Sequence record: PZ445554.1
From: a phage
Reading direction: 5' to 3' (one strand)
Length of the DNA: 64,000 nucleotides
In this document: in pieces, positions 1 to 64,000 of the stretch
How positions within the stretch are numbered: the first letter of the stretch is position 1
How the letters are laid out: each line of letters starts with the position of its first letter
The notes under the pieces: generated by a model
Seen by the model: the letters and a program-made list of their open reading frames with translations, nothing else
Told to the model about the DNA's origin: nothing
The model's database searches: none
Made by a program: the position numbers and the translations under genes

Positions 1-63
1 AACATATTTACGTTCAAAGTTAATGTAGTTCATTTTATTCTCCAAGATGTTTAATTGCGGTAC

Positions 64-98
64 AGGTATATAATATCATGTCCTGTACCAAAGTAAAC
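64..98 (-). promoter_or_regulatory. T4 early-type promoter (GTTTAC -35-like box, about 17-bp spacer, TATTAT -10), pointing leftward out of the window
   Basis: Minus-strand reading: GTTTAC-TTTGGTACAGGACATGA-TATTAT. Confidence 0.4.
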
Positions 99-100
99 AA

Positions 101-433
101 TTATTTTACTACTTTCCAATGCTGCATGTCAAGTTTACCAACTTTTTTCATCTTCTCAATTAAGCGTTCGGCGCGTTGGCGAGCTGTAACATAATACCAT
201 TCACCTAATTCATTTTGTTCAATTTTTCCAACGATTACTGTATTCAATTCATAAATCCAACCAGTAAAGAAATTATGAACTTGAATTGTAAAGGTGAAAT
301 CTGTTCCCATACCTTCTGTTGTTTCTACTTCAATAATATCACCTTCAACTGCCATTAAAAACCACATAGTTTCATTATATTTACCATTGAAGCATTTAGT
401 TTTAACTGTAGCGTTCAGATTAATCGTTTTCAT
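101..433 (-). CDS. hypothetical protein, 110 aa
   Basis: ORF track; ATG start read at 431-433; lies downstream of a promoter/terminator pair. Confidence 0.5.
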   Translation of the reverse strand: MKTINLNATVKTKCFNGKYNETMWFLMAVEGDIIEVETTEGMGTDFTFTIQVHNFFTGWIYELNTVIVGKIEQNELGEWYYVTARQRAERLIEKMKKVGKLDMQHWKVVK

Positions 434-454
434 TTTATTCTCCTTTGTTTGTGT

Positions 455-490
455 AAGATAATACTATCACAAAGGAACCGTACTGTAAAC
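455..490 (-). promoter_or_regulatory. T4 early-type promoter upstream of ORF 101-433
   Basis: GTTTAC (485-490 complement) followed by GTGATAGTATTAT. Confidence 0.4.
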
Positions 491-510
491 AACTTTGTGC
501 AATCTTTGGA

Positions 511-538
511 AAATAAAAAAGGACTCCCGAAGGAGTCC
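511..538 (-). terminator. rho-independent terminator
   Basis: Stem GGACTCC, loop CGAA (TTCG on the transcript), stem GGAGTCC, then U-run on the minus-strand transcript; identical hairpin at 53073-53090. Confidence 0.6.
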
Positions 539-543
539 TCAAC

Positions 544-762
544 TTATGCTTTCTGCTTACCAAAACGAGAAGCATCATCTCGAAGAACCGCACGTGCTCG
601 ACGCATGATCTTCTCAACAGTTTGATTAATACGAGAGTTCGACCCACGCTTGTAGCCAGCGCGTTTAGAATCACCAACTTTCTTTTCAACTGCTTTCTTT
701 GCTTTAGCTTGTTTTGCCATTATAAATTCTCTTTTAAATGAAAATGCAGGACTTATTGGCAT
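544..762 (-). CDS. small lysine-rich basic protein (72 aa, or 58 aa from the in-frame ATG at 718-720)
   Basis: ORF track; followed on the minus strand by a rho-independent terminator at 511-538. Confidence 0.45.
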   Translation of the reverse strand: MPISPAFSFKREFIMAKQAKAKKAVEKKVGDSKRAGYKRGSNSRINQTVEKIMRRARAVLRDDASRFGKQKA

Positions 763-839
763 TGCCTGCGCAAGCCCTCAAGGGGTACTTAGGTTTTGAA
801 TATTTACCGACAGGATAACCATAAACCTCGTCAACATAA

Positions 840-1088
840 TTACTTCAGTGTTACCACAAAGTGACGAACTGCTTTTCGTGCAGCAGAAGCCAAAGGCTTA
901 GCATATTTAAGCTCATCTTTTTCCTGGAGCTCAGCGGCTAATGCAGTTTGAGCAGGATTCAGATGTTTGAAATAACGCAGGATTTCAAGAGCTTCGGCTT
1001 CAACATCAATAGATGCGCCATAGTTTTCGTGACCATTATTCCATGCGTTTCGTTGCAGTTCAAGAGCGTGTTGTAATTGTTTAATCAT
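840..1088 (-). CDS. rIII: 82-aa protein at the rIII position (lysis-inhibition accessory protein candidate)
   Basis: 82 aa equals recalled T4 rIII length; sits immediately counter-clockwise of gene 31. Confidence 0.4.
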   Translation of the reverse strand: MIKQLQHALELQRNAWNNGHENYGASIDVEAEALEILRYFKHLNPAQTALAAELQEKDELKYAKPLASAARKAVRHFVVTLK

Positions 1089-1235
1089 TTAAAAATTCTC
1101 GTTAGAGATTAAAACTCGGTAGTCACGTTCTTCTGAATTTCATCTTCTTTCGACAGATCTCTCAGTTGTAGACTACCACATAGAATTGTTCGGTTAACTT
1201 ATTATTCCGACACCCAATTCATATTATTATTTATA

Positions 1236-1571
1236 TCACTTATAAAGACACGGAATAGCTTTATAGTGACAGGTAACGAATTTTTGTTTAATTTCTTTTG
1301 GCTGCTTAAGACCCAGAGCTACAAAAGGATGCGGAACATTTCGAATTTGACCAACTGGAAGAGAAGTCAAATCACCAACTTCGCAGAAACCTTCAGGAAC
1401 ATCAGGACCGACAGAGTGAACTACACACAGTTCAGGAACTTCACCTTGAACACGTTTACCGATAATAAGTCCTGATTCTGTGACTTCTTCATCACCAGCT
1501 TGTGCAGGTTCAGAAACTAAAATAACATATTCACCGACAGCACGAATTGGTAGCTGTTGTACTTCAGACAT
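1236..1571 (-). CDS. 31: co-chaperonin gp31 (GroES-like)
   Basis: 111 aa; sequence recognised as T4 gp31 ([16 protein letters not shown]...); ATG at 1569-1571; MotA-type middle promoter upstream. Confidence 0.85.
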
Positions 1572-1599
1572 TGTTTTTCCTTTTTGTTAACAGATGAAT

Positions 1600-1630
1600 T
1601 AATAATAACAAATAATTCTTAAAGCATTTA
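1600..1630 (-). promoter_or_regulatory. MotA-dependent middle promoter for gene 31
   Basis: MotA box AATGCTTTA, 12-bp spacer, TATTAT. Confidence 0.45.
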
Positions 1631-1936
1631 TTTACCAATAAATTGGAGTAAATGCTCAACTTTCATACCATTAACAGAAATCAATTTGTCAATAGAAAAA
1701 CCTCGCCATGCACCAAGTTCAACATCAAATACTGGAATCATGTCAGTAGATTCTTTCCGAGTAGATTCAGTCAATTTGCCGGTTTGCATGGTTGGCATAA
1801 AGTCCGCATCACGAGTACCTTTCATAATACGAATAGTACCATCAGACTTTTCAAAAACTACGTTTGAAACACCCATGGACAATTTAGTTTTCAAAATTTC
1901 ACGAATTGCTACTTTCTGCTCAGTTGTCAGTTTCAT
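1628..1936 (-). CDS. hypothetical protein, 102 aa
   Basis: ORF track, ATG start. Confidence 0.5.
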   Translation of the reverse strand: MKLTTEQKVAIREILKTKLSMGVSNVVFEKSDGTIRIMKGTRDADFMPTMQTGKLTESTRKESTDMIPVFDVELGAWRGFSIDKLISVNGMKVEHLLQFIGK

Positions 1937-2176
1937 TTATTTACCTATCACAGTTTTAATATGAGTTGTTCCACGTTCTTTAAGGGTGGAAAGTAATTTT
2001 TGGCATTTTTCTAAATCAGATTTCCAACTATATGGTCTATCAATACTAGTCCAATCAGTTTTATAATACTGTTTCCATTTAGAGAAAAAATATTTCTTAT
2101 ACTCTACAGCAAATGAGATGTTCTCATTAGAATAAGAACTAATTGCTGTGAGCTTTACCAAACGAAATTTCATCAT
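1937..2176 (-). CDS. hypothetical protein, 79 aa
   Basis: ORF track, ATG start, abuts cd. Confidence 0.45.
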   Translation of the reverse strand: MMKFRLVKLTAISSYSNENISFAVEYKKYFFSKWKQYYKTDWTSIDRPYSWKSDLEKCQKLLSTLKERGTTHIKTVIGK

Positions 2177-2754
2177 TCACCACAGAATTCGTTGATATTT
2201 TCCCAGTTTAACTTATTCAAGTTTTTCTTAGGAACATTAAACACTTCAATACCTGCATTTCGCAAAATATCATCCCAACCAGGTTTATTTTTGTCGTATG
2301 TTTCGCAATAAACTAGTTTTTTAATTCCAGATTGAGCTATCGCTTTTGCGCAATCCGGACATGGAGAAAGTGTTACATACATAGTAGCACCTTCAATAGA
2401 AGAACCATTTCGTGCAGCAAACAAAATTGCATTTAATTCAGCATGAATTTCATTTTTAGATGACCATTCCGAGTGAGCGCTGCGGTGTTCTTTCGCCAAG
2501 ACAAAACGATCAGTTGAACCAAATGATACACATTCAGGCTTATGGCCTTGAATGATAGTATGTTTAGGCTTATTCAGCAACCAACATTGCTCAGCAGCAT
2601 AATCACAACAGTTCACACCCCCTGCGGGTGAACCATTATACCCAGTAGAAATAATACGTCCATTCTTTTCAATTACTGCTCCTACCTTCCATGAGCAACA
2701 TTTTGATTCCTGCGATACTAAATATGCAATTTGAAGTACTGTACTCGCTTTCAT
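2173..2754 (-). CDS. cd: dCMP deaminase
   Basis: 193 aa; cytidine/dCMP deaminase zinc motifs HAELNAI and PCPDCA. Confidence 0.9.
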   Translation of the reverse strand: MKASTVLQIAYLVSQESKCCSWKVGAVIEKNGRIISTGYNGSPAGGVNCCDYAAEQCWLLNKPKHTIIQGHKPECVSFGSTDRFVLAKEHRSAHSEWSSKNEIHAELNAILFAARNGSSIEGATMYVTLSPCPDCAKAIAQSGIKKLVYCETYDKNKPGWDDILRNAGIEVFNVPKKNLNKLNWENINEFCGE

Positions 2755-3089
2755 TTCATAATCACCAGATAAGCAGATTTAGCAGTTTCAACACGATAAA
2801 TTTCGTGACGAAGTTTAGTTATACTTTTAATAACAGAACTAATTATATTCTGCCCATCTTTAAAGCGGTTTTTCTTATCAATAAAAACTGCGCCAGTCAT
2901 CTTTTTGTGAAGCTCAACTGGATACTTCGTCACAATAATAGCATCATACACAGAAGGATGAATACTATTCACTAGAGTATCATTCATTAAAGTTATTCTA
3001 ATGAACTTTGCTGTTTCAGAATCAAGCGCTCTATGATCGCCAGTATCATTTTCAAGACAATTATCAATTATATCAGTTAAATTCATCAT
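2751..3089 (-). CDS. hypothetical protein, 112 aa
   Basis: ORF track, ATG start overlapping cd stop. Confidence 0.5.
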   Translation of the reverse strand: MMNLTDIIDNCLENDTGDHRALDSETAKFIRITLMNDTLVNSIHPSVYDAIIVTKYPVELHKKMTGAVFIDKKNRFKDGQNIISSVIKSITKLRHEIYRVETAKSAYLVIMK

Positions 3090-3322
3090 AGTACGCCATA
3101 CACCCTTTGTGCTTCAACTAATCCATCGAAATCCAGTTTAAGATGCGATATTTGATCGCCATCACCTGGATTCACAATTACTAATACTGAACGAGGAGTT
3201 TCGGTAATAACACGAACCGATGTTTCAGGAAATCGTTCAGAAACCCTATTTACTAATTCCTGTGCAAATAGTTTAACTTTTTCTTGGAATTCTTTAACAG
3301 TAATTGGTTTTTCACTTAGCAT
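3086..3322 (-). CDS. hypothetical protein, 78 aa
   Basis: ORF track. Confidence 0.45.
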   Translation of the reverse strand: MLSEKPITVKEFQEKVKLFAQELVNRVSERFPETSVRVITETPRSVLVIVNPGDGDQISHLKLDFDGLVEAQRVYGVL

Positions 3323-3843
3323 GTTGATCCCAGCTCCTTACTTTCAACGTTTTTAACTAATTTGACAGAAACTAATTCAGCATCTTGAGTAATCATTACC
3401 GGACCTTCTTCATACTCTTCAAGATATTCTAGAGCTTTCTTTTTAGCTTCTTCCTTCGTATCAGTTTGAGCATAGATATAAAACATACAACCAGTAATAC
3501 CTACTACTTTCCACTTAATTTCTTTATCAGCTTTAATTTCAAATTTACTGACAGAATCATCTTTTTGAACTTCTTCGAAAAAAGAATATTCTAACATATA
3601 AGCAATTGAAAATAACGGGCTAACTTTATAGGATTCGCCCATTACATCAACAGCTTTATACCAGCAATCATCAATTTCGCGTTTAATGCTAATAACATTT
3701 TTCGCAGGATCTATTTTTACTTTAAATGAATTTTCCCCAATAAACTGGGCAATTCGTTTATTAGCCCCGCAAGTTTCATTAAAAATATCTTTATATCCAG
3801 TTTTAAAGCGATAAACCTTATCTTCTTCAAACCATTCGCTCAT
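3316..3843 (-). CDS. hypothetical protein, 175 aa
   Basis: ORF track; SD GAGGAAA and early-type promoter upstream (3868-3902). Confidence 0.5.
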   Translation of the reverse strand: MSEWFEEDKVYRFKTGYKDIFNETCGANKRIAQFIGENSFKVKIDPAKNVISIKREIDDCWYKAVDVMGESYKVSPLFSIAYMLEYSFFEEVQKDDSVSKFEIKADKEIKWKVVGITGCMFYIYAQTDTKEEAKKKALEYLEEYEEGPVMITQDAELVSVKLVKNVESKELGSTC

Positions 3844-3867
3844 TTCAATTTCCTCATTTGTTTGGTA

Positions 3868-3902
3868 GAGCTATAATATCACAACTCTACCGTAAAGTAA
3901 AC
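3868..3902 (-). promoter_or_regulatory. T4 early-type promoter
   Basis: GTTTAC-17 bp-GTGATATTATAG. Confidence 0.45.
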
Positions 3903-3904
3903 TA

Positions 3905-4180
3905 TTAAATCGCTTTGAATTCTGCTGTCTGCGATTTAAAACGAATGTCGCCTTGGATAACTAGCTCAGCATCAAGACCGAATACAACAATGATATGCGC
4001 GGAACCTGGATACAGTGTAATGGCAATAGAATCCACCTGGTCTGGAAGCAAAGTGTTCAATACATGAGTCACTTGAGCATGGATTCGAAGCTCAGCTGCG
4101 TTATCAAGTTTTTCAAACATATTATTAGCGATAATTTGGCTAAACACTACTTCTACGATTTTAGAGTAAGTCGGAAACAT
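3905..4180 (-). CDS. hypothetical protein, 91 aa
   Basis: ORF track, ATG start. Confidence 0.45.
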   Translation of the reverse strand: MFPTYSKIVEVVFSQIIANNMFEKLDNAAELRIHAQVTHVLNTLLPDQVDSIAITLYPGSAHIIVVFGLDAELVIQGDIRFKSQTAEFKAI

Positions 4181-4244
4181 ATTTACCTCACATAATTTTC
4201 TTCAAGCCAATTAATAATAGTCCAAGTTTCATGGTGCCAAGCCA

Positions 4245-5463
<1,219 letters not shown>

Positions 5464-5467
<4 letters not shown>

Positions 5468-5694
5468 TTATTTTTCTCAACTAATGATTGAATATAATCA
5501 TGCAAGTCTTTAGATGCTTTACCCCACTTATTTTGATATTCATTTTTGAGATTAGCACGTGATTGAGCTAATAAAACATCATTAGTTGGAGGTAAAGATT
5601 CTAACCGCTGAATCTGGCGTCCATAAATCATTGCAGCCATCTCGGATTCATAAATCAATCCTTTGAGATGTTCAAATTGATGCCATGAAATCAT
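5464..5694 (-). CDS. hypothetical protein, 76 aa
   Basis: ORF track. Confidence 0.4.
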
Positions 5695-5990
5695 TTACAT
5701 TTATCCTCTTTTAACTCTTGACGATAATAACATATCATAGTTTTCTGGTCATGTACATATCGTTTTACATCATTAAGCCAAATACGAAATTCCTGAGAAT
5801 CTTCAAATGGCATACCTACCCAAGCTTTACCATCAATAACTTTAACTTGCCAAGATAGTTTAGCTTCGTCATATGACTTTATTTGTACAGGCCAATTAGG
5901 ATGAACTGTTTCTTTCTTTACTTCTAGAGGCTTTGTCGAACAACCAACTAGAAGACCAATAGATAATATTACTGCTGATAGTTTAATCAT
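5691..5990 (-). CDS. putative lipoprotein, 99 aa
   Basis: N-terminal signal peptide with lipobox LVGC (MIKLSAVILSIGLLVGCS). Confidence 0.5.
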   Translation of the reverse strand: MIKLSAVILSIGLLVGCSTKPLEVKKETVHPNWPVQIKSYDEAKLSWQVKVIDGKAWVGMPFEDSQEFRIWLNDVKRYVHDQKTMICYYRQELKEDKCK

Positions 5991-6340
5991 TTAGAAAGGT
6001 CCTGGATGTCTTCTGCGAACTTGTTGAAGGAGTTGTTGATTTGTTTTTCAACCAATCCTGGCTTATGAGCCACCACATCCGCCTTCTTTGCGTCTTTGCG
6101 CAGTTTTTCATTTTCACGCTCAATAGCAGCAATTGCCTCACGATTTTTATTATTCATCGCATCAATATAATTATACTGAATTCGCAAATTATTTAATGCT
6201 AAGGCGTTTTCATTGGCTGTTTTTGTAATTTCAGTAACTGATGTTTCTAATCTTTCTACCTTATTTTTTAAAATAATAGATGTTCCGCCAAATGCTATTA
6301 CAAGTAATAGCAATCCAGCTGTAAAATTACTTACATGCAT
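5987..6340 (-). CDS. membrane-anchored coiled-coil protein, 117 aa
   Basis: N-terminal hydrophobic helix followed by charged helical region. Confidence 0.45.
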   Translation of the reverse strand: MHVSNFTAGLLLLVIAFGGTSIILKNKVERLETSVTEITKTANENALALNNLRIQYNYIDAMNNKNREAIAAIERENEKLRKDAKKADVVAHKPGLVEKQINNSFNKFAEDIQDLSK

Positions 6341-6837
6341 AAAGTTTTAATAACCTCTATAATATCGTCTTGAGAAAGACCGTTAATTAAAATATGATGT
6401 TCAGCTGGAGATTTAGAAATTTTAAAGCATGCCTCAACATCTTCTGCCATATCCGATGCACTACGATTTGGATTACTAATACCAAGGCGGTGTTTTCCCG
6501 TCAAAGGATTAACGATGATATAGCATTTGCAGCTATTGATATGAACATTGGGTTGAGTCTGATTAATGAACACTTCACAATCATACTTAGCGAGTTGATT
6601 TTCTAAAAAGACTTTCATCTCTTCAACCGCATCAGGAAGCATATCACGGGCTTGCTCAAGACGACGATTTCGATATTCTTTAATGGTCGTTTTCCGCTTG
6701 ACTTGCTTAGCTAAATCTTTCTTAAGATCAGTGATATATCCAACTCGACGATTTCCTTTGAATACAGAAATCCCATCTGTAGTATCACCGTATGCTTCAA
6801 CGACCATTTCAGTAGTAATAAGCTGCAAATCCATCAT
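6331..6837 (-). CDS. alc: Alc-like host transcription termination factor (candidate)
   Basis: 168 aa, T4 Alc about 167 aa; lies between the pseT block and rnlA as in T4; early promoter at 6858-6896. Confidence 0.45.
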   Translation of the reverse strand: MMDLQLITTEMVVEAYGDTTDGISVFKGNRRVGYITDLKKDLAKQVKRKTTIKEYRNRRLEQARDMLPDAVEEMKVFLENQLAKYDCEVFINQTQPNVHINSCKCYIIVNPLTGKHRLGISNPNRSASDMAEDVEACFKISKSPAEHHILINGLSQDDIIEVIKTLCM

Positions 6838-6857
6838 AAAGTCCTCATGTTATGTCA

Positions 6858-6896
6858 GTAAGACTACTATAACACAACACGAGGGACTTGTAAACA
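6858..6896 (-). promoter_or_regulatory. T4 early-type promoter upstream of the alc candidate
   Basis: GTTTAC-17 bp-TTATAGTAG. Confidence 0.4.
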
Positions 6897-6898
6897 GC

Positions 6899-8486
<1,588 letters not shown>

Positions 8487-8513
8487 AATAAAATGGGCCT
8501 TGCGGCCCACTCC

Positions 8514-9692
8514 TTAAAAGTATTTTTTAAAACTCATCATAACTTTATCATCAACATCATTATCAATCTGTGCAACAAGGTAAGATGACAGTTCTACTTC
8601 TTGTGGCGCGGATTGAACATTATCAGAATTAAGATATTCACGAATCCAAGGATATGGATGTTTAACCGGAGCATCGGTAATTGGGCATGGAAGACCACAC
8701 TGTTTCATACGAGATACAGTTAAGTAATCAATAAAGCTCCACATGCTATTTGTATTTAATCCAGGAACATCGCCATCTTTAAATAAATGAACTGCCCAAT
8801 CTTTTTCTTGGCGGTTAACTTCCATGAAAATATCAACTGCTTCTTGTTCACACTCTTGAGCAATTTTAACCCATTCATCACCATCAGTACCGGATTGAAG
8901 TTGACGAATAATATATTGAGTGCCTTTAAGGTGAAGCTGCTCATCGCGTGCAATGAACTTCATAATCTTGGCATTACCTTCCATGATTTCCATGTTTTTA
9001 TGGAAGTTAAAGGTACATGCGAAAGATACATAAAAACGAATAGCTTCCAATGCGTTGATTACATGCAAACAGAGGTAAAGAGATTTCATTAGCTCACGCT
9101 TCCAATATGTCTCATGCTCAATAGCATCTTCAATAACGTCTTCGTCTGCATTAATTTCTTTTTGGTATTCGATATCAGCTTTAGCGTTTTCCCAATAACG
9201 AGTTTTAATCAGAACATCATCATAATAGCGACCGATAGATTCAGCGCGTTTCATAATAGCTTCATCTAATACAATCTCATCAAACACCTTTGACGGATCA
9301 GTATAAAGATTTCGCATGATATGTGTATATGAACGACTGTGAATAGTTTCACTAAAAGTCCATGTAGCAACCCATGTATCAAGACTTGGGTCTGAAATTA
9401 ATGACATAAGTACAGCAGATGGCGCACGACCCTGAATGCTATCCAAAAGTGATTGATACTTCAGATTATTAGTAAAAATATTTTGCTGATACTGAGGAAG
9501 CTTATTAAACTGTGCAGCATCCATCATTAAGTTTACTTCTTCCGGGCGCCAGAAGAATGACAATTGCTTTTCGGTCAAATCTTCAAAAACTTTATGGCGT
9601 TGAATATCATAACGCGCAATACCAAGACCTGAACCAAAAAACATGGGTTCTTTTAAAACATCAACTGGATTTGTATTAAAAACTGTGCTCAT
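8514..9692 (-). CDS. nrdB: ribonucleotide reductase small subunit, class Ia
   Basis: 392 aa, ferritin-like di-iron protein, single uninterrupted ORF. Confidence 0.9.
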   Translation of the reverse strand: MSTVFNTNPVDVLKEPMFFGSGLGIARYDIQRHKVFEDLTEKQLSFFWRPEEVNLMMDAAQFNKLPQYQQNIFTNNLKYQSLLDSIQGRAPSAVLMSLISDPSLDTWVATWTFSETIHSRSYTHIMRNLYTDPSKVFDEIVLDEAIMKRAESIGRYYDDVLIKTRYWENAKADIEYQKEINADEDVIEDAIEHETYWKRELMKSLYLCLHVINALEAIRFYVSFACTFNFHKNMEIMEGNAKIMKFIARDEQLHLKGTQYIIRQLQSGTDGDEWVKIAQECEQEAVDIFMEVNRQEKDWAVHLFKDGDVPGLNTNSMWSFIDYLTVSRMKQCGLPCPITDAPVKHPYPWIREYLNSDNVQSAPQEVELSSYLVAQIDNDVDDKVMMSFKKYF

Positions 9693-9743
9693 AAATTTTC
9701 CGCTTAGTTAATAGATAGTGACTCGTCCGTGAGTCAAATTATA

Positions 9744-12008
9744 TCATAATTTACAGGATGAACAATCTTCAGCTTTTGGAGTTTCTATTTCATAATCATC
9801 AGTACCAGAACCATCACGGGTATTATGATAATAGAAATTTTTTCCGCCAAAATACCAAAAATACAAAAGGTCATCAATCATTATTGACATTGGAACCTTG
9901 CCTTTAGGGAAGATTTGGGGGTCATAATATGTATTTGCTGAAGCTGATTGACATACCCATTTCAACATAATAGCTACCTGTGTAAGATAAGGTTTATTAC
10001 CTTTCTTAGCTAATTTCCATGTATAATCATAGAGGTCTATGTTATGCTCAATATTGGGCACGACTTGATTAAAGGAGCCCTCTTTTGATTCTTTAACAGA
10101 GACTGGTCCACGTGGAGGCTCGATACCGTTTGTACTGTTAGAAACTTGGGAAGATGACTCACATGGCATAAGTGCTGATAATGTGCTATTACGGATGCCA
10201 AAGAGCTTAAGGTCTTCCCGCAGCGACGACCAGTCACAAACGTATTTTGGAGCTGCGATTTGGTCAATCTTTTTATTGTACCAGTCGATAGGTAATTCGC
10301 CTCGAGACCAACGAGTGTCTGAATAATATTCGCAAGGTCCTTTTTCTTTGGCGAGCTTAATGGATGCTTTAATGAGTCCATACTGTAATCTCTCAAATAG
10401 TTCATGTGTTAAATCGTTAGCATCTTCATAAGAAGCAAAGTTACTTGCCAGCCAAGCTGCATAGTTGGTAACACCTACACCGAGGTTACGACGCTTTTTG
10501 GCTTTTTCTGCTTCAGGAACCGGATATCCTTGGTAATCCAAAAGATTATCAAGAGCACGAACTTGGACTTCTGCCAATTCATTAATTTTATCTTGGTCTT
10601 GCCAATCAAAGTTATCCAGCACAAATGCTGATAACGTGCACAATCCAATTTCAGCATCAGGACTATTCACATCATTTGTTGGAATAGCAATTTCACAGCA
10701 CAAGTTACTCTGACGAATAGGTGCCTTTTCACGAATAAACGGAGTATAGTTATTCGTATTATCAATGAACTGTACATAAATCCTTGCTGTTCCTGAACGT
10801 TCAGTCATGAGCAATTCAAATAGTTCACGGGCTTTAATACGCTTTTTACGAATATTAGGGTCTTTTTCTGCTGCTTCGTACAATTCACGGAAACGGTCTT
10901 GGTCTTTAAAATAAGAATAATAAAGCTCGCCACCCATTTCATGCGGACTGAACAAAGTAATGTAATCGTTCTTTCCAAAACGTTCCATCATCAAATCATT
11001 CAGCTGAACACCATAATCCATATGACGAATGCGGTTTTCTTCTACACCTTTGTTATTTTTCAAAACAAGAAGATTTTCAACTTCCAAATGCCAAATAGGA
11101 TAATAAGCAGTAGCAGCGCCGCCACGAATTCCACCCTGTGAACATGATTTAACAGCAGTCTGAAAATGTTTCCAAAAAGGAATAACCCCAGTATGGCGTA
11201 CTTCACCCATGCCAATCTTAGAACCTTCGGCACGAATCATACCAACGTTAATACCAATTCCAGCACGTTTGGAGATATATTCAACAATTGAAGCGGAAGC
11301 CTTATTGATAGACTTTAGTGAATCACCTGCCTCAATAACAACGCATGAACTAAACTGCCGAGTTGGAGTACGGCAACCAGCCATAATAGGAGTTGGTAAT
11401 GAAATCTGTCGAGTAGATACTGCTTCATAAAAACGAATAACATGTTTTAATCTATCAACAGGTTCATCTTGATGCAATGCCATTCCAATAGTCATAAATG
11501 CAAACTGTGGAGTTTCATAAATTTGACCAGTGGTTTTATCTTTAACTAGATATTTTTCTTTTAATTGCATCGCCCCGGAATAAGTAAATTCCATATCCCG
11601 CTCGTGCTTAATTTTTGATTCTAAAAATGTAATTTCTTCTGCTGAATATTTTGACAATAATTCAGGGTCATATTTACCTTCATTTACACAGTAAGAAATA
11701 TGGTCAATAAATGAACGTGGTTCATATTGCCCGTAAACATGCTTACGAAGAGCAAACATTAAACAGCGTGCAGCTACGTATTGATAATCAGGCTCTTCAA
11801 CTGAAATAGAATTCGCAGCAGCCTTAATGACAATAGTCTGAATGTCATCAGTGGTCATTCCATCACGGAGATATGATTTAATATTTTCATATAATTCATA
11901 AGGATCTACAGATGTTCCTTCAGCTGCCCAAGATAAAACTTTAATAATTTTTTGTGGATCAAAGCTCTGAGAAACACCACTACTTTTGATAACATTAATT
12001 AATTGCAT
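9744..12008 (-). CDS. nrdA: ribonucleotide reductase large subunit, class Ia
   Basis: 754 aa; active-site region SNLCCEI; C-terminal redox cysteines. Confidence 0.95.
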   Translation of the reverse strand: MQLINVIKSSGVSQSFDPQKIIKVLSWAAEGTSVDPYELYENIKSYLRDGMTTDDIQTIVIKAAANSISVEEPDYQYVAARCLMFALRKHVYGQYEPRSFIDHISYCVNEGKYDPELLSKYSAEEITFLESKIKHERDMEFTYSGAMQLKEKYLVKDKTTGQIYETPQFAFMTIGMALHQDEPVDRLKHVIRFYEAVSTRQISLPTPIMAGCRTPTRQFSSCVVIEAGDSLKSINKASASIVEYISKRAGIGINVGMIRAEGSKIGMGEVRHTGVIPFWKHFQTAVKSCSQGGIRGGAATAYYPIWHLEVENLLVLKNNKGVEENRIRHMDYGVQLNDLMMERFGKNDYITLFSPHEMGGELYYSYFKDQDRFRELYEAAEKDPNIRKKRIKARELFELLMTERSGTARIYVQFIDNTNNYTPFIREKAPIRQSNLCCEIAIPTNDVNSPDAEIGLCTLSAFVLDNFDWQDQDKINELAEVQVRALDNLLDYQGYPVPEAEKAKKRRNLGVGVTNYAAWLASNFASYEDANDLTHELFERLQYGLIKASIKLAKEKGPCEYYSDTRWSRGELPIDWYNKKIDQIAAPKYVCDWSSLREDLKLFGIRNSTLSALMPCESSSQVSNSTNGIEPPRGPVSVKESKEGSFNQVVPNIEHNIDLYDYTWKLAKKGNKPYLTQVAIMLKWVCQSASANTYYDPQIFPKGKVPMSIMIDDLLYFWYFGGKNFYYHNTRDGSGTDDYEIETPKAEDCSSCKL

Positions 12009-12325
12009 AAGTCCTCAACTTGAAAATCGTCTTTAAACAATCGGTTAACTATATGAGCTATTATATCACCATGACACGGCTTTGGTTTACATGTGCATCC
12101 TAGCCTCATTCCACGTAAAGGCTCTAAATGTGCTTTAGTTATTTCTCCGGATTTAATTCGACGTATAAAATCTTTTTTGAATAATTCAATGGCAGCCTCC
12201 CGGCTGCCAGCATCTTTACCGACGTAATTTCCCCAAAATGTACCACGGTGAATATTAACATCAAAGTCGGATTTATATTTATTCACTACCTGGCATAGAC
12301 GGCCCGCGCGGTGATAATTCGTCAT
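11999..12325 (-). CDS. hypothetical cysteine-containing protein, 108 aa (nrdA.1 position)
   Basis: ORF track, ATG start; Cys/His cluster [11 protein letters not shown]. Confidence 0.5.
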
Positions 12326-12542
12326 ATTGTTTTTCCGTTAAAACAGTAATATCATAGTAACAATCTGAAGAAGTTTTAACTGTAGAAATTTTATTATCAA
12401 AATACTCACGAGTCATTTTATGAGTATAATATTTTTTGCCATAAATGACAATAGGCTGATTTGGTCCTGGAACTTCTAACTCACTTGGGTTAGGAAGTAT
12501 AAAAAGAACGACACCAGAAGTATCTTTAAATCGTAAAATCAT
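12279..12542 (-). CDS. hypothetical protein, 87 aa (nrdA.2 position)
   Basis: Track start at 12554 is TTG; first in-frame ATG read at 12540-12542. Confidence 0.4.
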
Positions 12543-12565
12543 ATATCCTCGCAATTAAATTAAAA

Positions 12566-13425
12566 TTATACCGCCATTTTTCCTTTCAAGACGCCGTGGG
12601 ACTGATAATCTTTGAGAACGAAATCTTTAGGCCTGAGTTTAAGAATGTATTCCAATTGTTCTTTAGTAGAAAGATAGCGGAATTTATAAGGCAATCCGCC
12701 TATTACCAGTTCACAAAGCTCTTTAGGTTCACGACGCAAAATTTCTTTACATTGTTCTACGTGATTCATATAGATATGAGTATTACCACCAGAAAATATC
12801 AAATCTCCCGGAATAAGATTACACATCTTAGCTACAATATGAACTAACGCAGCATATGATGCAATATTAAATGGAAGACCGAGGAAAACATCTACTGATC
12901 GTTGATACCACTGAAGGTCAAGGTATCCATTACGAACATTAAATTGATAGAACATATGACAAGGTGGTAATGCCATCTGCTTGAGTTCAGCTGGATTCCA
13001 TGCTGAAACAATTTGACGCCTATCATTTGGCAGTTTTTTAATACGATCAATAACTTCTATAATTTGGTCTACACCACCAAAATCACGCCACTGTTTTCCA
13101 TAAATTGGACCAAGTTCACCGCTATGGTATCCTAAATCTTTTGCTTGATTTTCGTAATTTTCATCCCAAACTGTTTTGCCTTGGATTAACGAATCATGTT
13201 GAATTAATCGCAAATCATTGACATTTGTGCTTCCCGATAAAAACCAAAGCAGCTCAGCAATGCAAGCTTTCCAGGCGAGCTTCTTAGTTGTTACTGCAGG
13301 AAAACCTTTAGTTAAATCCCAGCGTAATTTAGTACCGAACAAAGCAATTGTTCCTGTGCCTGTTCGGTCATCGGTTTCGTAGCCATTTTCCAGGATATCT
13401 TTAATTAAAAATTGGTATTGTTTCA

Positions 13426-13426
<1 letters not shown>
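12566..13426 (-). CDS. td: thymidylate synthase
   Basis: 286 aa from ATG at 13424-13426 (track start is TTG); active-site motif LPPCHMFYQF; no intron. Confidence 0.9.
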
Positions 13427-14455
<1,029 letters not shown>

Positions 14456-14466
14456 ATTGCCTCCTA

Positions 14467-14799
14467 TTAAAAAGGATCAGGAACATATCCGCTAGCTTTA
14501 ATCATTTTAATTAACGTTAACATTCCTTTGTTAACTGCTCGTGAGATTTCATCAAAAACTTCATCACTAAAAAGTTCTAACACGCCCTTCTGAACTTTTA
14601 ATTTACAGCCAACAATTTCGTCATCGCCTATAGTAAATTCGCTTCCGCCAATTCCGCCGAAAAACTTAATTACGCCAGTTAACTGTCTTCCACGAGAATA
14701 TGGGTCGTGTGATAAAGTAATATGAGTCACCCCAGGTACAGTTTTAAATTGGCAGCGGATGTTTACTTGAGCAATTCCAGTTACATGAATGTCAGACAT
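14467..14799 (-). CDS. hypothetical protein, 110 aa
   Basis: ORF track. Confidence 0.5.
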   Translation of the reverse strand: MSDIHVTGIAQVNIRCQFKTVPGVTHITLSHDPYSRGRQLTGVIKFFGGIGGSEFTIGDDEIVGCKLKVQKGVLELFSDEVFDEISRAVNKGMLTLIKMIKASGYVPDPF

Positions 14800-14809
14800 A
14801 TTATTTTCC

Positions 14810-15052
14810 TCAAACAGACTTTTTCACAATTTTCCAATCAGCTTTAAACTGCTCGACATCAGAATGGTAAATCCAGAATCCTGCGCTTTCTCCGTCTTCA
14901 TAAAGAGGACATCCATCACATTCATCTTCCCACCCCATATCGCGTAAAAGATGTTCAGCTTTTTCAACAAGCCCAGAATCTTTACCGATGATATTAAAAT
15001 ACCATTTACCTTTAACTTCTGAATCTTTGATGCTCTGGCGTTGTAATCTCAT
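14810..15052 (-). CDS. hypothetical protein, 80 aa
   Basis: ORF track. Confidence 0.45.
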   Translation of the reverse strand: MRLQRQSIKDSEVKGKWYFNIIGKDSGLVEKAEHLLRDMGWEDECDGCPLYEDGESAGFWIYHSDVEQFKADWKIVKKSV

Positions 15053-15157
15053 TTATTCTCATTAGCAAGCTTTAATCAAAAGATATAAACAGACCAACAT
15101 AACTGCTGCCATAATATAAGGTGCGAACATTTTCTTTTCTCCATTAGTTTTGATAGG

Positions 15158-15190
15158 GTAATAGTATCACACTACTACCCTGTTGTAAAC
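15158..15190 (-). promoter_or_regulatory. T4 early-type promoter
   Basis: GTTTAC-17 bp-GTGATACTAT. Confidence 0.45.
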
Positions 15191-15576
15191 TACTTTTTGA
15201 AAGTTTTTCGCAAAAGTTCAATGATTTCATCTACATTATTTTCGTCAACAATGCAGTGAATTTTTGTTACGCCAGAAACCTTGTCTTTAACTTCATCCTC
15301 TTCAGAAGTAGGTTCTTTATATTCGCGGAAACAATAAAACTCTTCTTCACTAAGTTCAAAATAATCATCACCCATACCATCATCATTATAGATTTCACCA
15401 TTAGCACAAATGATTTCGGTTACATAATCAAAGCCATCTAAACTTGATATTGATTTAACTTCAAACCAACCACCATTTTCTTGAATGATGCCGACCATAT
15501 TAGCATTTGATGAACTAATATCAATGAAAGATTTAATACGGTGTGGATTTAACTCGTATTTTTTGCCGATTTCCAT
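15190..15576 (-). CDS. acidic hypothetical protein, about 128 aa
   Basis: In-frame ATG at 15574-15576 with SD GAGGA preferred over the ATG at 15591. Confidence 0.45.
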   Translation of the reverse strand: MEIGKKYELNPHRIKSFIDISSSNANMVGIIQENGGWFEVKSISSLDGFDYVTEIICANGEIYNDDGMGDDYFELSEEEFYCFREYKEPTSEEDEVKDKVSGVTKIHCIVDENNVDEIIELLRKTFKK

Positions 15577-15621
15577 TTTGATTTTCCTCATTTTAATAGG
15601 GGCTTAATAGCCCCTTGATAA

Positions 15622-15849
15622 TTATTGTTCAATCATTCCCATGTAAAATTCTGTGTCTTCAGCATCCATACCATCACAATATTCATTAGCCATAAACCGC
15701 TCAAGAACTTCTAAAGGACCTTCAATAACGATTTGAATGCTCCAAAACTTAGAATCTTGTACACTTGTGATACTAAGTTCAGGATAACGATTACGAATAA
15801 TTTCTTCAATATATTCAAAATCAACGATGTCAATATCAACTTTAGCCAT
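15622..15849 (-). CDS. hypothetical protein, 75 aa
   Basis: Track start (TTG, 15912) runs through the promoter cassette; ATG at 15847-15849 with SD AGAGGAAA lies just downstream of the promoter. Confidence 0.45.
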
Positions 15850-15885
15850 ATTGTTTTCCTCTTTAATCGTCAGCAGTATTGCTGA

Positions 15886-15922
15886 TAGTTGTATAGTACC
15901 ATGGAAGGACAAGGATGTAAAC
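15886..15922 (-). promoter_or_regulatory. T4 early-type promoter (cassette copy) upstream of ORF 15622-15849
   Basis: GTTTAC-18 bp-TGGTACTATAC; part of a repeated cassette. Confidence 0.5.
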
Positions 15923-15940
15923 AGTTTTGTGAAAAAATTT

Positions 15941-15971
15941 TTAAAATAAAAAGGGGACCTCTAGGGTCCCC
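15941..15971 (-). terminator. rho-independent terminator downstream of gene 32
   Basis: Stem GGGGACC, short loop, stem GGGTCCC, then U-run on the minus-strand transcript. Confidence 0.55.
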
Positions 15972-15993
15972 AATTAATTAGTAATATAATCTA

Positions 15994-16902
15994 TTAAAGG
16001 TCATTCAAAAGGTCATCCAGGTCCGTGTCATCAGCACTAGATGAACTGCCAGAGCTTGAGCTCATAAAATCATCTTCAGTTTTTGTATTGAAGTCATCAA
16101 CATTGAATGCATCCAAATCATCAGCAACTTTATCAGCTTTCTTAGCAGCAGTTGCAGCGGCACCGCCCATCACAGCAGTTCCCATAACTTGACCGAATTT
16201 AGTATTCAGTTCTTCAAATGATTTGAATTTATCTTTAGAAGTCATTTCAGAAAGGTCAACCATTTGTTCGAACAGTTCTTTCTGGAAAGATTCATCATCA
16301 ATGTTTGGAATCGCAGATTGATTCAGGAATTTAGATTCATCGTAGTTACTAAATCCGGAAACTTGTTTAACTTTCAGTACAAAGTTAGCACCTTCCCACG
16401 GACAAGTTACATCAACCGGAGTTTCACCCATTTCAACATCAACCGCAATCATTGCATTGATTTTATCCCAGATTTTCTTACCGAAACGGTATTTAAATAC
16501 TTTACCTTCATTTTCTGGAGCAGCTGGGTCTTTTACAACAAGAATATTAGCCCAGTAAGAAGTTTTACGTTTAACAAGACTGTACTCTTTATTGTCAGTG
16601 TTGTACAGATCATTTTTACTGATGTATTGACATACTGGGCAAGAATCGTAATCACCGTGGGTAGATGAACAGTTTTCAATATACCATTTACCATTTTTCT
16701 TGAAACCGTGATTTACAAGAATTGCAAATGGTGCTTGTTCATCATTTTTAGACGGAAGAAAACGAATTACTGCTTGACCGTTACCCGCATTGTCGAGTTT
16801 CAGTTTCCACTCGCCTTTATCTTCAGAAGAAAAACCACCTTTATTTCCAGCCAGTTTAGCCATTTGTGCAGCGAGTTCAGCAGTAGATTTACGTTTAAAC
16901 AT
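15994..16902 (-). CDS. 32: single-stranded DNA-binding protein gp32
   Basis: Sequence recognised as T4 gp32 ([17 protein letters not shown]...), acidic C-terminal tail; leader and late promoter upstream. Confidence 0.95.
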
Positions 16903-16975
16903 TTTTATTTCCTTTTTAATTTAATTAACAGTTGGTGCTATGACGATGTATGACCTCATAGCTGGTCAGTGAGAT
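16903..16975 (-). promoter_or_regulatory. gene 32 mRNA leader: putative pseudoknot plus AU-rich translational operator
   Basis: Complementary arms GCTATGA/TCATAGC followed by TTAATTAAATTAAAAAGGAAATAAAAATG ahead of the gene 32 start. Confidence 0.5.
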
Positions 16976-16985
16976 AATTATAATC

Positions 16986-16993
16986 TATTTATA
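16986..16993 (-). promoter_or_regulatory. late promoter (TATAAATA) upstream of gene 32
   Basis: Exact TATAAATA on the minus strand. Confidence 0.45.
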
Positions 16994-17001
16994 ATAAGCA
17001 A

Positions 17002-17655
17002 TTAATACTTGCAAGATTTCACAGTTTCAATGAAAACATTTTTAGCTTTCTGTGAATCAATATTTAAAATTTTTCTATAAGCCTTTAACTTTATAGAATA
17101 ATTATTCCAGACTAAATTATCAGTCTGTTCATCGTGTTTATCAATTATATTTAAAAACGAATCAAGCAAGATAAACGTTTCAAACGAAATTATATTCGAT
17201 TGAAGTAGTTTAAAAATATAACTTGATTGAACTTTTGGATTATACTCAAAGATTTCTTTAAAAGCAGAAACTTCAACTTTTTTACTAAAATAGTAAATAT
17301 TGCGAATATCTTCTTCAAACTTAAATTTAATTTGCTTTAAGCGTCCGATATATTCACGATAAAACACAAGTGCATCAGCGTCAGAGATGTCGCCAATCCA
17401 AGCATCTTGGTTAGCAACCAAATTACTTATAAAGATTAAAGCAAGTTCCTTTAATTTATATTTTTCTGATAACTTCTGGAAAAAATACTTATCCCTTCGC
17501 TTTTGATAAGCGGCATCAGACACCCGCATGCACCAATTATACTTAATAACATCATACTTTCCATTCATATGCTGTTTTATCATTAAGTATAATTTATAAA
17601 CTGATTTACCATCAATGTATCTTTCACCACCAGCAGGCATGCGGAGTTTAATCAT
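17002..17655 (-). CDS. 59: helicase loader gp59
   Basis: 217 aa, sequence recognised as T4 gp59. Confidence 0.9.
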   Translation of the reverse strand: MIKLRMPAGGERYIDGKSVYKLYLMIKQHMNGKYDVIKYNWCMRVSDAAYQKRRDKYFFQKLSEKYKLKELALIFISNLVANQDAWIGDISDADALVFYREYIGRLKQIKFKFEEDIRNIYYFSKKVEVSAFKEIFEYNPKVQSSYIFKLLQSNIISFETFILLDSFLNIIDKHDEQTDNLVWNNYSIKLKAYRKILNIDSQKAKNVFIETVKSCKY

Positions 17656-17990
17656 AGTAGAAAATCTAATGTATTAGTTTTTTCACAACGAACAACAGAA
17701 GGACGTAAAAGATTTTCGTCAATAGCTTCTGACTGGATTTTTTCAATTATCCCCGAAGGAATAAATTTAGCAAATTGAGTTTCAGGAATAGAGTTTTCTT
17801 CCAAGAATGCTGTCGTAGCTTCAAGATAACTCATTCCAAACTCTTCTACCATTTTTTCAATAATAAATCCGTTTTCTTGACGATCAAGAAGCTTTGCTAT
17901 TTCATCCTTTTCTTTCTTGATTGAAAGTTCTTTTTCTGAAAGACCGGTCTCATCGACCGGACGAATATCATTTAGAGAAAACTGTGTCAT
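17652..17990 (-). CDS. 33: late transcription co-activator gp33
   Basis: 112 aa from ATG at 17988-17990 (track start is TTG); position between 59 and dsbA. Confidence 0.75.
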   Translation of the reverse strand: MTQFSLNDIRPVDETGLSEKELSIKKEKDEIAKLLDRQENGFIIEKMVEEFGMSYLEATTAFLEENSIPETQFAKFIPSGIIEKIQSEAIDENLLRPSVVRCEKTNTLDFLL

Positions 17991-18237
17991 AAAGTTCAAC
18001 TACCTCTTCAGTTTCAGCTTCAAACACATCACGATTATCTTTATGATACAAAGCTAATAGACGATTAAACATCTTACCATCAACGCCAAGTTCATCTTTG
18101 GCACGAATTCGAATATCTTTAATCAGTTCATTATAACCGGAAATTTTCAGTTTATGGTCAGATGCTTCTTTAATAAATTTAGCCAAGTCTTCGCCATGGA
18201 TAGCTTCATCAAATTCAACCATTTCTTTTTTAGCCAT
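17968..18237 (-). CDS. dsbA: double-stranded DNA-binding protein
   Basis: 89 aa; position between 33 and rnh. Confidence 0.7.
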   Translation of the reverse strand: MAKKEMVEFDEAIHGEDLAKFIKEASDHKLKISGYNELIKDIRIRAKDELGVDGKMFNRLLALYHKDNRDVFEAETEEVVELYDTVFSK

Positions 18238-18245
18238 TATTCACC

Positions 18246-19163
18246 TCAAAATTCATTAATGCTATTAGTTAATTTAGAAAGACCCGCTTTTACAAAATAT
18301 GAATAAATTTTGCCACGCGGTGGTAATTTATATGAATTATAGTAATTCACAATGTTTGAAGCAATATTATCAGGAATATAATCAAAATCAATTAGAACTA
18401 AATTTTCTTTATAACGATTATACTCAGATTCTGAGAGAAGCACCTTAGCTTGCTCACGATCATTAGCAATAGCTTCAACGATTGAAGTTTTCATTGAAGG
18501 AGTTCGTTCACCTTCAACTCTGGTAAACCAAAAGTCAGATCGTACTTTAACTGAAGCAACGTTATCCTTTTTGTCGCCTTTAAGGATTTTAGTCATACAG
18601 TCAATTTCAGCAGAACCGCTTTTAATTTTAACCCATTTCTTATGCATCGGTGACCATTGCTTAACATTTGGATATTTGTGAAGCTGTGTAAAGTCACCAT
18701 CCGATGAAATGATTAAAATCTTATGTCCTTCTAAAGAGAACTTTTTAACAAGAACAGCAATGTGGTCATCTGCTTCATACTTATCAATATCCATAACAAT
18801 GTATGGCATATAAGCTTTCAATTCATCTATAACTTTATGGCTGGATTCAAAATAACCTTCCCAGTCCCAAGTAGATTCTTCTCGTGCTTTTCCACGGTTT
18901 TTCTTATAATAATAAGCGAAATCACGACGCCAGTATCCAGATTTCGCGTTATCAATACATAGTACAATTTTAGTGTATCCAAGCGTTTTTGCTTTTTTGA
19001 CATTAAACTTAATTGAGTTCAATATCAAATGACGAACCATTGATAAATTAATTTTTTCTTTATCTGGGAAGTTTACAAGAGCAGTTGAAAGCGCAATTTG
19101 ACTAAAGTCAATAAAGCAAATTCCTTCTTTATAATCTTCATCCAGCATCATTTCTAAATCCAT
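18246..19163 (-). CDS. rnh: RNase H / 5'-3' flap exonuclease
   Basis: 305 aa from ATG at 19161-19163 (track start is TTG); FEN-family acidic motifs. Confidence 0.85.
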   Translation of the reverse strand: MDLEMMLDEDYKEGICFIDFSQIALSTALVNFPDKEKINLSMVRHLILNSIKFNVKKAKTLGYTKIVLCIDNAKSGYWRRDFAYYYKKNRGKAREESTWDWEGYFESSHKVIDELKAYMPYIVMDIDKYEADDHIAVLVKKFSLEGHKILIISSDGDFTQLHKYPNVKQWSPMHKKWVKIKSGSAEIDCMTKILKGDKKDNVASVKVRSDFWFTRVEGERTPSMKTSIVEAIANDREQAKVLLSESEYNRYKENLVLIDFDYIPDNIASNIVNYYNSYKLPPRGKIYSYFVKAGLSKLTNSINEF

Positions 19164-19187
19164 ATGAACCTCGTTCAATTAGTGAGA

Positions 19188-19222
19188 TTTCTATTATATA
19201 CTATCTAAATCTTAAAGTAAAC
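19188..19222 (-). promoter_or_regulatory. T4 early-type promoter for rnh
   Basis: GTTTAC-17 bp-ATATAAT. Confidence 0.45.
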
Positions 19223-19225
19223 AGG

Positions 19226-19233
19226 TATAAATA
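19226..19233 (+). promoter_or_regulatory. late promoter (TATAAATA) for gene 34
   Basis: Exact TATAAATA 35 nt upstream of the gene 34 ATG. Confidence 0.6.
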
Positions 19234-19267
19234 CTTATTATTGAAAACACAATAGGAGCCCGGGAGA

Positions 19268-22200
19268 ATGGCCGAGATTAAAAGAAAGTTCAGAGCAGAA
19301 GATGGTCTGGACGCAGGTGGTGATAAAATAATCAACGTAGCTTTAGCTGATCGTACCGTAGGAACTGACGGTGTTAACGTTGATTACTTAATTCAAGAAA
19401 ACACAGTTCAGCAATATGATCCAACTCGTGGATATTTAAAAGATTTTGTAATCATTTATAATAATCGTTTTTGGGCAGCAACGGATAATATTCCAAAACC
19501 TGCTGGAAATTTTAATAGAATTCGTTGGAAAGCATTACGTACTGATGCCGTATATACAACCGTATCATCTGGACCATATCAATTAAAATCCGGAGAAGCA
19601 ATTTCAGTAGATACATCAGTTGGCAATGACATTGAGTTTACTTTACCACCTTCTCCGCTTGATGGAGAAACCGTAATAATTCAAGATATCGGTGGAAAAC
19701 CTGGCATAAATCAGGTTAAAATAAATTCTTCAAATCAGAGTATTGTCAATTTTAGAGGTGAACAGGTACGTTCAGTTTTAATGACTCATCCAAAGTCACA
19801 GATGGTATTCATTTTTAATAACCGTTTGTGGCAAATGTATATTGCTGATTATAGCAGAGAAGCTGCAATTGTTACTCCATCGACTGCATATCAAGCACAA
19901 TCTAATGATTTTATCGTACGTAGATTTACTTCTGCCGCACCGATTAATGTTAAACTTCCAAGATTTGCCAATCATGGAGATATCATTAATTTCGTTGATT
20001 TAGATAAATTAAATCCACTTTATCATACAATTGTTACGACATATGATGAAACGACGTCAGTGCAAGAAGTTGGAACTCATTCCATTGAAGGCCGTACATC
20101 GATTGACGGTTTCTTGATGTTTGACGATAATGAGAAATTGTGGAGATTGTTTGACGGGGATAGTAAAGCACGTTTACGCATTATAACAACTAATTCAAAT
20201 ATTCGTCCAAATGAAGAAGTCATGGTATTTGGTGCGAATAATGGAACAACCCAAACAATTGAACTTCAGCTTCCGACTGATATTTCTGTTGGTGATACTG
20301 TTAAAATTTCCATGAATTACATGAGAAAAGGACAAACAGTTAAAATCAAAGCTGCCGGTGAAGATAAAATTGCTTCTTCAGTTCAATTGCTGCAATTCCC
20401 AAAACGTTCAGAATATCCGCCTGAAGCTGAATGGGTAACAGTTCAAGAATTAGTTTTTAATGGTGAAACTAATTATGTACCAGTTTTGCAACTTGCTTAT
20501 ATAGAAGATTCTGATGGAAAATACTGGGTTGTACAGCAAAACGTTCCAACAGTTGAAAGAGTCGATTCTTTAAATAATTCTACTAGAGCAAGATTAGGCG
20601 TAATTGCTTTAGCTACACAAGCTCAAGCAAATGCTGATTTAGAAAATTCTCCGCAAAAAGAATTGGCAATTACTCCAGAAACGTTAGCTAATCGTACTGC
20701 TACTGAAACTCGCAGAGGTATTGCAAGAATAGCAACTACTGCTCAAGTAAATCAGAACACCACATTCTCTTTTGCAGATGACCTTATCATCACTCCTAAA
20801 AAGCTGAATGAAAGAACTGCTACAGAAACTCGTAGAGGTGTAGCTGAAATTGCTACGCAGCAGGAAACTAATACAGGTACTGATGATACTACAATCATCA
20901 CTCCTAAAAAGCTTCAAGCTCGTCAAGGTTCTGAATCATTATCTGGTATTGTAACTTTTGTATCTACCGCAGGAGCTACTCCAGCTTCTAGTCGTGAATT
21001 AAATGGTACGAATGTTTATAATAAAAACACTAATAATTTAGTTGTTTCACCTAAAGCTTTGGATCAGTATAAAGCTACTCCAACGCAACAAGGCGCAGTA
21101 ATTTTAGCAGTTGAAAGTGAAGTAATTGCTGGACAAAGCCAAGAAGGATGGGCAAATGCGGTTGTAACGCCAGAAACGTTACATAAAAAGACATCAACTG
21201 ATGCAAGAATTGGTTTAATTGAAATTGCTACACAAAGTGAAGTTAATACAGGAACTGATTATACTCGTGCAGTCACTCCTAAAACTTTAAATGACCGTAG
21301 AGCAACTGAAAGTTTAAGTGGTATAGCTGAAATTGCTACACAGGTTGAATTCGACGCAGGCGTCGACGATACTCGTATCTCTACACCATTAAAAATTAAA
21401 ACCAGATTTAATAGTACTGATCGTACTTCTGTTGTTGCTCTATCTGGATTAGTTGAATCAGGAACTCTCTGGGACCATTATACCCTTAATATTCTTGAAG
21501 CAAATGAGACACAGCGTGGTACACTTCGTGTAGCTACACAAGTTGAAGCTGCTGCAGGAACATTAGATAATGTTTTAATAACTCCTAAAAAGCTTTTAGG
21601 TACTAAATCTACTGAAGCACAGGAAGGTGTCATTAAAGTTGCAACTCAGTCTGAAACTGTGGCTGGAACGTCAGCAAATACTGCTGTATCTCCAAAAAAT
21701 TTAAAATGGATTGTGCAGAGTGAACCTACTTGGGCAGCTACTACTGCAATAAGAGGTTTTGTTAAAACTTCATCTGGTTCAATTACATTCGTTGGTAATG
21801 ATACGGTAGGTTCAACACAGCCATTAGAATCATATGAGAAAAATGGTTATGCAGTATCACCATATGAATTAAATCGCGTATTAGCAAATTATTTGCCATT
21901 AAAAGCAAAAGCTGTAGATAGTAATTTATTAGATGGTCTAGATTCGCTCCAGTTCATTCGTAGGGACATTGCACAAACAGTTAATGGTTCACTAACCTTA
22001 ACCCAACAAACGAATCTGAGTGCCCCTCTTGTATCATCTAGTACTGCTACATTCGGTGGATCAGTTTCAGCAAATAGTGTACTAACTATTTCTAATACTG
22101 GAACGGCAACTCGTCTGATTTTTGAGAAAGGACCTCAAACTGGAACAAACCCGGCTCAAACGATGACTGTCAGAGTGTGGGGAAATCAATTTAGTGGGGA

Positions 22201-23137
22201 ATCAGACACAACACGTTCTACCGTATTTGAAGTTAGTGATGAAACGTCTAGTCATTTTTATTCTCAGCGTAATAAAGCTGGAAATATAACATTTAATATT
22301 AACGGTACAGTAACACCGATAAATGTTAATGCTTCAGGAACATTGAATGCAAATGGTGTAGCAACATTTGGTAATTCAGTCACTGCAACTGGTGAAATTA
22401 TTTCTCGAAGCGCAAATGCTTTCCGTGCTATTAACGGAAATTATGGTTTCATTGTTCGCAATGATGGGTCAGTAACGAATTTTATGCTTACTGCATCGGG
22501 TGATCAAACTGGCGTATTTAATGGATTGCGTCCTTTAGCTATTAATAATGCATCTGGCCAAGTAACGATTGGTGAAAGCTTAATCATTGCAAAAGGTGCT
22601 ACTATAAGTTCGGGTGGTTTGACTGTTAACTCGAGAATTCGTTCTCAGGGTACTAAAACCTCTGATTTATATACCCGTGCGCCAACATCTGATACAGTAG
22701 GATTCTGGTCAATCGATATTAATGATTCAGCCACTTATAACCAGTTCCCGGGTTATTTTAAAATGGTTGAAAAAACTAATGAAGTGACTGGACTTCCATA
22801 CTTAGAACGTGGTGAAGAAGTTAAATCTCCTGGTACATTGACTCAGTTTGGTAACACACTTGATTCACTTTACCAAGATTGGATTACTTATCCAACGACC
22901 CCAGAAGCACGTACCACTCGCTGGACACGTACATGGCAGAAAACCAAAAACTCTTGGTCAAGTTTTGTTCAGGTATTTGACGGAGGTAACCCTCCTCAAC
23001 CTTCAGATATAGGAGCGATCCCATCTGATAATGGAATAATAGGTAATCTTACTATTCGCGATTTCTTGCGAATTGGTAATGTTCGCATTATTCCTGACCC
23101 AGTGAATAAAACTGTTAAATTTGAGTGGATTGAATAA
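19268..23137 (+). CDS. 34: long tail fibre proximal subunit gp34
   Basis: 1289 aa; internal repeated about 40-aa motif (ITPKKL...ATETRRG...EIATQ); late promoter TATAAATA 35 nt upstream. Confidence 0.9.
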   Translation: MAEIKRKFRAEDGLDAGGDKIINVALADRTVGTDGVNVDYLIQENTVQQYDPTRGYLKDFVIIYNNRFWAATDNIPKPAGNFNRIRWKALRTDAVYTTVSSGPYQLKSGEAISVDTSVGNDIEFTLPPSPLDGETVIIQDIGGKPGINQVKINSSNQSIVNFRGEQVRSVLMTHPKSQMVFIFNNRLWQMYIADYSREAAIVTPSTAYQAQSNDFIVRRFTSAAPINVKLPRFANHGDIINFVDLDKLNPLYHTIVTTYDETTSVQEVGTHSIEGRTSIDGFLMFDDNEKLWRLFDGDSKARLRIITTNSNIRPNEEVMVFGANNGTTQTIELQLPTDISVGDTVKISMNYMRKGQTVKIKAAGEDKIASSVQLLQFPKRSEYPPEAEWVTVQELVFNGETNYVPVLQLAYIEDSDGKYWVVQQNVPTVERVDSLNNSTRARLGVIALATQAQANADLENSPQKELAITPETLANRTATETRRGIARIATTAQVNQNTTFSFADDLIITPKKLNERTATETRRGVAEIATQQETNTGTDDTTIITPKKLQARQGSESLSGIVTFVSTAGATPASSRELNGTNVYNKNTNNLVVSPKALDQYKATPTQQGAVILAVESEVIAGQSQEGWANAVVTPETLHKKTSTDARIGLIEIATQSEVNTGTDYTRAVTPKTLNDRRATESLSGIAEIATQVEFDAGVDDTRISTPLKIKTRFNSTDRTSVVALSGLVESGTLWDHYTLNILEANETQRGTLRVATQVEAAAGTLDNVLITPKKLLGTKSTEAQEGVIKVATQSETVAGTSANTAVSPKNLKWIVQSEPTWAATTAIRGFVKTSSGSITFVGNDTVGSTQPLESYEKNGYAVSPYELNRVLANYLPLKAKAVDSNLLDGLDSLQFIRRDIAQTVNGSLTLTQQTNLSAPLVSSSTATFGGSVSANSVLTISNTGTATRLIFEKGPQTGTNPAQTMTVRVWGNQFSGESDTTRSTVFEVSDETSSHFYSQRNKAGNITFNINGTVTPINVNASGTLNANGVATFGNSVTATGEIISRSANAFRAINGNYGFIVRNDGSVTNFMLTASGDQTGVFNGLRPLAINNASGQVTIGESLIIAKGATISSGGLTVNSRIRSQGTKTSDLYTRAPTSDTVGFWSIDINDSATYNQFPGYFKMVEKTNEVTGLPYLERGEEVKSPGTLTQFGNTLDSLYQDWITYPTTPEARTTRWTRTWQKTKNSWSSFVQVFDGGNPPQPSDIGAIPSDNGIIGNLTIRDFLRIGNVRIIPDPVNKTVKFEWIE

Positions 23138-23145
23138 GAGGTATT

Positions 23146-24261
23146 ATGGAAAAATTTATGGCAGAGTTTGGACAAGGATATGTCCAAACGCCATTTTTAT
23201 CGGAAAGCAATTCAGTAAGATATAAAATAAGCATAGCGGGTTCTTGCCCGCTTTCTACTGCGGGGCCATATGTTAAATTTCAGGATAATCCCGTTGGAAA
23301 TCAAACATTTAGTGCAGGTCTTCATTTAAGAGTTTTTGACCCTTCTACGGGAGCATTAGTTGATAGCAAGTCATATGCTTTTTCTGCTTCAAACAATACA
23401 ACATCTGCCGCTTTTGTCAGTTTCATGAATTCTTTGTCAAACAATAGACTTGTTGCTATATTAACTAGCGGAAAGGTTAATTTTCCTCCTGAAGTGGTAT
23501 CTTGGTTAAGGGGAGCAGGAACTTCAGTTTTTCCATCAGATTCAGTATTGTCAAGATTTGACGTGTCATATGCTGCTTTTTATACTTCTTCTAAAAGAGC
23601 TATTGCATTAGAGCATGTTAAACTAAGTAATAGAAAAAGCACAGATGATTATCAAACTATTTTAGATGTTGTATTTGATAGTTTAGAAGACGTCGGAGCT
23701 ACAGGATTTCCTAAAAGAACATACGAAAGCGTTGAGCAATTTATGTCTGCGGTTGGAGGAACTAATAATGAAATTGCGCGATTGCCAACTTCAGCTGCTA
23801 TAAGTAAACTTTCTGACTACAATTTAATTCCTGGTGATGTTCTTTATCTTAAAGCACAACTATATGCTGATGCTGATTTACTTGATCTTGGAACTACAAA
23901 TATATCTATTCGTTTTTATGATGCATCAAATGGATATATTTCCTCGACCCAAGCTGAGTTTACTGGGCAAGCTGGGTCTTGGGAATTAAAAGAAGATTAT
24001 GTAGTTGTTCCTGAAAATGCAGTAGGATTTACGATATATGCACAAAGAACTGCCCAAGCAGGTCAAGGCGGCATGAGAAATTTAAGCTTTTCTGAAGTAT
24101 CAAGAAATGGCGGCATTTCAAAACCTGCTGAATTTGGCGTCAACGGTATTCGCGTTAATTATGTCTGCGAATCGGCTTCACCTCCAGATATAATGGTACT
24201 TCCTACACAAGCCTCTTCTAAAACTGGCAAAGTGTTTGGGCAAGAATTTAGAGAAGTTTAA
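23146..24261 (+). CDS. 35: long tail fibre hinge protein gp35
   Basis: 371 aa; follows gp34 with SD AAGAGG. Confidence 0.8.
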   Translation: MEKFMAEFGQGYVQTPFLSESNSVRYKISIAGSCPLSTAGPYVKFQDNPVGNQTFSAGLHLRVFDPSTGALVDSKSYAFSASNNTTSAAFVSFMNSLSNNRLVAILTSGKVNFPPEVVSWLRGAGTSVFPSDSVLSRFDVSYAAFYTSSKRAIALEHVKLSNRKSTDDYQTILDVVFDSLEDVGATGFPKRTYESVEQFMSAVGGTNNEIARLPTSAAISKLSDYNLIPGDVLYLKAQLYADADLLDLGTTNISIRFYDASNGYISSTQAEFTGQAGSWELKEDYVVVPENAVGFTIYAQRTAQAGQGGMRNLSFSEVSRNGGISKPAEFGVNGIRVNYVCESASPPDIMVLPTQASSKTGKVFGQEFREV

Positions 24262-24265
24262 ACTG

Positions 24266-24292
24266 AGGGAGCCTTCGGGTTCCCTTTTTCTT
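24266..24292 (+). terminator. rho-independent terminator after gp35
   Basis: Stem GGGAGCC, loop TTCG, stem GGTTCCC (one G-U pair), then TTTTTCTTT. Confidence 0.55.
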
Positions 24293-24300
24293 TATAAATA
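24293..24300 (+). promoter_or_regulatory. late promoter (TATAAATA) for gene 36
   Basis: Exact TATAAATA 23 nt upstream of the gene 36 ATG. Confidence 0.6.
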
Positions 24301-24323
24301 ATATTAAAATAAAGGGGCATATA

Positions 24324-24974
24324 ATGGCTGATTTAAAAGTAGGTTCAACTGTAGGTGGATCTGTCATTTGGCATCAAGGAAATTTTCCATTGAATTCAGC
24401 CGGTGACGATGTACTCTACAAATCATTTAAAATATATTCAGAATATAATAAACCACAGGCAGCTGATAACGATTTCGTTTCTAAAGCTAATGGTGGTACT
24501 TACACCGGTCCAATTACTATTAATTACGGGGTAAATAGTTATCTTCAATTAAGTAATAATGAAACCCCCATTCGAATTCGTTCTGGTGGCGGTACCGGTA
24601 ATACTCTTGTAGTTGGCGGCTCTTCCGGCGGTATTAGTTTTAGACCTGCAGGTAGTGAAATCACTACTGGACAAATTACTATTACACCAGAAGGTTTGAC
24701 AACATTTACCAGGGCTGTAACGGCTCCATCGATAACTGTTACATCTACTCCTTCCGCAGCATCTGATGTTACTCGTAAAGATTATGTTGATGGAGCAATA
24801 AATACTGTTACAGCAAATGCAAACTCTAGGGTATTACGCTCTGGAGACACTATGACAGGAAATTTAACTGCGCCAAACCTTTTTTCACAGAATCCTGCAT
24901 CTCAACCTTCACACGTTCCACGATTTGACCAAATCGTAATTAAGGATTCTGTTCAAGATTTCGGCTATTATTAA
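24324..24974 (+). CDS. 36: long tail fibre distal connector gp36
   Basis: 216 aa; preceded by terminator hairpin and late promoter TATAAATA. Confidence 0.8.
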
Positions 24975-24982
24975 GAGGACTT

Positions 24983-27967
24983 ATGGCTACTTTAAAACAA
25001 ATACAATTTAAAAGAAGCAAAACTGCAGGTCAACTTCCTGCTGCTTCAGTATTAGCCGAAGGTGAATTGGCTATTAATTTAAAAGATAAAACAATTTTCA
25101 CAAAAGATGACTCAGGCAATGTTATAGAATTAGGTTTAAAATATGGAGGAACAATTGATGGTTCTTTAACTGTTAATGGAAATATAATTGGAAATTTAAC
25201 AGGTAACGCTGCAACTGCAACGAAATTAAAAACAGCACGAAAAATTAATGGTATATCCTTTGATGGGTCAAAAGATATCACGCTAACTCCATCTGACATA
25301 AATGTCAATAGCACAACGTTTATAAAAAATAATGGCGAATTACCTGTTGATGCTAATTTAGATACGTATGGGCCTGTTGAAGAATATCTTGGAGTTTGGT
25401 CGAAAGCAACTTCAACCAACGCTCAACCAGCAAATAAATTTCCAGAAGAAAATGCTGTAGGTGTGCTAGAAGTATTTGTGGCCGGTCAATTTGCTGGTAC
25501 TCAGAGATATACAACTAGATACGGAAATGTTTATATTCGTTCCTTGACTGCTACATGGAACGGAGTAAATGGTCCGTGGAGTGTGTGGCGAAATATTCAA
25601 TCCGGTACTCGTCCACTGTCAACAACAATTGATCTTAATGATCTAGGAGGCGCTGAACACTTTGGTTTGTGGCGAAATAGTTCAAATTCCATTGCTACCT
25701 TTGACAGAAATTTCCCAGAAGAGGGGTCGTCAGCTCAAGGTCTTTTGGAAGTATATGAAGGTGGAAACTATTCTCGTACACAAAGATATACAACCAGATT
25801 TGGTGTTGTATATACTCGTTGTCTTGCTGCCGCATGGGATGCTTCCGCGCCTAAATGGGGACCGTGGCAACAAGTCGGTAATGTCACACCAGCGACTTTC
25901 TATGACGGAGATCTGAATGATTTTAAAACCCCTGGGTTATATAATATTTTAGGCACTGATGCCGTTATTAACTGTCCTACAGGTGAAGGTTTGCCGACTG
26001 TTATTGTTGGTTTGCTGGAAGTTAAACAACGTGCTTCTGGCGGTGCTATTTTCCAAAAATTTACTACTGCCGGAACGGGTGCAACTACTCGCGATCGTAT
26101 TTTTGAGCGTGCATATACTGGTGGTGTGTGGGGTGCATGGAACGAAGTATATACATCTTACTCTCTGCCAATTACTTTAGGTATGGGTGGTATTAAAACT
26201 CAATTAGCGGAGCTAGATTGGCAAACATTTGATTTTGTTCCTGGTAGTATGTTTAGCGTTCCTTTGAACAAAATAAAGAACATGCCAGCTAATATGAATT
26301 GGGGCACGATTGACGGAAACTTAATTATGTTTTCTGTTGGTCCTAGCGAGCACACCAGCACAGGACGTACTGTTCAGGTTTGGCGTGGTACTGTATCCCA
26401 GACAAACTACCGTTATTTTGTCGTTCGTGTGTTCGGTAATTCTGGAAATAGAACTTGTACAGTTCGCCGTGTTGTTCTTGAAGATGGTCGCCACACATGG
26501 ACAGCTCAACAAGATTTTAATGGTGCTGTTAACTTCGGTGCTCCTACCAATTTTAACTCTACTGTTAACCTTAATAACACTACCACATTTAAAACAGAAG
26601 TTAAATTTCGCTCATTGAATGCATTCCGTATGTATGGCGGAAAATTTGGTACATTTTTACGTAATGATGGAGAGAGTCTTTATATTCTTTCCACCGACGA
26701 AGATGATCAAGATGGAAACTTTAATACAAATAGACCTTTCCGTTATGAATTAAGAACTGGTGATGTTACTTTGGGTGGTGCTAGTGGTGCTAACGTTTTA
26801 AAATTAAAACGTGATTCTCTCACCGCATTTTTTGGCGGTGATATTAACATTAAAGGCACGATGACTTTTGACGCCGGACGTTTAGGATCACGAGATTATT
26901 TTAAATTTAACCATTGGGGTGATAGTAATAATGCGCGTGATAACATTATTCAGTTAGAAGACAGCAAAGGCGCTCATTTTTCCACTGAACGTACTTTAGC
27001 GACTGGTGCAATTAAGACTAAATTTTTTGGTGAAATTGAATCCGATGGTAAATTGGTTATTAAACGTCCGGGTGATTCTATTGTATTATCAACAACTGCT
27101 AGTAATTCTTTGCATATTCGTGGTGACATAGACGGGACTGGTAACTGGTATATTGGTAAGGGTGGTGCTGATAATGGATTAGCGTTATATAGTTATGCTA
27201 CTAATGCTGGTGTATACATTACAAACGCAGGAGATATCACGCTAAGTCCAAAAGGCGTCGAAATGGCCCATGTCAATAACGTTCGATTATATGTTCATGG
27301 TGAACGTTGGACTGCTAGTCAACCAGGTGATTGGGGTAGTCAGTGGCAAGTGGAAGCGCCAATATTCGTCGATCATGGTTATGTTTCACAGGATTGTTAT
27401 TATCCAATTATTAAAGGAAGAAGTGTAATCACCAATCAAGGGTTTGTAACTGCCGTCGATCTTGGTATTCGTCGTGTCAATAACAATTGGGGACAAGCAA
27501 TTATTCGTGTTGGATCTGCGGAGGCATCGCCAGCGGCTGGACACCCTAACGCGGTATTTGAATTTCATTACGACGGTACTTTCTATTCTCCTGGTAATGG
27601 TAACTTTAGCGATGTGTATATTCGTTCCGATGGTCGTCTTAAGATTAATAAAAAAGAGCTAGAAAACGGAGCACTTGAAAAAGTATGCCGACTGAAAGTT
27701 TATACATACGATAAGGTTAAGTCTATTAAAGATCGTAGTGTTATTAAACGTGAAGTTGGTATTATTGCTCAGGATCTTGAAAAAGAATTACCGGAAGCTG
27801 TGTCTAAAGTTGAAGTTGATGGATCTGATGTTCTGACAATTTCTAACTCCGCTGTGAATGCTCTTTTAATTAAGGCTATCCAAGAAATGAGCGAAGAAAT
27901 TAAAGAATTAAAAACGCCTTTCTTCACTAAAATTGCTCGCAAAATTAGTAAATATTTTAAATTCTAA
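24983..27967 (+). CDS. 37: long tail fibre distal subunit gp37
   Basis: 994 aa; three tandem repeated modules; C-terminal intramolecular-chaperone-like domain. Confidence 0.85.
27604..27964 (+). other. C-terminal intramolecular chaperone / self-cleaving domain of gp37 (peptidase S74-like)
   Basis: Motif ...[18 protein letters not shown]...[12 protein letters not shown]... resembles auto-processing chaperone domains of tail fibres and endosialidases. Confidence 0.5.
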
Positions 27968-28001
27968 CAACAAGGGGCAACGCCCCCTTTGGAGATAAAT
28001 T

Positions 28002-28802
28002 ATGGCAGTAGTTGGTGTTCCTGGTTGGATTGGTAGTTCATCCGTAAATGAAACAGGACAACGATGGATGAGTCAAGCGGCTGGTCAATTAAGATTGGGT
28101 GTTCCTTGCTGGATGAGTCAATTTGCAGGTCGCTCACGAGAAATTATTCATACACTTGGAGCAGACCATAACTTCAATGGTCAATGGTTCCGAGATAGAT
28201 GTTTTGAGGCCGGTAGTGCACCTATAGTGTTTAATATTACAGGTGATTTAGTATCATATTCTAAAGATGTTCCTTTATTCTTCATGTACGGGGATACGCC
28301 TAATGAATATGTTGTTCTTAATATTCATGGTGGTGTTCATATGTGGGGTCGTGGTGGTAATGGTGGATACACTCACTCGGGAGGCGACGGTAACGGTACA
28401 CAAGGCGGTCATGTTATTCAAAATGATATCGGTGGACGGCTTCGTATTTGGAACTACGGTGTTATAGCTGCTGGCGGTGGCGGCGGTGGTGGTATTGCAT
28501 ATCGTCCACACTCAGGGGCAAAATGGCAAGATATCGGTGGCGGTGGTGGTCGACCTTTCGGTGGCGCTGGCGGTGGCGGTTATTCCGGTGGTGCTGCTTC
28601 GTATGAAGGTCCGGGTGGTGGTTATGACTATGGTAACGCACACTCCGGCGCTGGTGGTAATGCTGGTGCTGCTGGTCAGAATGCATGGTCTGACGGCGGT
28701 AAAGTTCTTAAAGTTGGTGTTGGTGGTGCGTCTGGTCATGCAGTGTTTGGATCTTCTCCAACTTGGGGTGTTGTTGGAACAATTTACGGACCAAGAGTAT
28801 AA
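28002..28802 (+). CDS. 38: receptor-recognising tail fibre tip adhesin gp38 (T2-type, glycine-rich motifs)
   Basis: 266 aa with poly-Gly motifs (GGGGGGG) separated by variable segments; directly follows gp37. Confidence 0.75.
28380..28700 (+). repeat. glycine-codon repeats (GGT/GGC runs) encoding the gp38 glycine-rich motifs
   Basis: Low-complexity G-rich coding DNA; it produces spurious alternative-frame ORFs in the track. Confidence 0.7.
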
Positions 28803-28832
28803 TGTGAATAAATACCCTTAAAAGGAGGGTCT

Positions 28833-29489
28833 ATGGCAGCACCTAGAATATCATTTTCGCCCTCTGATATTCTATTTGGTGTTCTAGATCGCTTGTTCAA
28901 AGATAATGCTACCGGGAAAGTTCTTGCTTCCCGGGTAGCTGTCGTAATTCTTTTGTTTATAATGGCGATTGTATGGTATAGGGGAGATAGTTTCTTTGAG
29001 TACTATAAGCAATCAAAGTATGAAACATACAGTGAAATTATTGAAAAGGAAAGAAATGCACGCTTTGAATCTGTCGCCCTGGAACAACTCCAGATAGTTC
29101 ATATATCATCTGAGGCAGACTTTAGTGCGGTGTATTCTTTCCGCCCTAAAAACTTAAACTATTTTGTTGATATTATAGCATATGAAGGAAGATTACCTTC
29201 AACAATAACTGAAAAATCACTTGGAGGATATCCTGTTGATAAAACTATGGATGAATATACAGTTCATTTAAATGGACGTCATTATTATTCCAACTCAAAA
29301 TTTGCTTTTTTACCAACTAAAAAGCCTACTCCCGAAATAAACTACATGTACAGTTGTCCATATTTTAATTTGGATAATATCTATGCTGGAACGATAACCA
29401 TGTACTGGTATAGAAATGATCATATAAGTAATGACCGCCTTGAATCAATATGTGCTCAGGCGGCCAGAATATTAGGAAGGGCTAAATAA
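28833..29489 (+). CDS. t: holin T
   Basis: 218 aa, single N-terminal TM helix and large periplasmic domain; sequence recognised as T4 holin. Confidence 0.9.
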   Translation: MAAPRISFSPSDILFGVLDRLFKDNATGKVLASRVAVVILLFIMAIVWYRGDSFFEYYKQSKYETYSEIIEKERNARFESVALEQLQIVHISSEADFSAVYSFRPKNLNYFVDIIAYEGRLPSTITEKSLGGYPVDKTMDEYTVHLNGRHYYSNSKFAFLPTKKPTPEINYMYSCPYFNLDNIYAGTITMYWYRNDHISNDRLESICAQAARILGRAK

Positions 29490-29762
29490 TTATTTGTTCG
29501 TATACATCTCTAGATATCGATATACACCCTCAAAACCCTCGTTGAATTCGTCGATGAGGGTTTTCTTATCTTCTTGAGTTAATTCAGAAACAATTTTACG
29601 GAATGAATTCTGATTTAACTTTCTACCTTCATGTGTTACTCCAATCTCATTCAGAAATGCAATAAAATTAGCACGATTCTCAACAATATCTTCTCTGGAA
29701 AATTTAATCAAAATAGACGCAACAGTAATAATTTCACGAACTGTATCAATATTTTTATTCAT
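29490..29762 (-). CDS. asiA: anti-sigma-70 factor AsiA
   Basis: 90 aa, sequence recognised as T4 AsiA (MNKNIDTVREIITVASILIKF...). Confidence 0.9.
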   Translation of the reverse strand: MNKNIDTVREIITVASILIKFSREDIVENRANFIAFLNEIGVTHEGRKLNQNSFRKIVSELTQEDKKTLIDEFNEGFEGVYRYLEMYTNK

Positions 29763-29774
29763 TAACTATACCAC

Positions 29775-29927
29775 TCAATTAGTTGACTTTGTTATAATAT
29801 CATCAGACGCTTGATTTGTAAACTGGTCTGTGTTATTTTCTTCAAAAATTTTTTCTACGAATTCTTTGAACGACTCACGTTCCTGAGTTACATTGTGCTC
29901 GATTACCATTTCAAGATTATAACTCAT
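29775..29927 (-). CDS. small ORF, about 50 aa (absent from track)
   Basis: ATG overlaps arn stop (ATGA); an early-promoter motif sits in its 3' end. Confidence 0.25.
   Translation of the reverse strand: MSYNLEMVIEHNVTQERESFKEFVEKIFEENNTDQFTNQASDDIITKSTN
29790..29823 (-). promoter_or_regulatory. T4 early-type promoter for asiA
   Basis: GTTTAC-17 bp-ATATTATAAC. Confidence 0.45.
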
Positions 29928-30202
29928 TCGAAATAATCTTCAATTTCGTAATCATGGACATAAATCATTATAGTTTCTAATACATCATCAATACTTTTTC
30001 CTGGAGCTGGAATTACGTAAAAATATCCTGCTTTTGAGAGGTCTTTATAAGTTCCAACCAAGAAATCATTATTCTCAAGATGTAGTTCTTCAACTAATTC
30101 ATTAACAATTAAGTGGTATAAATTTGGTAGAAACTTATATAGCTTTTCTAGAATATCAATTTTGATTGTGTATTGAACCACAGATTGAGAATCAATAATC
30201 AT
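29924..30202 (-). CDS. arn: anti-restriction nuclease Arn (McrBC inhibitor) candidate
   Basis: 92 aa acidic protein, length and position next to asiA match T4 Arn. Confidence 0.6.
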   Translation of the reverse strand: MIIDSQSVVQYTIKIDILEKLYKFLPNLYHLIVNELVEELHLENNDFLVGTYKDLSKAGYFYVIPAPGKSIDDVLETIMIYVHDYEIEDYFE

Positions 30203-30285
30203 AGACCTTCCCCTTATGTTTCTGTTTGCGATTAGATTCTTTAAACGCTTTCTTCTTATCCTTATGAACAGAAGCTTTATTAAAA

Positions 30286-30504
30286 TTATGCTTTGCGACT
30301 AAATTGTTCATAGTGCTGAATTACCTCTCTTAAACATTTGCATGTGAATGAAAACTTTTTAGCTACACCACATTCAAATATATGTTCTCTTAAATCACGT
30401 GTGTCAGTATATCCCATCTCAACAATAAAATGCCGTATTAGATTTTTATCTTTATCGTTGAGAGAATTAAAATAATCGGATTTTGAATTAATTTCCCTGG
30501 CCAA
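30286..30504 (-). CDS. hypothetical protein, 72 aa (TTG start)
   Basis: ORF track; SD AGGTGA upstream of TTG. Confidence 0.3.
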   Translation of the reverse strand: MAREINSKSDYFNSLNDKDKNLIRHFIVEMGYTDTRDLREHIFECGVAKKFSFTCKCLREVIQHYEQFSRKA

Positions 30505-30784
30505 ATTGAATCACCTTCAGTTGACGTTTTAGCTCTTTTATCATCTCTTCGTTCATCGCAATATAAAGATCGCGTAAAGCAGGTTTTATCATTCCATTTA
30601 TTGGGGAACTAAATGGGCATACATAATCTTTTCCTACGAGCTTTTTAGTGAATTCCATATCACAAAACTGAAATGCAGGTTCATTAGCATAAATTCCCCA
30701 ATTGGTTGACATCATTTTATTGGCATATTCCAATGCTTGGATTTGATTAGTAATTCCATCAATTTGAAACTTTTTAATATTCAT
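30488..30784 (-). CDS. hypothetical protein, 98 aa
   Basis: ORF track, ATG start. Confidence 0.45.
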   Translation of the reverse strand: MNIKKFQIDGITNQIQALEYANKMMSTNWGIYANEPAFQFCDMEFTKKLVGKDYVCPFSSPINGMIKPALRDLYIAMNEEMIKELKRQLKVIQFGQGN

Positions 30785-31251
30785 TAGTAAAGGTCCTCGG
30801 AGTAAAGTTCTTTTTCACTACCACCACGTTCAATACGCACTTGTCCAGCGTAAGTTGCAATAATCATTGCTTCTTCACGTGTCCAGTAATTGCTATACTG
30901 GTCAATAAATCCTTGGTCTTCACCACAAACATGGTCTGATACAAGTTTATCACTTACCTGGTCAAGAACTTCAGCCATATCTTTAGAATAATGACGAGCA
31001 CCAGGAATAACCAGAGTCCCACCATCTTTTAACTTAAAGCGGTTGGCTGCACACACAATTCGACGTTGATATTTTTCATTATTGTTCCAATGAGCTACTT
31101 GCCAACAGATTTCAGGAACCTCTTCTAAAACATCCTCTTCCGTATATTCGGTGTAGTCGCCATAGGCCTGTAATTTAGCTGCTAGACTTTCTGGAGTTTC
31201 ACGTAATAAAGCCAGGTCTAATAATTCAAGACGCTCTTTGAAGGTTTTCAT
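30784..31251 (-). CDS. hypothetical protein, 155 aa
   Basis: ORF track, ATG start. Confidence 0.5.
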
Positions 31252-31403
31252 TTGGTTTCCTCAACACTTTTAATTTTTATAGCTTGTTTAGAACTTTCAA
31301 AGCATTGACAATATACTCTTACCGCATCAAACTGGTTGGCCGCTTTAAGATGGACTACACCTTCGCCGTTATAAAATTCTACAACAATTTTAAATGTTTT
31401 CAT
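31248..31403 (-). CDS. small ORF, about 51 aa (absent from track)
   Basis: ATGA overlaps at both ends with neighbouring genes. Confidence 0.3.
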
Positions 31404-31729
31404 TTAAACCATCCTTTAATACGTTGCCATAAAGTTTTCTGTTGAGCTTTGTTAACACCAATTGAGCGAATAACTGGTTGAGATTCATGGAATTCTTTAT
31501 AATCAGCAAGGTAAATTTCGTAAGCTGAATCCATAAAGGAACTTATAGCTGCCATGAAATTATTGCGAATACCTACTGGAGCATCTTTACTTTCACGAAT
31601 AATCATGTATTTACCAGTCTTAATCTTTACAATAGTTCCAAGATAAGCCCCATGGTACCAGATGTCCCATCCCTCTTGAGTGGGTTCTGCGCAACGACGA
31701 AGTTCATTAATAATTTCTAACTTGTTCAT
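31400..31729 (-). CDS. hypothetical protein, 109 aa
   Basis: ORF track. Confidence 0.5.
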   Translation of the reverse strand: MNKLEIINELRRCAEPTQEGWDIWYHGAYLGTIVKIKTGKYMIIRESKDAPVGIRNNFMAAISSFMDSAYEIYLADYKEFHESQPVIRSIGVNKAQQKTLWQRIKGWFK

Positions 31730-31739
31730 TATTTATTCC

Positions 31740-32375
31740 TCACAGTTCAGACGCTACGGTGATTACTGCTTCAATGTTTTCTGCCGAGCGTTTAATGTCA
31801 AGATACACATTACCGTTTTTAGCGATTTTACATGACATTCCGATATCAGTAAATTTCTGAATATGATGTTCCATCATTTTGTATCCAAAAATTCGCATAT
31901 TTCCATTGTTGTTAATTTCAAAATTACGAATTCCGTGAGTGCGTTTTTCTAAAATAGCGAGATAGTTACTGCGGTAAGTTTCAACCTTTTTAAGAACAAA
32001 TCCATTTTCATCTAAAAGTTTTAACATGAAGTCTTTATCTTCTTCCATATCAGAAGTAATTTCGCGAGCTTTACGAGTTGCTCGTTTTTTCAGCAGTTCC
32101 GGAGCGTTTTCCTGTGCGTATAAAGTTGCTGCATTTGAAATAATATCCTGAGCTTCACCTGTAATGATTAATCCATCACCAGATTTCTCCACCAGGCCTT
32201 TTTTAATCAATACCCCAATATTACTATTAACTACTGCGTTACCTAAATCTGGATGCACCTCACGAACTTCTGCAGCTGTAATGAAATCTTTCTTAGCAAT
32301 GGTAATTAAAATCGCAGCAGTTTTTTCATTCAGAACATCGTTAGAAGCTTTGATGATGTAAGTTACTTTAGACAT
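31740..32375 (-). CDS. motA: middle-promoter transcription activator MotA
   Basis: 211 aa, sequence recognised as T4 MotA; early promoter and terminator upstream. Confidence 0.9.
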   Translation of the reverse strand: MSKVTYIIKASNDVLNEKTAAILITIAKKDFITAAEVREVHPDLGNAVVNSNIGVLIKKGLVEKSGDGLIITGEAQDIISNAATLYAQENAPELLKKRATRKAREITSDMEEDKDFMLKLLDENGFVLKKVETYRSNYLAILEKRTHGIRNFEINNNGNMRIFGYKMMEHHIQKFTDIGMSCKIAKNGNVYLDIKRSAENIEAVITVASEL

Positions 32376-32409
32376 TTTCTAATCTCCGTAATTCTGTATC
32401 AGTAGTTGA

Positions 32410-32446
32410 TAGTTGTATAGTACCACAGTATGCTTTGGTTGTAAAC
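32410..32446 (-). promoter_or_regulatory. T4 early-type promoter (cassette copy) for motA
   Basis: GTTTAC-18 bp-TGTGGTACTATAC. Confidence 0.5.
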
Positions 32447-32465
32447 CGTTTTGTGAAAAAATTTT

Positions 32466-32496
32466 TAAAATAAAAAGGGAGAGCCGAGGCTCTCCC
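32466..32496 (-). terminator. rho-independent terminator
   Basis: Stem GGGAGAGCC / GGCTCTCCC, then U-run on the minus-strand transcript. Confidence 0.55.
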
Positions 32497-32501
32497 TAAA
32501 A

Positions 32502-32651
32502 TTACTGCATGACTGTGATAACTGTCATGATAACACGTTGAATTCCGAACGCAAGAAGACCTCCTGCTACGGCTGGAACAACGCCTAAACCCGTCAGTAA
32601 AATGCTACCAGATACTAATGCAGCGCTTGTAATACCAATGAATGGACTCAT
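32502..32651 (-). CDS. small hydrophobic membrane protein, 49 aa (absent from track)
   Basis: SD GAGGAAA; ATG overlaps gene 52 stop; MSPFIGITSAALVSGSILLTG... Confidence 0.35.
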   Translation of the reverse strand: MSPFIGITSAALVSGSILLTGLGVVPAVAGGLLAFGIQRVIMTVITVMQ

Positions 32652-33976
32652 TTGATTTCCTCTAAATCTTTGGTGTATTCGGTAACTACATCAGTAGTTT
32701 TCCAATATTCGTTTTCTTCTTTTTTAGCTTTAGCTTCTTCAGCAAGTTTCTTTGCTTCGTCGGAAGTCATATGAAAAATATTCATTCCAACTAGTTTATC
32801 AACATAAGAAGAATACATATCAATTTTAGAAAGTTCTTCGGTCAGTTCTTTACGAGTTTTACCCTGTACAACAATTTCACCTGAAATTACTTTCTTAATG
32901 AAATGTGCCTTGGCAAAAGCTAAACGAAAAGCTGACTCAGTTTCTTTAATTTTGTTATCAATTCGTTTTTGGACATAAGTTTTACGAACTTCAACGAAGT
33001 CTTTAATTAAATCAACCACGTTATCGTAAACTTGTAGTTTTCCTTTCTCATTAATAACCGTAATATTCTGAGAACGACGCTCAATCAACCCGAAGTCTTT
33101 CATAATTTTTGCATGGCGTTCTTCTTCGTTATCGCTCAAAGAGTATTCTTTGCGGAATTTAACTTTGAAGCCAAAGCCATGCTCACCACAAGCATCATCC
33201 CATGTAATGAAGCCTTTATCTTCAAGCGGGTCTAAGATTTTACTCACATAAGTTTCACGATCATACTTATATGGAATCTCAGTGATATGCATTTGAGTTC
33301 GTGAAGTAAACTTGTATGTTCCACGAATTTCATATTGCCCATCAATTTCAACGACTTCACCACGAAATTCTGGGAATTCTACCTTCGGTTTAGTTACTTT
33401 CTTTCCTTGAAGAGCTTGCAGTACAGCTTTCTTGACAGAAGAAACACTATGAGGAAGAATGTAAGTTGCATAACCAGTTGCAATACCGGAAACACCATTA
33501 AGAAGAACGGTAGGAATAATAGGCAAATAGAAAGCAGGCGGAATGTGTTCTTTATCTTGATGTACTGGAGCATATTCAGTATCTTTATATACGTTATAGA
33601 AATTTTTACTTACACGAGCAAAAATATAACGACTTGCCGCTGCCTTTTGGACAGTACGAGAACCGAAGTTTCCTTGACCATCTAACAGAGGAAAGTTATT
33701 ATTCCAAGTGTTAGCCATCAAAGCGCCTGCGTCTTGTGCAGAGTTTTCGCCATGGTGATATCCGAGGTCCGCTACACCACCTGCAATAGAAGCGAGTTTG
33801 TGAAACTTATCTTTATTTCCTCGTGCCAAATCAAGAGCTCGAGCAATAACAAATCGTTGAACTGGCTTAAATCCATCAATCATATTTGGGATAGCACGAT
33901 TTTCAACCGTGTACATAGCATAAGCCAATGCTTCATTATCAATGATACTTTTTAAATCGCGATTATTCAGTTGCAT
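32648..33976 (-). CDS. 52: DNA topoisomerase II medium subunit gp52
   Basis: 442 aa, GyrA/ParC-like breakage-reunion domain. Confidence 0.9.
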   Translation of the reverse strand: MQLNNRDLKSIIDNEALAYAMYTVENRAIPNMIDGFKPVQRFVIARALDLARGNKDKFHKLASIAGGVADLGYHHGENSAQDAGALMANTWNNNFPLLDGQGNFGSRTVQKAAASRYIFARVSKNFYNVYKDTEYAPVHQDKEHIPPAFYLPIIPTVLLNGVSGIATGYATYILPHSVSSVKKAVLQALQGKKVTKPKVEFPEFRGEVVEIDGQYEIRGTYKFTSRTQMHITEIPYKYDRETYVSKILDPLEDKGFITWDDACGEHGFGFKVKFRKEYSLSDNEEERHAKIMKDFGLIERRSQNITVINEKGKLQVYDNVVDLIKDFVEVRKTYVQKRIDNKIKETESAFRLAFAKAHFIKKVISGEIVVQGKTRKELTEELSKIDMYSSYVDKLVGMNIFHMTSDEAKKLAEEAKAKKEENEYWKTTDVVTEYTKDLEEIK

Positions 33977-33981
33977 AAATT

Positions 33982-34122
33982 TACCATACTAGTGAATGTA
34001 GTGCCATAATAACATCAGAAATGAAAAGCACGACTTGAATTAATCCGAACATTACTCCATAATATAGTGCTATTAATAAAATAGCAAGGGCTAATGAATA
34101 GCCCAAGATTTTCTTAATCATT
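33982..34122 (-). CDS. small membrane protein, about 46 aa (absent from track)
   Basis: Hydrophobic ORF immediately upstream of gene 52. Confidence 0.25.
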
Positions 34123-34269
34123 AGATAACAGCACAAATGTTAAATATGCACACATACCCTGGGCTAAAGCCTGCGAAAACACACTACTGGCATCGATACA
34201 GATAGTTAAAACACATGCTACTATCCAACAAATAAATGAAATAACTCCTAATAATTTTGCGATATTCAT
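34117..34269 (-). CDS. small membrane protein, about 50 aa (Ac-like size; absent from track)
   Basis: Strong SD GAGGAG; Cys-rich hydrophobic sequence. Confidence 0.35.
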
Positions 34270-34365
34270 AGTATTCTCCTCAACTATTTTTAAAACCTAA
34301 AATACCAAAGTTTTTAAGATTGTCACGATAGAACTGCATCACATGTTCGTTATGGAAATTACTCA

Positions 34366-34824
34366 TTAATATGCCTGCAAAACAAATTTAAAGTTATCAG
34401 CCAACATACGGTTCATTTCTTCAAGTGTTTGATACTCAGAATGATGATTACGAGTAAACGCCAAAGCTAACTGACCTTTACCAAATCCTGTCGTCAGAGG
34501 TTTCATCTTAGAAGCAGGCAGATAAAATACTGTGTATGGAACATTGTTATTTGCAATAGTACGCGCAAGCTGAGACCGACGCTGACGAATATGACTTAGA
34601 ACCGCACTGAATCCTTGCTTAGAACGCTGATTACCTACATAAAATCGTGCAGACACGCACGGATTACTAAATGGACGACCATCTAATTTACTCACTAAAA
34701 AGTAAAATCCAGGTTTAGATAAAATATCTTTATGCGGAGTTCCCAAAAACCACTCACCGCCCTTGATTGTACCAATAACAGTAGCGCCTGCATTATTCAG
34801 ATCAGTAACAGTCATATATTTCAT
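34366..34824 (-). CDS. ndd: Ndd-like nucleoid disruption protein (candidate)
   Basis: 152 aa from ATG at 34822-34824 with SD GAGGAAA (track start is GTG); T4 Ndd is 151 aa; position between 52 and denB. Confidence 0.4.
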
Positions 34825-34884
34825 ATTAATTTCCTCTAAATTATTTTCTACTCCAAGGCCGCATGGATACACACGGCCATTAAA

Positions 34885-35100
34885 TTAATCGTCGCAGTCG
34901 ACGCTCAATTCCCAGAATTCTTCTACGGTATAAGTTTCAGTATCATTTTCAATACAGAAACGTTCATTACTATTGTTTGCTAAAGTAGCATTAACTGTCA
35001 TTTTTTCGCTAGTGCTCTTAAGAGGTGAAATACGAATTAACTGATCACCGTTATCTAAACAAAAAATTTCACCAACTTTTACATCTTTAAAACTTTTCAT
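34885..35100 (-). CDS. hypothetical protein, 71 aa
   Basis: ORF track. Confidence 0.4.
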   Translation of the reverse strand: MKSFKDVKVGEIFCLDNGDQLIRISPLKSTSEKMTVNATLANNSNERFCIENDTETYTVEEFWELSVDCDD

Positions 35101-35215
35101 AATTCACCTCAAGGAGTATAAAATCCAAACGCAGTTGTTGACCATCCCATCCAATATGGAAAATTTGCACCAATGTAAAACATAAGAATATAAAACCAAC
35201 CGCTCAGCAAATTCA

Positions 35216-35413
35216 TCATTTTACACCATTCCAAATTGTTTCAACCACGGATTTTAAACCATTTTGATGAATATCAATTCCGACTACTGTCATCAAATAG
35301 ATTCCAACTACAACTGAACCTAAGGCAAAAATCAGCATGAAAATGAATAAAGCCGGAAAAATATTATCGAAAAACCATTCAATAAATGTAAAAGCACTGC
35401 GTTTACGCTTCAT
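35216..35413 (-). CDS. small membrane protein, about 65 aa
   Basis: ATG at 35411-35413 with SD GAGGAAAA (track TTG start rejected). Confidence 0.4.
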   Translation of the reverse strand: MKRKRSAFTFIEWFFDNIFPALFIFMLIFALGSVVVGIYLMTVVGIDIHQNGLKSVVETIWNGVK

Positions 35414-35420
35414 ATTTTCC

Positions 35421-35534
35421 TCACATAAATCCAAAGTAAACGTTTAATACATCAATCATTAAAACGATTGGGAATATACTCAAAACTACTAGTATTATAA
35501 CTACATTCCATATAGCTTTAATAATCTTTTTCAT
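35421..35534 (-). CDS. small membrane peptide, 37 aa
   Basis: ATG at 35532-35534 with SD GGAGG just downstream of a promoter cassette; the track's longer form translates the cassette itself. Confidence 0.3.
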   Translation of the reverse strand: MKKIIKAIWNVVIILVVLSIFPIVLMIDVLNVYFGFM

Positions 35535-35555
35535 TTTCTGTTCCTCCGTAGTTGA

Positions 35556-35593
35556 TAGGGTAATAGTACCACGGAAGAACAGTCTTGTAAACA
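35556..35593 (-). promoter_or_regulatory. T4 early-type promoter (cassette copy)
   Basis: GTTTAC-spacer-CGTGGTACTATTAC. Confidence 0.45.
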
Positions 35594-35776
35594 ACTTTTT
35601 AAAAATATTCGTAATAAATGTGAATACCAACTACTACCGCTGAAACCTGTGCAACCCACCACGCACAAGCAATAAGTACAGAATTCAAAATTTTCATAAT
35701 AACCTCATCACAAAAGTAAATGTTAAACAAATTAATGGAATACTAATTAACCAAACAAAACACCACCATAATGAAC

Positions 35777-36040
35777 TCATAGTTCAATCTCAGCGATTTT
35801 CATTTCATTATTGTTAATAGCATTTTTAAGACTATCCGAAAGAATTACATTCCAGTGGTCATTCATATGACCATTAACTAAGCGTGTAATTTCTTCGGGA
35901 GTTGAAAAATAAGGCGTATCAGACTCCCAATGCGATAATCCTAAGCGAGTATAAATCATGCCTTCATCATCGCTAGAATATTCAACTGACACAAACTCAT
36001 CAGTTATTTTATGTTTAGCGTAATAAAATTTAAATTTCAT
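35777..36040 (-). CDS. hypothetical protein, 87 aa
   Basis: ATG at 36038-36040 with SD GGAG downstream of promoter cassette 36068-36104; the track form starting at 36139 runs through the cassette. Confidence 0.4.
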   Translation of the reverse strand: MKFKFYYAKHKITDEFVSVEYSSDDEGMIYTRLGLSHWESDTPYFSTPEEITRLVNGHMNDHWNVILSDSLKNAINNNEMKIAEIEL

Positions 36041-36067
36041 TTTACTCTCCAAATCCGTATCAGTTGA

Positions 36068-36104
36068 TAGTTGTATAGTACCACGGTCCTTGTGGTATGT
36101 AAAC
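36068..36104 (-). promoter_or_regulatory. T4 early-type promoter (cassette copy)
   Basis: GTTTAC-spacer-CGTGGTACTATAC. Confidence 0.45.
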
Positions 36105-36120
36105 CATTTTGTGAAATTTT

Positions 36121-36678
36121 TTAAATGGAAAGATACCATCCGCTGTAGTTGCTTTTTCTTACAACCTTACGAAGGTCTTCTCTATCACCGATGAACTTCG
36201 GAGTGTATTGGATGACACCTGGATGAATTTCTTTAGTGTTGAATATAATTATACAGTCAGCGACTTGATGATTTAGAATGGGCCCTAGATTTATTCCAGA
36301 ACCATATGGATACTCTCCGCTGCATCCTGTTGTCACCGAAATCCAACGTGAGTCAGTTTGATGTGTCTTAACTTCTACACGAAGCCCGCAGTATCTTGGA
36401 TGCGCCAATACATCCCATGCATATGTGTACGGATCATCGACATCTTCTTGACCTTTGTTAACATACCCGCTCAGCCAATCTGCTACAAAAAACTCTGCGT
36501 ACACAGCGATACGGCATCTTTCGATAACTTCTGCCTTATCCTGATTTGGGTTTTGTTTTAAAGAGTATCTTGCAGTATCAACAATTTTGACCTTCATTTC
36601 ACTAGTCAAGTCACTGTTCGATAGGGTAAATGTCGGAATCTGAAATAGTCTCTGTAACCCCGGATTCGTTTTCTGCAT
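36121..36678 (-). CDS. denB: endonuclease IV
   Basis: 185 aa equals T4 EndoIV length; SD AAGGAAAG; position upstream of rIIB. Confidence 0.6.
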   Translation of the reverse strand: MQKTNPGLQRLFQIPTFTLSNSDLTSEMKVKIVDTARYSLKQNPNQDKAEVIERCRIAVYAEFFVADWLSGYVNKGQEDVDDPYTYAWDVLAHPRYCGLRVEVKTHQTDSRWISVTTGCSGEYPYGSGINLGPILNHQVADCIIIFNTKEIHPGVIQYTPKFIGDREDLRKVVRKSNYSGWYLSI

Positions 36679-36940
36679 TTAAACTTTCCTTTTTACCACT
36701 AAGATAAGCGTTATACACTTTAAGAGTACCATAGTAAATTCGATCATTTTCATCTAAAGAATTACGATCAAGTTCATCGAGATTCTTTTTGTCCATGACT
36801 ATAACATCATTGCAGTAAAGAACTCCAAGTTTTTCATGCCCAAACTCGAATTTATTGCAGTACACAATATTAGCGTAATGATTACCATGTAGAGAAATTT
36901 CTTTTATGTCGGTGTCACCGATATTCATACAATAAATCAT
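36611..36940 (-). CDS. hypothetical protein, 109 aa
   Basis: ORF track; overlaps denB N-terminus by 68 nt in another frame, so uncertain. Confidence 0.35.
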   Translation of the reverse strand: MIYCMNIGDTDIKEISLHGNHYANIVYCNKFEFGHEKLGVLYCNDVIVMDKKNLDELDRNSLDENDRIYYGTLKVYNAYLSGKKESLNAENESGVTETISDSDIYPIEQ

Positions 36941-36950
36941 AATTTACCTT

Positions 36951-36974
36951 AAAACAAAAGGGCCGAAGCCCTTA
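36951..36974 (-). terminator. stem-loop / terminator (one of two identical copies)
   Basis: AAGGGCCGAAGCCCTT with U-rich tract on the minus-strand transcript. Confidence 0.45.
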
Positions 36975-36976
36975 TT

Positions 36977-37171
36977 TTATTTGAATTGTTCAATTCTTTT
37001 CTCTAAACAGTCAGCATAAGATTTCATTGAGATAAACTGCGAAAGTAACAGTTCTTGCTCAACTGCACTAACTGTTAGAAACTTTGCGCTTTCTAAAAAT
37101 TTGCTCAGTGCATTAATTTTGAGCATTAATTGATCGTATTCTTCTTTTACTCGTGCTTGATAACCTAACAT
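36977..37171 (-). CDS. hypothetical helical protein, 64 aa
   Basis: ORF track; flanked on both sides by identical stem-loops. Confidence 0.4.
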   Translation of the reverse strand: MLGYQARVKEEYDQLMLKINALSKFLESAKFLTVSAVEQELLLSQFISMKSYADCLEKRIEQFK

Positions 37172-37185
37172 AATTTTCCTTAGTT

Positions 37186-37201
37186 AAGGGCCGAAGCCCT
37201 T
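37186..37201. repeat. second copy of the AAGGGCCGAAGCCCTT stem-loop
   Basis: Identical hairpin between the rIIB stop and the RBS of ORF 36977-37171. Confidence 0.5.
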
Positions 37202-38138
37202 ATTTAAATTGTTCAGTAACGTCTTCAACTACTTCGTATTGACAGGTACGCATTTTAGCATCGTTGTAATCAATCGGAATTGATACTACATCACGCGGAT
37301 GTACTTTAACTTTTACAACTCGGCTGGTTGAACTGCCAAAGTGACGAATATAAGATTTAGAACACACATGCAGACCACGAGAACAAGTTTGTGTATCATC
37401 GTCATTCACACGAGTACGTGGCATTTTAACTACTTTACCCGGACTGTTATCAAAGGTGTTTGAGTGACAGTCAAAGTAATTGCTGCGAACTACTTTCCAA
37501 GCATAGAAGTAGCCATCTTCTGTAATTTCAATATCGTTTGCTACCAAGAAATCAAAGAGTCGAGATACTGCTTTTTGGCTTGGGTTTTCCAGCAGATTTT
37601 CCAAGAACGGAAAATAAAATTCAAAGTTTTCGCCTTTTTCCATCGAGTCAAGAATACGATCAACCAAACCAGACCGCAATTCAATATTTTGATAGAACAA
37701 GCTTCCACCTTCAATTCGAACATCGCCGGAAATATATTTTTCAACAGCGCGACGAACATTAATTTTTTGTGCCGCTTCTTCCAACTTATCCGCTACAAGC
37801 AGATTAAGAATTTCCTGGAAGTTTGAATGAGTATTAGGAGTTGCGTTATAAGTTACACCGTCAACAGTAATTGAAATGAATTTTTTAGATGCATTCCAAA
37901 TAATGTCAGATTTAGCAACTGGAGCAATAACTGCATCGCTATTAACTTTAACTGTAATATCACCGCTAATAGTAACTTTAGGGCGTTTAGCTTCTTCAGC
38001 ATTTTTCAAAACACGACGGATTGTGTCAACCGATACATCCTTCCAATAAGCTAATTCCTGCTGAGTGTAATTACCACTTGAATACAGTTTAACAATTTCA
38101 GCTTGTTCGTTTTTGGTCAGGCATTTAATATTGTACAT
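37200..38138 (-). CDS. rIIB: rIIB protein
   Basis: 312 aa, length and position downstream of rIIA match T4. Confidence 0.85.
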   Translation of the reverse strand: MYNIKCLTKNEQAEIVKLYSSGNYTQQELAYWKDVSVDTIRRVLKNAEEAKRPKVTISGDITVKVNSDAVIAPVAKSDIIWNASKKFISITVDGVTYNATPNTHSNFQEILNLLVADKLEEAAQKINVRRAVEKYISGDVRIEGGSLFYQNIELRSGLVDRILDSMEKGENFEFYFPFLENLLENPSQKAVSRLFDFLVANDIEITEDGYFYAWKVVRSNYFDCHSNTFDNSPGKVVKMPRTRVNDDDTQTCSRGLHVCSKSYIRHFGSSTSRVVKVKVHPRDVVSIPIDYNDAKMRTCQYEVVEDVTEQFK

Positions 38139-38149
38139 AATTTTCCTTA

Positions 38150-40327
38150 TTAGGCCGCAAGGGCCTTCATAGTTTTAGCGATTTGAGAAACTTCATCATC
38201 ACTTAAAGAGTTGCGATATCCGATGAAGTCGGAAACAATACGGAATTTCTTGGTAAACTCAGCAACCATTTTATCACTGTTTTTTGAAGCATTATTTGAT
38301 AATACATCAAAAAGATTAGTTACTGTCCAGATGTCATGACCGATGGTATCTTTTCCACCATTAAAATATACACCGCGCAATGAACTAACTATATTAGCGA
38401 GTCGTGTATATTCTTCAGAAACTTCATCTGTACTGAAGTACTTCATCATAAAATCTAGTTCAGGATACTTGATAATTTTATCAATATATCGTTGAGCTGA
38501 ACTTGAATAACCTACGTACTTATCATAATCTACATCATCAAAAGCATCTACATATAAATCACGCAGAGTTTCAAAAATACATTGGCACTGACCGAGTTCT
38601 TTTACCTTTTTCTGCAAAAGCGGACGAATAACATAAAACTCATTAATGCCAATAAGATTAGCCATACGAATCAAAATATTCATAGATGGATGACAAAGAG
38701 ATGTAGTACCATCCATAGAGAAAATATCAGAACGATGCATATACGCTACATAACCAGTAATTTCATCTGCTTCTGATGTGAGCGTAAATAGTTCCTCTTT
38801 TTCCCAGCGCCCGTCTTTAATTTCAAACTTAAATGCTGTAGCAGCTTTAGGACGAGGAGCTTTACTTTTAACTACCTTTGGAATATAACTTTTTACTAAA
38901 GCTTCAATTTCTGACAAATAATGAATGTTAACTTCATCACTTTCAAACATCGCCATAATGTCAGGAAGTAAATCAATCTGCGATTCTACTTCTGGGTTAA
39001 TAAACAGAAGGCGTTCGTTATGATGAATATTCAAAGTGTTATTAAATTCACTATCATCTAATGCATGCGCTAATCCACGGACAATATTAACACGATTTTT
39101 AATATTGTCAATAACGATATTAATTTTTGTTGTATTAATACCAAACAGACGATAACTTGATGCAACGGCTGAAGTTTCATGACTTTGCTTAATGCGTTTC
39201 AGTCGAGGGTCAAGATTTACTTCATACACAACTCCTGCATTGCATAACTTACTGTCAGGTTCAAACATGCTTTGCATCTTTTTATATGACAGATTTTTAG
39301 TCGTGAATTTGACTGAATTACTAATCATATAATCTCGAGCAGAATATCCCATCTTCATCAATTCACGATATGTGTGACGAGGAGATGTAGATTCTTTAAA
39401 TCGTTTTACATCTTCATTAAATGCTTTCTCACTGAGTTCTTTAACTCGTTCAATAATATTTTTACGAGTACGATCATCTAGTGAAAGAGCTTCGCGTGAT
39501 GGAGCAATATCAAGCGAACCCATTGGAAACTTAATGTAATTCACTTCATTACGAATGCTTAGCCAGTTACGGTCTTTAATAACACCATCGATAGGATAAA
39601 CAATACCGCCATAGATAGCATATAATCCACCACGATCAGGCCAGTATCTTTCTGGATTTACGCCGTAATAATCATCAAAATCCGGAAAATAATCAATTTC
39701 GCGGTCAAGACCATTAATGATAGCCAAATCTTTGAATGGTCGCATGATATAAGAAACTTCATAAGCAAAGTTTCTAAAGTCTTTTTCTTCAACTGGAACT
39801 ACGATTTCAATACCAGTTTTATCATCTGGACCCATTTCTTTTACGAATGTAGGTTTAATCTGTGGACCATCACCATCCATGTAAGCTACATAACCACGAA
39901 TTTCACCTTTATGATACGAAGTAATACTAAATGTATCAGTATAACTAAATGGAGATTTAGAACCTAAACCAAATCCGCCAATAAAGTCATTAGATTCAGC
40001 CTTAGATGAACTGAAGTATGAATTATACAGACCAGGAGAATTATCATCACCTTGAATATCAAAATCACTCATACCCGGACCAAAATCTCGGCAAACAAAT
40101 CGCGGGTCTAATCGTCCTGGAACTTGAATGATAAATTTTTCAGGATTTCCATTGAGAGCATGGGCATCAATCATGTTAGTAATCAATTCACGGACTACTG
40201 CGCGAATCTTGTTTGTATACAAATCAGATGACAGAATTTTAAATACTTTAGGAGATGCTGTGATGCTAAATGCTTTTGATTTAGAACCATTACCAAGAAT
40301 TGTTTCTTTTTCAGTGGTGATAATCAT
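38150..40327 (-). CDS. rIIA: rIIA protein
   Basis: 725 aa, length and position match T4 rIIA. Confidence 0.9.
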
Positions 40328-40337
40328 AATTTCCTCA

Positions 40338-40541
40338 TTAATTCATATTACGTTTAATAACTTCGGCAACTTCTAGTAGTTCATCTTTAGTTGCGGTGTC
40401 GGATTGAATTTTATCTCTAATATCCTTAAAGCGGTTTTTAAATTCTTCGGCTTCTCCCATATCGAAAAAGCGTTGAATGATTCTATATTCTCGATGAACT
40501 GCTTTATCAAAAAGTTCTAAATTTACTTTATATGATTTCAT
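40338..40541 (-). CDS. hypothetical protein, 67 aa (rIIA.1 position)
   Basis: ORF track, ATG start; early promoter at 40565-40596. Confidence 0.45.
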
Positions 40542-40564
40542 TTCAATATCCTCATTTGCCCAAT

Positions 40565-40596
40565 TAATTATACCACATCCTTGTGGTAAAGTAAAC
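40565..40596 (-). promoter_or_regulatory. T4 early-type promoter upstream of ORF 40338-40541
   Basis: GTTTAC-17 bp-GTGGTATAAT; overlaps the gp39 3' end. Confidence 0.5.
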
Positions 40597-42416
40597 TACT
40601 GACTCATCCATTCTTTACGAAGGTCAGCATTATCTCCCATGAGCATTTCAAAAAGCTCTTTCCAGTTCTCAGGAAGTTTAACAACATCATATACTGGATT
40701 TTGAATCATCTCACGATATTCAGATTTTTCCAAAGAGCCAAGTCCTTTAATATAACGGATGCTATGTTTAGGTAGAGCATCTTTGGCACTCTCATATTCA
40801 GCGACTGTATAAAACCATTCTTGTTTTTTACCGACCTGAGCGATGATTACAGGAGTTTTGACAAAGCGAATTCGTCCTTGCTCAAACAATTCTGGCCAAT
40901 TACTAAAAAATCCAAGCAGAGAAGGATAAATGCTTCCTAGACCATCATGGTCAGCATCAGTCATAATAGCGATATTGTGATAATTCAAGTTTTCAGCTTT
41001 TTCACCGAGAACTAATCCAGTGATTGCGCAAATATCAAATAGTTCTTTGTTTTTAAGCATATCTGCATAAGACATACCCCAACTGTTGAGAACTTTACCG
41101 CGCAATGGATAACCACCGTGAAGTTCTTTATCACGAACATCAATAAGATATCCGATAGCCGAATCACCCTCAGTTAAAAATAATGTAGTATCAGCATCTT
41201 TACCACAAAGATTCGCTTTGATATGTTTATGAACCTTAGCTTTAGAAGCCTTTTTAGCTGCTTTAGTTTCTGCTGCTTTTTCTGCCGCCAATTTACGAGC
41301 CAAAGCAGCTTCAATAATCGGCATTAGAATTGCTTCATTATTCAAAATAGCACGTGAAATCTTTTTAGCGTCAAGTTGAATATGACTACGAATTTCGCCA
41401 AATGGAGAAGTCAAACGCTCTTTAGTTTGAGAATCAAATCGCATGTTTTTCATATCACGAACAAACATAACGATAGTCAAACATTCTTTGACACGCGCTT
41501 TAGTCACATCAATTTTGAACTTACGTTTGATTTGTGGAATAAGGTCTTCACAAATATCATCCATAACACAGTCAATGTGATGGCCACCATTCTTAGTATG
41601 AATGTTATTGACGTATGTTAATTGACGAAAACCATCCGGTGAACGACCAACCGCAATAGAACAATTTTCTTGTTCTTGAACGATAGCATGTTCATCATAC
41701 TGTCGTGCATATTTCTTAAAATTGCCCTGAACCTTTTTACCATTAAAGGTAAATTGAATATCAGGATAAACTACCGCAAGTGTCTGGAGACGATCTAGTG
41801 TAATGTCAAGATAAACTTGGGACAGCTCATTAGTTTCAAATGACATAAAATCAGGAATGAAAGTAACACGAGTTCCTTTCCATTTTCCAGGAATATCTTC
41901 CCATGATTTATTTTCCATGCCGTTTGAACAACGAACTACAATATTATTTTGACCGTCACCAGTTTCACCGACAAACATCGCAGAAAAAATGTTTGTCAAA
42001 CTAGAACCAACGCCATTCATACCGCCAGTGACGCGTTCTTTATCATCACCAAAGTTACCACCTGCTTTTGGAATAGTCCATGCAGCAACTGGACCAGGAA
42101 TTTCTTCACCGGTAGGTGTTTTAACCATCGCTTGTGGAATACCGCGACCGTTATCTTCAACTGTTACCTGATTATTTTTAATGGTAACATTAATTTTATT
42201 TGCGAATTTAAACTTAGTACGAATACCTTCATCTACTGAGTTATCGATAATTTCATCAATAAGCTTAACAAGACCAGGTACATACTGAACACTTTCCCAT
42301 TTACCAAACAGAAAGCGCTCATGCATTTCATTAGCAGAAGAGCCAATGTACATGCCACTACGCTTTTTGATATGTTCAATATCGCTCAGAATTTTAATTT
42401 CATTCTTAATCATCAC
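40596..42416 (-). CDS. 39: DNA topoisomerase II large subunit gp39, unsplit form
   Basis: 606 aa, GHKL ATPase plus TOPRIM (GyrB/ParE-like); one continuous ORF. Confidence 0.9.
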   Translation of the reverse strand: MMIKNEIKILSDIEHIKKRSGMYIGSSANEMHERFLFGKWESVQYVPGLVKLIDEIIDNSVDEGIRTKFKFANKINVTIKNNQVTVEDNGRGIPQAMVKTPTGEEIPGPVAAWTIPKAGGNFGDDKERVTGGMNGVGSSLTNIFSAMFVGETGDGQNNIVVRCSNGMENKSWEDIPGKWKGTRVTFIPDFMSFETNELSQVYLDITLDRLQTLAVVYPDIQFTFNGKKVQGNFKKYARQYDEHAIVQEQENCSIAVGRSPDGFRQLTYVNNIHTKNGGHHIDCVMDDICEDLIPQIKRKFKIDVTKARVKECLTIVMFVRDMKNMRFDSQTKERLTSPFGEIRSHIQLDAKKISRAILNNEAILMPIIEAALARKLAAEKAAETKAAKKASKAKVHKHIKANLCGKDADTTLFLTEGDSAIGYLIDVRDKELHGGYPLRGKVLNSWGMSYADMLKNKELFDICAITGLVLGEKAENLNYHNIAIMTDADHDGLGSIYPSLLGFFSNWPELFEQGRIRFVKTPVIIAQVGKKQEWFYTVAEYESAKDALPKHSIRYIKGLGSLEKSEYREMIQNPVYDVVKLPENWKELFEMLMGDNADLRKEWMSQ

Positions 42417-42439
42417 TTATCCTCGTTTGGTTTCGGGAA

Positions 42440-42468
42440 TATTATACTCCGGTAATCATAAAGCTAAA
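42440..42468 (-). promoter_or_regulatory. middle-promoter-like element upstream of gene 39
   Basis: MotA-like box AGCTTTA, 12-bp spacer, TATAAT. Confidence 0.4.
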
Positions 42469-42490
42469 GGCCCGAAGGCCTTTTATTTAA
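42466..42490. terminator. stem-loop with flanking A- and T-runs (bidirectional terminator-like)
   Basis: Stem AAAGGCC, loop CGAA, stem GGCCTTT. Confidence 0.4.
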
Positions 42491-42743
42491 AACGAATAGT
42501 TGAATCCTTAAAGAACAGCCCAGAACATACTGTTCCTTCTACTTTCTGCCCAGTAGGTCCAATAGCACGAAATCCAGTATGTTGGAAATCATTTTCAGAA
42601 CAACCAAACCAATTATATCCAGTGATTTCAATATTAGTAAAACCACTTGAAGATAAAACTTTGGTTGCATTATCAGCATCAGTACATCCTGCTAAAGACA
42701 CTGCTAATACTAATGCCGCGATAGAACGATTAATATATTTCAT
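42483..42743 (-). CDS. putative lipoprotein, 86 aa
   Basis: ATG at 42741-42743 (track start is GTG); signal peptide with lipobox LAGC. Confidence 0.5.
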   Translation of the reverse strand: MKYINRSIAALVLAVSLAGCTDADNATKVLSSSGFTNIEITGYNWFGCSENDFQHTGFRAIGPTGQKVEGTVCSGLFFKDSTIRFK

Positions 42744-42748
42744 AATTT

Positions 42749-43120
42749 TCACTTAAATTTAATGGCTTGAAGAAGACTAATAATTCTCAAGCGACTTCCT
42801 TCATCTTTAACTGTAAAAGAAAGAGGGTCACCAGATTTCATAGTGATAGTGCATTCAAAAGCAAAACCTTCGGGAACTTCTTCGAAGAAGTCAAATTCTT
42901 CATCATAAATTAGAACATTACTCTGAAAACTGTGAAGAATTTTTCCGTCATTTCCAGATGCTGTACTAATCATTGTAACATTATTACCTTTCATATCTTC
43001 AACGATAAATTCGCTTGTAGATATTACAGCATTAATAGAACCATTCCTATAAATAGCAGAAAATAGATATTTCTTTTCTTCACCTTCGCGAATGCGATAT
43101 TTCTTACCGATTTTAAACAT
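42749..43120 (-). CDS. hypothetical protein, 123 aa
   Basis: ORF track. Confidence 0.5.
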   Translation of the reverse strand: MFKIGKKYRIREGEEKKYLFSAIYRNGSINAVISTSEFIVEDMKGNNVTMISTASGNDGKILHSFQSNVLIYDEEFDFFEEVPEGFAFECTITMKSGDPLSFTVKDEGSRLRIISLLQAIKFK

Positions 43121-43122
43121 AA

Positions 43123-43299
43123 TTACCCTTTAAGTAAGTCGTAAAATCCGCCATTCACATGCTTAGGGGCAGAGACTAACCGAATAGCAATCCGATGACA
43201 ATCAGGACATACATCAGTATCTCTTTCAGAAATTTTCTTGATTTTTTCGTATTCTTTTGCGCAGTCTTTTGATTGACATTTATAATCATAAAGCGGCAT
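43123..43299 (-). CDS. FmdB-like zinc-ribbon protein, 58 aa (absent from track)
   Basis: MPLYDYKCQSKDC...(16)...CPDCH: two Cys pairs in the arrangement of FmdB-family regulatory zinc ribbons. Confidence 0.4.
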   Translation of the reverse strand: MPLYDYKCQSKDCAKEYEKIKKISERDTDVCPDCHRIAIRLVSAPKHVNGGFYDLLKG

Positions 43300-43301
43300 A
43301 A

Positions 43302-43715
43302 TTATTCCTTAAAGTGAGCTTTCAACATCTGATACAAGGACCATGCCTGTTCATCATTTTCAATAGTAACTTTCATTACAGGGAATTTAGATTGATCAGT
43401 TATCGGTGCAGATTCTTCCTGCTCTTCAGCTGCCTGGTATGGATTTTCAACTTCATTAAAGAATTCAGCTTCATTCGATGAAAGCCAAATAAAATCTTCA
43501 TCCAAAATATCTTTACCAGAAGATAGTACTAAATTTCCAGCAAATGACATAATTTTAATAGGACGCCCAAGAGCATCCACATCTAAAATTTTAAAAGGAT
43601 GCATACCTAAACGGCGTGCATAGATTCCGTTATCAGTATGGTCTTTAATAAAATTTTCTTGAGCTTGTTTATTTTTAAATTGATACCATTTATTAACTTC
43701 AAATCTAATAGCCAT
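43302..43715 (-). CDS. hypothetical protein, 137 aa
   Basis: ORF track. Confidence 0.5.
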
Positions 43716-43933
43716 TAATAAATTTCCTTCCAGTAAGTTGTGCCATCTTCAGTGATTTCACGGAATACACCATAAATTGGTTGTTTATCACCGACTTTCT
43801 CATATACATAAACCGAAGTCAAGTGAGTAAACTTGATAGTGTGTTCCTTTTGAACTACTACCAAATCTGGATCGAATAATACATCTTCAAATTCATCATT
43901 AGTGCAATTCTGAACAATTTTACGTTTCATCAT
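43715..43933 (-). CDS. hypothetical protein, 72 aa (cef position by synteny, unverified)
   Basis: ORF track, ATG start. Confidence 0.45.
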
Positions 43934-44104
43934 AATTTCCTCATTAATTGAACATTGGAGCGATGCGTTTCAGAAGAGTATCAGCGCACCTTTAACGAAT
44001 TATCCATTTTATTCTTCAAGTTGTTTTCTGTATCAGTAGTTGATATTGATATAGTACCATAATCAACTACTGATGTATATAGTTTTATGAAAAAATTTTA
44101 AACT

Positions 44105-44596
44105 TTATGCATAGCGAGCTTTGCTGTAGTGTTTAATCCAACTTTCAGGAATGACTTTGTATGTTCCTAAAAATACCGCGTTGTATAACTTAACGCCATC
44201 TTCTACCCATTGATCAGTAATGTATGCACACATAGCGCGAGTACGCTGAGGAAGTGGTTGTCCACCTTCGGTAAATTCAAACTCATAAGGAGCAATGAAC
44301 TTGATAGCTTGACCAAGTTTCCACTTAAAGTCTACACCTACATGCGAAGTATCAATCGTTTCAATTCCTTTAGCAGGAACAGCTTTCAAAAACGCAGGCT
44401 CAAGAAATTTCCATCGAACATAACCAAACTGGGGCTTAGACATTCCATCTTTAGCAATGATACGTACTTTTACTTCAGAATCTTCATCTTTAACACCGTG
44501 TTTAAGCTGAATGCTTACAACTTCGACCAATTTTCCTGCTGCTTTAGAACGGGATTTATCAGATACACGAGCAATTTCACCGATATTAATATTCAT
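44105..44596 (-). CDS. hypothetical protein, 163 aa (motB position by synteny, unverified); paralogue of the next ORF
   Basis: C-terminal motif TDQWVEDGVKLYN shared with 44670-45173. Confidence 0.5.
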   Translation of the reverse strand: MNINIGEIARVSDKSRSKAAGKLVEVVSIQLKHGVKDEDSEVKVRIIAKDGMSKPQFGYVRWKFLEPAFLKAVPAKGIETIDTSHVGVDFKWKLGQAIKFIAPYEFEFTEGGQPLPQRTRAMCAYITDQWVEDGVKLYNAVFLGTYKVIPESWIKHYSKARYA

Positions 44597-44669
44597 AATT
44601 ATCTCTCACTTGTTAAAAAGATTTTATACTCCACAGGACCATTATACTCTGGTCCCAAGAGTTTGTAAA

Positions 44670-45173
44670 CTAGCTTACACGAACATTAATCACTGCGCTA
44701 CGAGGAACTACAGAGTATTCTCCAGCATGAACTACGTTCAGAAGTTCAACGCCATCTTCAATCCACTGGTCAGTTACCCAACCACCGACCGGATTCGCGA
44801 ATGGACGACGAATGTAAACCGCCTTACACAACAAATCAGTCGGGTCTTCAATTTTTTCAACTGGTGCCACATACATAGAAACTAAATCCATATCAATATG
44901 GAATTTTTCCTGTTCTTCTTTTTCAATTTCTGTCAATAGACTAAAATCTTTTTCATAAATAATAAGCGATGACACCATTCCATAATAGTTTCTAATTTCA
45001 ATATACATCATGCCGATAAGAATTCCGCTATTAACACTAATAACAATAAAAGGATATCCGCCAGTTAAAGCAAGAAGTTCACAAAACTTATTATGAGCTG
45101 TATTAGACAGTACCGGAAAATTCTTAATTTCATCAAATTTTTTCAATTGATAAACAGCATTATTTTTAATCAT
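44670..45173 (-). CDS. hypothetical protein, 167 aa; paralogue of the preceding ORF
   Basis: C-terminal motif TDQWIEDGVELLN; N-terminal part unrelated and hydrophobic. Confidence 0.5.
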   Translation of the reverse strand: MIKNNAVYQLKKFDEIKNFPVLSNTAHNKFCELLALTGGYPFIVISVNSGILIGMMYIEIRNYYGMVSSLIIYEKDFSLLTEIEKEEQEKFHIDMDLVSMYVAPVEKIEDPTDLLCKAVYIRRPFANPVGGWVTDQWIEDGVELLNVVHAGEYSVVPRSAVINVRVS

Positions 45174-45183
45174 AATTTTCTCT

Positions 45184-45684
45184 TTAATCTAAGGTAATAA
45201 AGCCTTTTAATTCGGCATGCGATTTGCGGAACATTACTTGATGTCCGCCAATGATAACTTGGTCATCTGGTACTTCGTATACAGCAAGATAAAATCCTTT
45301 CGAAGCTAATTCTTCACGCTCTTCTCGTATGAACCATCTCATCATATCATATTCGCTAGCGAAAGCAAAATGATAAAGAGCTATAAACCATCCTGGAATA
45401 TGATATTCTACTCCAACATAATCTTTCTTGAACTTAGTATTAATTACTATATTAGCGTTTTTAACTAATAGTTTATCTTCGTGTGGTAAAGGAATTCTTT
45501 TATTATTATCGCTATGATGCATAAAATTAGGTCTGTCATAACCTACGTGTAATAGCCACTCTTCGCTCCATGAATCTATTATACTCCTGTACGGCGTTAT
45601 TTGAACACAAAGATTTCGACGTATTGTTATAGCATCTTCATAATTAAGAATACTAAACGATGATTCAACACGATAAATTTTCAT
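45184..45684 (-). CDS. hypothetical protein, about 166 aa
   Basis: ATG at 45682-45684 with SD GAGGA (track start is TTG); early promoter at 45704-45742. Confidence 0.45.
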   Translation of the reverse strand: MKIYRVESSFSILNYEDAITIRRNLCVQITPYRSIIDSWSEEWLLHVGYDRPNFMHHSDNNKRIPLPHEDKLLVKNANIVINTKFKKDYVGVEYHIPGWFIALYHFAFASEYDMMRWFIREEREELASKGFYLAVYEVPDDQVIIGGHQVMFRKSHAELKGFITLD

Positions 45685-45703
45685 TTTATTATCCTCAGTA
45701 GCT

Positions 45704-45742
45704 ATGGTGTTATAATACCACAACTAACCGAGGAAGTAAACA
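45704..45742 (-). promoter_or_regulatory. T4 early-type promoter
   Basis: GTTTAC-17 bp-GTGGTATTATAAC. Confidence 0.5.
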
Positions 45743-45747
45743 ACTTT

Positions 45748-46431
45748 TTATCGTTTTGTTGGAAGAGATAGAGGATCGCAATCTTCCTCTGATGGAGCAT
45801 CTTCAAGACCCATAGCATATCGCAAAGCGTACTTCATCATCAGGATGTCTTTCGCACAGTCATGAATAGAATCATGTGCAACGAATCCATCTAAAGTTCC
45901 CTTTGGAAGAGGACATGTGGTCATATCACGAACAAGCAGAAGTGCTTCAATTCTGGTACGAATATCACGCTGATTCCAGAATTTACATGGTTCTAACTTA
46001 AATGTGTCAAGCTCATTCTCAGATACACCATTAAGGCGTTGAATATCACGAATGAGATCGACTAAAATTGGAAAATCAAACGACATTCCACGACACCAAC
46101 CTTGAGATTTCCAAGGATCGATATTATGCGCATTGATATAATCATTAAATTTTGCAATACCATCGATGGTGCTTACATCTTCATCTGATGGTGCAATATT
46201 TTTTCGAGCTTCAGGGGATTGATTCTTCCACCATTCGATAGTACTTTTAGTAAAAAGACGATGTCCTTTTTGGCTTTTTAAATCAAATTTGATTTTAATG
46301 CCACGTGAAACTAATTCATCAAATGTTTCAACGACTTCTGGATTAGGGTCAAAAGCAATTACAGCTAAATCAATAACAGCTGCCTTTTCGCCGCTTCCCA
46401 TTGTTTCAAAATCTATAATAAAATCAAACAT
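45748..46431 (-). CDS. dexA: exonuclease A (DEDD 3'-5' exonuclease)
   Basis: 227 aa; N-terminal DEDD exo motif IIDFETMG. Confidence 0.85.
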   Translation of the reverse strand: MFDFIIDFETMGSGEKAAVIDLAVIAFDPNPEVVETFDELVSRGIKIKFDLKSQKGHRLFTKSTIEWWKNQSPEARKNIAPSDEDVSTIDGIAKFNDYINAHNIDPWKSQGWCRGMSFDFPILVDLIRDIQRLNGVSENELDTFKLEPCKFWNQRDIRTRIEALLLVRDMTTCPLPKGTLDGFVAHDSIHDCAKDILMMKYALRYAMGLEDAPSEEDCDPLSLPTKR

Positions 46432-46673
46432 TAAATTTTCCTTGCTAAATCGCGAATTTGACCTACAGTATAGTCTTGAATATAAACTTTATTAATAGGC
46501 TCATCAATAAATTTTGCCATAGATTCAATGTCTTTTTGTATCTCTTCAAGACTGTATACTATCTTTGAAGCTTTTTCGCGAATAGTAATATTTTCAGGAC
46601 CCGGATTTTCTTCAATGACAGCTTTAACATTTGTCATAAGAGATTTAAACTGGTACCAACTCAATTCAATCAT
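46431..46673 (-). CDS. hypothetical protein, 80 aa; paralogue of the next ORF
   Basis: Shared motifs LEEIQKDI / KVYIQDYTVGQIRDL. Confidence 0.45.
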   Translation of the reverse strand: MIELSWYQFKSLMTNVKAVIEENPGPENITIREKASKIVYSLEEIQKDIESMAKFIDEPINKVYIQDYTVGQIRDLARKI

Positions 46674-46926
46674 TAATAATCGCCTTATAAAGATAGCTAA
46701 TTTCGCCTAAAATATAATCATTGATTGTAACAGTTTTCACTTCACCACAAAAGAATTCTAACGCAATTAAATCTCGTTCAATTTCTTCTAATTGAAGCCT
46801 CAACTTACTAGATTCTATTTTTACAGTTTCACGATTTTTGCTATAAGCAATTTCATAAATTTCGCTTACTTTATCTTGAAGAAGATAAAACTGATCTTTA
46901 GTTATTTCCACGAATAGCTTCCTCAA
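46666..46926 (-). CDS. hypothetical protein, 81-86 aa; paralogue of the previous ORF (start uncertain)
   Basis: Track start is TTG; possible GTG start at 46911 with SD AGGAAG; shared motifs LEEIERDL / KTVTINDYILGEISYL. Confidence 0.4.
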   Translation of the reverse strand: MRKLFVEITKDQFYLLQDKVSEIYEIAYSKNRETVKIESSKLRLQLEEIERDLIALEFFCGEVKTVTINDYILGEISYLYKAIIND

Positions 46927-47158
46927 ATTTAATCAGTAATTTACAAACACTTTCATCTAGTGTAATTACCGTATCTGTATTACTGTGATATGATTGTTTT
47001 TCAATTCGTTTAATTGCTAATATAGTATCACTTATAAGATAAAGCTTATGAAGGAGCTCAGCTCCTGTTACCATAACATTAAGATTATCTTGCTTATTAG
47101 TATGCTTCCTTATACCATCTATTAGACGATTTAAATATTTTGAATTGATGTTAATCAT
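46898..47158 (-). CDS. hypothetical protein, 86 aa
   Basis: ORF track. Confidence 0.45.
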   Translation of the reverse strand: MININSKYLNRLIDGIRKHTNKQDNLNVMVTGAELLHKLYLISDTILAIKRIEKQSYHSNTDTVITLDESVCKLLIKFEEAIRGNN

Positions 47159-47164
47159 ATATCC

Positions 47165-48484
47165 TCACACATAAAATACATCATAACGACCACGAGTAAC
47201 ACCAACATAAAGAAGTTGTTGAGCCAATTCAGCATCTGCATAATGAATACAAGGCGTATAAATGAAAGCACGGTCTACAGACATGCCCTGTGCTTTATGG
47301 AATGTTGATGCAGGAAGTGCTTTCACTTTACTAAACTGTGATTTAGCATCCCAAAAATCACTCCATGGAGCTTTTCCGCCTTTGTTCCAATTTTTATAAG
47401 TTTCTGCCGTTTTACCTAAAAATAGGTTAAACTTATACAGTTCTTCATCAGATGAAATTATTTTAATCTTTTCACGATAATATTCATCATCGCCATAAGT
47501 TTCTACTGTTAAATCCCAGTGACGAATTAGATATTCTCCAGGAACACCACGAGCTTTAACAAAGGTTGATGTATACTCTGCTTCTATAATACGAACTAAT
47601 TGTCCGTTGTTAAAAATAATTTCTGACACAGGCTTTCCATCAATTTTATATGTTTTAATTAATGGTTCCTGCATTACAATAATTTCACCGACAATAAAAT
47701 CTTTATCAGTTTCAAAAATCTTTTTACGAATAATGCTATTTAACTTATCAACAGATTTATTCGTAAATGCCATTACGCGATTTTCAAACAAATCATCTAG
47801 AGATTTGACGATTGAAAAATAATTTACCATAAAATCGCGTAAAGCGGTATCACCAGTAAATCCACGTACTCCATGCCCGTCAACAACTTTATCATAAATC
47901 CACTTACCGCTACGAACGTCAGTAGCTACATCAATAATAGGAGCATTACTGCGTTTAACTTCAGTGAGTTCACACTGATAAAAATCTTTATGTGTAAAGA
48001 ATGGACTGATATAAGCAGTATTTTCTCCTGGGTCAACAGGTCTAATTTGCTTATTATCACCTATTCCAATTATAGTACACCACGGCGGGATAGTTGAAAG
48101 CAGAATTTTAAATAGCTTTCTATCATACATTGACACTTCGTCGCAGATTAATACCCTGCATTTAGCTAAATCTGGTACTTCCTTCTGCTCGAAGAGGACA
48201 TTTTCTTCATATGTTACTGGGTTAATTTTAAGAATACTATGAATAGTACTCGCTTCTTTCCCTGATAGTTTTGAAAGAATCTTTTTAGCCGCATGCGTAG
48301 GAGCTGCTAAAATAATACCAGTTTCACCCGTAGATATTAAAGCTTCAATGATGAACTTAGTAAGAGTAGTCTTACCAGTACCGGCAGGTCCATTAATAGT
48401 TACATGGTGTTTCTTTTCTTTAATAGCCTTCATAACAATGTTAAAGGCATTTTTCTGGCCTTCGGTCAAATCATCAAATGTCAT
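47165..48484 (-). CDS. dda: Dda SF1B DNA helicase
   Basis: 439 aa; Walker A GPAGTGKT. Confidence 0.9.
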   Translation of the reverse strand: MTFDDLTEGQKNAFNIVMKAIKEKKHHVTINGPAGTGKTTLTKFIIEALISTGETGIILAAPTHAAKKILSKLSGKEASTIHSILKINPVTYEENVLFEQKEVPDLAKCRVLICDEVSMYDRKLFKILLSTIPPWCTIIGIGDNKQIRPVDPGENTAYISPFFTHKDFYQCELTEVKRSNAPIIDVATDVRSGKWIYDKVVDGHGVRGFTGDTALRDFMVNYFSIVKSLDDLFENRVMAFTNKSVDKLNSIIRKKIFETDKDFIVGEIIVMQEPLIKTYKIDGKPVSEIIFNNGQLVRIIEAEYTSTFVKARGVPGEYLIRHWDLTVETYGDDEYYREKIKIISSDEELYKFNLFLGKTAETYKNWNKGGKAPWSDFWDAKSQFSKVKALPASTFHKAQGMSVDRAFIYTPCIHYADAELAQQLLYVGVTRGRYDVFYV

Positions 48485-48792
48485 CGTAAATTCCCTGCAA
48501 TTGGTATACTAACAATACGCCCAGTATCTAAAATTCGCTGATATAATCTTTGCGTGTCTACGTCAGGCTTAACATGTTTAACTTCTATTTTATTAAACCA
48601 AAATTTACGTGGAGTCTCAACTAATCTTGGAATTCCCTTACCTAAAGCTAGTCGATACTGCTCTTTAAGAGTAGTAAATACTTTATCAGCAATATTCCAT
48701 TCAAAAAATACAGCAGGACGATGTTCATCAAGTGGAACTGGCGCTGTAAATCCGTCTTTGTCTCGGTAAACTATCGCATATACATAAACCAT
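48481..48792 (-). CDS. hypothetical protein, 103 aa
   Basis: ORF track. Confidence 0.5.
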   Translation of the reverse strand: MVYVYAIVYRDKDGFTAPVPLDEHRPAVFFEWNIADKVFTTLKEQYRLALGKGIPRLVETPRKFWFNKIEVKHVKPDVDTQRLYQRILDTGRIVSIPIAGNLR

Positions 48793-48793
48793 A

Positions 48794-49540
48794 TTATCCT
48801 CGGATAAGTTTAAAAATTGAACAATTTAGCGGGTATCCTCTTTTCAGTTTAAGTTTATCAATAAAAGACAAGTTTTGATACCGCTCTACACCTTGAATAA
48901 TTTTATCACACATATCATATTGCATTTCTGCTTCTGACAACTTTTTCACAATTTTCCAATCCGAGCCTTTAAGAAGAACGTTCAATTTAACAACTTCAGC
49001 GCCTTCTGCTATACGAGAACCATCAATACGAGCTTTAAGTGCTATAATCCTCAGCTTAATGTCAGAGGTCTGTTTTGATTTAGAAAGCTGAGAAATGTGC
49101 TCAATTCGGTTTTCACGTTTTTTCTGTATAGCTTTAATTTGATTATAAGTCTTTTTGATTTTAGCCCATTTCTTTTCATCTAAATTTAGTTTATGAACTT
49201 TTTTCGCAGATGAACGACCAATTCGCAAAGCAAATAAATCCCGTTTTTCAATCAACTCTTCTAAAGTATAATCAGAACGAAATGTATTATACTTTTTCTT
49301 TACTGCAATAACATTCCCTTTAATGTATCCAACGTTATTATCAAAACGTTCTAATGATAATTTCTCTCCTTCAATACGATTATCAAAAGGTTCTCCCGAG
49401 TAAGCACAAACTTTTTGATCTAAAATGTTCTTAATGTAATTGAAGTCTAAGTTAAAATCTTTAGAACGTCTTTTTGCAGATGCCTGAGTATGCTCTAGAC
49501 GACGTTTAATTTTACGAATTTGGTTATTAGACAGCTTCAT
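48794..49540 (-). CDS. basic 248-aa protein (srd position by synteny, unverified)
   Basis: ORF track; early promoter at 49570-49606; weak HNH-like resemblance (CAYSGEPF...ERFDNNVGYIKGNV) without catalytic His. Confidence 0.5.
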   Translation of the reverse strand: MKLSNNQIRKIKRRLEHTQASAKRRSKDFNLDFNYIKNILDQKVCAYSGEPFDNRIEGEKLSLERFDNNVGYIKGNVIAVKKKYNTFRSDYTLEELIEKRDLFALRIGRSSAKKVHKLNLDEKKWAKIKKTYNQIKAIQKKRENRIEHISQLSKSKQTSDIKLRIIALKARIDGSRIAEGAEVVKLNVLLKGSDWKIVKKLSEAEMQYDMCDKIIQGVERYQNLSFIDKLKLKRGYPLNCSIFKLIRG

Positions 49541-49569
49541 ATTTTTCTCACATCTTACGGACGGTTAAC

Positions 49570-49606
49570 TACTTATACTATAACATTTTTACCTTAACTT
49601 GTAAAC
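49570..49606 (-). promoter_or_regulatory. T4 early-type promoter
   Basis: GTTTAC-spacer-ATAGTATAAG. Confidence 0.4.
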
Positions 49607-49663
49607 AACTTTATGTAAAAATGCTTTAAAACTTTCATGGTATAATGAATCTAAGTCCTTCCA

Positions 49664-50266
49664 TTATAGATTAAATCCTTCAAAATCAAGAGTATAGATA
49701 GTATATGTTGAATACTTTTTGTACTCATATCTATCTGCAATTCTAAATACACTTCCAGCTGGTATCATTACTTCTTGTTCATCTGAAACTAATTCCATAT
49801 TACGATAACGATGACTATCCGGAAACTTAAAGTTTGGATTGTATTCTTTACAGCGTAGAGCTTTTATAGCATACTCCTGAAAATTGAATACCATAGGAGC
49901 TTTGAATTCAAAAATAACTTGTGTGTTATATTCTAAACCAGAAGCAAAATGTAGAGCTATATTTTTATCATATGAAGCTGATACGACTTTATCAAATGTA
50001 ATAATATCAATTCCTTGATTTAATACTTGTTTAGTCTCAGCTGGAACACCTCTCCAAAGAGGTTTATCGTTTGGTTCCAAACGAGATTTGATTATTTCAT
50101 TTAACCAAGTATGGTCATCTGGCTTATTAGTAATACAATGAATTAAAAGTTCAATTTCAGATAAATTAAACCCTTCAGAAAGTAATTCTTCACGAATAGA
50201 AGCACGCACCGATGCATCCATTGATTTTATTTTAAAATCTTTTAGTTGCATTACTGAGTATTTCAT
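49664..50266 (-). CDS. modA: ADP-ribosyltransferase ModA
   Basis: 200 aa; R-S-EXE motifs (LWRG ... SAS ... DEQEVMIP). Confidence 0.8.
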   Translation of the reverse strand: MKYSVMQLKDFKIKSMDASVRASIREELLSEGFNLSEIELLIHCITNKPDDHTWLNEIIKSRLEPNDKPLWRGVPAETKQVLNQGIDIITFDKVVSASYDKNIALHFASGLEYNTQVIFEFKAPMVFNFQEYAIKALRCKEYNPNFKFPDSHRYRNMELVSDEQEVMIPAGSVFRIADRYEYKKYSTYTIYTLDFEGFNL

Positions 50267-50886
50267 TCAACTACCTCAATATCATAAACTTTAAATGTTC
50301 CAAATGAATCGTGTAATTTTTCTTTTGAAATAGAAGTTATTCTATACTTTCCAATTGGAATCATCCATTCTTGTTCACGCACAATCATCATTAAGTTATC
50401 AGTACGCTCTGAATCTAATCCATCAGTATCTTCATACGTGTACTTAAACTCAGTATTAGGAGAAGAAAGTATAATATCGCTGATATGGTCAGAATAATTA
50501 AAAGCTTTATTAGTTTTTAAGCGAAGTATTATTTTAGTAAAATATTCAGCGTAAGAAAAAGAACATGCTGTGAGCAAACTAGTAGTAAATGAATCTACTC
50601 TATTCGTTGAAAACACTTCTCCAACTTGTAAATCTTTAATAAGTTCTTCTGTTGATTTTGATATACCACGATATAACTGATAAGGTGATTTAGTTAAATG
50701 CTTTTTAATGATTTTATTCAACTGCCTATGAAGAGCTTCATTCTTTTTGGCTTCCATACATTGCCAAAGAACTGACTGCTCAAAGTCAGTAAATTTTTCA
50801 CAGACCTTTTTATACATATCATATTGAAAATCAACGCTTTCAGCTTTTATAGATAACTGTTCAACATCTGCAAGATTAATAATCAT
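50263..50886 (-). CDS. modB: ADP-ribosyltransferase ModB
   Basis: 207 aa; R-S-EXE motifs (LYRG ... STN ... REQEWMIP); early promoter and leader hairpin upstream. Confidence 0.8.
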   Translation of the reverse strand: MIINLADVEQLSIKAESVDFQYDMYKKVCEKFTDFEQSVLWQCMEAKKNEALHRQLNKIIKKHLTKSPYQLYRGISKSTEELIKDLQVGEVFSTNRVDSFTTSLLTACSFSYAEYFTKIILRLKTNKAFNYSDHISDIILSSPNTEFKYTYEDTDGLDSERTDNLMMIVREQEWMIPIGKYRITSISKEKLHDSFGTFKVYDIEVVE

Positions 50887-50907
50887 GATAGCCTCCGTAT
50901 ACTTCAG

Positions 50908-50942
50908 AAGCTATCATATCATCGTTAGAAAGGAAAGTAAAC
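50908..50942 (-). promoter_or_regulatory. T4 early-type promoter for modB
   Basis: GTTTAC-17 bp-ATATGATAG. Confidence 0.45.
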
Positions 50943-50953
50943 AACTTTTTGAA

Positions 50954-51136
50954 TTATTTTGCCCAGGGAGCCCAAGGCGGAGGGTCAAGATGGTATGAAG
51001 CTAGTTCTTCTAGAAGAGCATCTGGGGCTTCAATTCCATAATTCTGTAATACTATACGGTACTCTTTCTTATAATCACTGGAATCATTCTGGTTATTCGT
51101 AGAATGATTATCTTCTAACATCTCAAATAAATCCAT
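50954..51136 (-). CDS. acidic hypothetical protein, 60 aa
   Basis: ORF track. Confidence 0.4.
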   Translation of the reverse strand: MDLFEMLEDNHSTNNQNDSSDYKKEYRIVLQNYGIEAPDALLEELASYHLDPPPWAPWAK

Positions 51137-51144
51137 ATTAATTC

Positions 51145-51627
51145 CTAGCGATAAAAACCAAAATAACGATTAGCTTCAACAATCTTTCTTTCTTCTTCGG
51201 ACATTCTCCAGCGTAGTCCAACATCAAAATGAGCCCAGACCATCTTAACAAATGCATTTATATCTTTAATATCTTCAATAATGAATGTTTTACTTTTAGA
51301 ATGTTGACCTGCTAAATTAAGTGCTAATTTAACGTTATCATCTTCAAACAGGTCAAAAAGACCATATTCATGAGCTCTTTTATAGCCTTTAATAGTTAAA
51401 GCTTCAGAAGAAGAAAACGGTGAATCAGTATTCTGCAAAATATCTTCAGTATGCTTTATAATTAGAATAACATTTTCTGGATATTTTCTTTCTTGTATAT
51501 CTTTAATTAAAAAATCCGGATTTTCTGCTAAAGGAATAATTAATGAGCATTTTTTACCAAGAGTATTTACTGATTTACCTTCTTTAGACATGAATTCTAC
51601 TGAATAATGTTTTGCTACTTCAATCAT
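51145..51627 (-). CDS. hypothetical protein, 160 aa
   Basis: ORF track. Confidence 0.5.
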
Positions 51628-51784
51628 GTGATTTCCTTTTGCCTACTAATGGACCATCGGGAATTTTGTTTTCCTGGATATATTTCTCATTTTCTTCCAT
51701 CATTTTACTGCCAATTTTAAGAAGCAAATCCAGTGCTTCATTTGCTTTTGCTTTAGCCTCTTCTAACGTTATATCTTTGTTCAT
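51620..51784 (-). CDS. small ORF, about 54 aa (absent from track)
   Basis: ATGA overlap with upstream gene stop. Confidence 0.25.
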
Positions 51785-51984
51785 GATTTATCACCATAGA
51801 TGTCTCTCATCAATTTAAGCGCTGAGCGTTCTAATTTCTTTTCTTTCTCAGCACTAATCATTGATTTCATCCATTCTTCCGATTCGTTCTGCATTTCTTT
51901 ATTTGCTTGTTCAACCCAACCATCATCAATATACATTGAGTTTGGTCTATTGAACCATTCAAGAATCTTCTTGAGAGCTTTCAT
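51781..51984 (-). CDS. hypothetical protein, 67 aa
   Basis: ORF track. Confidence 0.4.
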
Positions 51985-52444
51985 TTATTTTACCTAAAAC
52001 AATAGTAGGAGCATCGTCAAATTTATGAATTTTTAGCAAATTTGGATTTAAATTATTCCATAAAGAGGTAATAAAATATGATAGCGCACTTTCGTCCGTA
52101 ATTATAAATTTATTTCCTTTATCTATTTTCCAATCATATATTGAATCATATGAATAGAAGGATAACGGTTTATTATTATAATATGCTTCAGCAACATCAA
52201 TATAGTTAGATTTAGTAAATGCTTGAATTGCCATAAATGGAGAATTTTGTACAGTTTCAATAATTCCGATCTTTTTAAGTTTTATTTCAACATCTTCTGG
52301 AATTGGCATTGAAATAAAATCTTCTACTAGATACATGTTATTGTCATATCTTTTATCAATCATTACTGCTACGGTAATTGGAACATCCTTGACAAACGCC
52401 ATACTAATACTATTGATAGACATTTCAAACAAAATTGCTTCCAT
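51959..52444 (-). CDS. hypothetical protein, 161 aa (mrh position by synteny, unverified)
   Basis: ATG at 52442-52444 with SD GAGGAAAA (track start is TTG). Confidence 0.45.
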
Positions 52445-52452
52445 AATTTTCC

Positions 52453-52794
52453 TCAATCACAAGATGTAGATGAACAACTAGAATCACAAGAACTTCCACA
52501 TGAATCGCCCGTCCATACATGAACAGGAACATTAGTATCATATGAATCAGAACTAGACTGTGTTTTCTGTGTGTTAGATGATGCAGTAGGTGTTGACCAG
52601 CGCCAAGGATTTTTATAATATTCTTGGGCTTCTTCATAAGTCATAGTAACTGCTTCTACTGTTCCATCTCCCATATAAACATATTCAACTACAGTTAAAG
52701 GGAGATAGTCATTTGAAATAGGAACTACACCTTCTCCAGGAGTCGTAGAGAAAAAATCCGTAAAGAAACTTTTAAACCAATTAAAGATAAACAT
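52453..52794 (-). CDS. hypothetical protein, 113 aa, with Cys/Ser-rich C-terminal tail
   Basis: C-terminus [18 protein letters not shown]. Confidence 0.45.
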
Positions 52795-53000
52795 TACAAA
52801 AAGCCTCTTTTGAATTCAACTTGTTTATCGCCATAATCATATCGAATTTCTGCATTAAATTCAACAGAACCATCTGCGTACATCATAAATGAATGAACAA
52901 CAACTTCTGTAGACCATGGTTGCAGTTCATATTTCTTCATTACATGCCGTGAAATGATAATATCTAAATCTTCATTTGGTTTAATCCAACGATTTAACAT
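52794..53000 (-). CDS. hypothetical protein, 68 aa
   Basis: ORF track; early promoter and SD AGAGGAG upstream. Confidence 0.4.
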   Translation of the reverse strand: MLNRWIKPNEDLDIIISRHVMKKYELQPWSTEVVVHSFMMYADGSVEFNAEIRYDYGDKQVEFKRGFL

Positions 53001-53021
53001 AATGCTCTCCTCTATAAGATA

Positions 53022-53056
53022 ATTCTATTATACCATACTCATTTTGGAAAGTAAAC
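53022..53056 (-). promoter_or_regulatory. T4 early-type promoter
   Basis: GTTTAC-spacer-TATGGTATAAT. Confidence 0.5.
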
Positions 53057-53065
53057 CGGTAAAAT

Positions 53066-53090
53066 GAAAAAAGGACTCCCGAAGGAGTCC
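53066..53090 (-). terminator. rho-independent terminator downstream of soc
   Basis: Same hairpin as at 521-538, preceded by an A-run on the plus strand. Confidence 0.6.
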
Positions 53091-53098
53091 TTGAATTA

Positions 53099-53335
53099 TT
53101 AACCACCTATTTCTGTTGGCGTAAACATTGCAGCATTCTTAGTTTTCCAGTCAGCTGCATCAGAAACTACAGTAGAATATGCCGCCTTTTCAGAAGGAAA
53201 GGTCTGATAATGAGAATCTGCAATACGATGCTCGTTAGAATAGATTTCAAACGGAACAGAAACTTCCATACCTTTAACTTCTTTGCCTTCACCCGCTGGA
53301 TGAGTAAAGGTCTTGATGTTAACGAAACCACCCAT
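53099..53335 (-). CDS. soc: small outer capsid protein Soc
   Basis: 78 aa; motifs VNIKTF and YQTFPSEKAAYSTV as recalled for T4 Soc; late promoter TATAAATA upstream, terminator downstream. Confidence 0.8.
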   Translation of the reverse strand: MGGFVNIKTFTHPAGEGKEVKGMEVSVPFEIYSNEHRIADSHYQTFPSEKAAYSTVVSDAADWKTKNAAMFTPTEIGG

Positions 53336-53366
53336 AATAAACTCCTTTATTGTTTAATTACAGGTG

Positions 53367-53374
53367 TATTTATA
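53367..53374 (-). promoter_or_regulatory. late promoter (TATAAATA) for soc
   Basis: Exact TATAAATA 32 nt upstream of the soc ATG. Confidence 0.55.
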
Positions 53375-53548
53375 TCAGTCTTCAATGAAAACTTGTGCCA
53401 GGAATTCGTGTTCATCTTGAATTTGTTTATATAAAGCCATTACAGCATTTATATTAGAGCTATCTACTTTAAGTTGATAAGCATACCACTCGTGTAAATT
53501 AATTAAAGCTTTTTGACGTCTAATAAATTCTTCTTTGGATATTTTCAT
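53369..53548 (-). CDS. small ORF, about 59 aa (absent from track)
   Basis: ATGA overlap with upstream ORF. Confidence 0.25.
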
Positions 53549-53745
53549 TTTGAATGCTCTATAATTAATTTTAAGGCTTTTTCACTGACAAAAATTTCAT
53601 CAGGACCTTCTTCTACAACCCAATCAACCATACGAAGCTGATTAGATAAGAGCTCGTATGTGAGCTCTTTGTCATAATTTTTAAATAGCTGGTCAATACG
53701 TTTCTTGCGGGCTTTCTTAAGCTGGCGTTTATTTAAACGAGCCAT
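53545..53745 (-). CDS. basic hypothetical protein, 66 aa
   Basis: ATG at 53743-53745 overlapping gene 56 stop. Confidence 0.4.
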   Translation of the reverse strand: MARLNKRQLKKARKKRIDQLFKNYDKELTYELLSNQLRMVDWVVEEGPDEIFVSEKALKLIIEHSK

Positions 53746-54263
53746 CAATAACCTCGGTCTTGACGAGCGAAATTTTCAGCATTTTTCAGATAATAAAGTT
53801 TAAAGATTTCTTCAGCTGACATTCCAAGAGCAATGAATTTATTCATGAAAAAGTGAAATTGGTCAATCAGTTCAAATTTAATTTCAAGCTGATCTTCGGG
53901 AGATAAATCTTGAATTTTCTTGGATTGCATTTCAGAATAACGTTTCTTCCAAGGTTTCCATACGGCAGAAGCTTCTTTTTCACCATTACTCATACCACCA
54001 AGAGAAGTATATAGCTCGCGAGTTTCATCTGCGATATAATCGTCTTGGTTTCGCAGCCAAGCAAGAACTTCTCCTGCAGTTTCAAGTGAATCAGGATGAC
54101 GATTTGTTTCTGGTTTATCATTAGCCAAACGAATCTGTAAATGCCGCTGCATATCAAGCATAACCTGCAGTGGGTCAATATTGTGCATAATATTCTCAGC
54201 ATATGCACGAGTTGCTTTATCAACACCTTCGATCAAATGAGCACATTCATTAAAGTGAGCCAT
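53745..54263 (-). CDS. 56: dCTP/dUTP pyrophosphatase gp56 (MazG-like)
   Basis: 172 aa from ATG at 54261-54263 with SD AAGGA; the track's 36-aa N-terminal extension runs through the middle promoter. Confidence 0.7.
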   Translation of the reverse strand: MAHFNECAHLIEGVDKATRAYAENIMHNIDPLQVMLDMQRHLQIRLANDKPETNRHPDSLETAGEVLAWLRNQDDYIADETRELYTSLGGMSNGEKEASAVWKPWKKRYSEMQSKKIQDLSPEDQLEIKFELIDQFHFFMNKFIALGMSAEEIFKLYYLKNAENFARQDRGY

Positions 54264-54295
54264 TATTTTTCCTTTCAATTCATGGATTAATAGAT

Positions 54296-54325
54296 TAATT
54301 ATACAATAAATATATAAAGCAATAA
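54296..54325 (-). promoter_or_regulatory. MotA-dependent middle promoter for gene 56
   Basis: MotA box ATTGCTTTA, 11-bp spacer, TATAAT. Confidence 0.5.
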
Positions 54326-54336
54326 GGAGGATATAT

Positions 54337-54537
54337 ATGGTACAAAAATTAATGGCACTTGTTAATGCCATAAAAGGTAATAAAAAACGTATAGCTTTTA
54401 CTATTTCTGCTATGGTAGGAATTTTACTCTGGAACTTTATTCTATCACCTGTTGCAATTGCACATGGTATTAATATTCCAGTAGTTACTCTTGATACATT
54501 CGTAGATTTAGCATTTGCTTTAGTTGGGTTAATTTAA
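54337..54537 (+). CDS. small hydrophobic ORF, 66 aa, antisense to the 56-61 intergenic region (uncertain)
   Basis: ORF track; apparent SD AAGGAGG is the complement of the gene 56 MotA box, so it may be coincidental. Confidence 0.3.
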   Translation: MVQKLMALVNAIKGNKKRIAFTISAMVGILLWNFILSPVAIAHGINIPVVTLDTFVDLAFALVGLI

Positions 54538-55562
54538 ATCTTGGCATATTTAGATAGCCGCATTTTAGCCATTAACCCCTGGGCAATATTATTTTTCATA
54601 TATTCCATAATTTGTTCAGGGGTTGCACCTTCCTTTCTAATCATATCATTAACATCTTTTGATTTCCAGGGAGATTTATCCCAAAACATAACCCTTTCTC
54701 CTGCATCAACTAATTTAGTCATTCGCTTAATAGTGTCAGGATGACGAGGTTCATTATCTAAAACCCACACGCGTCTATCTTTAAATGGAACAATTTCTAG
54801 GTCTAATTGACCACCCGTAATAGCTATACCATTTTCAATAAAAAGTGAATCTATAGGTCCTTCTAGAACATATACATCACCATCTTTAACTCGTTCGACT
54901 CCATAGATTTTTGTTGCCTCAGGATAAGCTTTGATGGTGATATATTTTTGAGGAGCATCTTTCTTTAATGCACGTCCTTGAAAAGACTCAGCTTTTCCAT
55001 TAGCATTATAAATTGGAATAACAAGACGAGGCTCAGGTATTTCCTTTTTATATGTTCCTGGTGCTATGCTATTAACTAATTTAGGCCATTCAGTTGTAAA
55101 CCAAAGATATTTCCATTTATCCTTTGGAATACAACGAGCTTTTACGTATTTTATAATTGGATGGTCTTCCGCCAGTTTATCTAATCTAACACATGACGGA
55201 AGAGATTTAATTATTTTCTTCTCAGGTTGTTTAGGAAGTTCTTTAGGTTTTTCTACTGGACGACTTTTACCTTTTTCTTTTCTTATTTCAAAGATATACT
55301 CACGATATAAATCAGGTTCAAACTCCTTTAAATATATTCCGATTGGTGCATGATAGTTACAGTTATAACAATGAATATTTCCTTCATTATTATCACCATA
55401 ATACCATCCACGAGCTTTATTCTGGTCGGTTTTTGAATCTCCACAAACAGGGCATCTAAACCGTAATTTAAAAGTTGAACTATTATTTACTTGTGTGAAT
55501 TTAGGTAAATGAGCTAATGCACGGTATGCAAACTCATTATCAATCCAAGGTATTGATGACAT
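54534..55562 (-). CDS. 61: DNA primase gp61
   Basis: 342 aa; N-terminal zinc ribbon CPVCGD...CYNCNYH and TOPRIM motif VYVLEGPIDSLF. Confidence 0.9.
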   Translation of the reverse strand: MSSIPWIDNEFAYRALAHLPKFTQVNNSSTFKLRFRCPVCGDSKTDQNKARGWYYGDNNEGNIHCYNCNYHAPIGIYLKEFEPDLYREYIFEIRKEKGKSRPVEKPKELPKQPEKKIIKSLPSCVRLDKLAEDHPIIKYVKARCIPKDKWKYLWFTTEWPKLVNSIAPGTYKKEIPEPRLVIPIYNANGKAESFQGRALKKDAPQKYITIKAYPEATKIYGVERVKDGDVYVLEGPIDSLFIENGIAITGGQLDLEIVPFKDRRVWVLDNEPRHPDTIKRMTKLVDAGERVMFWDKSPWKSKDVNDMIRKEGATPEQIMEYMKNNIAQGLMAKMRLSKYAKI

Positions 55563-55729
55563 TTTTACTCTTCTTTTTCTTTAGATTCCTCTTTTTTCTT
55601 TTTAGGAATCTGTTCAGGACCTTTATTTACTACAGCGCCTGATGTTGTTCCAGTAGAGATATTTTCAGGACTACCACCTGAATCTCCAGCGACCATATCT
55701 TCTTTGATAAATTCTTTATATGTTTTCAT
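55559..55729 (-). CDS. small lysine/glutamate-rich ORF, about 56 aa (absent from track)
   Basis: Stop abuts gene 61 start. Confidence 0.3.
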
Positions 55730-55730
55730 A

Positions 55731-56087
55731 TTAACCTCTATTCATAAAAGCATTAAAAATTTGGTCATCAATAGATGGTGCAGTAATATTTTCTGCATCA
55801 TTTAGCAAATCATTAATTTCATCAGATAGCATAACACATGTACCTTTATTTCCTGTAATTGTTACTGCGCAATTACGAACGTTTTCTTTATTAAATTTTA
55901 GGTTAATATTTTCGTAATGAAAATCCTTTAGTGCTGAATATATTTTTAAAATAAAATTATCTTTTACTATAATAAACCCAACCTCACTATTAAAACGTGG
56001 TTCATGGAAACTGTAATAAACCTTTTCATCTATAAAATCGTATGAAATTTTTTCCATTTTTAAATATGAAAATTCAGAACTATGCAT
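55731..56087 (-). CDS. hypothetical protein, 118 aa (61.2 position)
   Basis: ORF track; second ORF clockwise of gene 61. Confidence 0.45.
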   Translation of the reverse strand: MHSSEFSYLKMEKISYDFIDEKVYYSFHEPRFNSEVGFIIVKDNFILKIYSALKDFHYENINLKFNKENVRNCAVTITGNKGTCVMLSDEINDLLNDAENITAPSIDDQIFNAFMNRG

Positions 56088-56099
56088 ACTAACCTCTAA

Positions 56100-56393
56100 T
56101 TACTCACCTACCACTTCAGCGATGATATTTTTGTTATTAAAGTTTTTATCGCAATACAGAACATAATTATACTGCATTACACCACCAGACTTAAGCTGTT
56201 TTTGCACTTCAGCTTTCATTTCAGGACGATCGCGCTCAACGATATTCATAATATCTGCTTCAATTTGGGTTTCAACCTCAGTCTGATCCGCAGTCATAGA
56301 CCATTCGCACAAATCTTTATCATAACCTGCCATAGCAGGCTGAGCAGCACAAGAAGCTAAAGCAAAAATTGTGGCAAAGATAAATTTTTTCAT
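56100..56393 (-). CDS. sp: periplasmic superinfection-exclusion protein Spackle (candidate)
   Basis: 97 aa with cleavable signal peptide MKKFIFATIFALASCAAQPAMAG; length and position match T4 Sp. Confidence 0.65.
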   Translation of the reverse strand: MKKFIFATIFALASCAAQPAMAGYDKDLCEWSMTADQTEVETQIEADIMNIVERDRPEMKAEVQKQLKSGGVMQYNYVLYCDKNFNNKNIIAEVVGE

Positions 56394-56417
56394 GATAATC
56401 TCCTCAGTAGTTTATGT

Positions 56418-56451
56418 TTATATAGTATCTCAATTTCCAACAAAAGTAAAC
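56418..56451 (-). promoter_or_regulatory. T4 early-type promoter for sp
   Basis: GTTTAC-17 bp-ATACTATAT. Confidence 0.45.
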
Positions 56452-56453
56452 AG

Positions 56454-56711
56454 CTATTTTAAAACTTTTGCATAATCACATGTTACAAACTGTTTCTCTA
56501 GCTTGACGATTTTACGAAAGTATCTTTTGCATTGGCGAATCTGCCGCTTCGTAGGGCGAACAGCAAACTTAATAAATTCCACTCGACCAAATGGAGGACT
56601 TTCTTCTGCTGGAATATCTAGCACCAATTCCCACGTATCTGCAATAAGTGCTTTGAATTGTGTATTTTTCCTAACGTTATACGGAGTAGGTTTAAATAAA
56701 ACAATATGCAT
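56454..56711 (-). CDS. basic hypothetical protein, about 85 aa
   Basis: ATG at 56709-56711 with SD GAGGA preferred; the longer track form would overlap dmd by 38 nt. Confidence 0.4.
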   Translation of the reverse strand: MHIVLFKPTPYNVRKNTQFKALIADTWELVLDIPAEESPPFGRVEFIKFAVRPTKRQIRQCKRYFRKIVKLEKQFVTCDYAKVLK

Positions 56712-56712
56712 A

Positions 56713-56895
56713 TTATCCTCGGCAATCCACTTCACACACTTTCTTGTCATCAATGAAAGCTTTAACTAATGCTTTATTAACTTCAGCATACTGAGTAGTA
56801 GCCCATTGAACGTCATCTTTCATCATTGTGGTTTCTTTAGTAAACATGCTTTCATTCTTAAACCACCCCATAAAAACTACCTTTACCAATTCCAT
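56713..56895 (-). CDS. dmd: Dmd antitoxin (inhibitor of RnlA/LsoA-type toxins) candidate
   Basis: 60 aa, length and position next to gene 41 match T4 Dmd; SD GAGGAGA. Confidence 0.6.
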   Translation of the reverse strand: MELVKVVFMGWFKNESMFTKETTMMKDDVQWATTQYAEVNKALVKAFIDDKKVCEVDCRG

Positions 56896-56921
56896 AACAA
56901 TCTCCTCATTTAACCAACAAG

Positions 56922-56954
56922 ACTACTATACCATAGTCTTGTCAGCTTGTAAAC
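56922..56954 (-). promoter_or_regulatory. T4 early-type promoter for dmd
   Basis: GTTTAC-17 bp-GTATAGTAG. Confidence 0.45.
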
Positions 56955-58381
56955 TAAAATTTTAATTCATTTGCCAAAGCATCTAACTGAGCTCGAGTCG
57001 ATTCGTTTCTTTGATAGCGATTCTGCTCAGCTTGTATCTGTTGTGAACCTGCTACCTCACTCACTTCAGTTGGAGTAGAATCTTGTTCAATTTCTACCCA
57101 TTTCTGATTTCCTTTTTGAACACCCATCAAAAACTTATTCCATTTATTCTTATCACCATATCGTGATTTGATTTGCTTAATAAGTTGTTGTTCAGCAGCT
57201 GCTAACTCCTCGGTTTCAATGACCGCAAGCATAAAATCAGCTGTTGCTGGAAGACCGGCAGATTCTGCAATATCGCTCATGTTAACATCAGAAGAATCCC
57301 AAGCTTGTTTACCAACCTGTGCTGCAGTCCAAAGAACAGTTTCGGTTTCAACAGCAAGAGCACGTAATTCCTCTGCAATGGCTTTAACAGTTGTGTAACT
57401 ATTTTCTGAGTAAACTCTAATGCGGCAAGATTTACAAATACCCAGATAGTCGACAATAATGATTGTTGGAACAAAATTCTTCTTGAGCTTTAATTCGTTT
57501 AAAAGCGATCGAAATGTATTAGCATCTGCTCCACCAGTAGGATACTGTTTAACTATTAAACGACCGAGAGTAGATTTCTCGCGCCATTTTTCCATTTTTC
57601 CTTTATACTCAGCGTAAGAAATATGCCCATCATCAATATCATCAAGAGAAACATCAAGCATATTAGCATCAATACGCTTAGCACAGACTTCTTCTGCCAT
57701 TTCCATGGAAATGTAAAGAACATTATGTCCGAGCTGCAAATAATCTGCTGCCAATGAACACAATCCTAATGACTTACCAACGTTAACTCCAGCCATTAAA
57801 ACGTTCAGTGTTCCAGTCTCAGCTCCGCCTTTAGTAATTTTGTTTAGAATTCTGAGTTTAAATGGAACCTTACGAGCTTTATTCATATAAGATAGCCAAC
57901 GTGCTTCGTAGTCATCCATCCAATCATGACCAACGTAACTATCAAATGAAATAGATAATGCCTGGCGCATGATGTCAGGAATAGCACCAACATCTGGCAT
58001 TTTCTTATTTCGTTTTTCCGGAGGAAGCTCAGCATTAGTTTGAATTTCGATTATTTTAGACGTAGCATTAAACATCGCCCTTTGCTGAACATATTTTTCT
58101 GTTTCTTTTACTAACCAACTGTGGTCTTCCGGAGAATCAGCCAGTTTTGAAATAAGTGTTTTTACACCAGAATATTCTGTTTCAGTAAATGAACTATTTT
58201 CTAATGCAACATTTAACGCATTAATAGATGGAACGCTATGATACTCATTGACATGAGATTTAATTAATTTGAATGTATTTTTAGCTGGACCACTTTCAAA
58301 ATATTCTGAATCCATATATGGCCAAACTTTTGAAAAATAAGCTTGATCAAATATGAGATGAGAAAGAATAATTTCTACCAC
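56954..58381 (-). CDS. 41: replicative DNA helicase gp41 (DnaB-like)
   Basis: 475 aa; Walker A GVNVGKS; GTG start as in track gives the T4 length. Confidence 0.9.
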   Translation of the reverse strand: MVEIILSHLIFDQAYFSKVWPYMDSEYFESGPAKNTFKLIKSHVNEYHSVPSINALNVALENSSFTETEYSGVKTLISKLADSPEDHSWLVKETEKYVQQRAMFNATSKIIEIQTNAELPPEKRNKKMPDVGAIPDIMRQALSISFDSYVGHDWMDDYEARWLSYMNKARKVPFKLRILNKITKGGAETGTLNVLMAGVNVGKSLGLCSLAADYLQLGHNVLYISMEMAEEVCAKRIDANMLDVSLDDIDDGHISYAEYKGKMEKWREKSTLGRLIVKQYPTGGADANTFRSLLNELKLKKNFVPTIIIVDYLGICKSCRIRVYSENSYTTVKAIAEELRALAVETETVLWTAAQVGKQAWDSSDVNMSDIAESAGLPATADFMLAVIETEELAAAEQQLIKQIKSRYGDKNKWNKFLMGVQKGNQKWVEIEQDSTPTEVSEVAGSQQIQAEQNRYQRNESTRAQLDALANELKF

Positions 58382-58390
58382 ACTTACTCC

Positions 58391-58753
58391 TTAAAAGAAT
58401 TTAAATTTTTTCTTTGACCTTTTATTAAATGCATCTTGTAGTTGCATTGTAATACATTTTTCTACATGAGGAGCTAACTCAGCTTTTCTTTCTTGGTCAA
58501 GAACAGCAAAGTCCATTACAACCTTTCCATCAACCCAATCCAGTTTAGTTACATACACTATATGTGTAGAACCATCTTCTAGTTTAATGACAATCTCCTG
58601 GATAACATTTTCCATAGCGGATTTAATTATCTTAAGAGACTCATTAAAAAGACGTTCTTTTCTTTCTTCTTCCCCCTCCGAAGAGGGGGATTCATCGATA
58701 ATTTCTAGATCTAAATCTAAATCATCTTTATTCATTAAATTCTTCCATATCAC
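58391..58753 (-). CDS. 40: head vertex assembly protein gp40 (candidate)
   Basis: 120 aa with GTG start (or 114 aa from ATG at 58733-58735); position between 41 and uvsX. Confidence 0.45.
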   Translation of the reverse strand: MIWKNLMNKDDLDLDLEIIDESPSSEGEEERKERLFNESLKIIKSAMENVIQEIVIKLEDGSTHIVYVTKLDWVDGKVVMDFAVLDQERKAELAPHVEKCITMQLQDAFNKRSKKKFKFF

Positions 58754-59909
58754 TTAACTGTTCGAGGTCAGTTTCTAAATCAGCAGCTGATTTACTTTTA
58801 CTTTCTGGAGATTTAAATTTTTCAACCTTTGAGTTAATCAATTCATCAACTTCAGCTTCAACAATTTCATTACTATCAATAGCACCTAACTGATAAGCAC
58901 GTTTAATAGCATCTCGGAATGGTTGATGCTTAAATAAAGGACCCCAGAATGTAGTGCAATTGGTATCTTTTGCACGCCAAGATTTTTCTTCGCGAATCAT
59001 CTCGCCGGTTTCTTCATCAAGAAATTCACGAGCATACCAGCCATTTTTAGGTTTTACCACGAATCCTAATTCTAGAGCCATATCTAACAATCCAGAATAA
59101 GGATCGATACCACCGTCAAATTTAACATCAATAAAGAATTTACTTTTTTCTTTAACGGTACGAGATTTTTCTACATTTAGAACAAATTGATACCCCTGAA
59201 GATCGGAACCATCTTTAATCTGGCGCTTACCGATAATGAATACAGTATCAGCCGAATACATTACGCCTGTACCACCTGTCATCACGGTTTTACTAAACAT
59301 TTCAATTGTTTCAATTGTATGGTTAACCGCAACACATGGAATATTTTTAATGCTAAAATAAGGAGTAACAATACGGAATAATGACTTCAGTGATTTAGCA
59401 CGAGTCATATCTGCCACAGATTTTTCATTCAAGGCATCTTCAGTTTCTTTCTTGGAAGCCATATTACCAATTGAGTCGATGAATACAATAACTTTTTCAC
59501 CGCGCTCAATAGCTTCAAGCTGGTTCACCATATCAATTTTCAGCTGTTCAACTGACTGGATTGGCGTATGAATTACTCGTTCCGGGTCAACTCCCATGGA
59601 TCGCAAATAAGCTGGAGTAATACCAAATTCGCTATCATAGAATAGACAAACCGCGTCAGAATATTTGTTCAAATACGCTGCAACCATAGTCAAAGACATA
59701 TTTGATTTAAAGTGTTTAGAAGGACCTGCGAAAATAGTTAAACCAGACTGCATACCGCCATCAATCGCACCAGAAATAGCGATATTAAGCATTGGGATTT
59801 TTGTACGGATTACATCCTTTTCATTAAAGAATTTAGATGTAGTCAGTTCAGCAGTCATTTTAGAAGTGGAAGCTTTAATCAAACGGGATTTTAAATCTGC
59901 AATAGACAT
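58728..59909 (-). CDS. uvsX: RecA-like recombinase UvsX
   Basis: 393 aa; RecA fold, Walker A GPSKHFKS. Confidence 0.9.
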   Translation of the reverse strand: MSIADLKSRLIKASTSKMTAELTTSKFFNEKDVIRTKIPMLNIAISGAIDGGMQSGLTIFAGPSKHFKSNMSLTMVAAYLNKYSDAVCLFYDSEFGITPAYLRSMGVDPERVIHTPIQSVEQLKIDMVNQLEAIERGEKVIVFIDSIGNMASKKETEDALNEKSVADMTRAKSLKSLFRIVTPYFSIKNIPCVAVNHTIETIEMFSKTVMTGGTGVMYSADTVFIIGKRQIKDGSDLQGYQFVLNVEKSRTVKEKSKFFIDVKFDGGIDPYSGLLDMALELGFVVKPKNGWYAREFLDEETGEMIREEKSWRAKDTNCTTFWGPLFKHQPFRDAIKRAYQLGAIDSNEIVEAEVDELINSKVEKFKSPESKSKSAADLETDLEQLSDMEEFNE

Positions 59910-59959
59910 TCATTTTTTCCATAGGCATCATTATATTTTCCTCACTGGTTAAAGATAGA

Positions 59960-59990
59960 GTAATTATAACACAATAAATTTAGGCATTAA
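59960..59990 (-). promoter_or_regulatory. possible middle promoter for uvsX
   Basis: MotA-like box AATGCCTAA, about 12-bp spacer, TATAAT. Confidence 0.3.
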
Positions 59991-60829
59991 TCAACTGCTA
60001 TTGGATGAATAGCATTAAACTTATGAAATGCTTCTGATTTTTCTTTACGCGAAACACACATGCGAAGAACCTTTAGTGGTTCATCTTCTTCACCCAACGA
60101 TTTTCGTTTTTCAATATTAGAAGTTTTCCAACGAGCTTGCTCTGGAAACTCTCTATTGATTTGCTCAAGCGCTCTATTATGTTTAGAATTACTACGAATT
60201 GAACTGCACCCGCCAGGAGCTTGTGCTTTTCCAGATACAACCAGATATTTGAACAAGGCCAAATGCGGATAACCTTGATTAATTAAATTGAGAAATGCAT
60301 ACATATCTTCGCATAAATCAATTTTTCCATACCCAATTTGTTCTGTGGTAAGTTTTCCGAGGTCATACCATGTATTCGTGAATCCGTATGAATTTTCACG
60401 ATAATTACCCCAAGATGAAGTAATTTTAAAAATAGGTAGACGAGCATGGCCATGATAATACCCGCAATCCATGGCATCTTCAACGTATTGAATCAATTCA
60501 TAGAACTGTTCACGAGTCAATTGATTGACTTTATCTGCGCAGCGCCGATCATCTCTCTTTCGCATTGAACTCATACGAATAGTAGTATCATCGTCAATCA
60601 TCCAGATTCGTTGACCTGCATACATATCAGTAATTGCTTTACGAGTTCCAGCAATTCCGTTGACATCATCAGGAATAGTTATAATTTTAGCTCTAGACCC
60701 ATAGGCATCATAATAAGCTTTTTCTTCGTGTTCACGCACTACAATATGCGGTTCATAATCAGTCGGAAACATATCAAGGGCAGAAACTGCCCCTACACGT
60801 TGATAGCTTGGAATTACGAATTGAATCAT
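59987..60829 (-). CDS. GT-A fold glycosyltransferase at the bgt locus (candidate hmC-DNA beta-glucosyl-alpha-glucosyltransferase)
   Basis: 280 aa from ATG at 60827-60829; N-terminal VIPSYQR and DxD-type motif WMIDDD typical of family-2 glycosyltransferases; adjacent to gene 42. Confidence 0.55.
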   Translation of the reverse strand: MIQFVIPSYQRVGAVSALDMFPTDYEPHIVVREHEEKAYYDAYGSRAKIITIPDDVNGIAGTRKAITDMYAGQRIWMIDDDTTIRMSSMRKRDDRRCADKVNQLTREQFYELIQYVEDAMDCGYYHGHARLPIFKITSSWGNYRENSYGFTNTWYDLGKLTTEQIGYGKIDLCEDMYAFLNLINQGYPHLALFKYLVVSGKAQAPGGCSSIRSNSKHNRALEQINREFPEQARWKTSNIEKRKSLGEEDEPLKVLRMCVSRKEKSEAFHKFNAIHPIAVD

Positions 60830-61566
60830 TTCCACTCACCATTATAATCTTTTTTCACAATATGAGTTTCGCCAGTATTCCACCAATGATCAACCAAGTA
60901 AAAATGACGAGAATATACATGAAGACTTCCAACATTCCATATAATAGAACCTGCTTTATACTGACGAGTTGAATCGCCTGCATTCAAATCAGATACTAAT
61001 TTATCTAATACGTATTTTTGCCATGCATAATCATTACGGAATCCGAAGACCACATCATTTGAGCGCATGCTTACTACTGCATTGACTTTCTTATCACGAA
61101 TCAGGTACTGTACTGTATTAGTACACATGAAATCTGACATACCATCTTTATTGTAGTCAAATTGCATGGATGGACGAGTATAAATCATGATACCACGTCG
61201 AGAATCAGGATTTTGACCAAGTTCAGCTAAACACATATCATACTGAGCATAGTTATCTTCTGACCAGATAGCCCAACCATAATTCGAGTTAATTTCGCCT
61301 TTAGAAGATGCTACCTGCTGCCAAATCTTTGGTGTTTCACCTGGAATATCTTTAACAAACAAGCTCTTAGATTTATACCATTCAAGTTCACGCTGAATGT
61401 ATTCATCATTAAGAGCGCCAAAAATAAACGGTTCATCTGCTACAAATGATGCGCCAATAATTTCAATAGTTTTAACGCCAGTTTTATCAACTACGAAATC
61501 TTTTTCTTTTAATGCAAGCCCCAAATGAAGACGGATTTCTTCAACTGTCATAGAGTCACTAATCAT
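60826..61566 (-). CDS. 42: dCMP hydroxymethylase gp42
   Basis: 246 aa; sequence recognised as T4 gp42 (MISDSMTVEEIRLHLG...). Confidence 0.9.
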   Translation of the reverse strand: MISDSMTVEEIRLHLGLALKEKDFVVDKTGVKTIEIIGASFVADEPFIFGALNDEYIQRELEWYKSKSLFVKDIPGETPKIWQQVASSKGEINSNYGWAIWSEDNYAQYDMCLAELGQNPDSRRGIMIYTRPSMQFDYNKDGMSDFMCTNTVQYLIRDKKVNAVVSMRSNDVVFGFRNDYAWQKYVLDKLVSDLNAGDSTRQYKAGSIIWNVGSLHVYSRHFYLVDHWWNTGETHIVKKDYNGEWK

Positions 61567-61573
61567 TTAAACC

Positions 61574-61723
61574 TCAATTGATACATTCATATTTAACTTG
61601 TAACAGTAATAAACCCCAACCTAAAATAATAGTTGGAATCATAAGAGGAACCGTTACACTATAGTATATACTTATTATAACCATCAAGATTAAAAGCAAC
61701 ACTGCTATAATTTTGCTTTTCAT
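61574..61723 (-). CDS. small membrane ORF, about 49 aa (absent from track)
   Basis: ATG overlaps imm stop (ATGA); hydrophobic. Confidence 0.3.
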   Translation of the reverse strand: MKSKIIAVLLLILMVIISIYYSVTVPLMIPTIILGWGLLLLQVKYECIN

Positions 61724-61971
61724 TCCTTCTCTCTGATGATAATTACCTGATTTGGCTGTGCAGACTTTTTAGTTTCACCTGCAATTGACCAAATAAATGT
61801 AATAAACCAACCAATAATTGACCAGTTAAACAGTAAAGACGTGAAAAATATTCCTACTGTCGATTTTGACCCACGCATCAAGGCGATAAACCATGGAAGC
61901 ATGTATATAATAATAGCCAACACACCTGAAACTAAAACCATAAAAATTGAACCTGCTACTAAAGTTTCCAT
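61720..61971 (-). CDS. imm: superinfection immunity membrane protein Imm
   Basis: 83 aa, two TM helices; length and position between 42 and 43 match T4 Imm. Confidence 0.7.
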   Translation of the reverse strand: METLVAGSIFMVLVSGVLAIIIYMLPWFIALMRGSKSTVGIFFTSLLFNWSIIGWFITFIWSIAGETKKSAQPNQVIIIREKE

Positions 61972-61978
61972 GTTTTCC

Positions 61979-62359
61979 TCACTTAGTCAAATTTTTTACG
62001 CATGAATTATAAGAATTCACTACATACTCCATCGGAGCATTTTTACCGGTACGCCATTGGTAATTATTAGCCCAATTTGCCCAAATTTCAGCACAGTAGT
62101 TTTCAATTTTTTCTTCGCGTGTAATTACATCCGAATTACGATATGCTTGAGCAGATTCATCTGGACGAATAGCTTCGTCAAAATTCGCCTGCATTTGTTC
62201 TACTGTTTGCTTTGGAGCTTCTTTATAACACTTGACATTAGGATTATAAAACTTGCTTGAACAGTTTACAATTTTTCCTACATCAGACTGATTTACTACC
62301 GGTCCTTGAGCTACACAACCAGTAAGACCTAATGCAATAACCAAAATAGCGATTTTCAT
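61979..62359 (-). CDS. putative lipoprotein, 126 aa (imm.1 position)
   Basis: ATG at 62357-62359 with SD GGAGAA (track start is TTG); signal peptide with lipobox LTGC. Confidence 0.5.
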   Translation of the reverse strand: MKIAILVIALGLTGCVAQGPVVNQSDVGKIVNCSSKFYNPNVKCYKEAPKQTVEQMQANFDEAIRPDESAQAYRNSDVITREEKIENYCAEIWANWANNYQWRTGKNAPMEYVVNSYNSCVKNLTK

Positions 62360-62387
62360 TTCATTCTCCAAATCCGTATCAGTTGAT

Positions 62388-62424
62388 AGTTGTATAGTAC
62401 CATGGAAGAACAGGGATGTAAACA
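62388..62424 (-). promoter_or_regulatory. T4 early-type promoter (cassette copy)
   Basis: GTTTAC-18 bp-ATGGTACTATAC. Confidence 0.5.
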
Positions 62425-62504
62425 GTTTTGTGAAAAAATTTTTAGTGAATTCAAAGGGTCCAGAATCATCTGTTTTTCATAAGTATAGATTTATATTACT
62501 TGTA

Positions 62505-62527
62505 TGAAAAGGGGACCCGGAGGTCCC
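62505..62527 (-). terminator. rho-independent terminator downstream of gene 43
   Basis: Stem GGGACC, 4-nt loop, stem GGTCCC, then CUUUUC on the minus-strand transcript. Confidence 0.5.
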
Positions 62528-62540
62528 TAGATTTATTCTA

Positions 62541-64000
62541 TCAGCCAAACAGGAAGTCTAACGAAGCTTTTTCCTCATAGTCCATACCTGCCGATTCACA
62601 CATACCCGCAAGCGGTTTAACAAACGATTTTTGGAACAAAGTTGAGTAGTCAATCCAAGATAGTACATCAGAACGAATTTCTTTTGGAAGTTCTGTACCC
62701 GATGGCCAAGCAATGCACTTGTCACCAAATGGATTTCCTTCACGTAATGGAAGAACCATTACTTTATTTCCATCCAAAATTGGAGCTACACCTAGACCAC
62801 TAACAGCTCGACGATAAGTTAGCACACCGCGAATATGGAACGGGCATTTAAATCCTGGCCAACCTTTATCATCATATTTCGCTATATCGTTCGCAGTTTT
62901 TACTTCAGCAATAACTTTATAGTCGAGTTGACGATATTCTTTCTCGAAGTTCTTGTAATATTCTTGGACAGACTCTTCACCTTCCTGAAGAATACGACGA
63001 ATACTTTCTTCGAGAGCTTCTTGCACTGCTTTTGGTGTTGAACTCTGCTGAGTTTCCATACCCATGATTTTTAGATGCGGTTCAGCAAATCGCTTATCTT
63101 CCATATCATAAACGTTCAGAGCATAACGTTTTTTCGCTTTCCAAAATCCACCAACGCCCTTTGAACCAAGCGGAGGGCAAGAAATAGCTTCACGGTCCAT
63201 ATGCATCAGATGCTCGCGGTTATTCATATAATCACATAACTCACGATATGCAACATCAATCATAGGTTCCATCTTTTTCTTACCAAACTGATTCATAAAT
63301 TCAACTAAATCGTTCTGCTCTTTGAATCGGTCAAGACCAACTTTTTCAATAACTTTATCTACACAAACATATACCGAATCAGTATCACCTGCTGCGATGA
63401 AATCTTCACCATTAGTTCCGCATACTTTATTCAGATATTCATTAATTTTACGAGCAATCCACTGAATACCGACTTGGCCGAAAATTGTGATAGCAGTAGC
63501 ATTTCGCAAATCATAGTAACGGAAATGAATATTACCAAGAGCACCATAAAGACTGTTAATGAGAATTTTACGGTTCAGCTGATTTGTGTTAGCAAGTGTA
63601 GCTGCTTTTTCACATTCCTCGATCAGACTATTGAGAACAGATTCAGTATAATTCGATAGTTCATTTAAGAAATCATCACTGAACTTAACATATCGTTCAA
63701 CTTCTGGTTTAGTTGAACAAGACCCTGCGCCTTTCATAATAATCTTTTTAATAGCTTCGGCATTCATTTCTTCAGCGAACATTTTCTTTTTCCAGTCTTT
63801 ACGCTGGAAAAATACTTTAGCGATTTCCTTTGGAATGATACCTTCTTGATGCTTATCATACATCCATCCATTCGGAGAACAAGAATATTCATCACTCGGT
63901 TTAGGAGCTGTTCCTGCGATATATTCATGAATTGGATGAACTTTAAACTGCCCACGAATAGTCTCAGGACTAATGTTAACCTGACGAATAATGCTCGGAT
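62541..64000 (-). CDS. 43: DNA polymerase gp43, C-terminal part (gene continues beyond window end)
   Basis: Family B polymerase motif B KILINSLYG and motif C YGDTDS-type (AAGDTDSVYV); reading frame stays open to position 64000. Confidence 0.9.
   Translation of the reverse strand, partial: PSIIRQVNISPETIRGQFKVHPIHEYIAGTAPKPSDEYSCSPNGWMYDKHQEGIIPKEIAKVFFQRKDWKKKMFAEEMNAEAIKKIIMKGAGSCSTKPEVERYVKFSDDFLNELSNYTESVLNSLIEECEKAATLANTNQLNRKILINSLYGALGNIHFRYYDLRNATAITIFGQVGIQWIARKINEYLNKVCGTNGEDFIAAGDTDSVYVCVDKVIEKVGLDRFKEQNDLVEFMNQFGKKKMEPMIDVAYRELCDYMNNREHLMHMDREAISCPPLGSKGVGGFWKAKKRYALNVYDMEDKRFAEPHLKIMGMETQQSSTPKAVQEALEESIRRILQEGEESVQEYYKNFEKEYRQLDYKVIAEVKTANDIAKYDDKGWPGFKCPFHIRGVLTYRRAVSGLGVAPILDGNKVMVLPLREGNPFGDKCIAWPSGTELPKEIRSDVLSWIDYSTLFQKSFVKPLAGMCESAGMDYEEKASLDFLFG

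Follow-up and report, generated by a model that had tools for sequence, protein, structure and literature searches.

Why should a small gene between rIIB and denB of a T4-type phage be bracketed by two identical stem-loops? The question arises from a 64,000-nucleotide stretch of phage DNA (sequence record PZ445554.1, hereafter the window), for which a sequence-only reading took the two stem-loops, located on either side of a 64-aa open reading frame (ORF), to be the footprint of a gene cassette inserted by recombination between stem-loop elements. The analysis presented here leads to a different answer, namely that the repeats are very probably sense-strand C(UUCG)G hairpins at the 3' ends of rIIB and denB.1 that function mainly as RNA 3'-end elements.

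Gene content of the rIIB-denB interval

The window belongs to Tequatrovirus, that is, to a T4-type phage. With a 2.3-kb query spanning this part of the genome, Shigella phage SHFML-26 is matched at 98.8%, and matches at 90-99% are obtained to several hundred T4-type phages. All genes of this stretch are encoded on the minus strand. In the direction of transcription, rIIA (38150-40327, 725 aa) is followed by rIIB (37200-38138, 312 aa; PHROG 609, E=8e-110, and T4 annotation), the 3' end of which carries the first hairpin (HP1), by the 64-aa ORF (36977-37171) and, downstream of the second hairpin (HP2), by a 109-aa ORF (36611-36940) and denB (36121-36678, 185 aa). The 64-aa ORF exists at the position that had been given for it, on the minus strand, and is denB.1 of T4 (AAD42562.1) by both position and alignment. 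It is separated from its neighbors by intergenic gaps of 28 and 36 nt. The 109-aa ORF, which also lies in the rIIB-denB interval and was missing from the earlier reading, encodes a DUF7418 protein (Pfam PF24193, E=4.5e-36) of the RB32ORF268c/RB69ORF272c family.

The DenB.1 protein belongs to the Pfam family PF21825 (crAss001_48-related, E=3.9e-19) and to PHROG 774, and its comparison with PDB sequences yielded no meaningful match (E=0.7). denB.1 is a conserved small gene, and the 'endonuclease' label that is attached to it in many records finds no support here. Among the papers searched, the name denB.1 turns up in a single one, of the genome-announcement type.

Structure of the two hairpins

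The 20-mer AAGGGCCGAAGCCCTTATTT occurs in two exact copies in the window, at 36958-36977 and 37186-37205, and no third copy was detected in the window at up to 3 mismatches. The 20-mer had 0 matches across 100 dinucleotide shuffles, so that none is expected by chance. The second of these positions is exactly as previously reported; the first had been placed one base off, at 36959-36978. On the sense (minus) strand, the RNA of each repeat reads AAAUAA-GGGC-UUCG-GCCC-UU, and in both cases a stop codon precedes, or is partly included in, a four- to seven-pair GC-rich stem that is capped by a C(UUCG)G tetraloop.

HP1 (37185..37202, minus strand) can be read as the RNA hairpin UAAGGGC-UUCG-GCCCUUA, with the rIIB stop codon (37200-37202) forming part of the base of the stem and a computed folding energy of -10.1 kcal/mol for 18 nt. 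This hairpin has no U-run, and its tail, AACUAAGG, is not terminator-like in a scan of the minus strand for terminators. HP1 is directly followed by AACUAAGGAAAAUUAUG, which contains the Shine-Dalgarno sequence (SD) and the start of denB.1, with the start codon 13 nt downstream of the hairpin; this copy of the repeat (37186-37205) is thus located, as had been noted, between the rIIB stop and the 64-aa ORF's ribosome-binding site. HP2 (36958..36973, minus strand), which reads AAGGGC-UUCG-GCCCUU, starts 3 nt past the denB.1 stop codon and has a computed folding energy of -8.8 kcal/mol for 16 nt. Downstream of HP2 come UUUUGUUUU and then the 109-aa ORF with its SD and start. The U-rich tract UUGUUUUA (36950..36957, minus strand) carries on from the two U residues that end the HP2 stem; hairpin and tract together form a signal like that of an intrinsic terminator, located upstream of the SD and ATG that belong to the 109-aa ORF. 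Of the two hairpins, HP2 alone is terminator-like in a consensus scan of the sense strand (tail TTGTTTTAAG), in agreement with the U-run that the sequence-only reading had ascribed to one copy. In the GenBank record of phage G8, both hairpin sites are labeled putative terminators. Owing to the very small size of the element, 61-nt folds around the hairpins reach only modest z-scores (-1.3 and -1.7), and an Rfam covariance-model scan of positions 35000-41000 found nothing relevant, its one match being a chance-level miRNA match away from the hairpins (E=0.31), which scored far under the gathering threshold.

The true repeat is longer than the 20-mer and can be written TGAACAATT[T/C]AAATAA(+AAATA in one copy)GGGCTTCGGCCCTT, at 37186-37215 and 36958-36992. 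Copy 1, TGAACAATTTAAATAAGGGCTTCGGCCCTT (37186..37215, minus strand), comprises the last rIIB codons (..EQFK), the stop codon and the hairpin, and copy 2, TGAACAATTCAAATA+AAATAAGGGCTTCGGCCCTT (36958..36992, minus strand), comprises the last denB.1 codons (..EQFK), the stop codon, a 5-nt insert (36978-36982) and the hairpin. The repeat extends into the ends of both coding regions, and therefore the rIIB and DenB.1 proteins both end in EQFK.

Other UUCG hairpins in the window

The window's eight strongest UUCG hairpins include six located 0-6 nt past the stop codon of an ORF on the same strand: 24265(+), 53071(-), 42466(-), 37185(-), 36958(-) and 519(-), the first of which belongs to a plus-strand gene block. 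Because these hairpins track the direction of transcription, they are best understood as RNA elements; a recombination signal that operates at the DNA level would have no reason to do so. Among the related hairpins that had been proposed to mark other gene boundaries, the one at 42466-42483 is genuine (AAAGGCC-UUCG-GGCCUUU, overlapping the stop codon of an 86-aa minus-strand ORF), whereas the stem at 38152-38164, located within the last codons of rIIA, is weak, with 4-5 bp around a loop of 5 nt. The window also contains a second pair of near-identical hairpins, at 519-540 and 53071-53092, 52 kb apart.

Conservation of the rIIB 3' hairpin across T4-like phages

We compared 80 loci with rIIB homologs at 35-100% identity; for each, the hairpin with the best local fold was taken from the 73 nt that begin at the stop codon, and 800 segments of 73 nt drawn at random from the rIIB coding regions of these loci served as a control. 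In 67 of the 80 loci, a hairpin of -9 kcal/mol or stronger lies no more than about 30 nt from the rIIB stop, compared with 17 of the 800 control segments (2%), and 71 of the 80 T4-like loci have a hairpin at the equivalent position after rIIB. The loop is UUCG in 43 of the 80 loci, compared with 0 of 800 in the control segments, and the remaining loops are mostly of the GNRA type. The stems vary widely (GGGC, GGAGGC, GGGGAC, GGAGCC, AAGCCCUC and others). In particular, JS98, PEi20, Kosakonia phage 305, VAC36, X20 and PKO111 all have a UUCG loop just past the rIIB stop, on stems that differ (GGAGGC, GGGGC, GGGGAC, AAGGAGAC, GGAGCC). In a loop-anchored MAFFT alignment of 38 distinct hairpins, made without three sequences that had shifted, all six stem pairs show double substitutions, a count that is biased because each hairpin was picked as the best fold of its segment, the unbiased support being the comparison with random segments. 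The rIIB 3' hairpin is conserved as a structure and not as a sequence. It is almost universal in the T4 superfamily and, of the non-coding features of the locus, is one of those that persist most widely there.

Predicted roles in the rIIB-denB.1 message

Given its U-run, HP2 would most likely act as a Rho-independent terminator or attenuator that ends the rIIB-denB.1 message. HP1, in contrast, lacks a U-run and is followed by the denB.1 start codon after 13 nt, which makes a read-through stabilizer or attenuator the more likely role. It would most likely allow read-through into denB.1 while providing a fast-folding barrier against 3'-to-5' exonucleases and an insulator between the two cistrons; PMC3014915 lists the host enzymes of this kind that break down T4 mRNAs. 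A literature search found no T4 transcript 3'-end mapping or termination data for this locus, and the terminator and stabilizer roles are for this reason deduced from sequence and conservation. The repeat could, in addition, act as a recombination substrate, although this would not be its main function, and no products of such recombination were detected among the sequenced Tequatroviruses.

Conservation of denB.1 within Tequatrovirus

If denB.1 had been recently inserted between the hairpins, its presence and absence at the repeat boundaries would be expected to vary among T-even genomes, as the sequence-only reading proposed to check. No such variation was observed among the approximately 498 Tequatrovirus genomes, in which the ORF and the hairpins are conserved, and by the refuting condition set in that reading itself the cassette fails at this level. 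denB.1 and both hairpins are present in all six aligned sequences (the window, T4, ZN18, Sf22, SHFML-26 and G8). Tequatrovirus records with this rIIB end number about 498-500; a 421-nt query that spans the rIIB end, HP1, denB.1 and HP2 is matched over 80% or more of its length by 494 records, and DenB.1 at 80% identity or higher is encoded in 497 phage records. Thus, denB.1 with both hairpins is fixed in Tequatrovirus (at least 494 of about 498 genomes).

The 2.3-kb query gave two-piece BLAST matches that could be taken for presence or absence of denB.1. This explanation was rejected since alignment places the gap in the 109-aa ORF, and the apparent signal is now assigned to this neighboring DUF7418 ORF. 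T4, ZN18 and Sf22 share an internal deletion of about 212 bp in the 109-aa ORF that leaves its first ~50 and last ~90 nt in place, and G8 and SHFML-26 carry the ORF intact. It is the 109-aa ORF, and not denB.1, that is the polymorphic element within Tequatrovirus.

The exact product of recombination between HP1 and HP2 was represented by a synthetic junction of 117 nt that consists of the rIIB tail, one hairpin and the downstream flank of HP2 (...GAACAATTTAAATAAGGGCTTCGGCCCTTTTGTTTTAAGG...). A megablast search of INPHARED with this junction at the default threshold matched 498 records. The best 30 of these 498 matches are all two-piece and span about 340 bp, which implies that denB.1 sits between the pieces. 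At E ≤ 1e-38, a threshold that only a contiguous match can pass, there were 0 contiguous matches to the denB.1-loss junction in 50,697 phage records. An exact-pattern scan of IMG/VR for the HP1/HP2 deletion junction also gave 0 matches, in a search that had no power because the intact junction itself matched only twice.

Variation between genera and the cassette interpretation

Between genera, the rIIB-denB interval is modular and shows at least five architectures. In Tequatrovirus, the X20-like loci L045 and L056, and locus L037, the order is rIIB-HP-denB.1-HP-(orf109)-denB (type A). Dhakavirus, Kanagawavirus and Marfavirus have rIIB-HP-denB.1-orf109-denB (type B), with denB.1 in the same slot and one hairpin only. 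RB69 (Mosigvirus), PKO111 (Jiaodavirus), a group that probably includes Karamvirus, and loci L039-40 have rIIB-HP-orf109-denB (type C). In loci L048-50, rIIB overlaps denB.1, followed by HP-orf109-denB (type D), and several more distant loci have rIIB-HP-denB (type E). denB.1 is accordingly absent in RB69, PKO111, the group probably including Karamvirus and other loci, and each of these has exactly one hairpin between rIIB and the homolog of the 109-aa ORF.

This patchiness is one ground for interpreting denB.1 as a mobile single-gene module that would enter or leave the interval by homologous recombination via stem-loop repeats, in the manner of a mini-circle undergoing Campbell-type integration or excision, with the repeats representing a duplicated crossover site. 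We consider this explanation unlikely. Several observations fit it. The repeat brackets exactly one gene, and the denB.1 end carries rIIB-specific tail codons, as integration at a site composed of the rIIB tail plus hairpin would produce. On a neighbor-joining tree of a single domain, the C-terminal domain of rIIB, three sister contrasts in the presence of denB.1 are seen (Tequatrovirus/Mosigvirus, Marfavirus/Jiaodavirus and L048-49/L039), and exactly one hairpin is kept by the lineages that lack the gene. The single hairpin of RB69 has the rIIB tail on its 5' side, as HP1 does, while its 3' flank (U-run, SD, ATGATT) resembles that of HP2, an arrangement that fits either a deletion between HP1 and HP2 or the state before insertion. 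Moreover, recombination at stem-loop cassettes, with mini-circles, has been documented in T4-type phages for PeSLs (promoter-early stem-loops; Arbiol, 2010, PMC2839356; Comeau, 2014, PMC4122927).

The evidence against a cassette comes from both levels of comparison. Within Tequatrovirus, there is neither polymorphism in the roughly 498 genomes nor a contiguous excision junction in the phage records searched. Between genera, the occurrence of denB.1 with a single hairpin in Dhakavirus, Kanagawavirus, Marfavirus and L048-50 shows that the gene predates the repeat, which is therefore no scar of its insertion. For two of the sister contrasts out of three, the side with denB.1 has one hairpin, and flanking repeats cannot have mediated the change there. 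The DenB.1 identities to other genera of 58%, 48% and 46% rank in the same order as the rIIB identities of 62-64%, 58-60% and 57-58%, which is consistent with vertical descent. Furthermore, HP1 and HP2 vary independently in G8 and T4, and the repeat of 20-30 nt is very short for homologous recombination to be efficient. Thus, the cassette interpretation is refuted for a recent or polymorphic insertion in T4-type phages; between genera, where denB.1 is patchy and one hairpin is left behind, it partly holds, in that the data are compatible with it. A role of the hairpins as recombination sites is possible.

Origin of the identical copies

If the hairpins are primarily RNA 3'-end elements, the identity of the two copies calls for a separate explanation. 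Across genera, rIIB ends in ..EDVTEQF, with or without K and a few further residues, and this is the ancestral form. DenB.1 of other genera ends in ..RIARF, ..RIQRF, ..RIANF or ..ISYFGE, usually without a hairpin after the stop. A comparison of C-termini across genera shows that DenB.1 ending in ..QFK and followed by a hairpin identical to that of rIIB is specific to Tequatrovirus. Because the rIIB tail is ancestral, DenB.1 ancestrally ended in ..RIxRF, and the QFK end with its hairpin is confined to Tequatrovirus, a copying event is suggested in which about 26-30 nt, comprising the last rIIB codons (QFK), the stop codon and the hairpin, would have been transferred in the ancestor of Tequatrovirus to the end of denB.1 (its 3' end), the copied tail and hairpin being retained since then by selection on the hairpin. 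The sequences indicate that such a recombinational copy is the simplest explanation of the identical tails, although partial convergence is possible, with the F residue being ancestral in both the rIIB and the DenB.1 tails and GGGC-UUCG-GCCC being present after denB.1 in the distant locus L056 as well.

Concerted evolution or gene conversion between the copies was also considered and is unsupported. A UUUG loop is present in HP1 only, in G8 and in locus L018, and T4 has different single-base changes or indels in each hairpin copy, which are not shared. The copies vary independently, so that no ongoing gene conversion is seen.

A more general version of the copying event, which we regard as rather improbable, is that promoter-less modules of about 25-35 nt, each a gene tail plus a UUCG hairpin, are copied between gene ends and serve as portable crossover sites for the excision and integration of single genes. 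If true, this would explain the rIIB-derived tail of denB.1, the hairpin pair 519-540/53071-53092, and the way in which denB.1 was repeatedly lost or gained with one hairpin left in place (Mosigvirus, Jiaodavirus and locus L039). If such copying of tails with hairpins were general, it might conceivably extend the modular shuffling of PeSLs to promoter-less elements, as a hairpin-only counterpart of the mini-circles.

Independent convergence, in which the hairpins arose separately and are identical since the design space (a stop codon, a G-rich 4-bp stem, C(UUCG)G and a U-rich tail) is tiny, appears very unlikely. The same hairpin, AAGGGC-UUCG-GCCCUU, does follow denB.1 in the distant locus L056, the stem of the window hairpins, with another loop, follows rIIB in locus L037, and the window holds the other near-identical pair, 52 kb apart; however, the identity runs about 10-16 nt into two unrelated coding tails (TGAACAATTYAAATAA), which is hard to account for without copying, and the QFK end of DenB.1 is specific to Tequatrovirus. 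A PeSL-type cassette, in which each repeat would be an early-promoter/stem-loop unit that ends upstream transcription and restarts it, is scarcely tenable: the order of stem-loop, SD and start codon among the early genes of a T4-type phage does resemble the 3' half of a PeSL, but both hairpins lack a promoter, the gaps are merely 28 and 36 nt, and neither the stem nor the promoter of the PeSL consensus is found at HP1 or HP2.

Comparison with known systems

The PeSL is defined as a sigma70-like early promoter (-35, a spacer of about 17 nt, -10, and an AT-rich upstream region) that overlaps or adjoins a stem-loop (PMC2839356), and its reported consensus in PST and T4 combines the stem AGNA-loop-TCNT with the promoter TTTACW..TAYWAT. 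A promoter scan detected no minus-strand sigma70-like -35/-10 pair near 36941-36976 or 37172-37199, the nearest promoter-like sites on this strand being located inside rIIB and denB, and the assignment of HP1 and HP2 to the PeSLs was rejected on this basis. The window hairpins resemble PeSLs in being short repeated intergenic stem-loops beside small genes, and in both cases stem-loops mark the boundaries of gene content that differs between lineages. They differ in the absence of a promoter and in the invariance of the flanked gene among close relatives: PeSLs flank genes that are inserted, deleted or replaced between close relatives, whereas denB.1, fixed with its hairpins in Tequatrovirus (at least 494 genomes out of about 498), varies between genera only. 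PeSLs also form excised mini-circles via neighboring copies (PMC2839356).

HP2 is like the intrinsic (Rho-independent) terminators, with a GC-rich stem-loop followed by the U-run UUUUGUUUU; HP1 differs from them in that the U-run is absent. The 3' stem-loops that guard mRNAs from PNPase, RNase II and RNase R are similar in being stable hairpins at the ends of cistrons, a likeness from which we infer protection for the message described here.

The closest match is with the C(UUCG)G hairpins of T4 itself. The UUCG tetraloop was first recognized in phage T4 mRNA (Tuerk et al., 1988, as recounted in PMC4371310) and is described there as defining an exceptionally stable class of hairpins. T4 hairpins of this class have thus been on record since 1988, and both of the present sites are labeled terminators in some existing GenBank records. 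The finding, a known class of T4 CUUCGG 3' hairpins flanking a known gene, denB.1, matters little for discovery; its value is corrective and descriptive, in that the identity and strand of the ORF are now fixed. Both copies share with the T4 hairpins the UUCG loop, the closing C-G pair and the short GC-rich stem within an AT-rich genome, as well as the sense strand and the position directly 3' of coding regions, and T4 carries both elements. There is no essential difference between the two, and the pair in the window represents two members of this class with identical sequence.

Remnant of the DUF7418 gene in T4

The 82-nt spacer that separates denB.1 from denB in T4 (positions 1162-1243 of the T4 locus, L001) is a remnant of the gene for the DUF7418 protein, which is present in the window as a 109-aa ORF (36611-36940, minus strand). 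An internal deletion of approximately 212 bp in this gene, with its ends at a short AAAAG repeat, is common to T4, ZN18 and Sf22; the ORF is intact in G8, SHFML-26 and the window. In the window, 68 nt of this ORF also belong to the longest reading frame of denB. The denB start in the G8 record is a later ATG that gives a gene of 477 nt.

Annotation and translation signals of denB.1

Many GenBank records label DenB.1 (36977-37171) as an "endonuclease", and matches to this protein in crAss-like Bacteroides phages (36% identity) are named "shock protein C". The Pfam assignment is PF21825 (crAss001_48-related), and DenB.1 showed no recognisable nuclease domain. The "endonuclease" name was probably carried over from the adjoining denB. 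Identical 14-nt ribosome-binding modules, TAAGGAAAATTATG, are located upstream of rIIB (38139-38152) and denB.1 (37169-37182) on the minus strand, and a close variant, TAAGGTAAATTATG, is found downstream of HP2, the hairpin that follows denB.1.

UUCG hairpins in the window

HP2 (36958-36973) and HP1, the hairpin that follows rIIB (37185-37202), are each preceded on the sense strand by AAAUAA, so that the plus strand also reads as a hairpin with a T-rich tail and both are accordingly classified as terminator-like on this strand by the consensus scan. Given these plus-strand predictions, HP1 and HP2 could also block antisense transcription.

A second pair of nearly identical UUCG hairpins, with the consensus [G/A]AGGACUCC-UUCG-GGAGUCCUU followed by UUUU(C)AUUUU, is encoded on the minus strand in two copies 52 kb apart (519-540 and 53071-53092), each of which begins 3-6 nt past the stop codon of a small ORF (72 and 78 aa). 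The similarity is confined to the hairpin and the U-run and does not extend into the upstream coding tails. A very GC-rich hairpin, UCCCCCUC-UUCG-GAGGGGGA (58671-58690, minus strand), is located 37 nt past the end of a 393-aa ORF (58728-59909) and falls within a possible 114-aa ORF (58391-58735).

Variation among related phages

The loop of the rIIB hairpin is UUUG instead of UUCG in two Tequatrovirus loci, L014 (phage G8) and L018, a natural tetraloop variant; UUCG is retained in the denB.1 hairpin of both. In three T4-like phages represented by IMG/VR contigs of about 170-173 kb (L048-L050), rIIB and denB.1 overlap as TAATG with no hairpin between them, and the sole UUCG hairpin (AAAGCCC-UUCG-GGGCUUU) is located 3' of denB.1. 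This placement is the mirror image of the layout in Dhakavirus and Kanagawavirus, where the single hairpin follows rIIB.

Follow-up and report, generated by a model that had tools for sequence, protein, structure and literature searches.

The closest described relatives of the two genes considered here are motB and motB.1 of phage T4. According to Patterson-West et al. [quoted passage not shown] It was also found to alter the H-NS footprint on DNA (PMC6070864, PMC7827196). T4 MotB.1 is dispensable in the laboratory (PMC6070864, PMC7827196, PMC12152347). Working with an alignment of 102 phage homologues, Son et al. (2021, Viruses 13:84, PMC7827196) described a common C-terminal domain (CTD) and different N-terminal domains (NTDs) in MotB and MotB.1, and proposed a duplication. 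In MotB, a KOW fold was predicted for the NTD and an OB-fold, possibly binding DNA itself, for the CTD. A 2025 paper (PMC12152347) assigned an LSm-like fold to the NTD of MotB.1.

The relationship of the two genes, noticed again in the DNA studied here by a sequence-only reading, is real and was correctly interpreted, but it was already published in 2021 and therefore adds little as a discovery. Added here are the predicted fold of the CTD, its apparent restriction to T4-like phages, a copy number of one to three, the pairing of NTDs and CTDs, the shifts of a short motif (motif 1) and a likely frameshift in the T4 reference. These refinements are modest and useful for work on host takeover by T4.

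The motB locus

The window, i.e. the whole analysed stretch of 64,000 nucleotides (PZ445554.1), originates from a Tequatrovirus and is 99% identical to Shigella phage SHFML-11. In the 1.9-kb stretch around motB and motB.1 the identity to this phage is 99.2%, and 584 phage records match. On the minus strand the gene order in the direction of transcription is dexA, motB.2, the 167-aa ORF, the 163-aa ORF, cef, goF, 39.2 and gene 39; T4 and the annotated relative JK08 have the same order from dexA to gene 39. Both ORFs named in the sequence-only reading, of 163 and 167 aa, lie on the minus strand where it had placed them. The features are as follows, in window coordinates.

45184..45684, minus strand: motB.2 (context), 95% identical to T4 MotB.2
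44670..45173, minus strand: motB.1 orthologue, 167-aa acidic protein (pI 4.95) with predicted LSm-like barrel, motif 1 and shared CTD (phrog_2333)
44922..45173, minus strand: MotB.1 NTD, aa 1-84, predicted LSm-like/SH3-like barrel of the GoF/MotB.1/Frd.2 family (AF2, hhalign, Foldseek)
44850..44915, minus strand: 66-nt (22-aa) segment without counterpart in T4 motB.1, encoding motif 1 HIDMDLVSMYVAPVEK (alignment gap)
44679..44849, minus strand: MotB.1 CTD, aa 109-165, predicted compact five-stranded barrel (AF2; CTD HMM E 4.7e-35)
44697..44783, minus strand: MotB.1 core motif GWVTDQWIEDGVELLNVVHAGEYSVVPRS, aa 131-159 (BLASTP, shuffle test, hhalign)
44641..44669, minus strand: promoter-like TTTACA-17-TATAAT, within the 73 bp that separate the stop of motB.1 from the start of motB
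44105..44596, minus strand: motB, 163-aa basic protein (pI 9.3) with predicted KOW-like N-terminal barrel and shared CTD (PF17613, phrog_1671)
44390..44596, minus strand: MotB NTD, aa 1-69, predicted KOW/SH3-like five-stranded barrel
44321..44389, minus strand: MotB inter-domain linker, aa 70-92, low-confidence (pLDDT <50 at residues 70-86), containing ETIDTSHVGVDF
44108..44320, minus strand: MotB CTD, aa 93-163, predicted five-stranded barrel with long beta1-beta2 hairpin (AF2; CTD HMM E 2.7e-27)
44141..44227, minus strand: MotB core motif AYITDQWVEDGVKLYNAVFLGTYKVIPES, aa 124-152 (BLASTP E 9e-10; shuffle z=15)

The 163-aa ORF matches the Pfam family PF17613 ('motB, modifier of transcription') over its full length, residues 1-163 on profile positions 1-162, with 312.9 bits (E 5.2e-94) at a gathering cut-off of 25; it also matches phrog_1671 (E 3e-75) and is 87% identical to T4 MotB. 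That the first copy is motB had been offered as a guess, and the full-length family match, the identity to T4 MotB and the position between cef and dexA bear it out. The 167-aa ORF occupies the slot between motB and motB.2. Over aa 1-138 it shares 64% identity with T4 MotB.1 (UniProt P39415), and phrog_2333 matches its residues 1-166 (E 7.6e-82). PF17613 reaches 32.8 bits on this protein and covers only residues 125-161 (profile positions 117-153), so that a domain is shared while the protein is not a full member of the MotB family.

Since motB.2 ends 10 nt upstream of motB.1, these two genes are probably co-transcribed. In sequence motB.2 is unrelated to motB and motB.1, and the CTD HMM gave no match on it; its relatives bear precomputed PF26820 assignments. 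Many records label MotB.2 as 'transcriptional regulator', yet neither MotB nor MotB.1 resembles it. The motB.2 ORF reaches a TTG at 45723 (45184-45723, minus strand), and the ATG equivalent to that of T4 is at 45684. An assignment of MotB.2 as an SRA domain was rejected (Pfam E 0.1, below threshold; the PDB profile search found no solved relative); if true, it would be of interest in a phage with hydroxymethylcytosine DNA.

With 11 matches to the 12 consensus positions, the promoter-like site upstream of motB is the best of the region scanned and the only one to stand out. Its sequence is identical in T4. A 'promoter' feature of phage wV7 lies somewhere under the 509-nt match of this phage (H101), at an unspecified position. 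Because the whole scan was not enriched over shuffles (13 sites found, 13.1 expected), the case for this site rests on its conservation and position. With this candidate promoter, motB would have an early transcription start of its own. No terminator was detected in a scan of 43600-46600. The genes motB and cef are separated by 170 bp, and this gap contains a long inverted repeat, CAGTAGTTGAT...ATCAACTACTG, at 44030-44078; owing to its AT-richness and long loop, the repeat was missed by the simple scan.

Some further observations concern the surroundings. The genes dexA.1 and dexA.2 (46431-46673 and 46666-46926, minus strand) are tandem paralogues as well (30% identity over 80 aa, E 1.9e-7), and a third ORF of 86 aa (46898-47158), located before dda, has no counterpart in the annotation of T4 or JK08. 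Between gene 39 and an LSm-like ORF lies an 89-aa ORF (42483-42752, minus strand) with a lipoprotein-like signal MKIMKYINRSIAALVLAVSLAGC, the length of which is unlike the T4 39.1 annotation.

Significance and extent of the C-terminal similarity

The similarity of the two proteins is centred on a core of 29 residues. BLASTP aligned MotB 124-152 with MotB.1 131-159 with 16 of 29 residues identical (55%, E 9e-10). The Smith-Waterman score of this core is 98, compared to 28.7 +/- 4.6 in shuffled sequences, and none of 5000 shuffles reached it (z=15, Gumbel P ~2e-9). At the profile level, when the families of MotB and LSm-type MotB.1 were compared, hhalign paired MotB 120-155 with MotB.1 127-162 over 36 columns (probability 97.6%, E 3.5e-12), and a second profile comparison resulted in E 4.5e-16. 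The shared C-terminal segment claimed from the letters is thus found well beyond shuffled controls. The invariant residues of the CTD are L, G, D-Q-W-x-E-x-G, L-x-N-x-V and G. A six-frame HMM scan of the 64-kb window detected no third copy of the CTD (next best E 0.29).

A chance or compositional match of two unrelated small proteins could be argued from the pairwise identity, which extends over only 29 residues, and from the segment just upstream, which is not significant. It is refuted by the shuffles and by both profile comparisons; in addition, the 167-aa ORF exceeds the gathering threshold of PF17613, and intermediates that combine a KOW NTD with a MotB.1-type CTD bridge the two families. 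We therefore give it practically no credence.

One detail had to be corrected. The pairing of FIAPYEFEF in MotB with YVAPVEKIE in MotB.1, by which the segment had been introduced, is not significant (472 of 5000 shuffles reach its score) and is in the wrong register. According to hhalign and MAFFT with bridging family members, MotB KLGQAIKFIAPYEF stands opposite MotB.1 LLCKAVYIRRPF (LGQAIKFIAP with LLCKAVYIRRP), and HVGVDF opposite HIDMDL. The N-terminal halves, which had been described as different, score 20, below the average of 24 for shuffled sequences (z=-1), and so show no sequence similarity.

Predicted folds of the domains

AlphaFold2 models were built from family alignments, with a mean pLDDT of 78.5 for MotB.1 and 80.2 for MotB. 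Both consist of two small barrels with a low-confidence linker in between. In the CTD of MotB, strands are predicted at residues 97-108, 117-132, 135-142 and 145-150 and, following a 3-10 turn, at 154-157 (block-mean pLDDT of residues 91-160, 82-94); in that of MotB.1 they are at 118-121, 129-139, 142-149 and 152-157 and, again after a 3-10 turn, at 161-165 (residues 111-160, 83-91). The common pattern comprises beta1, a long beta2-beta3 hairpin, beta4, a three-residue helical turn and beta5, and the main difference is the longer beta1-beta2 hairpin of MotB. A turn before beta5 together with the lack of a helix between beta3 and beta4 is an SH3-like rather than an OB arrangement. As both models have the 3-10 turn between beta4 and beta5 and no beta3-beta4 helix, a five-stranded barrel of SH3-like (Tudor/KOW-like) type is our prediction for the ~55-70 residues of the CTD.

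Fold comparisons were made with Foldseek using the whole full-length models, and the matches come without residue ranges, so the two barrels are not separated in them. Among viral models, MotB (E 2.3e-7), relatives of MotB.1 and further KOW proteins of phages were matched, as was, weakly for the MotB.1 model, GoF (E 7.7e-3). EF-P was among the fold matches, and one of these entries (5wxk_B) is domain I, a KOW-like barrel, alone. Sequence searches of the PDB with MotB, MotB.1, the CTD profile and the MotB.2 profile returned nothing meaningful and no relative with a solved structure.

These results bear on a different reading of the CTD. Son et al. predicted an OB-fold able to bind DNA (PMC7827196), and the CTD itself could accordingly be the non-specific DNA binder, in which case MotB and MotB.1 would both remodel the nucleoid and their N-terminal barrels would only modulate this activity. 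The turn and helix arrangement of both models is SH3-like, the EF-P entry mentioned above is a KOW-like domain alone, and apart from EF-P and eIF5A, for which the matched domain is unreported, neither top-60 fold list includes an OB-fold protein. Together with the charge of the domain, discussed below, this makes a DNA-binding OB-fold unlikely, and we prefer the SH3-like assignment.

For the NTD of MotB five strands are predicted (AF2). The KOW motif RVSxxSRSKAAG is represented in the MotB ORF by V11, S12, S15, S17 and G21, all of them invariant among the aligned family members; the 167-aa ORF does not have this motif, as is also reflected by the NTD comparison (z=-1). In the NTD of MotB.1 a helix (24-37) and strands at 42-49, 55-61, 67-73 and 80-83 are predicted instead. 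By hhalign it is related to the inner domain of a 180-aa class of MotB.1 proteins (probability 92.6%, E 4.6e-7); a direct BLASTP of goF against motB.1 was not significant (E 0.14). The N-terminal half of the 167-aa ORF had been called hydrophobic, and the model predicts that this part forms the buried beta-strands of a small barrel. A membrane helix was considered and rejected: the most hydrophobic 19 residues (42-60, Kyte-Doolittle 1.85) are two predicted beta-strands (42-49, 55-61), and the block-mean pLDDT of residues 31-60 is 80-85.

Given the homology between the NTD of MotB.1 and the LSm-like barrel in the 180-aa class, the 'distinct NTD' categories of 2021 may be versions of one fold, assuming that the 180-aa class is Category 4. 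A 123-aa ORF of the window (42749-43120, minus strand), which is absent from T4 at this place, was matched by the LSm-like inner-domain HMM of the 180-aa class (E 4.4e-7). Three members of the LSm-like barrel family are hence located within 2.5 kb, namely this ORF, goF and motB.1.

A short motif that changes its place

Protein and DNA alignments agree that the window MotB.1 has 22 residues more than T4 MotB.1, EEQEKFHIDMDLVSMYVAPVEK. The corresponding 66 nt carry an 8-nt direct repeat TTGAAAAA on both sides, and the shorter T4-type motB.1 could therefore be the product of a slippage deletion. Motif 1, of ~17 residues with the pattern hydrophobic-D-x-D-hydrophobic-x-S-x-Y-x-x-P, is encoded within this segment; its HMM detects residues 92-108 of the window protein with 28.8 bits, in a region where pLDDT is <50 (residues 87-92 and 98-106). 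It recurs in relatives, among them P0030, P0047 and P0229, but is absent from T4-type MotB.1. Members of the commonest MotB.1 class carry it at their very N-terminus, ahead of the LSm barrel, and some other relatives have it between KOW and CTD. In MotB the linker ETIDTSHVGVDF aligns with motif 1 of MotB.1-type proteins (HVGVDF with HIDMDL); the motif-1 HMM, built from MotB.1-type sequences, does not detect this linker.

The T4 reference sequence of motB.1

In the T4 reference NC_000866.4 (identical in sequence to AF158101.6), motB.1 is annotated as a protein of 119 aa and '13.8 kDa'. We compared the region, record positions 7142-7650 (L002 3643-4151; counterpart of window 44670-45173), base by base with two re-sequenced T4 genomes, MT984581 and KJ477684. 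The sole difference over 509 nt is one extra base in the reference, on the coding strand GGATTGGAAGATGG versus GGATTGAAGATGG. It shifts the frame of motB.1 just before EDGVELLNVVHAGEYSVVPRS and by this removes the most conserved part of the CTD. Eleven further records of T4, T4T, RB55 and RB59 have 508 nt and not 509. Without the extra base the protein has 143 aa, which is the MotB.1 annotated in MT984581, and this form is present on 256 contigs, as opposed to two with the 119-aa form. The motB.1 annotation of the T4 reference is thus almost certainly one base off.

This concerns experimental work. In the 2025 study (PMC12152347) the motB.1 constructs were designed from NC_000866.4 coordinates and made by GenScript, and a monomer of 13.8 kDa was reported, so that a truncated MotB.1 was probably studied. 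Most of the conserved CTD is probably missing from the 'T4 MotB.1' used so far for modelling and expression.

Distribution and domain arrangements

A search with the CTD profile against 1.84 billion representative proteins gave 30 matches at E up to 1e-3, ~27 of them real. All of these are small proteins apparently from T4-like phages, and the CTD therefore appears to be specific for this group. In related phages (25 IMG/VR loci and annotated genomes) one, two or three CTD genes are present, which answers the question of copy number and agrees with the description of the region between gene 39 and dexA as plastic. The tandem order motB.1 then motB was found in 17 of the 25 IMG/VR loci (L005-L021) as well as in T4 and JS10. 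Fourteen of these loci (L005, L006, L010-L021) have, like T4 and JS10, the pair itself, and three (L007-L009), RB69-like in appearance, carry three genes with the domains LSm-CTD, KOW-CTD and KOW-CTD. In the other eight, and in Klebsiella phage EI, a lone KOW-CTD gene is located between cef and dexA.

Signs of gene decay were observed, too. P0244 (43 aa) consists of the N-terminus of MotB.2 fused to the C-terminus of MotB.1 and is a deletion remnant, i.e. a decay product of motB.1. On the IMG/VR contig L006 (5598-6114), the LSm and CTD parts of motB.1 are in different reading frames.

Among 248 cluster representatives, at least six arrangements of the domains were counted:

KOW-CTD: 107 of 248 representatives
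motif1-LSm-CTD: 78 of 248
LSm-CTD: 24 of 248
KOW-motif1-CTD: 13 of 248
LSm-motif1-CTD (the form in the window): 7 of 248
motif1-LSm-LSm-CTD: 7 of 248

The CTD family thereby offers a compact natural example of domain shuffling. The signatures KLYN (MotB type) and ELLN (MotB.1 type) of the CTD are kept across all 248 representatives. The LSm-like NTD is combined with the ELLN type only (115 of 115), whereas KOW is found with both CTD types (104 and 15), which argues for a replacement of the NTD in one of the paralogous lineages.

At the DNA level the cores of the window motB and motB.1 are 58.6% identical; the longest common word has 12 nt, and 13 of 29 third codon positions agree. The first two values point to an old duplication without recent gene conversion. 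It is true that the two genes are adjacent and in the same orientation, that T4-like phages recombine readily and that deletion remnants such as P0244 exist, all of which would fit a shared segment created by recent gene conversion or recombination between neighbours. With so diverged a core, so few conserved third positions and two CTD signatures that are retained throughout the representatives, this origin is very improbable, though less so than the chance match dismissed above. An old duplication remains our reading: motB and motB.1 are in all likelihood ancient tandem paralogues and early genes of a T4-like phage. The alternative posed beforehand, duplication with divergence or a domain swap, is resolved in favour of both, the former by the old divergence of the core and the latter by the combinations of NTD and CTD.

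In the most likely history, duplication would have affected one original KOW-CTD gene, of the kind that Klebsiella-type relatives still have as their only copy. The CTDs would then have diverged into the MotB type and the MotB.1 type, and in the MotB.1 lineage an LSm-like barrel would have replaced the KOW barrel or been inserted. The direction of this replacement is read from the existing combinations rather than from a rooted tree, the CTD being too short for robust phylogeny.

A possible division of functions

The paralogues differ strongly in charge (pI 9.3 for MotB, 4.95 for MotB.1), and this contrast suggests a simple, testable split of function between NTD and CTD. The CTD of MotB.1 is itself acidic (pI 5.0, net charge -2), and this speaks against non-specific DNA binding by the CTD. 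The residues invariant in both families (D, Q, W, E, G, L, N, V) form no basic patch; D, Q, W and E in particular do not make up a basic surface. Taken together, charge contrast and non-basic invariant residues make the CTD more likely a docking or self-association module than a DNA binder.

On this basis the CTD might serve as a common docking or oligomerisation module of MotB and MotB.1, the basic KOW barrel would contact DNA, and the LSm-like barrel of the acidic protein would make a different contact, possibly with RNA. We put this division of labour forward tentatively. A more specific proposal, which we regard as rather doubtful, is that the CTD is a phage-specific SH3/Tudor-like adaptor. 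Its DQWxExG...LxNxV face would dock onto one host target, e.g. H-NS/StpA, to which different NTD barrels (KOW, one or two LSm-like) would be delivered, and the mobile 17-residue motif 1 would provide a second contact.

Comparison with known systems

The motB of the window has the length of its T4 counterpart and the equal slot between cef and motB.1. Differences are limited to a variable loop (EFTEGGQPLPQ versus NFIKDDGRVVY) and a few substitutions. Given 87% identity, the non-specific DNA binding and the copurification with H-NS and StpA may be expected for the window protein, too. The window MotB.1 agrees with T4 MotB.1 ('Category 2' of Son et al. 2021) in its LSm-like NTD, its slot and its CTD subtype, and differs from it by the 22 additional residues with motif 1 between NTD and CTD. 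The window protein also retains the full C-terminus, unlike the T4 reference entry with its truncation to 119 aa. The remnant P0244 resembles the 29-aa RB69 peptide of Son et al.

By its NTD, MotB.1 is a member of the LSm-like GoF/Frd.2 family (PMC12152347), of which the window also has goF (43302-43715). GoF and Frd.2 have other C-terminal domains, and within this family the MotB CTD is found only in the MotB.1 lineage. As predicted pairs of small barrels, MotB and MotB.1 can be likened to known proteins with tandem SH3-like barrels, such as the tandem Tudor of 53BP1, KOW6-KOW7 of Spt5, the SH3-like tandem of KIN17 and EF-P/eIF5A.

Follow-up and report, generated by a model that had tools for sequence, protein, structure and literature searches.

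The window analyzed here is a 64-kb stretch of DNA from a T4-like phage, and the locus under study is its interval between gene 56 and gene 61. To judge from its sequence, the region around 54 kb is that of a Tequatrovirus of the RB14/T6/RB18 type; bases 53700-55600 align with RB14 over their full length at 98.4% DNA identity. The following genes and reading frames lie at or near the interval.

53375-53548, minus strand: 57-aa ORF, in the position that segF has in T4
53545-53748, minus strand: 67-aa ORF, the same as RB14ncORF029c
53745-54263, minus strand: gene 56 (dCTPase/dUTPase), from the ORF list; gp56 is annotated in RB14
54337-54537, plus strand: ORF of 66 codons, orthologue of T4T dam.1
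54534-55562, minus strand: gene 61 (DNA primase), from the ORF list and the RB14 annotation, convergent with the 66-aa ORF
55731-56087, minus strand: 61.2 homologue of 118 aa, of the RB32ORF033c type, against 208 aa in T4

Past gene 61 on the minus strand lie 61.1, the short 61.2 homologue and sp, as given by the ORF list and by the RB14 and T4T annotations. On the other side of the locus, T4 has segF between gene 56 and soc, where the window has the two small ORFs at the head of the list. A 208-aa minus-strand ORF reading from 54371 was considered as an N-terminal extension of gene 56 and rejected, all antisense frames containing stops when six sequences were compared; annotated gene 56 starts agree on 54263.

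Four signals accompany these genes, three of them upstream of the 66-aa ORF and one within it.

54323..54298, minus strand: MotA-type middle promoter, consisting of ATTGCTTTA (54323..54315), an 11-nt spacer and TATAAT (54303..54298)
54305-54312, plus strand: putative gp55-type late box, AATAAATA, an A(-13) variant of TATAAATA
54324-54330, plus strand: Shine-Dalgarno sequence AAGGAGG, 6 nt before the ATG
54371..54342, minus strand: terminator-like hairpin, ATGGCATT-AACA-AGTGCCAT, then the T run TAATTTTTGT, in ORF codons 2-12

Much of this layout had been described in a sequence-only reading of the locus, and read directly the interval measures 270 bp (54264-54533), as stated there. We also recovered its near-consensus MotA promoter for gene 56, its AAGGAGG and its hydrophobic plus-strand product of 66 aa (GRAVY 1.25). 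The ORF does end inside the 3' end of gene 61, with an overlap of 4 nt, and there the stop codons of the two genes overlap in the sequence TTAA (54534-54537). The claim that the ORF starts within the complement of the MotA box was wrong: the ATG lies 14 nt beyond the box. The overlap with the middle promoter involves the Shine-Dalgarno sequence of the 66-aa gene, which abuts the MotA box, together with the gene's leader and putative late promoter. The picture of a small gene embedded in a promoter holds for the promoter and leader of that gene and fails for its coding sequence.

Distribution and coding status of the 66-aa ORF

When the 66-aa product was used as a tblastn query, a check that the sequence-only reading had named, homologues were found in 697 phage records. 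Tequatrovirus homologues were 90-100% identical, those of Mosigvirus and Gaprivervirus about 50-55%, and that of a Kanagawavirus 38%. Searching 1.84 billion representative proteins with a profile added further relatives at 20-30% identity, all of them 57-70 aa long, and tblastn with three distant relatives revealed ORFs in Gelderlandvirus (S16 gp16.1), Dhakavirus (JS10), Klebsiella phages and more Kanagawaviruses. Sampling of related loci with a narrow alignment covered 8 viral contigs. At every locus opened, the ORF was flanked by gene 56 and the primase gene; it read from the other strand and converged on the latter. The order 56(-)/ORF(+)/61(-) was seen in Tequatrovirus, Mosigvirus, Gaprivervirus, Kanagawavirus, Gelderlandvirus, Dhakavirus and a Klebsiella phage, and the gene is a fixed part of the 56-61 interval throughout the Tevenvirinae, the enterobacterial T4-like phages, with at least seven genera showing it in this place.

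Substitutions in these sequences show that the 66-aa ORF is a genuine gene under purifying selection at the protein level, confined to its own frame. It was intact in all 24 loci compared, and the Nei-Gojobori dN/dS was between 0.09 and 0.31 in all informative pairs. Pooling of within-genus pairs (3 independent) gave a pS of 0.189 (28 synonymous changes on 148.5 sites) against a pN of 0.032 (14 nonsynonymous changes on 439.5 sites), that is, a pN/pS of 0.17 (Fisher p = 4e-9). Variable sites within Tequatrovirus were distributed 10/2/13 over the three codon positions, and of the six reading frames the +1 frame alone was free of stops in the six sequences compared. OE5505 and P0071 have in-frame deletions of 3 codons, representing two independent indels.

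The sequence-only reading had left open whether this was a real gene or a chance ORF in AT-rich DNA, in which case the region would consist of the 3' untranslated tail of gene 61 and the promoter of gene 56. Its shortness, the lack of annotation in the T4 reference, JS10, VR20, SP18 and VR7, and the minus-strand terminator-like hairpin inside it would all suit a chance origin. However, the hairpin is not conserved outside Tequatrovirus, and the Shine-Dalgarno sequence upstream of the ORF is conserved. Nor would chance account for a pN/pS of 0.17, for a stop-free course in the ORF's own frame only, for indels that are all in frame, or for protein homologues that retain their length and position down to 20-30% identity. 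Selection, in-frame indels and conserved position therefore refute the chance ORF, to which we assign next to no probability. Of the two options, it is the real gene that stands, by the evidence of selection, the 697 records, the position and the match to PHROG 2024.

The last of these was a match at E = 1.4e-31, with residues 2-66 aligned to profile positions 1-65 of 65. The 66-aa protein shows the full-length match, the 56-61 position and the core motif of the PHROG 2024 / dam.1 family; it is identical to the RB14 protein and 98% identical to T4T Dam.1. Length, position, orientation and the 4-nt overlap with gene 61 are shared with T4T dam.1, RB32ORF030w, RB69ORF029w and S16 gp16.1, and the difference from these relatives is confined to the neighbourhood, with nothing in the gene itself. 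The gene is already known, being annotated in many genomes as dam.1 / PHROG 2024 with no function assigned. Names on record are RB32ORF030w in RB14 ('similar to RB69ORF029w'), dam.1 in T4T and gp16.1 in S16; the exact protein has been deposited from 259 contigs, and 31 of 31 named cluster members are listed as hypothetical or uncharacterized. A literature search by gene and family names (dam.1, RB32ORF030w, RB69ORF029w, PHROG 2024) found no paper, and one for ribosome-profiling data or start-site maps of T4 yielded nothing usable.

Although T4 serves as the model virulent phage, its reference annotation NC_000866.4 lacks this gene under clear purifying selection. Between dam and gene 61 the record leaves a gap, in which an intact ORF lies unannotated at 17738-17938 (+); the ORF is likewise unannotated in AF158101, JS10 (locus 1474-1674), VR20, SP18 and VR7 (the last three by tblastn). 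Since only NC_000866.4 features were counted in the main time-resolved study of the T4 transcriptome and proteome, that study could not report dam.1, and the annotation gap hides the gene from feature-based omics in general.

The sequence-only reading had suggested, with some uncertainty, that T4 has a larger gene, possibly dam, at this locus. This was correct, as both T4 and T4T carry dam (-) between gene 56 and dam.1. It was also right in supposing that the present phage lacks the gene: a tblastn search of the 64-kb window with T4 Dam gave nothing better than E = 2.1. Comparison of the 56-61 interval across T-even genomes, likewise proposed there, revealed a constant position of the ORF and a variable slot at the site of dam. 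The slot holds a homing endonuclease in fPS-90 (locus 780-1430) and a mazG-like gene in Kanagawaviruses (about 1130-1470), and it is empty in the window, RB14, T6 and Mosigvirus. Such varied contents mark the slot as an insertion hotspot. T4 dam DNA was found in 184 phage records, and at least 80% of a dam-less 56-ORF-61 query was found in one place in 396 records; the dam-less layout is the commoner of the two. In alignment, the interval of the window corresponds to the T4 56-dam spacer, which contains the gene 56 middle promoter, joined to the T4 dam-dam.1 spacer, which contains ATAAATA and the Shine-Dalgarno sequence.

A separate observation concerns gene 56 itself (53745-54263, minus strand), in which this phage differs strongly from other Tequatroviruses (pS about 0.6, pN about 0.19). 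The 66-aa ORF next to it retains more than 90% identity, and this contrast points to a mosaic boundary, left by recombination, within the spacer between them or close to it.

Predicted opposing middle and late promoters

The T4 late promoter box, TATAAATA, lies roughly one turn of the helix ahead of the transcription start. The AATAAATA of the window agrees with it at 7 of 8 positions and differs in the first base. A published list of 50 T4 late promoters contains 32 perfect boxes and 9 with A at the first position, the rest having other single changes (PMC2988020); A(-13) is the commonest natural variant class in this list (9/50). A NATAAATA box (ATAAATA) was present 14-24 nt before the ATG in 10 of the 11 loci inspected, while the flanking sequences diverge. 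In full, the box reads AATAAATA in the window, fPS-90, Mosigvirus and JS10, GATAAATA in T4, CATAAATA in Gaprivervirus, Roth79 and KLB31, and TATAAATA in Q7622 and Entb_45; the exception is S16, which has ATTAAATA only. The first base is off-consensus (A, G or C) in most lineages. On the plus strand of the 64-kb window ATAAATA occurs 8 times, corresponding to 0.3% of 30-nt windows, and NATAAATA sites number 13 over both strands. At all loci inspected the ATG is also preceded, at a distance of 5-7 nt, by GGAG or GGAGG as a minimum, and in most the match is longer.

Early and middle transcripts of T4 share one polarity, and late ones may have either (PMC2988020). With the 66-aa ORF on the plus strand and genes 56, 61, 61.1 and sp on the minus strand, the polarity fits late transcription only. 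We found neither a sigma-70-like nor a MotA-type promoter on the plus strand upstream of the ORF. From the opposite strand, the late box and the strong ribosome-binding site we infer late transcription, by way of a predicted gp55-dependent transcript that would start near 54318, about 19 nt before the ATG. Two genes with a similar arrangement are present in the window: soc, with a perfect TATAAATA upstream, and the gene for the T-type holin.

28833-29489, plus strand: holin gene t (Phage_holin_T, E = 4e-117)

In the segment 28807-29489 (+), this gene is preceded by AATAAATA, 18 nt before its ATG. Both soc and holin gene t are T4 late genes lying within early regions, and they resemble the 66-aa gene: the leader is short, the Shine-Dalgarno sequence is strong, and a TATAAATA-type box stands ~20 nt ahead of the ATG; their late expression is established in T4, whereas that of the 66-aa gene is predicted from sequence.

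Since no plus-strand terminator was found after the ORF, read-through is possible, and the late transcript may run antisense into gene 61. In Klebsiella phage Roth79 (locus 1693-1710), where the ORF stops short of the primase gene, the 18-nt gap between them is filled by a GC-rich hairpin, GGGGCTTTGGCCCC, which may be a bidirectional terminator.

On the other strand, MotA-dependent promoters consist of (a/t)(a/t)TGCTT(t/c)A, a gap of 11-13 nt and a sigma-70 -10 element, and ATTGCTTTA, the 11-nt spacer and TATAAT of the window agree with this in each part. The pattern TGCTTYA-N11-13-TANNNT has 9 sites in the window against 2.3 expected, a number reached in 0 of 100 shuffles, and three of its copies, that of gene 56 among them, have a perfect TATAAT. 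Gene 56 is probably transcribed from this predicted MotA-dependent middle promoter. The T4 gene 56 middle promoter has the same position, a MotA box, a spacer of 11-12 nt and TATAAT, and the sequence from the promoter to the gene 56 start codon aligns with T4. The T4 record names the transcript of the gene 56 promoter as the oriA primer, and fPS-90 has a 'predicted middle promoter' annotated at the same place. In T4, however, the promoter lies between dam and 56, far from dam.1, whereas in the window it is back to back with the putative late promoter of the small gene.

The terminator-like hairpin may end gene 61 transcripts ahead of the middle promoter, and in fPS-90 a terminator is annotated at the homologous place. 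It is limited to Tequatrovirus loci, being absent in Mosigvirus, Gaprivervirus and Kanagawavirus. We also considered the hairpin as the cause of the conservation of the ORF and rejected this, the protein still being conserved where the hairpin is absent.

The late box falls within the 11-nt spacer of the middle promoter (54304-54314, minus strand). MotA-type promoters stand back to back with the late box in Mosigvirus, Gaprivervirus and JS10 as well, at differing offsets, and no such pair is found in T4 or the Kanagawaviruses because another gene separates the two promoters. The overlap thus results from compaction and is not a universal feature. With a middle and a putative late promoter inside about 40 bp, the interval is also a compact natural example in which to study the sharing of one site by two RNA polymerase forms at different times. 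For the sequence-only reading as a whole, the observation was partly confirmed and its interpretation partly supported; the existing annotation, the conserved late box and the greater frequency of the dam-less layout had escaped it.

Predicted product and possible role

The 66-aa protein has K or R at positions 4, 13 and 16-18, a hydrophobic segment at about 19-41, and D53 and D57 after it. There is a single low-energy 19-residue window, at residues 19-37, and the predicted energy of transmembrane insertion is borderline (summed Hessa scale +0.4 to +3). AlphaFold2, run with an alignment of 16 sequences, returned helices at 2-12, 16-42 and 52-63 with a mean pLDDT of 77.7. Most likely, then, the product is a small inner-membrane protein with a single transmembrane helix. 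By the positive-inside rule it is predicted to be N-in/C-out, with a periplasmic tail of ~25 residues, and its C-terminal helix could fold back as a re-entrant membrane hairpin. The core motif W-N-[FY]-x3-P ... G-x3-P ... [LI]-[DE] is present. Among 16 closer sequences W32, N33, F34, P38, G44 and P48 are invariant, and the residue at 53 is acidic across the closer relatives. When distant relatives are included (18 sequences), only P38 remains invariant; W32 and N33 are found in at least 90% and other positions vary. Conserved Asn residues within membrane helices are well known to drive the association of such helices, and N33 suggests an association of this kind here. Scans of the protein and 18 family members against Pfam, NCBIfam and PADLOC gave no meaningful match, a profile search of the PDB returned transmembrane-helix noise only (acetylcholine receptor chains), and Foldseek against BFVD found family members only.

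Three other roles for the locus have to be weighed against that of a late membrane protein. The selected property could be late plus-strand transcription itself, antisense to gene 61 and head-on against the gene 56 promoter in a late shutdown, with the peptide secondary. The overlap of the late box with the middle promoter of gene 56 is in line with this, and read-through antisense to gene 61 is plausible in the absence of a plus-strand terminator after the ORF. But antisense transcription alone leaves the amino-acid selection, the motifs and the strong Shine-Dalgarno sequence unexplained; moreover, dam separates the late box from the gene 56 promoter in T4, where no MotA-type promoter was found beside the box, and a GC-rich hairpin stands between the ORF and the primase gene in Roth79. 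We consider this role improbable. Marginally harder to sustain is an early or middle product, for example one in superinfection exclusion or anti-defence like Imm and Sp, made from an unrecognised plus-strand promoter. The T4 small membrane proteins with known roles (Imm, Sp, Ac) do act early, and sp is 1.5 kb away; against this, the upstream search for sigma-70-like and MotA-type plus-strand promoters found none, and the upstream element that is conserved is a late box.

That the protein is a holin, as a UniProt label on the OE5505 orthologue would have it, we regard as very unlikely. It is small, hydrophobic and probably expressed late, A0A482MZV5 bears the name 'Holin' in UniRef and BFVD, and a weak match to GTA_holin_3TM (E = 0.03) was obtained with 3 of 18 members, all distant ones. 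Yet there is no significant match to the holin families of Pfam or NCBIfam, the label looks automated, with nothing found to back it, and every other member is called hypothetical or uncharacterized. The window, besides, already encodes a T-type holin, and no lysis gene adjoins the 66-aa gene.

We think it likely that the 66-aa gene is the orthologue of T4T dam.1, transcribed late and encoding a small inner-membrane protein. In this explanation, RNA polymerase with gp55, gp33 and gp45 would transcribe dam.1 late in infection from the conserved late box, and a single stretch of ~40 bp would be used by two forms of the polymerase, at different times and in opposite directions. The product would have a basic cytoplasmic N-terminus and a transmembrane helix at ~19-41 containing W-N-[FY]-x3-P, followed by the conserved G-x3-P loop and, in the periplasm, by a short amphipathic helix of acidic character; through the conserved Asn, the helix would associate with itself or with a partner membrane protein.

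As to function, our best guess, weakly held, is a late or lysis-phase accessory role at the envelope. A more specific and rather doubtful proposal is that dam.1 belongs, so far overlooked, to the late part of the T-even envelope programme, as a single-pass protein whose W-N-F/P helix binds a membrane partner and which tunes lysis or late membrane integrity. Holin T, the RI antiholin, the spanins or a host inner-membrane protein might be that partner, and the timing or inhibition of lysis the outcome. If this is true, dam.1 has escaped 60 years of T4 genetics and the recent omics because the reference annotation lacks the gene. Entering dam.1 in the reference could help to complete the late membrane or lysis programme.

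Comparison with the RI antiholin, the T holin and the spanins of T4 revealed no similarity in sequence or fold, and the predicted periplasmic part of Dam.1 comprises only ~25 residues. The predicted protein is like them in its small size, its membrane location, its probable late timing and its probable contacts with membrane proteins. Its likeness to the proteins of the lysis and envelope network is one of kind, not of membership.

What the first reader, a model, noticed from the sequence alone, without database searches (positions are those of the whole stretch)
55559..56895. Compact early block between primase and helicase encoding candidate counter-defence and exclusion proteins
Five short ORFs lie between gene 61 and gene 41, matching the 61.1 to 61.5 layout of T4. 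They include a periplasmic signal-peptide protein of Spackle length (97 aa, 56100-56393) and a 60-aa protein of Dmd length abutting gene 41 (56713-56895); Dmd is an antitoxin against RnlA/LsoA. From memory, the 61.2 position (here 55731-56087, 118 aa) is where an anti-DarT factor was reported in T-even phages, which I cannot verify. sp and dmd each have their own early promoter.
Basis: partly seen in the sequence, partly recalled or inferred. Interest (0 to 1): 0.4.

Follow-up and report, generated by a model that had tools for sequence, protein, structure and literature searches.

The report
Known T-even phage anti-toxin gene island
This is the well-studied cluster of five small early genes between the primase and helicase genes of a T4-like phage (61.1, 61.2, Spackle, TifA, Dmd), so it is ordinary, except that the "61.2" slot holds the uncharacterised short T2-type gene rather than the known anti-DarT factor AdfA.

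Summary
Five minus-strand genes lie between gene 61 (54534-55562) and gene 41 (56954-58381) of a Tequatrovirus. They are 61.1, 61.2, sp, 61.4 and dmd. Four of them are 94-99% identical to the T4 proteins. Sp (96/97 aa) and Dmd (59/60 aa) match solved structures. Both proposed early promoters match a 20-member, minus-strand-only GTTTAC-N16-18-TAnnnT family in the window.

The weak point is 61.2. T4 AdfA is 208 aa with two modules. The window gene is the 118-aa T2-type gene. Its Pfam AdfA hit comes entirely from a shared 14-aa C-terminal tail. The literature states that T2 lacks adfA. The short gene is a separate gene, not an adfA allele: 158 phage records carry it in tandem with adfA and 141 carry it alone, as here. 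Predicted structures suggest it is a single-module relative of AdfA whose target is unknown.

The block has already been described as the T-even "anti-TA island", so interest is low. The only modestly new point is the family of cassettes that share the tail.

The parts
54534..55562 (-). gene 61, DNA primase (downstream flank of the block)
   Evidence: 342 aa, 338/342 identical to T4 gp61.
55565..55729 (-). gene 61.1, 54 aa, Gly/Ser-rich centre and Lys/Glu-rich C-terminus, function unknown
   Evidence: 51/54 identical to T4 gp61.1 and 54/54 to Bas44. phrog_1823 E 2e-33. No Pfam or NCBIfam hit.
55731..56087 (-). short T2-type 'gene 61.2', 118 aa, a predicted single beta5-alpha-beta-alpha module plus a C-terminal tail helix; not the characterised AdfA
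   Evidence: 117/118 identical to Bas44 and 106/108 to the annotated T2 gp61.2. phrog_4122 E 2e-71, whereas AdfA falls in phrog_3781. The Pfam AdfA hit (32.5 bits) is lost without the tail. AF2 model pLDDT 81.5.
55734..55775 (-). shared C-terminal tail SIDDQIFNAFMNRG, with the GAGG Shine-Dalgarno for 61.1 inside its last codons
   Evidence: The DNA is identical to the 3' end of T4 adfA. The same tail ends three different gene bodies in T4-like phages.
56100..56393 (-). sp (61.3), Spackle: secreted periplasmic inhibitor of the gp5 tail lysozyme
   Evidence: Pfam PF25676 E 1e-44. 96/97 identical to T4 Sp. PDB 6x6o/6xc0/6xc1/7cn6; the crystallised mature chain 7cn6 starts at residue 23, after the AQPAMA signal peptide.
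56422..56451 (-). early-promoter-like site for sp (and for 61.2, 61.1 and 61 downstream)
   Evidence: GTTTACTTTTGTTGGAAATTGAGATACTAT is one of 20 minus-strand-only matches against 2.6 expected. It is invariant in T4, T2 and Bas44. A 'promoter downstream of tifA' is noted in PMC9391042.
56454..56711 (-). tifA (61.4), 85 aa, protein inhibitor of the ToxN endoribonuclease toxin
   Evidence: 85/85 identical to T2 TifA and 83/85 to T4 TifA. Pfam DUF7279 E 1e-20. T4 and T2 TifA were shown experimentally to inhibit ToxN (PMC9391042).
56713..56895 (-). dmd (61.5), 60 aa, antitoxin mimic that inhibits the RnlA/LsoA toxins
   Evidence: Pfam PF17587 E 2e-45. 60/60 identical to T2 and 59/60 to T4. PDB 5hy3_B 'Antitoxin Dmd' E 1e-36.
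56925..56954 (-). early promoter of the dmd-tifA operon; overlaps the gene 41 stop codon by one base
   Evidence: GTTTACAAGCTGACAAGACTATGGTATAGT. It was also the best sigma-70 scan hit, 10/12 with an extended TG. The dmd-tifA operon is 'driven by an early T4 promoter' (PMC9391042).
56954..58381 (-). gene 41, replicative helicase (upstream flank)
   Evidence: 475 aa, 474/475 identical to T4 gp41.

Best explanation
The block is the T-even 'anti-TA island' plus the superinfection-exclusion gene sp, in the T2-type haplotype. It is transcribed early from the minus strand as two units.

(1) P(dmd) drives dmd-tifA. Dmd binds and blocks the RnlA/LsoA RNase toxins. TifA binds and blocks the ToxN RNase that is released from type III toxIN.

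(2) P(sp) drives sp-61.2-61.1 and runs into gene 61. These genes are packed with 1-12 nt gaps, which suggests coupled translation. Sp is exported through its 22-aa signal peptide and inhibits the lysozyme domain of the gp5 tail spike of superinfecting T-even phages.

All of this is shown in the sense that the proteins are near-identical to experimentally characterised ones.

The following is inferred. The 118-aa protein in the 61.2 slot is a single-module relative of the two-module DarT1-binding protein AdfA and shares its C-terminal tail helix. It most likely acts as a stoichiometric binder and neutraliser of some host toxin or defence effector other than the tested DarT1. The function of gp61.1 remains unknown.
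For: Identity of the block. Megablast gives 97-99% identity to Tequatrovirus genomes that carry the same annotation.

Published functions. Dmd, TifA and AdfA are described together as an 'anti-TA island', with a dmd-tifA operon and the T2 TifA allele active against ToxN (PMC9391042). Spackle inhibition of gp5 lysozyme is in PMC7677548.

Promoters. The motif GTTTAC-N16-18-TAnnnT occurs 20 times, all on the minus strand, against 2.6 expected. Two of the sites sit 28 and 29 nt upstream of the sp and dmd start codons.

Short 61.2 gene.
- It is intact in 299 phage records.
- It lies in tandem with a full adfA in 158 records and alone after sp in 141.
- Gaprivervirus orthologues at 46% identity keep the same length.
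- The AF2 model is confident (pLDDT 81.5) with topology beta5-alpha-beta-alpha plus a tail helix.
- The AdfA model shows two beta5-alpha modules plus the same tail helix.
- Foldseek hits between the short form, AdfA and the 145-aa Gaprivervirus neighbour are reciprocal and exclusive (E 1e-4 to 2e-3).
- Tail-less profile comparisons are weak but collinear, and centre on the shared motif (hydrophobic)-(hydrophobic)-V-K-D/N-N-x-I (P 3e-4 to 3e-3).
Against: No function was assayed here. All functional statements are transferred from T4 and T2 homologues.

The relationship of the short 61.2 protein to AdfA is not statistically secure once the tail is removed. There is no Pfam hit. An exhaustive phmmer search of 1.8 billion representatives finds only its own family. 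The hhalign probability is 17-37%. The Foldseek 3Di+AA scores are partly helped by the identical tail.

The residue aligned to the DarT1-specificity histidine (RB69 H164, T4 H165) is Asn72.

Confidence: 0.92

Rival explanations
1. The 118-aa 61.2 product is a functional AdfA that neutralises DarT1.
For: It occupies the same slot between sp and 61.1. Its Pfam AdfA score is 32.5 bits, above the 27-bit cut-off. The protein database has PF23813 precomputed on its homologues. Phages with this haplotype (T2, Bas44) are resistant to DarTG1 (PMC11825919).
Against: The Pfam hit covers only profile positions 113-211, and it disappears when the 14-aa tail is removed. The N-terminal module is absent. Asn72 replaces the His that is required for DarT1 binding. 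The authors who defined AdfA say T2 lacks a homologue, and they map T2's DarTG1 resistance to gp30.3 (AdfN) instead. The short gene coexists with a full adfA in 158 genomes, so it is a different gene.
Confidence: 0.07
2. The short 61.2 ORF is a decaying remnant of adfA (a deletion derivative) with no function of its own.
For: It shares the exact 3' end of adfA. The 12-nt spacer before its start codon (TTAGAGGTTAGT) resembles the last codons of the tail, AATAGAGGTTAAT. This suggests the haplotype arose by deleting adfA from a tandem adfA-short arrangement.
Against: The body is not a truncated adfA: tail-less identity is about 32% over 62 aa. The ORF is intact and 91-99% conserved in 299 records. 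It is retained next to an intact adfA. It has length-conserved orthologues at 46% identity in another genus. It folds with high predicted confidence.
Confidence: 0.04
3. The shared 14-codon tail is conserved for DNA- or RNA-level reasons only (a recombination handle and the translation-initiation region of the next gene), not as a functional peptide.
For: The tail's last codons contain the GAGG Shine-Dalgarno, and TAATATG stop/start junctions precede whichever gene follows, whether 61.1 or the short gene. Copies within one genome are nearly identical at the DNA level. Tandem copies would promote gain and loss of cassettes.
Against: Between genera the tail shows synonymous changes (GAT/GAC, CAA/CAG, GCT/GCC, TTT/TTC, AGA/CGA) while 12 of 14 residues are kept. 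It is far more conserved than the bodies, which are 46% identical. It is predicted to be a helix in both the short and the long model. Only the last 2-3 codons are needed for a Shine-Dalgarno.
Confidence: 0.25

Closest known systems
Phage T4 'anti-TA island': genes 61.1, adfA (61.2), sp, tifA (61.4), dmd (61.5) between genes 61 and 41 (Srikant et al. 2022, PMC9391042)
   Same: Same order, strand and flanking genes, and the same two early promoters. gp61.1 is 51/54, Sp 96/97, TifA 83/85 and Dmd 59/60 identical to T4.
   Different: The 61.2 slot holds a 118-aa gene instead of the 208-aa adfA. DNA identity collapses between the sp stop codon and the last 14 codons of the slot.
Phage T2 and BASEL phage Bas44 (AdolfPortmann), 61-41 interval
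   Same: Same haplotype with the short gene only. The region is 97.7% (T2) and 98.7% (Bas44) identical. TifA and Dmd are identical to T2; gp61.1 and Sp are identical to Bas44; the short gp61.2 is 117/118 identical to Bas44.
   Different: There are only a few substitutions. T2 record LC348380 annotates the short gene from an internal ATG (108 aa) and has a frameshifted Sp C-terminus (92 aa); the window has neither feature.
AdfA, anti-DarT factor A (Pfam PF23813; LeRoux et al. 2022, Nat Commun 2025 PMC11825919)
   Same: Same locus. Identical 14-aa C-terminal tail. A similar predicted beta5-alpha module and the VKDN hairpin motif. Reciprocal Foldseek hits.
   Different: One module instead of two. 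No significant sequence similarity outside the tail. Asn at the position of the DarT1-specificity His. The two fall in different PHROGs. The short gene coexists with adfA in many genomes.

Membership tests
Spackle (T4 Sp, Pfam PF25676) | Full-length match to the family profile and to the crystallised protein | tested here: met
   Pfam E 1.3e-44 over residues 1-96 of 96. PDB 6x6o_A E 8e-62. 96/97 identical to T4 Sp, with the single change K53E.
Spackle (T4 Sp, Pfam PF25676) | N-terminal secretion signal, giving a periplasmic mature protein | tested here: met
   Residues 1-22, MKKFIFATIFALASCAAQPAMA, are identical to T4. The mature crystallised chain 7cn6_A aligns from residue 23. No signal-peptide predictor was run.
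Spackle (T4 Sp, Pfam PF25676) | Inhibits gp5 lysozyme and confers superinfection exclusion | not testable with these tools
   Transferred from PMC7677548.
Dmd (Pfam PF17587) | 60-aa protein with a full-length profile match and identity to the solved antitoxin | tested here: met
   Pfam E 1.8e-45 over 1-60 of 60. PDB 5hy3_B E 1e-36. 59/60 identical to T4 and 60/60 to T2.
Dmd (Pfam PF17587) | First gene of an early operon immediately downstream of gene 41 | tested here: met
   Promoter match at 56925-56954. The operon is described in PMC9391042.
Dmd (Pfam PF17587) | Neutralises the RnlA/LsoA toxins | not testable with these tools
   Transferred from the literature cited in PMC9391042.
TifA (gp61.4, Pfam DUF7279 PF23945) | 85-aa protein with a central basic cluster, encoded directly downstream of dmd | tested here: met
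   DUF7279 E 1.3e-20. Central sequence RPTKRQIRQCKRYFRKIVK. The start codon follows the dmd stop after 1 nt.
TifA (gp61.4, Pfam DUF7279 PF23945) | Sequence identity to an allele shown experimentally to inhibit ToxN | tested here: met
   85/85 identical to T2 TifA and 83/85 to T4 TifA. Both alleles rescue cells from ToxN and allow plaquing on toxIN+ cells (PMC9391042).
AdfA (Pfam PF23813) | Full-length protein of about 208-216 aa (two predicted beta5-alpha modules) | tested here: not met
   118 aa. Only profile positions 113-211 of 211 are aligned. The model has one module, against two in the AdfA model.
AdfA (Pfam PF23813) | Significant sequence similarity beyond the shared C-terminal tail | tested here: not met
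   The tail-less query has no Pfam AdfA hit even at E <= 10. phmmer against 1.84 billion representatives finds no AdfA. hhalign P is 0.0015, probability 17%.
AdfA (Pfam PF23813) | Histidine at position 164 (RB69 numbering), required for DarT1 binding | tested here: not met
   T4 H165 aligns with window Asn72 in both the MAFFT and hhalign alignments. The requirement is stated in PMC11825919. The alignment is weak in this region.
AdfA (Pfam PF23813) | Located between sp and 61.1 and ending in SIDDQIFNAFMNRG | tested here: met
AdfA (Pfam PF23813) | Binds and neutralises DarT1 | not testable with these tools
   The literature treats the T2 haplotype as lacking adfA.

The most novel reading that the evidence does not exclude
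The sp-61.1 slot of T4-like phages is a cassette hot-spot. It holds a small family of toxin-neutralising proteins with different bodies: the two-module AdfA, the 118-aa single-module protein found here, and a ~145-aa type in Gaprivervirus. All end in the same 14-residue helix, S[IV]DDQIFNAFM[NK][RK][GD], which is kept under purifying selection. On this reading the variable body sets the toxin specificity, and the short protein targets a toxin other than DarT1. The common tail would provide a shared function, such as docking to a common partner. It would also act as the recombination handle that shuffles cassettes, producing the adfA-only (about 329 records), adfA+short (158) and short-only (141) haplotypes.
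Probability: 0.3. Interest if true: 0.45.

Novelty: already known. Interest (0 to 1): 0.15.

Why it matters
The block itself adds nothing new. It is the textbook T-even 61-41 interval, already described as an anti-toxin-antitoxin island.

Practical value: the phage can be annotated with three proven or near-proven functions (Sp, TifA, Dmd). The analysis also warns that automated 'AdfA' labels on the short 61.2 gene are driven by the tail and are probably wrong; both the Pfam PF23813 hit and the precomputed domain tags are affected.

Modest scientific value: about 300 sequenced T4-like phages carry an uncharacterised, well-conserved gene in a known counter-defence hot-spot that appears related to AdfA. 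That makes it a cheap and well-motivated candidate for anti-defence screening.

Tried and rejected
- An Rfam scan of 54000-58500 at E <= 1 found nothing.
- NCBIfam had no hit for any of the six small proteins.
- The Foldseek afdb50 library was not installed, so bacterial structural relatives could not be searched.
- The exhaustive phmmer search of the tail-less short protein returned two long multi-stretch proteins (P0007 and P0008, 1267-1370 aa, 6-7 short stretches). I regard these as low-complexity noise.
- Miller et al. 2003 (PMC150520), wanted for the official T4 promoter list, is not held. Promoters were instead assessed with a window-wide motif count.
- One literature search was swamped by Duchenne 'DMD' papers.
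- The generic sigma-70 scan missed the sp promoter (8/12 to the E. coli consensus) and listed many AT-rich chance sites, 26 against 18.6 expected. It was not relied on.
- I checked whether adfN (gp30.3), the main anti-DarTG1 factor, lies in the window. It does not. The window begins near rIII, just outside the 30.x cluster, so its presence in this phage cannot be judged.
Full report
**What is there**

The window is a T4-like phage of the genus Tequatrovirus. Region 55400-57100 is 97-99% identical to more than 470 genomes, best to BASEL phage Bas44 AdolfPortmann (98.7%) and 97.7% to T2. The last 24 kb is at most about 96% identical to any single record, so the genome is a mosaic that is not itself in the collection.

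Five genes lie on the minus strand between gene 61 (54534-55562) and gene 41 (56954-58381):

| Gene | Coordinates | Length |
|---|---|---|
| 61.1 | 55565-55729 | 54 aa |
| 61.2 | 55731-56087 | 118 aa |
| sp | 56100-56393 | 97 aa |
| 61.4 | 56454-56711 | 85 aa |
| dmd | 56713-56895 | 60 aa |

The order, strand and spacing match the annotated T4, T2 and Bas44 records. Each protein matches a PHROG over its full length with E from 2e-33 to 2e-71. Only the block start, 55559, is 6 nt too far left.

**The well-characterised genes**

- **Sp.** It is 96/97 identical to T4 Spackle, matches Pfam T4_Spackle at E 1e-44 and matches the crystallised protein (6x6o, 6xc0, 6xc1, 7cn6). The mature crystallised chain starts at residue 23, after the signal peptide MKKFIFATIFALASCAAQPAMA. 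[quoted passage not shown]
- **Dmd.** It is 59/60 identical to T4 and 60/60 to T2. Pfam gives E 2e-45, and PDB 5hy3_B 'Antitoxin Dmd' gives E 1e-36. [quoted passage not shown]
- **61.4.** It is tifA. Srikant et al. renamed T4 61.4 'ToxN inhibitory factor A', showed that it is co-operonic with dmd, and showed that the T2, T4, T6 and RB69 alleles all inhibit ToxN. The window protein is 85/85 identical to T2 TifA and 83/85 to T4 TifA, and matches Pfam DUF7279 at E 1e-20.
- **gp61.1.** It is 51/54 identical to T4. It has no family beyond a PHROG of unknown function.

**Promoters**

The T4 early-promoter-like pattern GTTTAC-N16-18-TAnnnT occurs 20 times in the 64-kb window. All 20 are on the minus strand, against 2.6 expected on both strands, and none of 100 shuffles reached 20.

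- 56422-56451, which begins 3 nt after the tifA stop codon and ends 28 nt upstream of the sp start codon.
- 56925-56954, which overlaps the gene 41 stop codon by one base and ends 29 nt upstream of the dmd start codon.

The second site was also the best hit of the generic sigma-70 scan (10/12 with an extended TG). The literature agrees: dmd-tifA is driven by an early promoter upstream of dmd, and another promoter lies downstream of tifA. No such site precedes 61.2, 61.1 or 61. These genes follow sp with gaps of 12, 1 and 2 nt, so they are probably read from P(sp) and from upstream read-through. No Rfam family matches the region.

**The 61.2 slot**

T4 gene 61.2 is adfA, the anti-DarT factor. 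AdfA binds DarT1, and a histidine at position 164 (RB69 numbering) is needed for that binding (PMC11825919). T4 AdfA is 208 aa, whereas the window gene is 118 aa.

In the DNA alignment the flanks are about 99% identical to T4. Identity collapses right after the sp stop codon and resumes only in the last 14 codons, SIDDQIFNAFMNRG.

The sequence evidence on the relationship to AdfA is as follows:

- Pfam scores the window protein at 32.5 bits against AdfA (cut-off 27), but only over profile positions 113-211.
- With the 14-residue tail removed there is no AdfA hit, even at E <= 10.
- An exhaustive phmmer search of the tail-less protein against 1.84 billion representatives finds only its own family and a 119-aa Gaprivervirus relative.
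- PHROGs places the short and long proteins in different families, phrog_4122 and phrog_3781.
- The residue aligned to the specificity histidine (T4 H165) is Asn72.
- The authors who defined AdfA state that T2 'naturally lacks an adfA homolog'. They map T2's DarTG1 resistance to gp30.3 (AdfN), which lies outside this window.

I therefore do not file the window gene as AdfA.

**The short gene is a separate gene, not an allele**

Phage vB_EcoM_F1 carries sp, then a 210-aa adfA, then the 118-aa gene, then 61.1, all in tandem. Both adfA and the short gene end in the same tail.

Counts in the INPHARED collection are given below. They include some duplicate RefSeq/GenBank records.

| Feature | Records |
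|---|---|
| Short gene present (>= 60% aa identity) | 299 |
| adfA-to-short junction present | 158 |
| sp-to-short junction present, as in the window | 141 |
| adfA present | 487 |
| adfA only (487 minus 158) | about 329 |

The 12-nt spacer before the short gene in the window, TTAGAGGTTAGT, resembles the last codons of the tail, AATAGAGGTTAAT. This suggests that the short-only haplotype arose by deletion of adfA from a tandem ancestor. That step is an inference.

**Is the short protein related to AdfA at all?**

Probably, but distantly.

- The AF2 model of the short protein is confident (pLDDT 81.5, pTM 0.71). It has five antiparallel strands, a helix, a strand and a helix, followed by a low-confidence tail helix.
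- The AdfA model (pLDDT 72) shows two consecutive five-strand-plus-helix modules followed by the same tail helix.
- Tail-less profile comparisons give weak, collinear matches centred on a shared hairpin motif. That motif reads FIIVKDNFILKI in the short protein, FVFVKNNEIIAV in the AdfA N-terminal half and GIFVKDNRITRI in the AdfA C-terminal half, with P from 3e-4 to 3e-3.
- In BFVD, the short-protein model and the AdfA model each hit the same four entries and nothing else at E below 0.01. These are two AdfA entries (one 212 aa; the other a 157-aa entry 96% identical to AdfA), the 118-aa Gaprivervirus relative of the short gene, and a 145-aa protein of phage VR25.
- The same ~145-aa type is encoded directly upstream of the short-gene orthologue in Gaprivervirus phage RZ, and it also ends in SVDDQIFNAFMKRD.
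- A scan of IMG/VR for the back-translated tail found 16 T4-like contigs. Every complete tail-bearing ORF belonged to one of three body types: AdfA-long, the short type, or the ~145-aa type.
- Between genera the tail shows synonymous changes but keeps 12 of 14 residues, while the short-gene bodies are only 46% identical. This argues for constraint at the protein level.

**Verdict**

The block is the known T-even anti-TA island plus sp, in the T2-type haplotype. The implied identification of the 118-aa ORF as the anti-DarT factor fails three of the defining features tested here.

The most likely role of the short protein is as a stoichiometric binder of some other host toxin or effector. This is inferred from its hot-spot location, its conservation and its AdfA-like module, and it is untested.

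Novelty: already known. The family of cassettes that share the tail is a minor new observation worth a cheap genetic test.

Noticed in passing
window, 20 sites on the minus strand (for example 70-98, 3873-3902, 15161-15190, 53027-53056, 62394-62423): GTTTAC-N16-18-TAnnnT occurs 20 times, only on the minus strand, against 2.6 expected. Most sites carry a TG or TGG before the -10 element (GTGATATTAT, GTGGTACTAT). This is effectively a map of the early promoters of this 64-kb early region.
   Followed up: partly
L006:1594-2584 (phage vB_EcoM_F1); L004:2059-2851 (phage vB_EcoM_RZ); IMG/VR loci L008-L023: Three different gene bodies in the sp-61.1 slot of T4-like phages all end in the same 14-aa tail, S[IV]DDQIFNAFM[NK][RK][GD]. 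They are the 208-216 aa AdfA, the 117-119 aa short gene and a ~145-aa gene. Two of them often lie in tandem. The tail shows synonymous changes between genera.
   Followed up: yes
window 53745-54537: No dam methyltransferase gene lies next to gene 61, and a tblastn search with the C-terminal 208 aa of T4 Dam finds nothing anywhere in the window. Instead gene 56 (dCTPase) abuts a plus-strand 66-aa hydrophobic ORF (54337-54537, phrog_2024, annotated as hypothetical in Bas44 and F1), which ends 4 nt inside the gene 61 stop region.
   Followed up: partly
L002:2717-2995 (T2 record LC348380): T2 sp is annotated as 92 aa with a different C-terminus (…NKNNHR). The cause is one extra A in an A-run relative to the window, T4 and Bas44. 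It is either a real frameshift in T2 Spackle or a sequencing error.
   Followed up: no
window 55565-55729: Residues 8-53 of gp61.1 also match the C-terminal third (positions 109-154 of 156) of a second PHROG, phrog_2086, at E 2e-16. Some phages therefore carry the 61.1 sequence as the tail of a longer protein, which is another shared C-terminal piece in this region.
   Followed up: no
window 56917-56944, minus strand: An 8-bp inverted repeat, CAAGACTA…TAGTCTTG, spans the -10 element (TATAGT) of the dmd promoter. It would form a hairpin only in read-through transcripts coming from gene 41. It is followed by TTGGTT rather than a T-run, so it is not a canonical terminator.
   Followed up: no
window 56340-56393 (Sp signal peptide): The Sp signal peptide contains L-A-S-C, which resembles a lipobox. 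One GenBank record (PEC04) annotates the protein as having a lipoprotein lipid-attachment domain. The structural papers treat residue 23 as the mature N-terminus.
   Followed up: no
window 843-2754: rIII (843-1088), gene 31 (1239-1571) and cd (2176-2754) are 99-100% identical to T4. The window therefore begins just to the right of the T4 30.x cluster, and adfN (30.3), the main anti-DarTG1 gene, lies just outside it.
   Followed up: yes

Follow-up and report, generated by a model that had tools for sequence, protein, structure and literature searches.

Gene organization of the locus

The window, i.e. the whole stretch of phage DNA that was analyzed (PZ445554.1, 64,000 nucleotides), is a segment of a Tequatrovirus (T4-like) genome. 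Megablast searches with three large pieces of it matched hundreds of Tequatrovirus genomes at 95–97% identity. The last 7 kb carry the gene order 43–imm.1–imm–42–ba-gt–uvsX–40–41 on the minus strand. Gene 43 is partial, a 130-aa ORF occupies the position of imm.1, and a 49-aa ORF is located between imm and gene 42. Gene 42 (61566→60826, minus strand) is intact and encodes a dCMP hydroxymethylase of 246 aa. Its product is near-identical to the solved T4 dCMP hydroxymethylase (1B49/1B5D; residues 1–245, E 1.7e-165) and matches the Pfam family Thymidylat_synt. The adjacent gene ba-gt (60829→59987, minus strand) encodes a β-glucosyl-HMC-α-glucosyltransferase of 280 aa plus stop, with the start codon ATG at 60829 and the stop codon at 59989–59987. 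The ORF lister had set the start two codons earlier, at GTG 60835, yielding 282 aa. An earlier note on this DNA had described a 280-aa protein with the motifs VIPSYQR and WMIDDD beside a dCMP hydroxymethylase; the ORF, both motifs and gene 42 were all recovered. The note had placed the transferase upstream of gene 42. Since the minus strand encodes both, ba-gt lies downstream, on the 3′ side of gene 42.

The gene 42/ba-gt junction, GGTGAGTGGAAATGATTCAA, contains an ATGA overlap (60826..60829, minus strand), in which the stop codon TGA of gene 42 (60828–60826) shares bases with the start codon ATG of ba-gt (60829–60827). It is the reverse of the overlap described before, namely of a ba-gt stop with a gene 42 start. 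The same ATGA overlap is present in T2 and in Shigella phage SfPhi01. A Shine-Dalgarno-like element, GGTGAG, is located ~7 nt 5′ of the ba-gt start. The overlap suggests that both genes are co-transcribed, gene 42 first, and ba-gt is possibly translationally coupled to gene 42. Co-expression, as proposed in the earlier note, remains a sensible reading of the sequence, with gene 42 in the leading position. A terminator was considered between the two genes. The sole terminator-like match (60795–60775) falls within the coding region of ba-gt, probably by chance.

The unit of gene 42 and ba-gt ends 3′ in the spacer that separates the ba-gt stop from the start of uvsX (59910..59986, minus strand). 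A terminator scan revealed no intrinsic terminator in 59910..59986. Just 3′ of the ba-gt stop, the element TAATGCCTAAATTTATTGTGTTATAAT (59950–59985, minus strand) comprises TGCCTAA, 11 nt and TATAAT. It resembles a T4 middle promoter, a MotA box plus a -10 element, and putatively drives uvsX. The putative uvsX middle promoter was absent from the output of a simple sigma-70 scan.

The 49-aa ORF between imm and gene 42 (61723→61574, minus strand) encodes a strongly hydrophobic peptide, MKSKIIAVLLLILMVIISIYYSVTVPLMIPTIILGWGLLLLQVKYECIN. Its ATG overlaps the imm stop. The ORF is intact in T4, T2 and T6, with conservative substitutions. It carries no annotation in the examined T4, T2 and T6 records and is listed only as 'hypothetical' in SfPhi01.

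Comparison with the T4 locus

Homology to T4 (NC_000866, blastn) stops at 59898 and resumes at 60844. The replacement cassette (59898..60843) comprises 946 bp, ba-gt plus the uvsX leader, and stands for 1941 bp in T4, segA plus b-gt. The left junction is located at the 5′ end of uvsX, the right one inside gene 42, among its final ~6 codons. As a consequence of the right junction's position in the frame, gp42 ends in NGEWK in the window and T2 and in VGKYA in T4. According to the T4 annotation, the slot between 42 and uvsX harbors β-gt together with the homing endonuclease gene segA.

The earlier note was correct in stating that T4 carries a β-glucosyltransferase of a different fold at this locus: T4 β-gt lies between 42 and uvsX and is a GT-B enzyme, the window protein a GT-A one. 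Both genes occupy the slot 3′ of gene 42, and both enzymes use UDP-glucose, form a β-glycosidic bond and act on hmC DNA. They are unrelated in sequence and fold (T4 β-gt: GT-B, PDB 1JG7, PF09198). T4 β-gt acts on bare hmC, whereas ba-gt acts on α-glucosyl-hmC. The literature describes T4 β-gt as GT-B and unrelated (PMC13216743). A T4-type β-glucosyltransferase was rejected for the window: at the DNA level nothing in it is homologous to the b-gt segment of T4, PF09198 does not match, and the fold is GT-A instead of GT-B. An RB69-like arabinosyltransferase was dismissed as well, gene 42 being of the hydroxymethylase type and near-identical to T4 gp42.

The description of the module as differing from T4 is true and unremarkable. 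The T4 pair of α-GT and β-GT is rare: of 753 phage genomes with glucosyltransferases, only 6 have it, and the usual state is an α-GT or a β-GT together with a TAGT (PMC13216743). The ba-gt arrangement of the window is the common one among T4-like coliphages.

Identity and distribution of ba-gt

The ba-gt ORF was found by megablast in 475 phage records at 90–99% nucleotide identity. Many of these records are annotated as 'beta-glucosyl-HMC-alpha-glucosyl-transferase' or 'beta-alpha-glucosyltransferase'. A tblastn search with the protein yielded 690 records, including copies with 64–66% identity in T4-like phages of Klebsiella, Enterobacter and Salmonella. In every record examined, including T2, T6 and SfPhi01, the gene sits between gene 42 and uvsX. 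PHROG 842, 'beta-glucosyl-HMC-alpha-glucosyltransferase', matches residues 2–277 (E 9.7e-89). The comparison with the T2/T6 glucosyltransferases, recommended in the earlier note as a check, thus gave 99% identity besides the PHROG match at 1e-88.

The protein of SfPhi01 shows no amino-acid differences to the window protein (100% identity). Solly (CAJ1578263) and the BASEL phage Bas42 AndreasVesalius (QXV76006) differ in A98V only. T2 (MH751506) carries R11H, A98V and P251S, corresponding to 99% identity over 280 aa. Two T6 records share Y40N, D55G, A98V and R106H. In addition, MH550421, read over the full 280-codon frame, has a stop (TAG) in place of Q10, and AP018814 (99% identity) has lost one codon of the DDD motif. 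Codon differences in ba-gt are distributed between synonymous and non-synonymous changes as 23:0 against SfPhi01, 19:1 against Solly and 22:3 against T2. This overwhelming proportion of synonymous changes identifies ba-gt as a clearly functional gene under strong purifying selection.

The T2 and T6 genes agree with the window in the length of 280 aa, the slot between 42 and uvsX, the ATGA overlap with gene 42 and the invariant residues, except for T2 Arg11 and the T6 lesions. The window retains the Arg11 that is lost in T2 and is free of the lesions of the two T6 records. In Solly and Bas42, the organization of the TAGT locus is identical to that of the window, and no functionally notable difference was observed. 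Both are different mosaic Tequatroviruses; over the rest of the window, the best matches reach ~95–97% nucleotide identity.

Taken together, the ORF behind gene 42 is very probably the T2/T6-type β-glucosyl-HMC-α-glucosyltransferase (ba-gt, ggt, TAGT), which yields gentiobiosyl-hmC. The T2/T6 enzyme is classified as EC 2.4.1.28. The earlier note had pointed to a T2/T6-type enzyme for gentiobiosyl-hmC, and the orthology at 99% bears this out. Its designation as an alpha-glucosyltransferase does not hold, because the enzyme adds a β-1,6-linked glucose onto α-glucosyl-hmC.

Protein family, motifs and fold

VIPSYQR corresponds to residues 5–11 and WMIDDD to residues 76–81. In Pfam, ba-gt belongs to PF20691 (TAGT, TET-associated glycosyltransferase): its score of 40 bits exceeds the gathering threshold of 27.5, and the match spans profile positions 2–205 of 205. 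This profile also matches 39 of 40 aligned homologues. It is the sole match at E ≤ 1; the Glycos_transf_2 profile (PF00535), proposed for the HMM check in the earlier note, gave none at that threshold. Among the 40 homologues, Glycos_transf_2 matches are marginal and confined to three proteins (best E 0.02). No NCBIfam family model matches ba-gt, and when the protein by itself was searched against PDB sequences, nothing rose above noise (E ≥ 0.46). An exhaustive HMMER search retrieved relatives in 342 clusters at 50% identity, which indicates a TAGT-related family of moderate size. Across the alignment of 40 sequences, eleven residues do not vary: I6, R11, R63, D79, D80, D81, D175, G186, G206, G207 and R212. 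All of them are present in the window protein.

An AlphaFold2 model based on the 40-member alignment was confident, with a pLDDT of 92.2 and a pTM of 0.90. It folds into one Rossmann-like α/β/α domain similar to those of solved GT-A enzymes. D79-D80-D81, the DXD motif, directly follows strand 74–78, and D175 in a 'CED' motif opens helix 174–184. The structural neighbors are GT2 enzymes of polysaccharide and teichoic-acid synthesis. In a Foldseek search against viral models, the ba-gt of Klebsiella phage PKO111 was retrieved first (TM 0.95), and further TAGT proteins ranked behind it. A family profile searched against PDB sequences gave one weak match, the GT2-type β-1,3-glucosyltransferase 9JMA (E 2.6e-4), covering the N-terminal half. 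IPSYxR aligned with IPTYNR and MiDDD with LDDDD, and the eD motif of the ba-gt family was weakly aligned to the ED of 9JMA and TarS. The inverting GT-A enzymes of GT2, AvpGT (9JMA), TarS (5TZE), TarP (6H1J) and SpsA (1H7L), share the GT-A fold with ba-gt, together with the N-terminal IP(S/T)Y-x-R nucleotide-binding strand, a DXD where β4 ends and an acidic motif of the ED type where a helix begins.

On the predicted model, ba-gt is a GT-A-fold, DXD-type glycosyltransferase. Since Glycos_transf_2 does not match, GT2 membership in the sense of Pfam or a CAZy-style classification was rejected, while the GT-A fold and TAGT membership were kept. The family-2 label of the earlier note is therefore correct with respect to fold and GT2-like motifs and incorrect with respect to the family, which is TAGT (PF20691). 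A 2026 paper likewise assigned T6 TAGT to GT-A on an AlphaFold3 model and placed it in a group that is sister to GT2 (PMC13216743).

Proposed function and mechanism

The pathway would begin with gp42, which forms 5-hm-dCMP; the phage polymerase would then introduce hmC into the DNA. A phage α-glucosyltransferase, encoded beyond the window, would attach an α-linked glucose to hmC in duplex DNA. The metal-dependent DXD enzyme ba-gt would finally transfer a second glucose from UDP-glucose in β-1,6 linkage, yielding gentiobiosyl-hmC. UDP-glucose would be held by the N-terminal IPSYQR strand and a DDD-bound metal, with D175 in the 'CED' motif acting as the base of an inverting transfer. Inversion is the most likely mechanism and fits the formation of a β linkage from an α-linked donor. 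D175 is the probable catalytic base, and D79–81 probably act as DXD. PDB sequence and profile searches found neither a solved structure nor residue-level biochemistry of this enzyme, so that both roles are inferred from the analogy with GT2.

A tblastn search with the T2 α-gt found no α-gt in the 64-kb window, whose right end falls within gene 43, short of the site of α-gt. In T2, T6 and SfPhi01, α-gt is located between genes 47 and 55, ~12–13 kb beyond ba-gt. This position corresponds to a site past the right end of the window. Judged from these three phages, an α-gt is presumably present in this phage as well.

Gentiobiosyl (β-1,6-glucosyl-α-glucosyl) hmC, the product of ba-gt, accounts for ~5% in T2 and 72% in T6. 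Deletion of ba-gt in T6 turns the DNA into a substrate of the α-glucosyl-hmC glycosylase Brig1 and renders the phage more sensitive to Brig1 (PMC11078745). DNA of T6 Δg-gt releases glucose upon treatment with the deglucosylase BapA, while wild-type T6 DNA does not (PMC13160076). The Durham Tequatroviruses with α-GT plus TAGT and without β-GT contain 5hmdC, α-glc-mdC and α-gentiobiosyl-mdC and no β-glc, as determined by HPLC/MS. They fall into two classes. Solly and its group contain ~1/3 5hmdC and ~2/3 α-gentiobiosyl-mdC, with only background α-glucosyl; EL, BGP and Geo show a 1:2:2 mixture (PMC13390438). The core interpretation of the earlier note was right, and the T6 Δba-gt/Δg-gt mutants and the LC-MS of Solly support the diglucosylation that it predicted and the effect of this modification on defense systems (PMC11078745, PMC13160076, PMC13390438).

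Predicted DNA chemistry and alternative readings

The virion DNA of this phage is predicted to carry diglucosylated hmC in a T6/Solly-like rather than T2-like pattern, which is the best prediction because its transferase is only one conservative residue apart from the Solly protein. The predicted mixture consists mostly of gentiobiosyl-hmC, with about a quarter to a third of unglucosylated hmC and little α-glucosyl-hmC. Identity, fold, motifs and synteny of ba-gt come directly from this analysis, whereas the enzyme function in T6 and the DNA chemistry of near-identical phages are taken from the literature. Carriers of the gene differ in how far their DNA is diglucosylated, as do T2 and T6 or the Durham classes; hence the predicted proportions are inferred from the orthologues.

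The same variation, including the 1:2:2 mixture of EL, BGP and Geo, leaves some room for a ba-gt that is present and works poorly, as in T2, resulting in mostly mono-α-glucosylated DNA with a few percent of gentiobiosyl-hmC. The T2 gene is 99% identical, yet its DNA contains only ~5% gentiobiosyl-hmC. The window protein, however, has the family-invariant Arg11, His11 being confined to the T2 lineage, and every other invariant residue is intact. Moreover, it is separated by A98V only from the protein of Solly, whose DNA is ~2/3 gentiobiosyl with background α-glucosyl. Weak activity is accordingly considered unlikely.

A specificity unlike that of T2/T6, with another sugar donor or with primary transfer directly onto hmC, has a much lower probability. 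The TAGT family is diverse: TAGTs pair with either an α-GT or a β-GT, and 288 of 753 phage genomes harbor a TAGT without α-GT or β-GT (PMC13216743). Primary transfer has been proposed for such 'solitary' TAGT homologues in phages without α-GT and β-GT. However, the identity of 99–100% to the T2, T6 and Solly proteins with known products makes a change of specificity very unlikely, and locus and flanks are those of α-GT-carrying Tequatroviruses. An ordinary GT2 enzyme for a cell-envelope or capsid glycan, to which the GT-A fold with DXD and the polysaccharide and teichoic-acid structural neighbors might point, is hardly conceivable given the missing Glycos_transf_2 match, the membership in the DNA-modifying TAGT family, the overlap with gene 42 and the absence of transmembrane or lipid-carrier features, and it is effectively refuted by the altered DNA chemistry upon deletion of the T6 orthologue.

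Formation of gentiobiosyl-hmC by a T2/T6-type ba-gt thus remains the preferred reading. The gene decides between gentiobiosyl-hmC and α-glucosyl-hmC in T-even phage DNA. This choice changes the sensitivity of the phage to glycosylase and deglucosylase defenses, Brig1 and BapA (PMC11078745, PMC13160076). Enzymes of the GmrSD family still cut gentiobiosyl-hmC DNA (PMC11078745, PMC13160076, PMC13216743, PMC13390438). Ba-gt is already known, a textbook gene that is annotated and covered by recent papers on fold, distribution and phenotype. As enzyme, fold class, distribution and phenotype have been published, no new question arises from the window; it only permits routine annotation of the gene and a forecast of the DNA chemistry.

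Allelic differences in the T2 and T6 records

Codon 11 of ba-gt is located at 60797–60799 in the window and at 4096–4098 in the examined segment of T2 MH751506. His11 (CAT) is present in all seven T2 records and in SV76, while Arg11 is invariant in the 40-member TAGT alignment. Arg11 is encoded in the window, T6, Solly, EL, Bas42, ECO78, RB33, GiZh and G29. In the four nearest non-T2 records, CGT is the sole difference from T2 within an 81-nt stretch around codon 11. Pattern scans of IMG/VR detected the His11 allele in 0 contigs and the Arg11 allele in 3, numbers too small to be informative.

Natural ba-gt alleles may set the diglucosylated fraction of T-even DNA, with His11 of T2 explaining the 5% in contrast to 72% in T6; this is a tentative idea and more doubtful than probable. 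If it applies, Arg11 in the window predicts heavy diglucosylation of the T6/Solly type. A statement on His11 as cause of the low gentiobiosyl content of T2 was not met in the papers that were read.

The ba-gt lesions of the two T6 records are different and independent. In MH550421, the TAG at codon 10 is located at about 3951–3953 of the examined segment, and the CDS is annotated from Met20. In AP018814/NC_054907, one GAT is missing from GATGATGAT (about 1146 of the segment), which shortens the invariant DDD79–81 to DD. The lesions could be stock mutations or sequencing errors. They might mean that loss of ba-gt is tolerated or selected in laboratory passage. For the classical high-gentiobiosyl phage, such lesions are odd.
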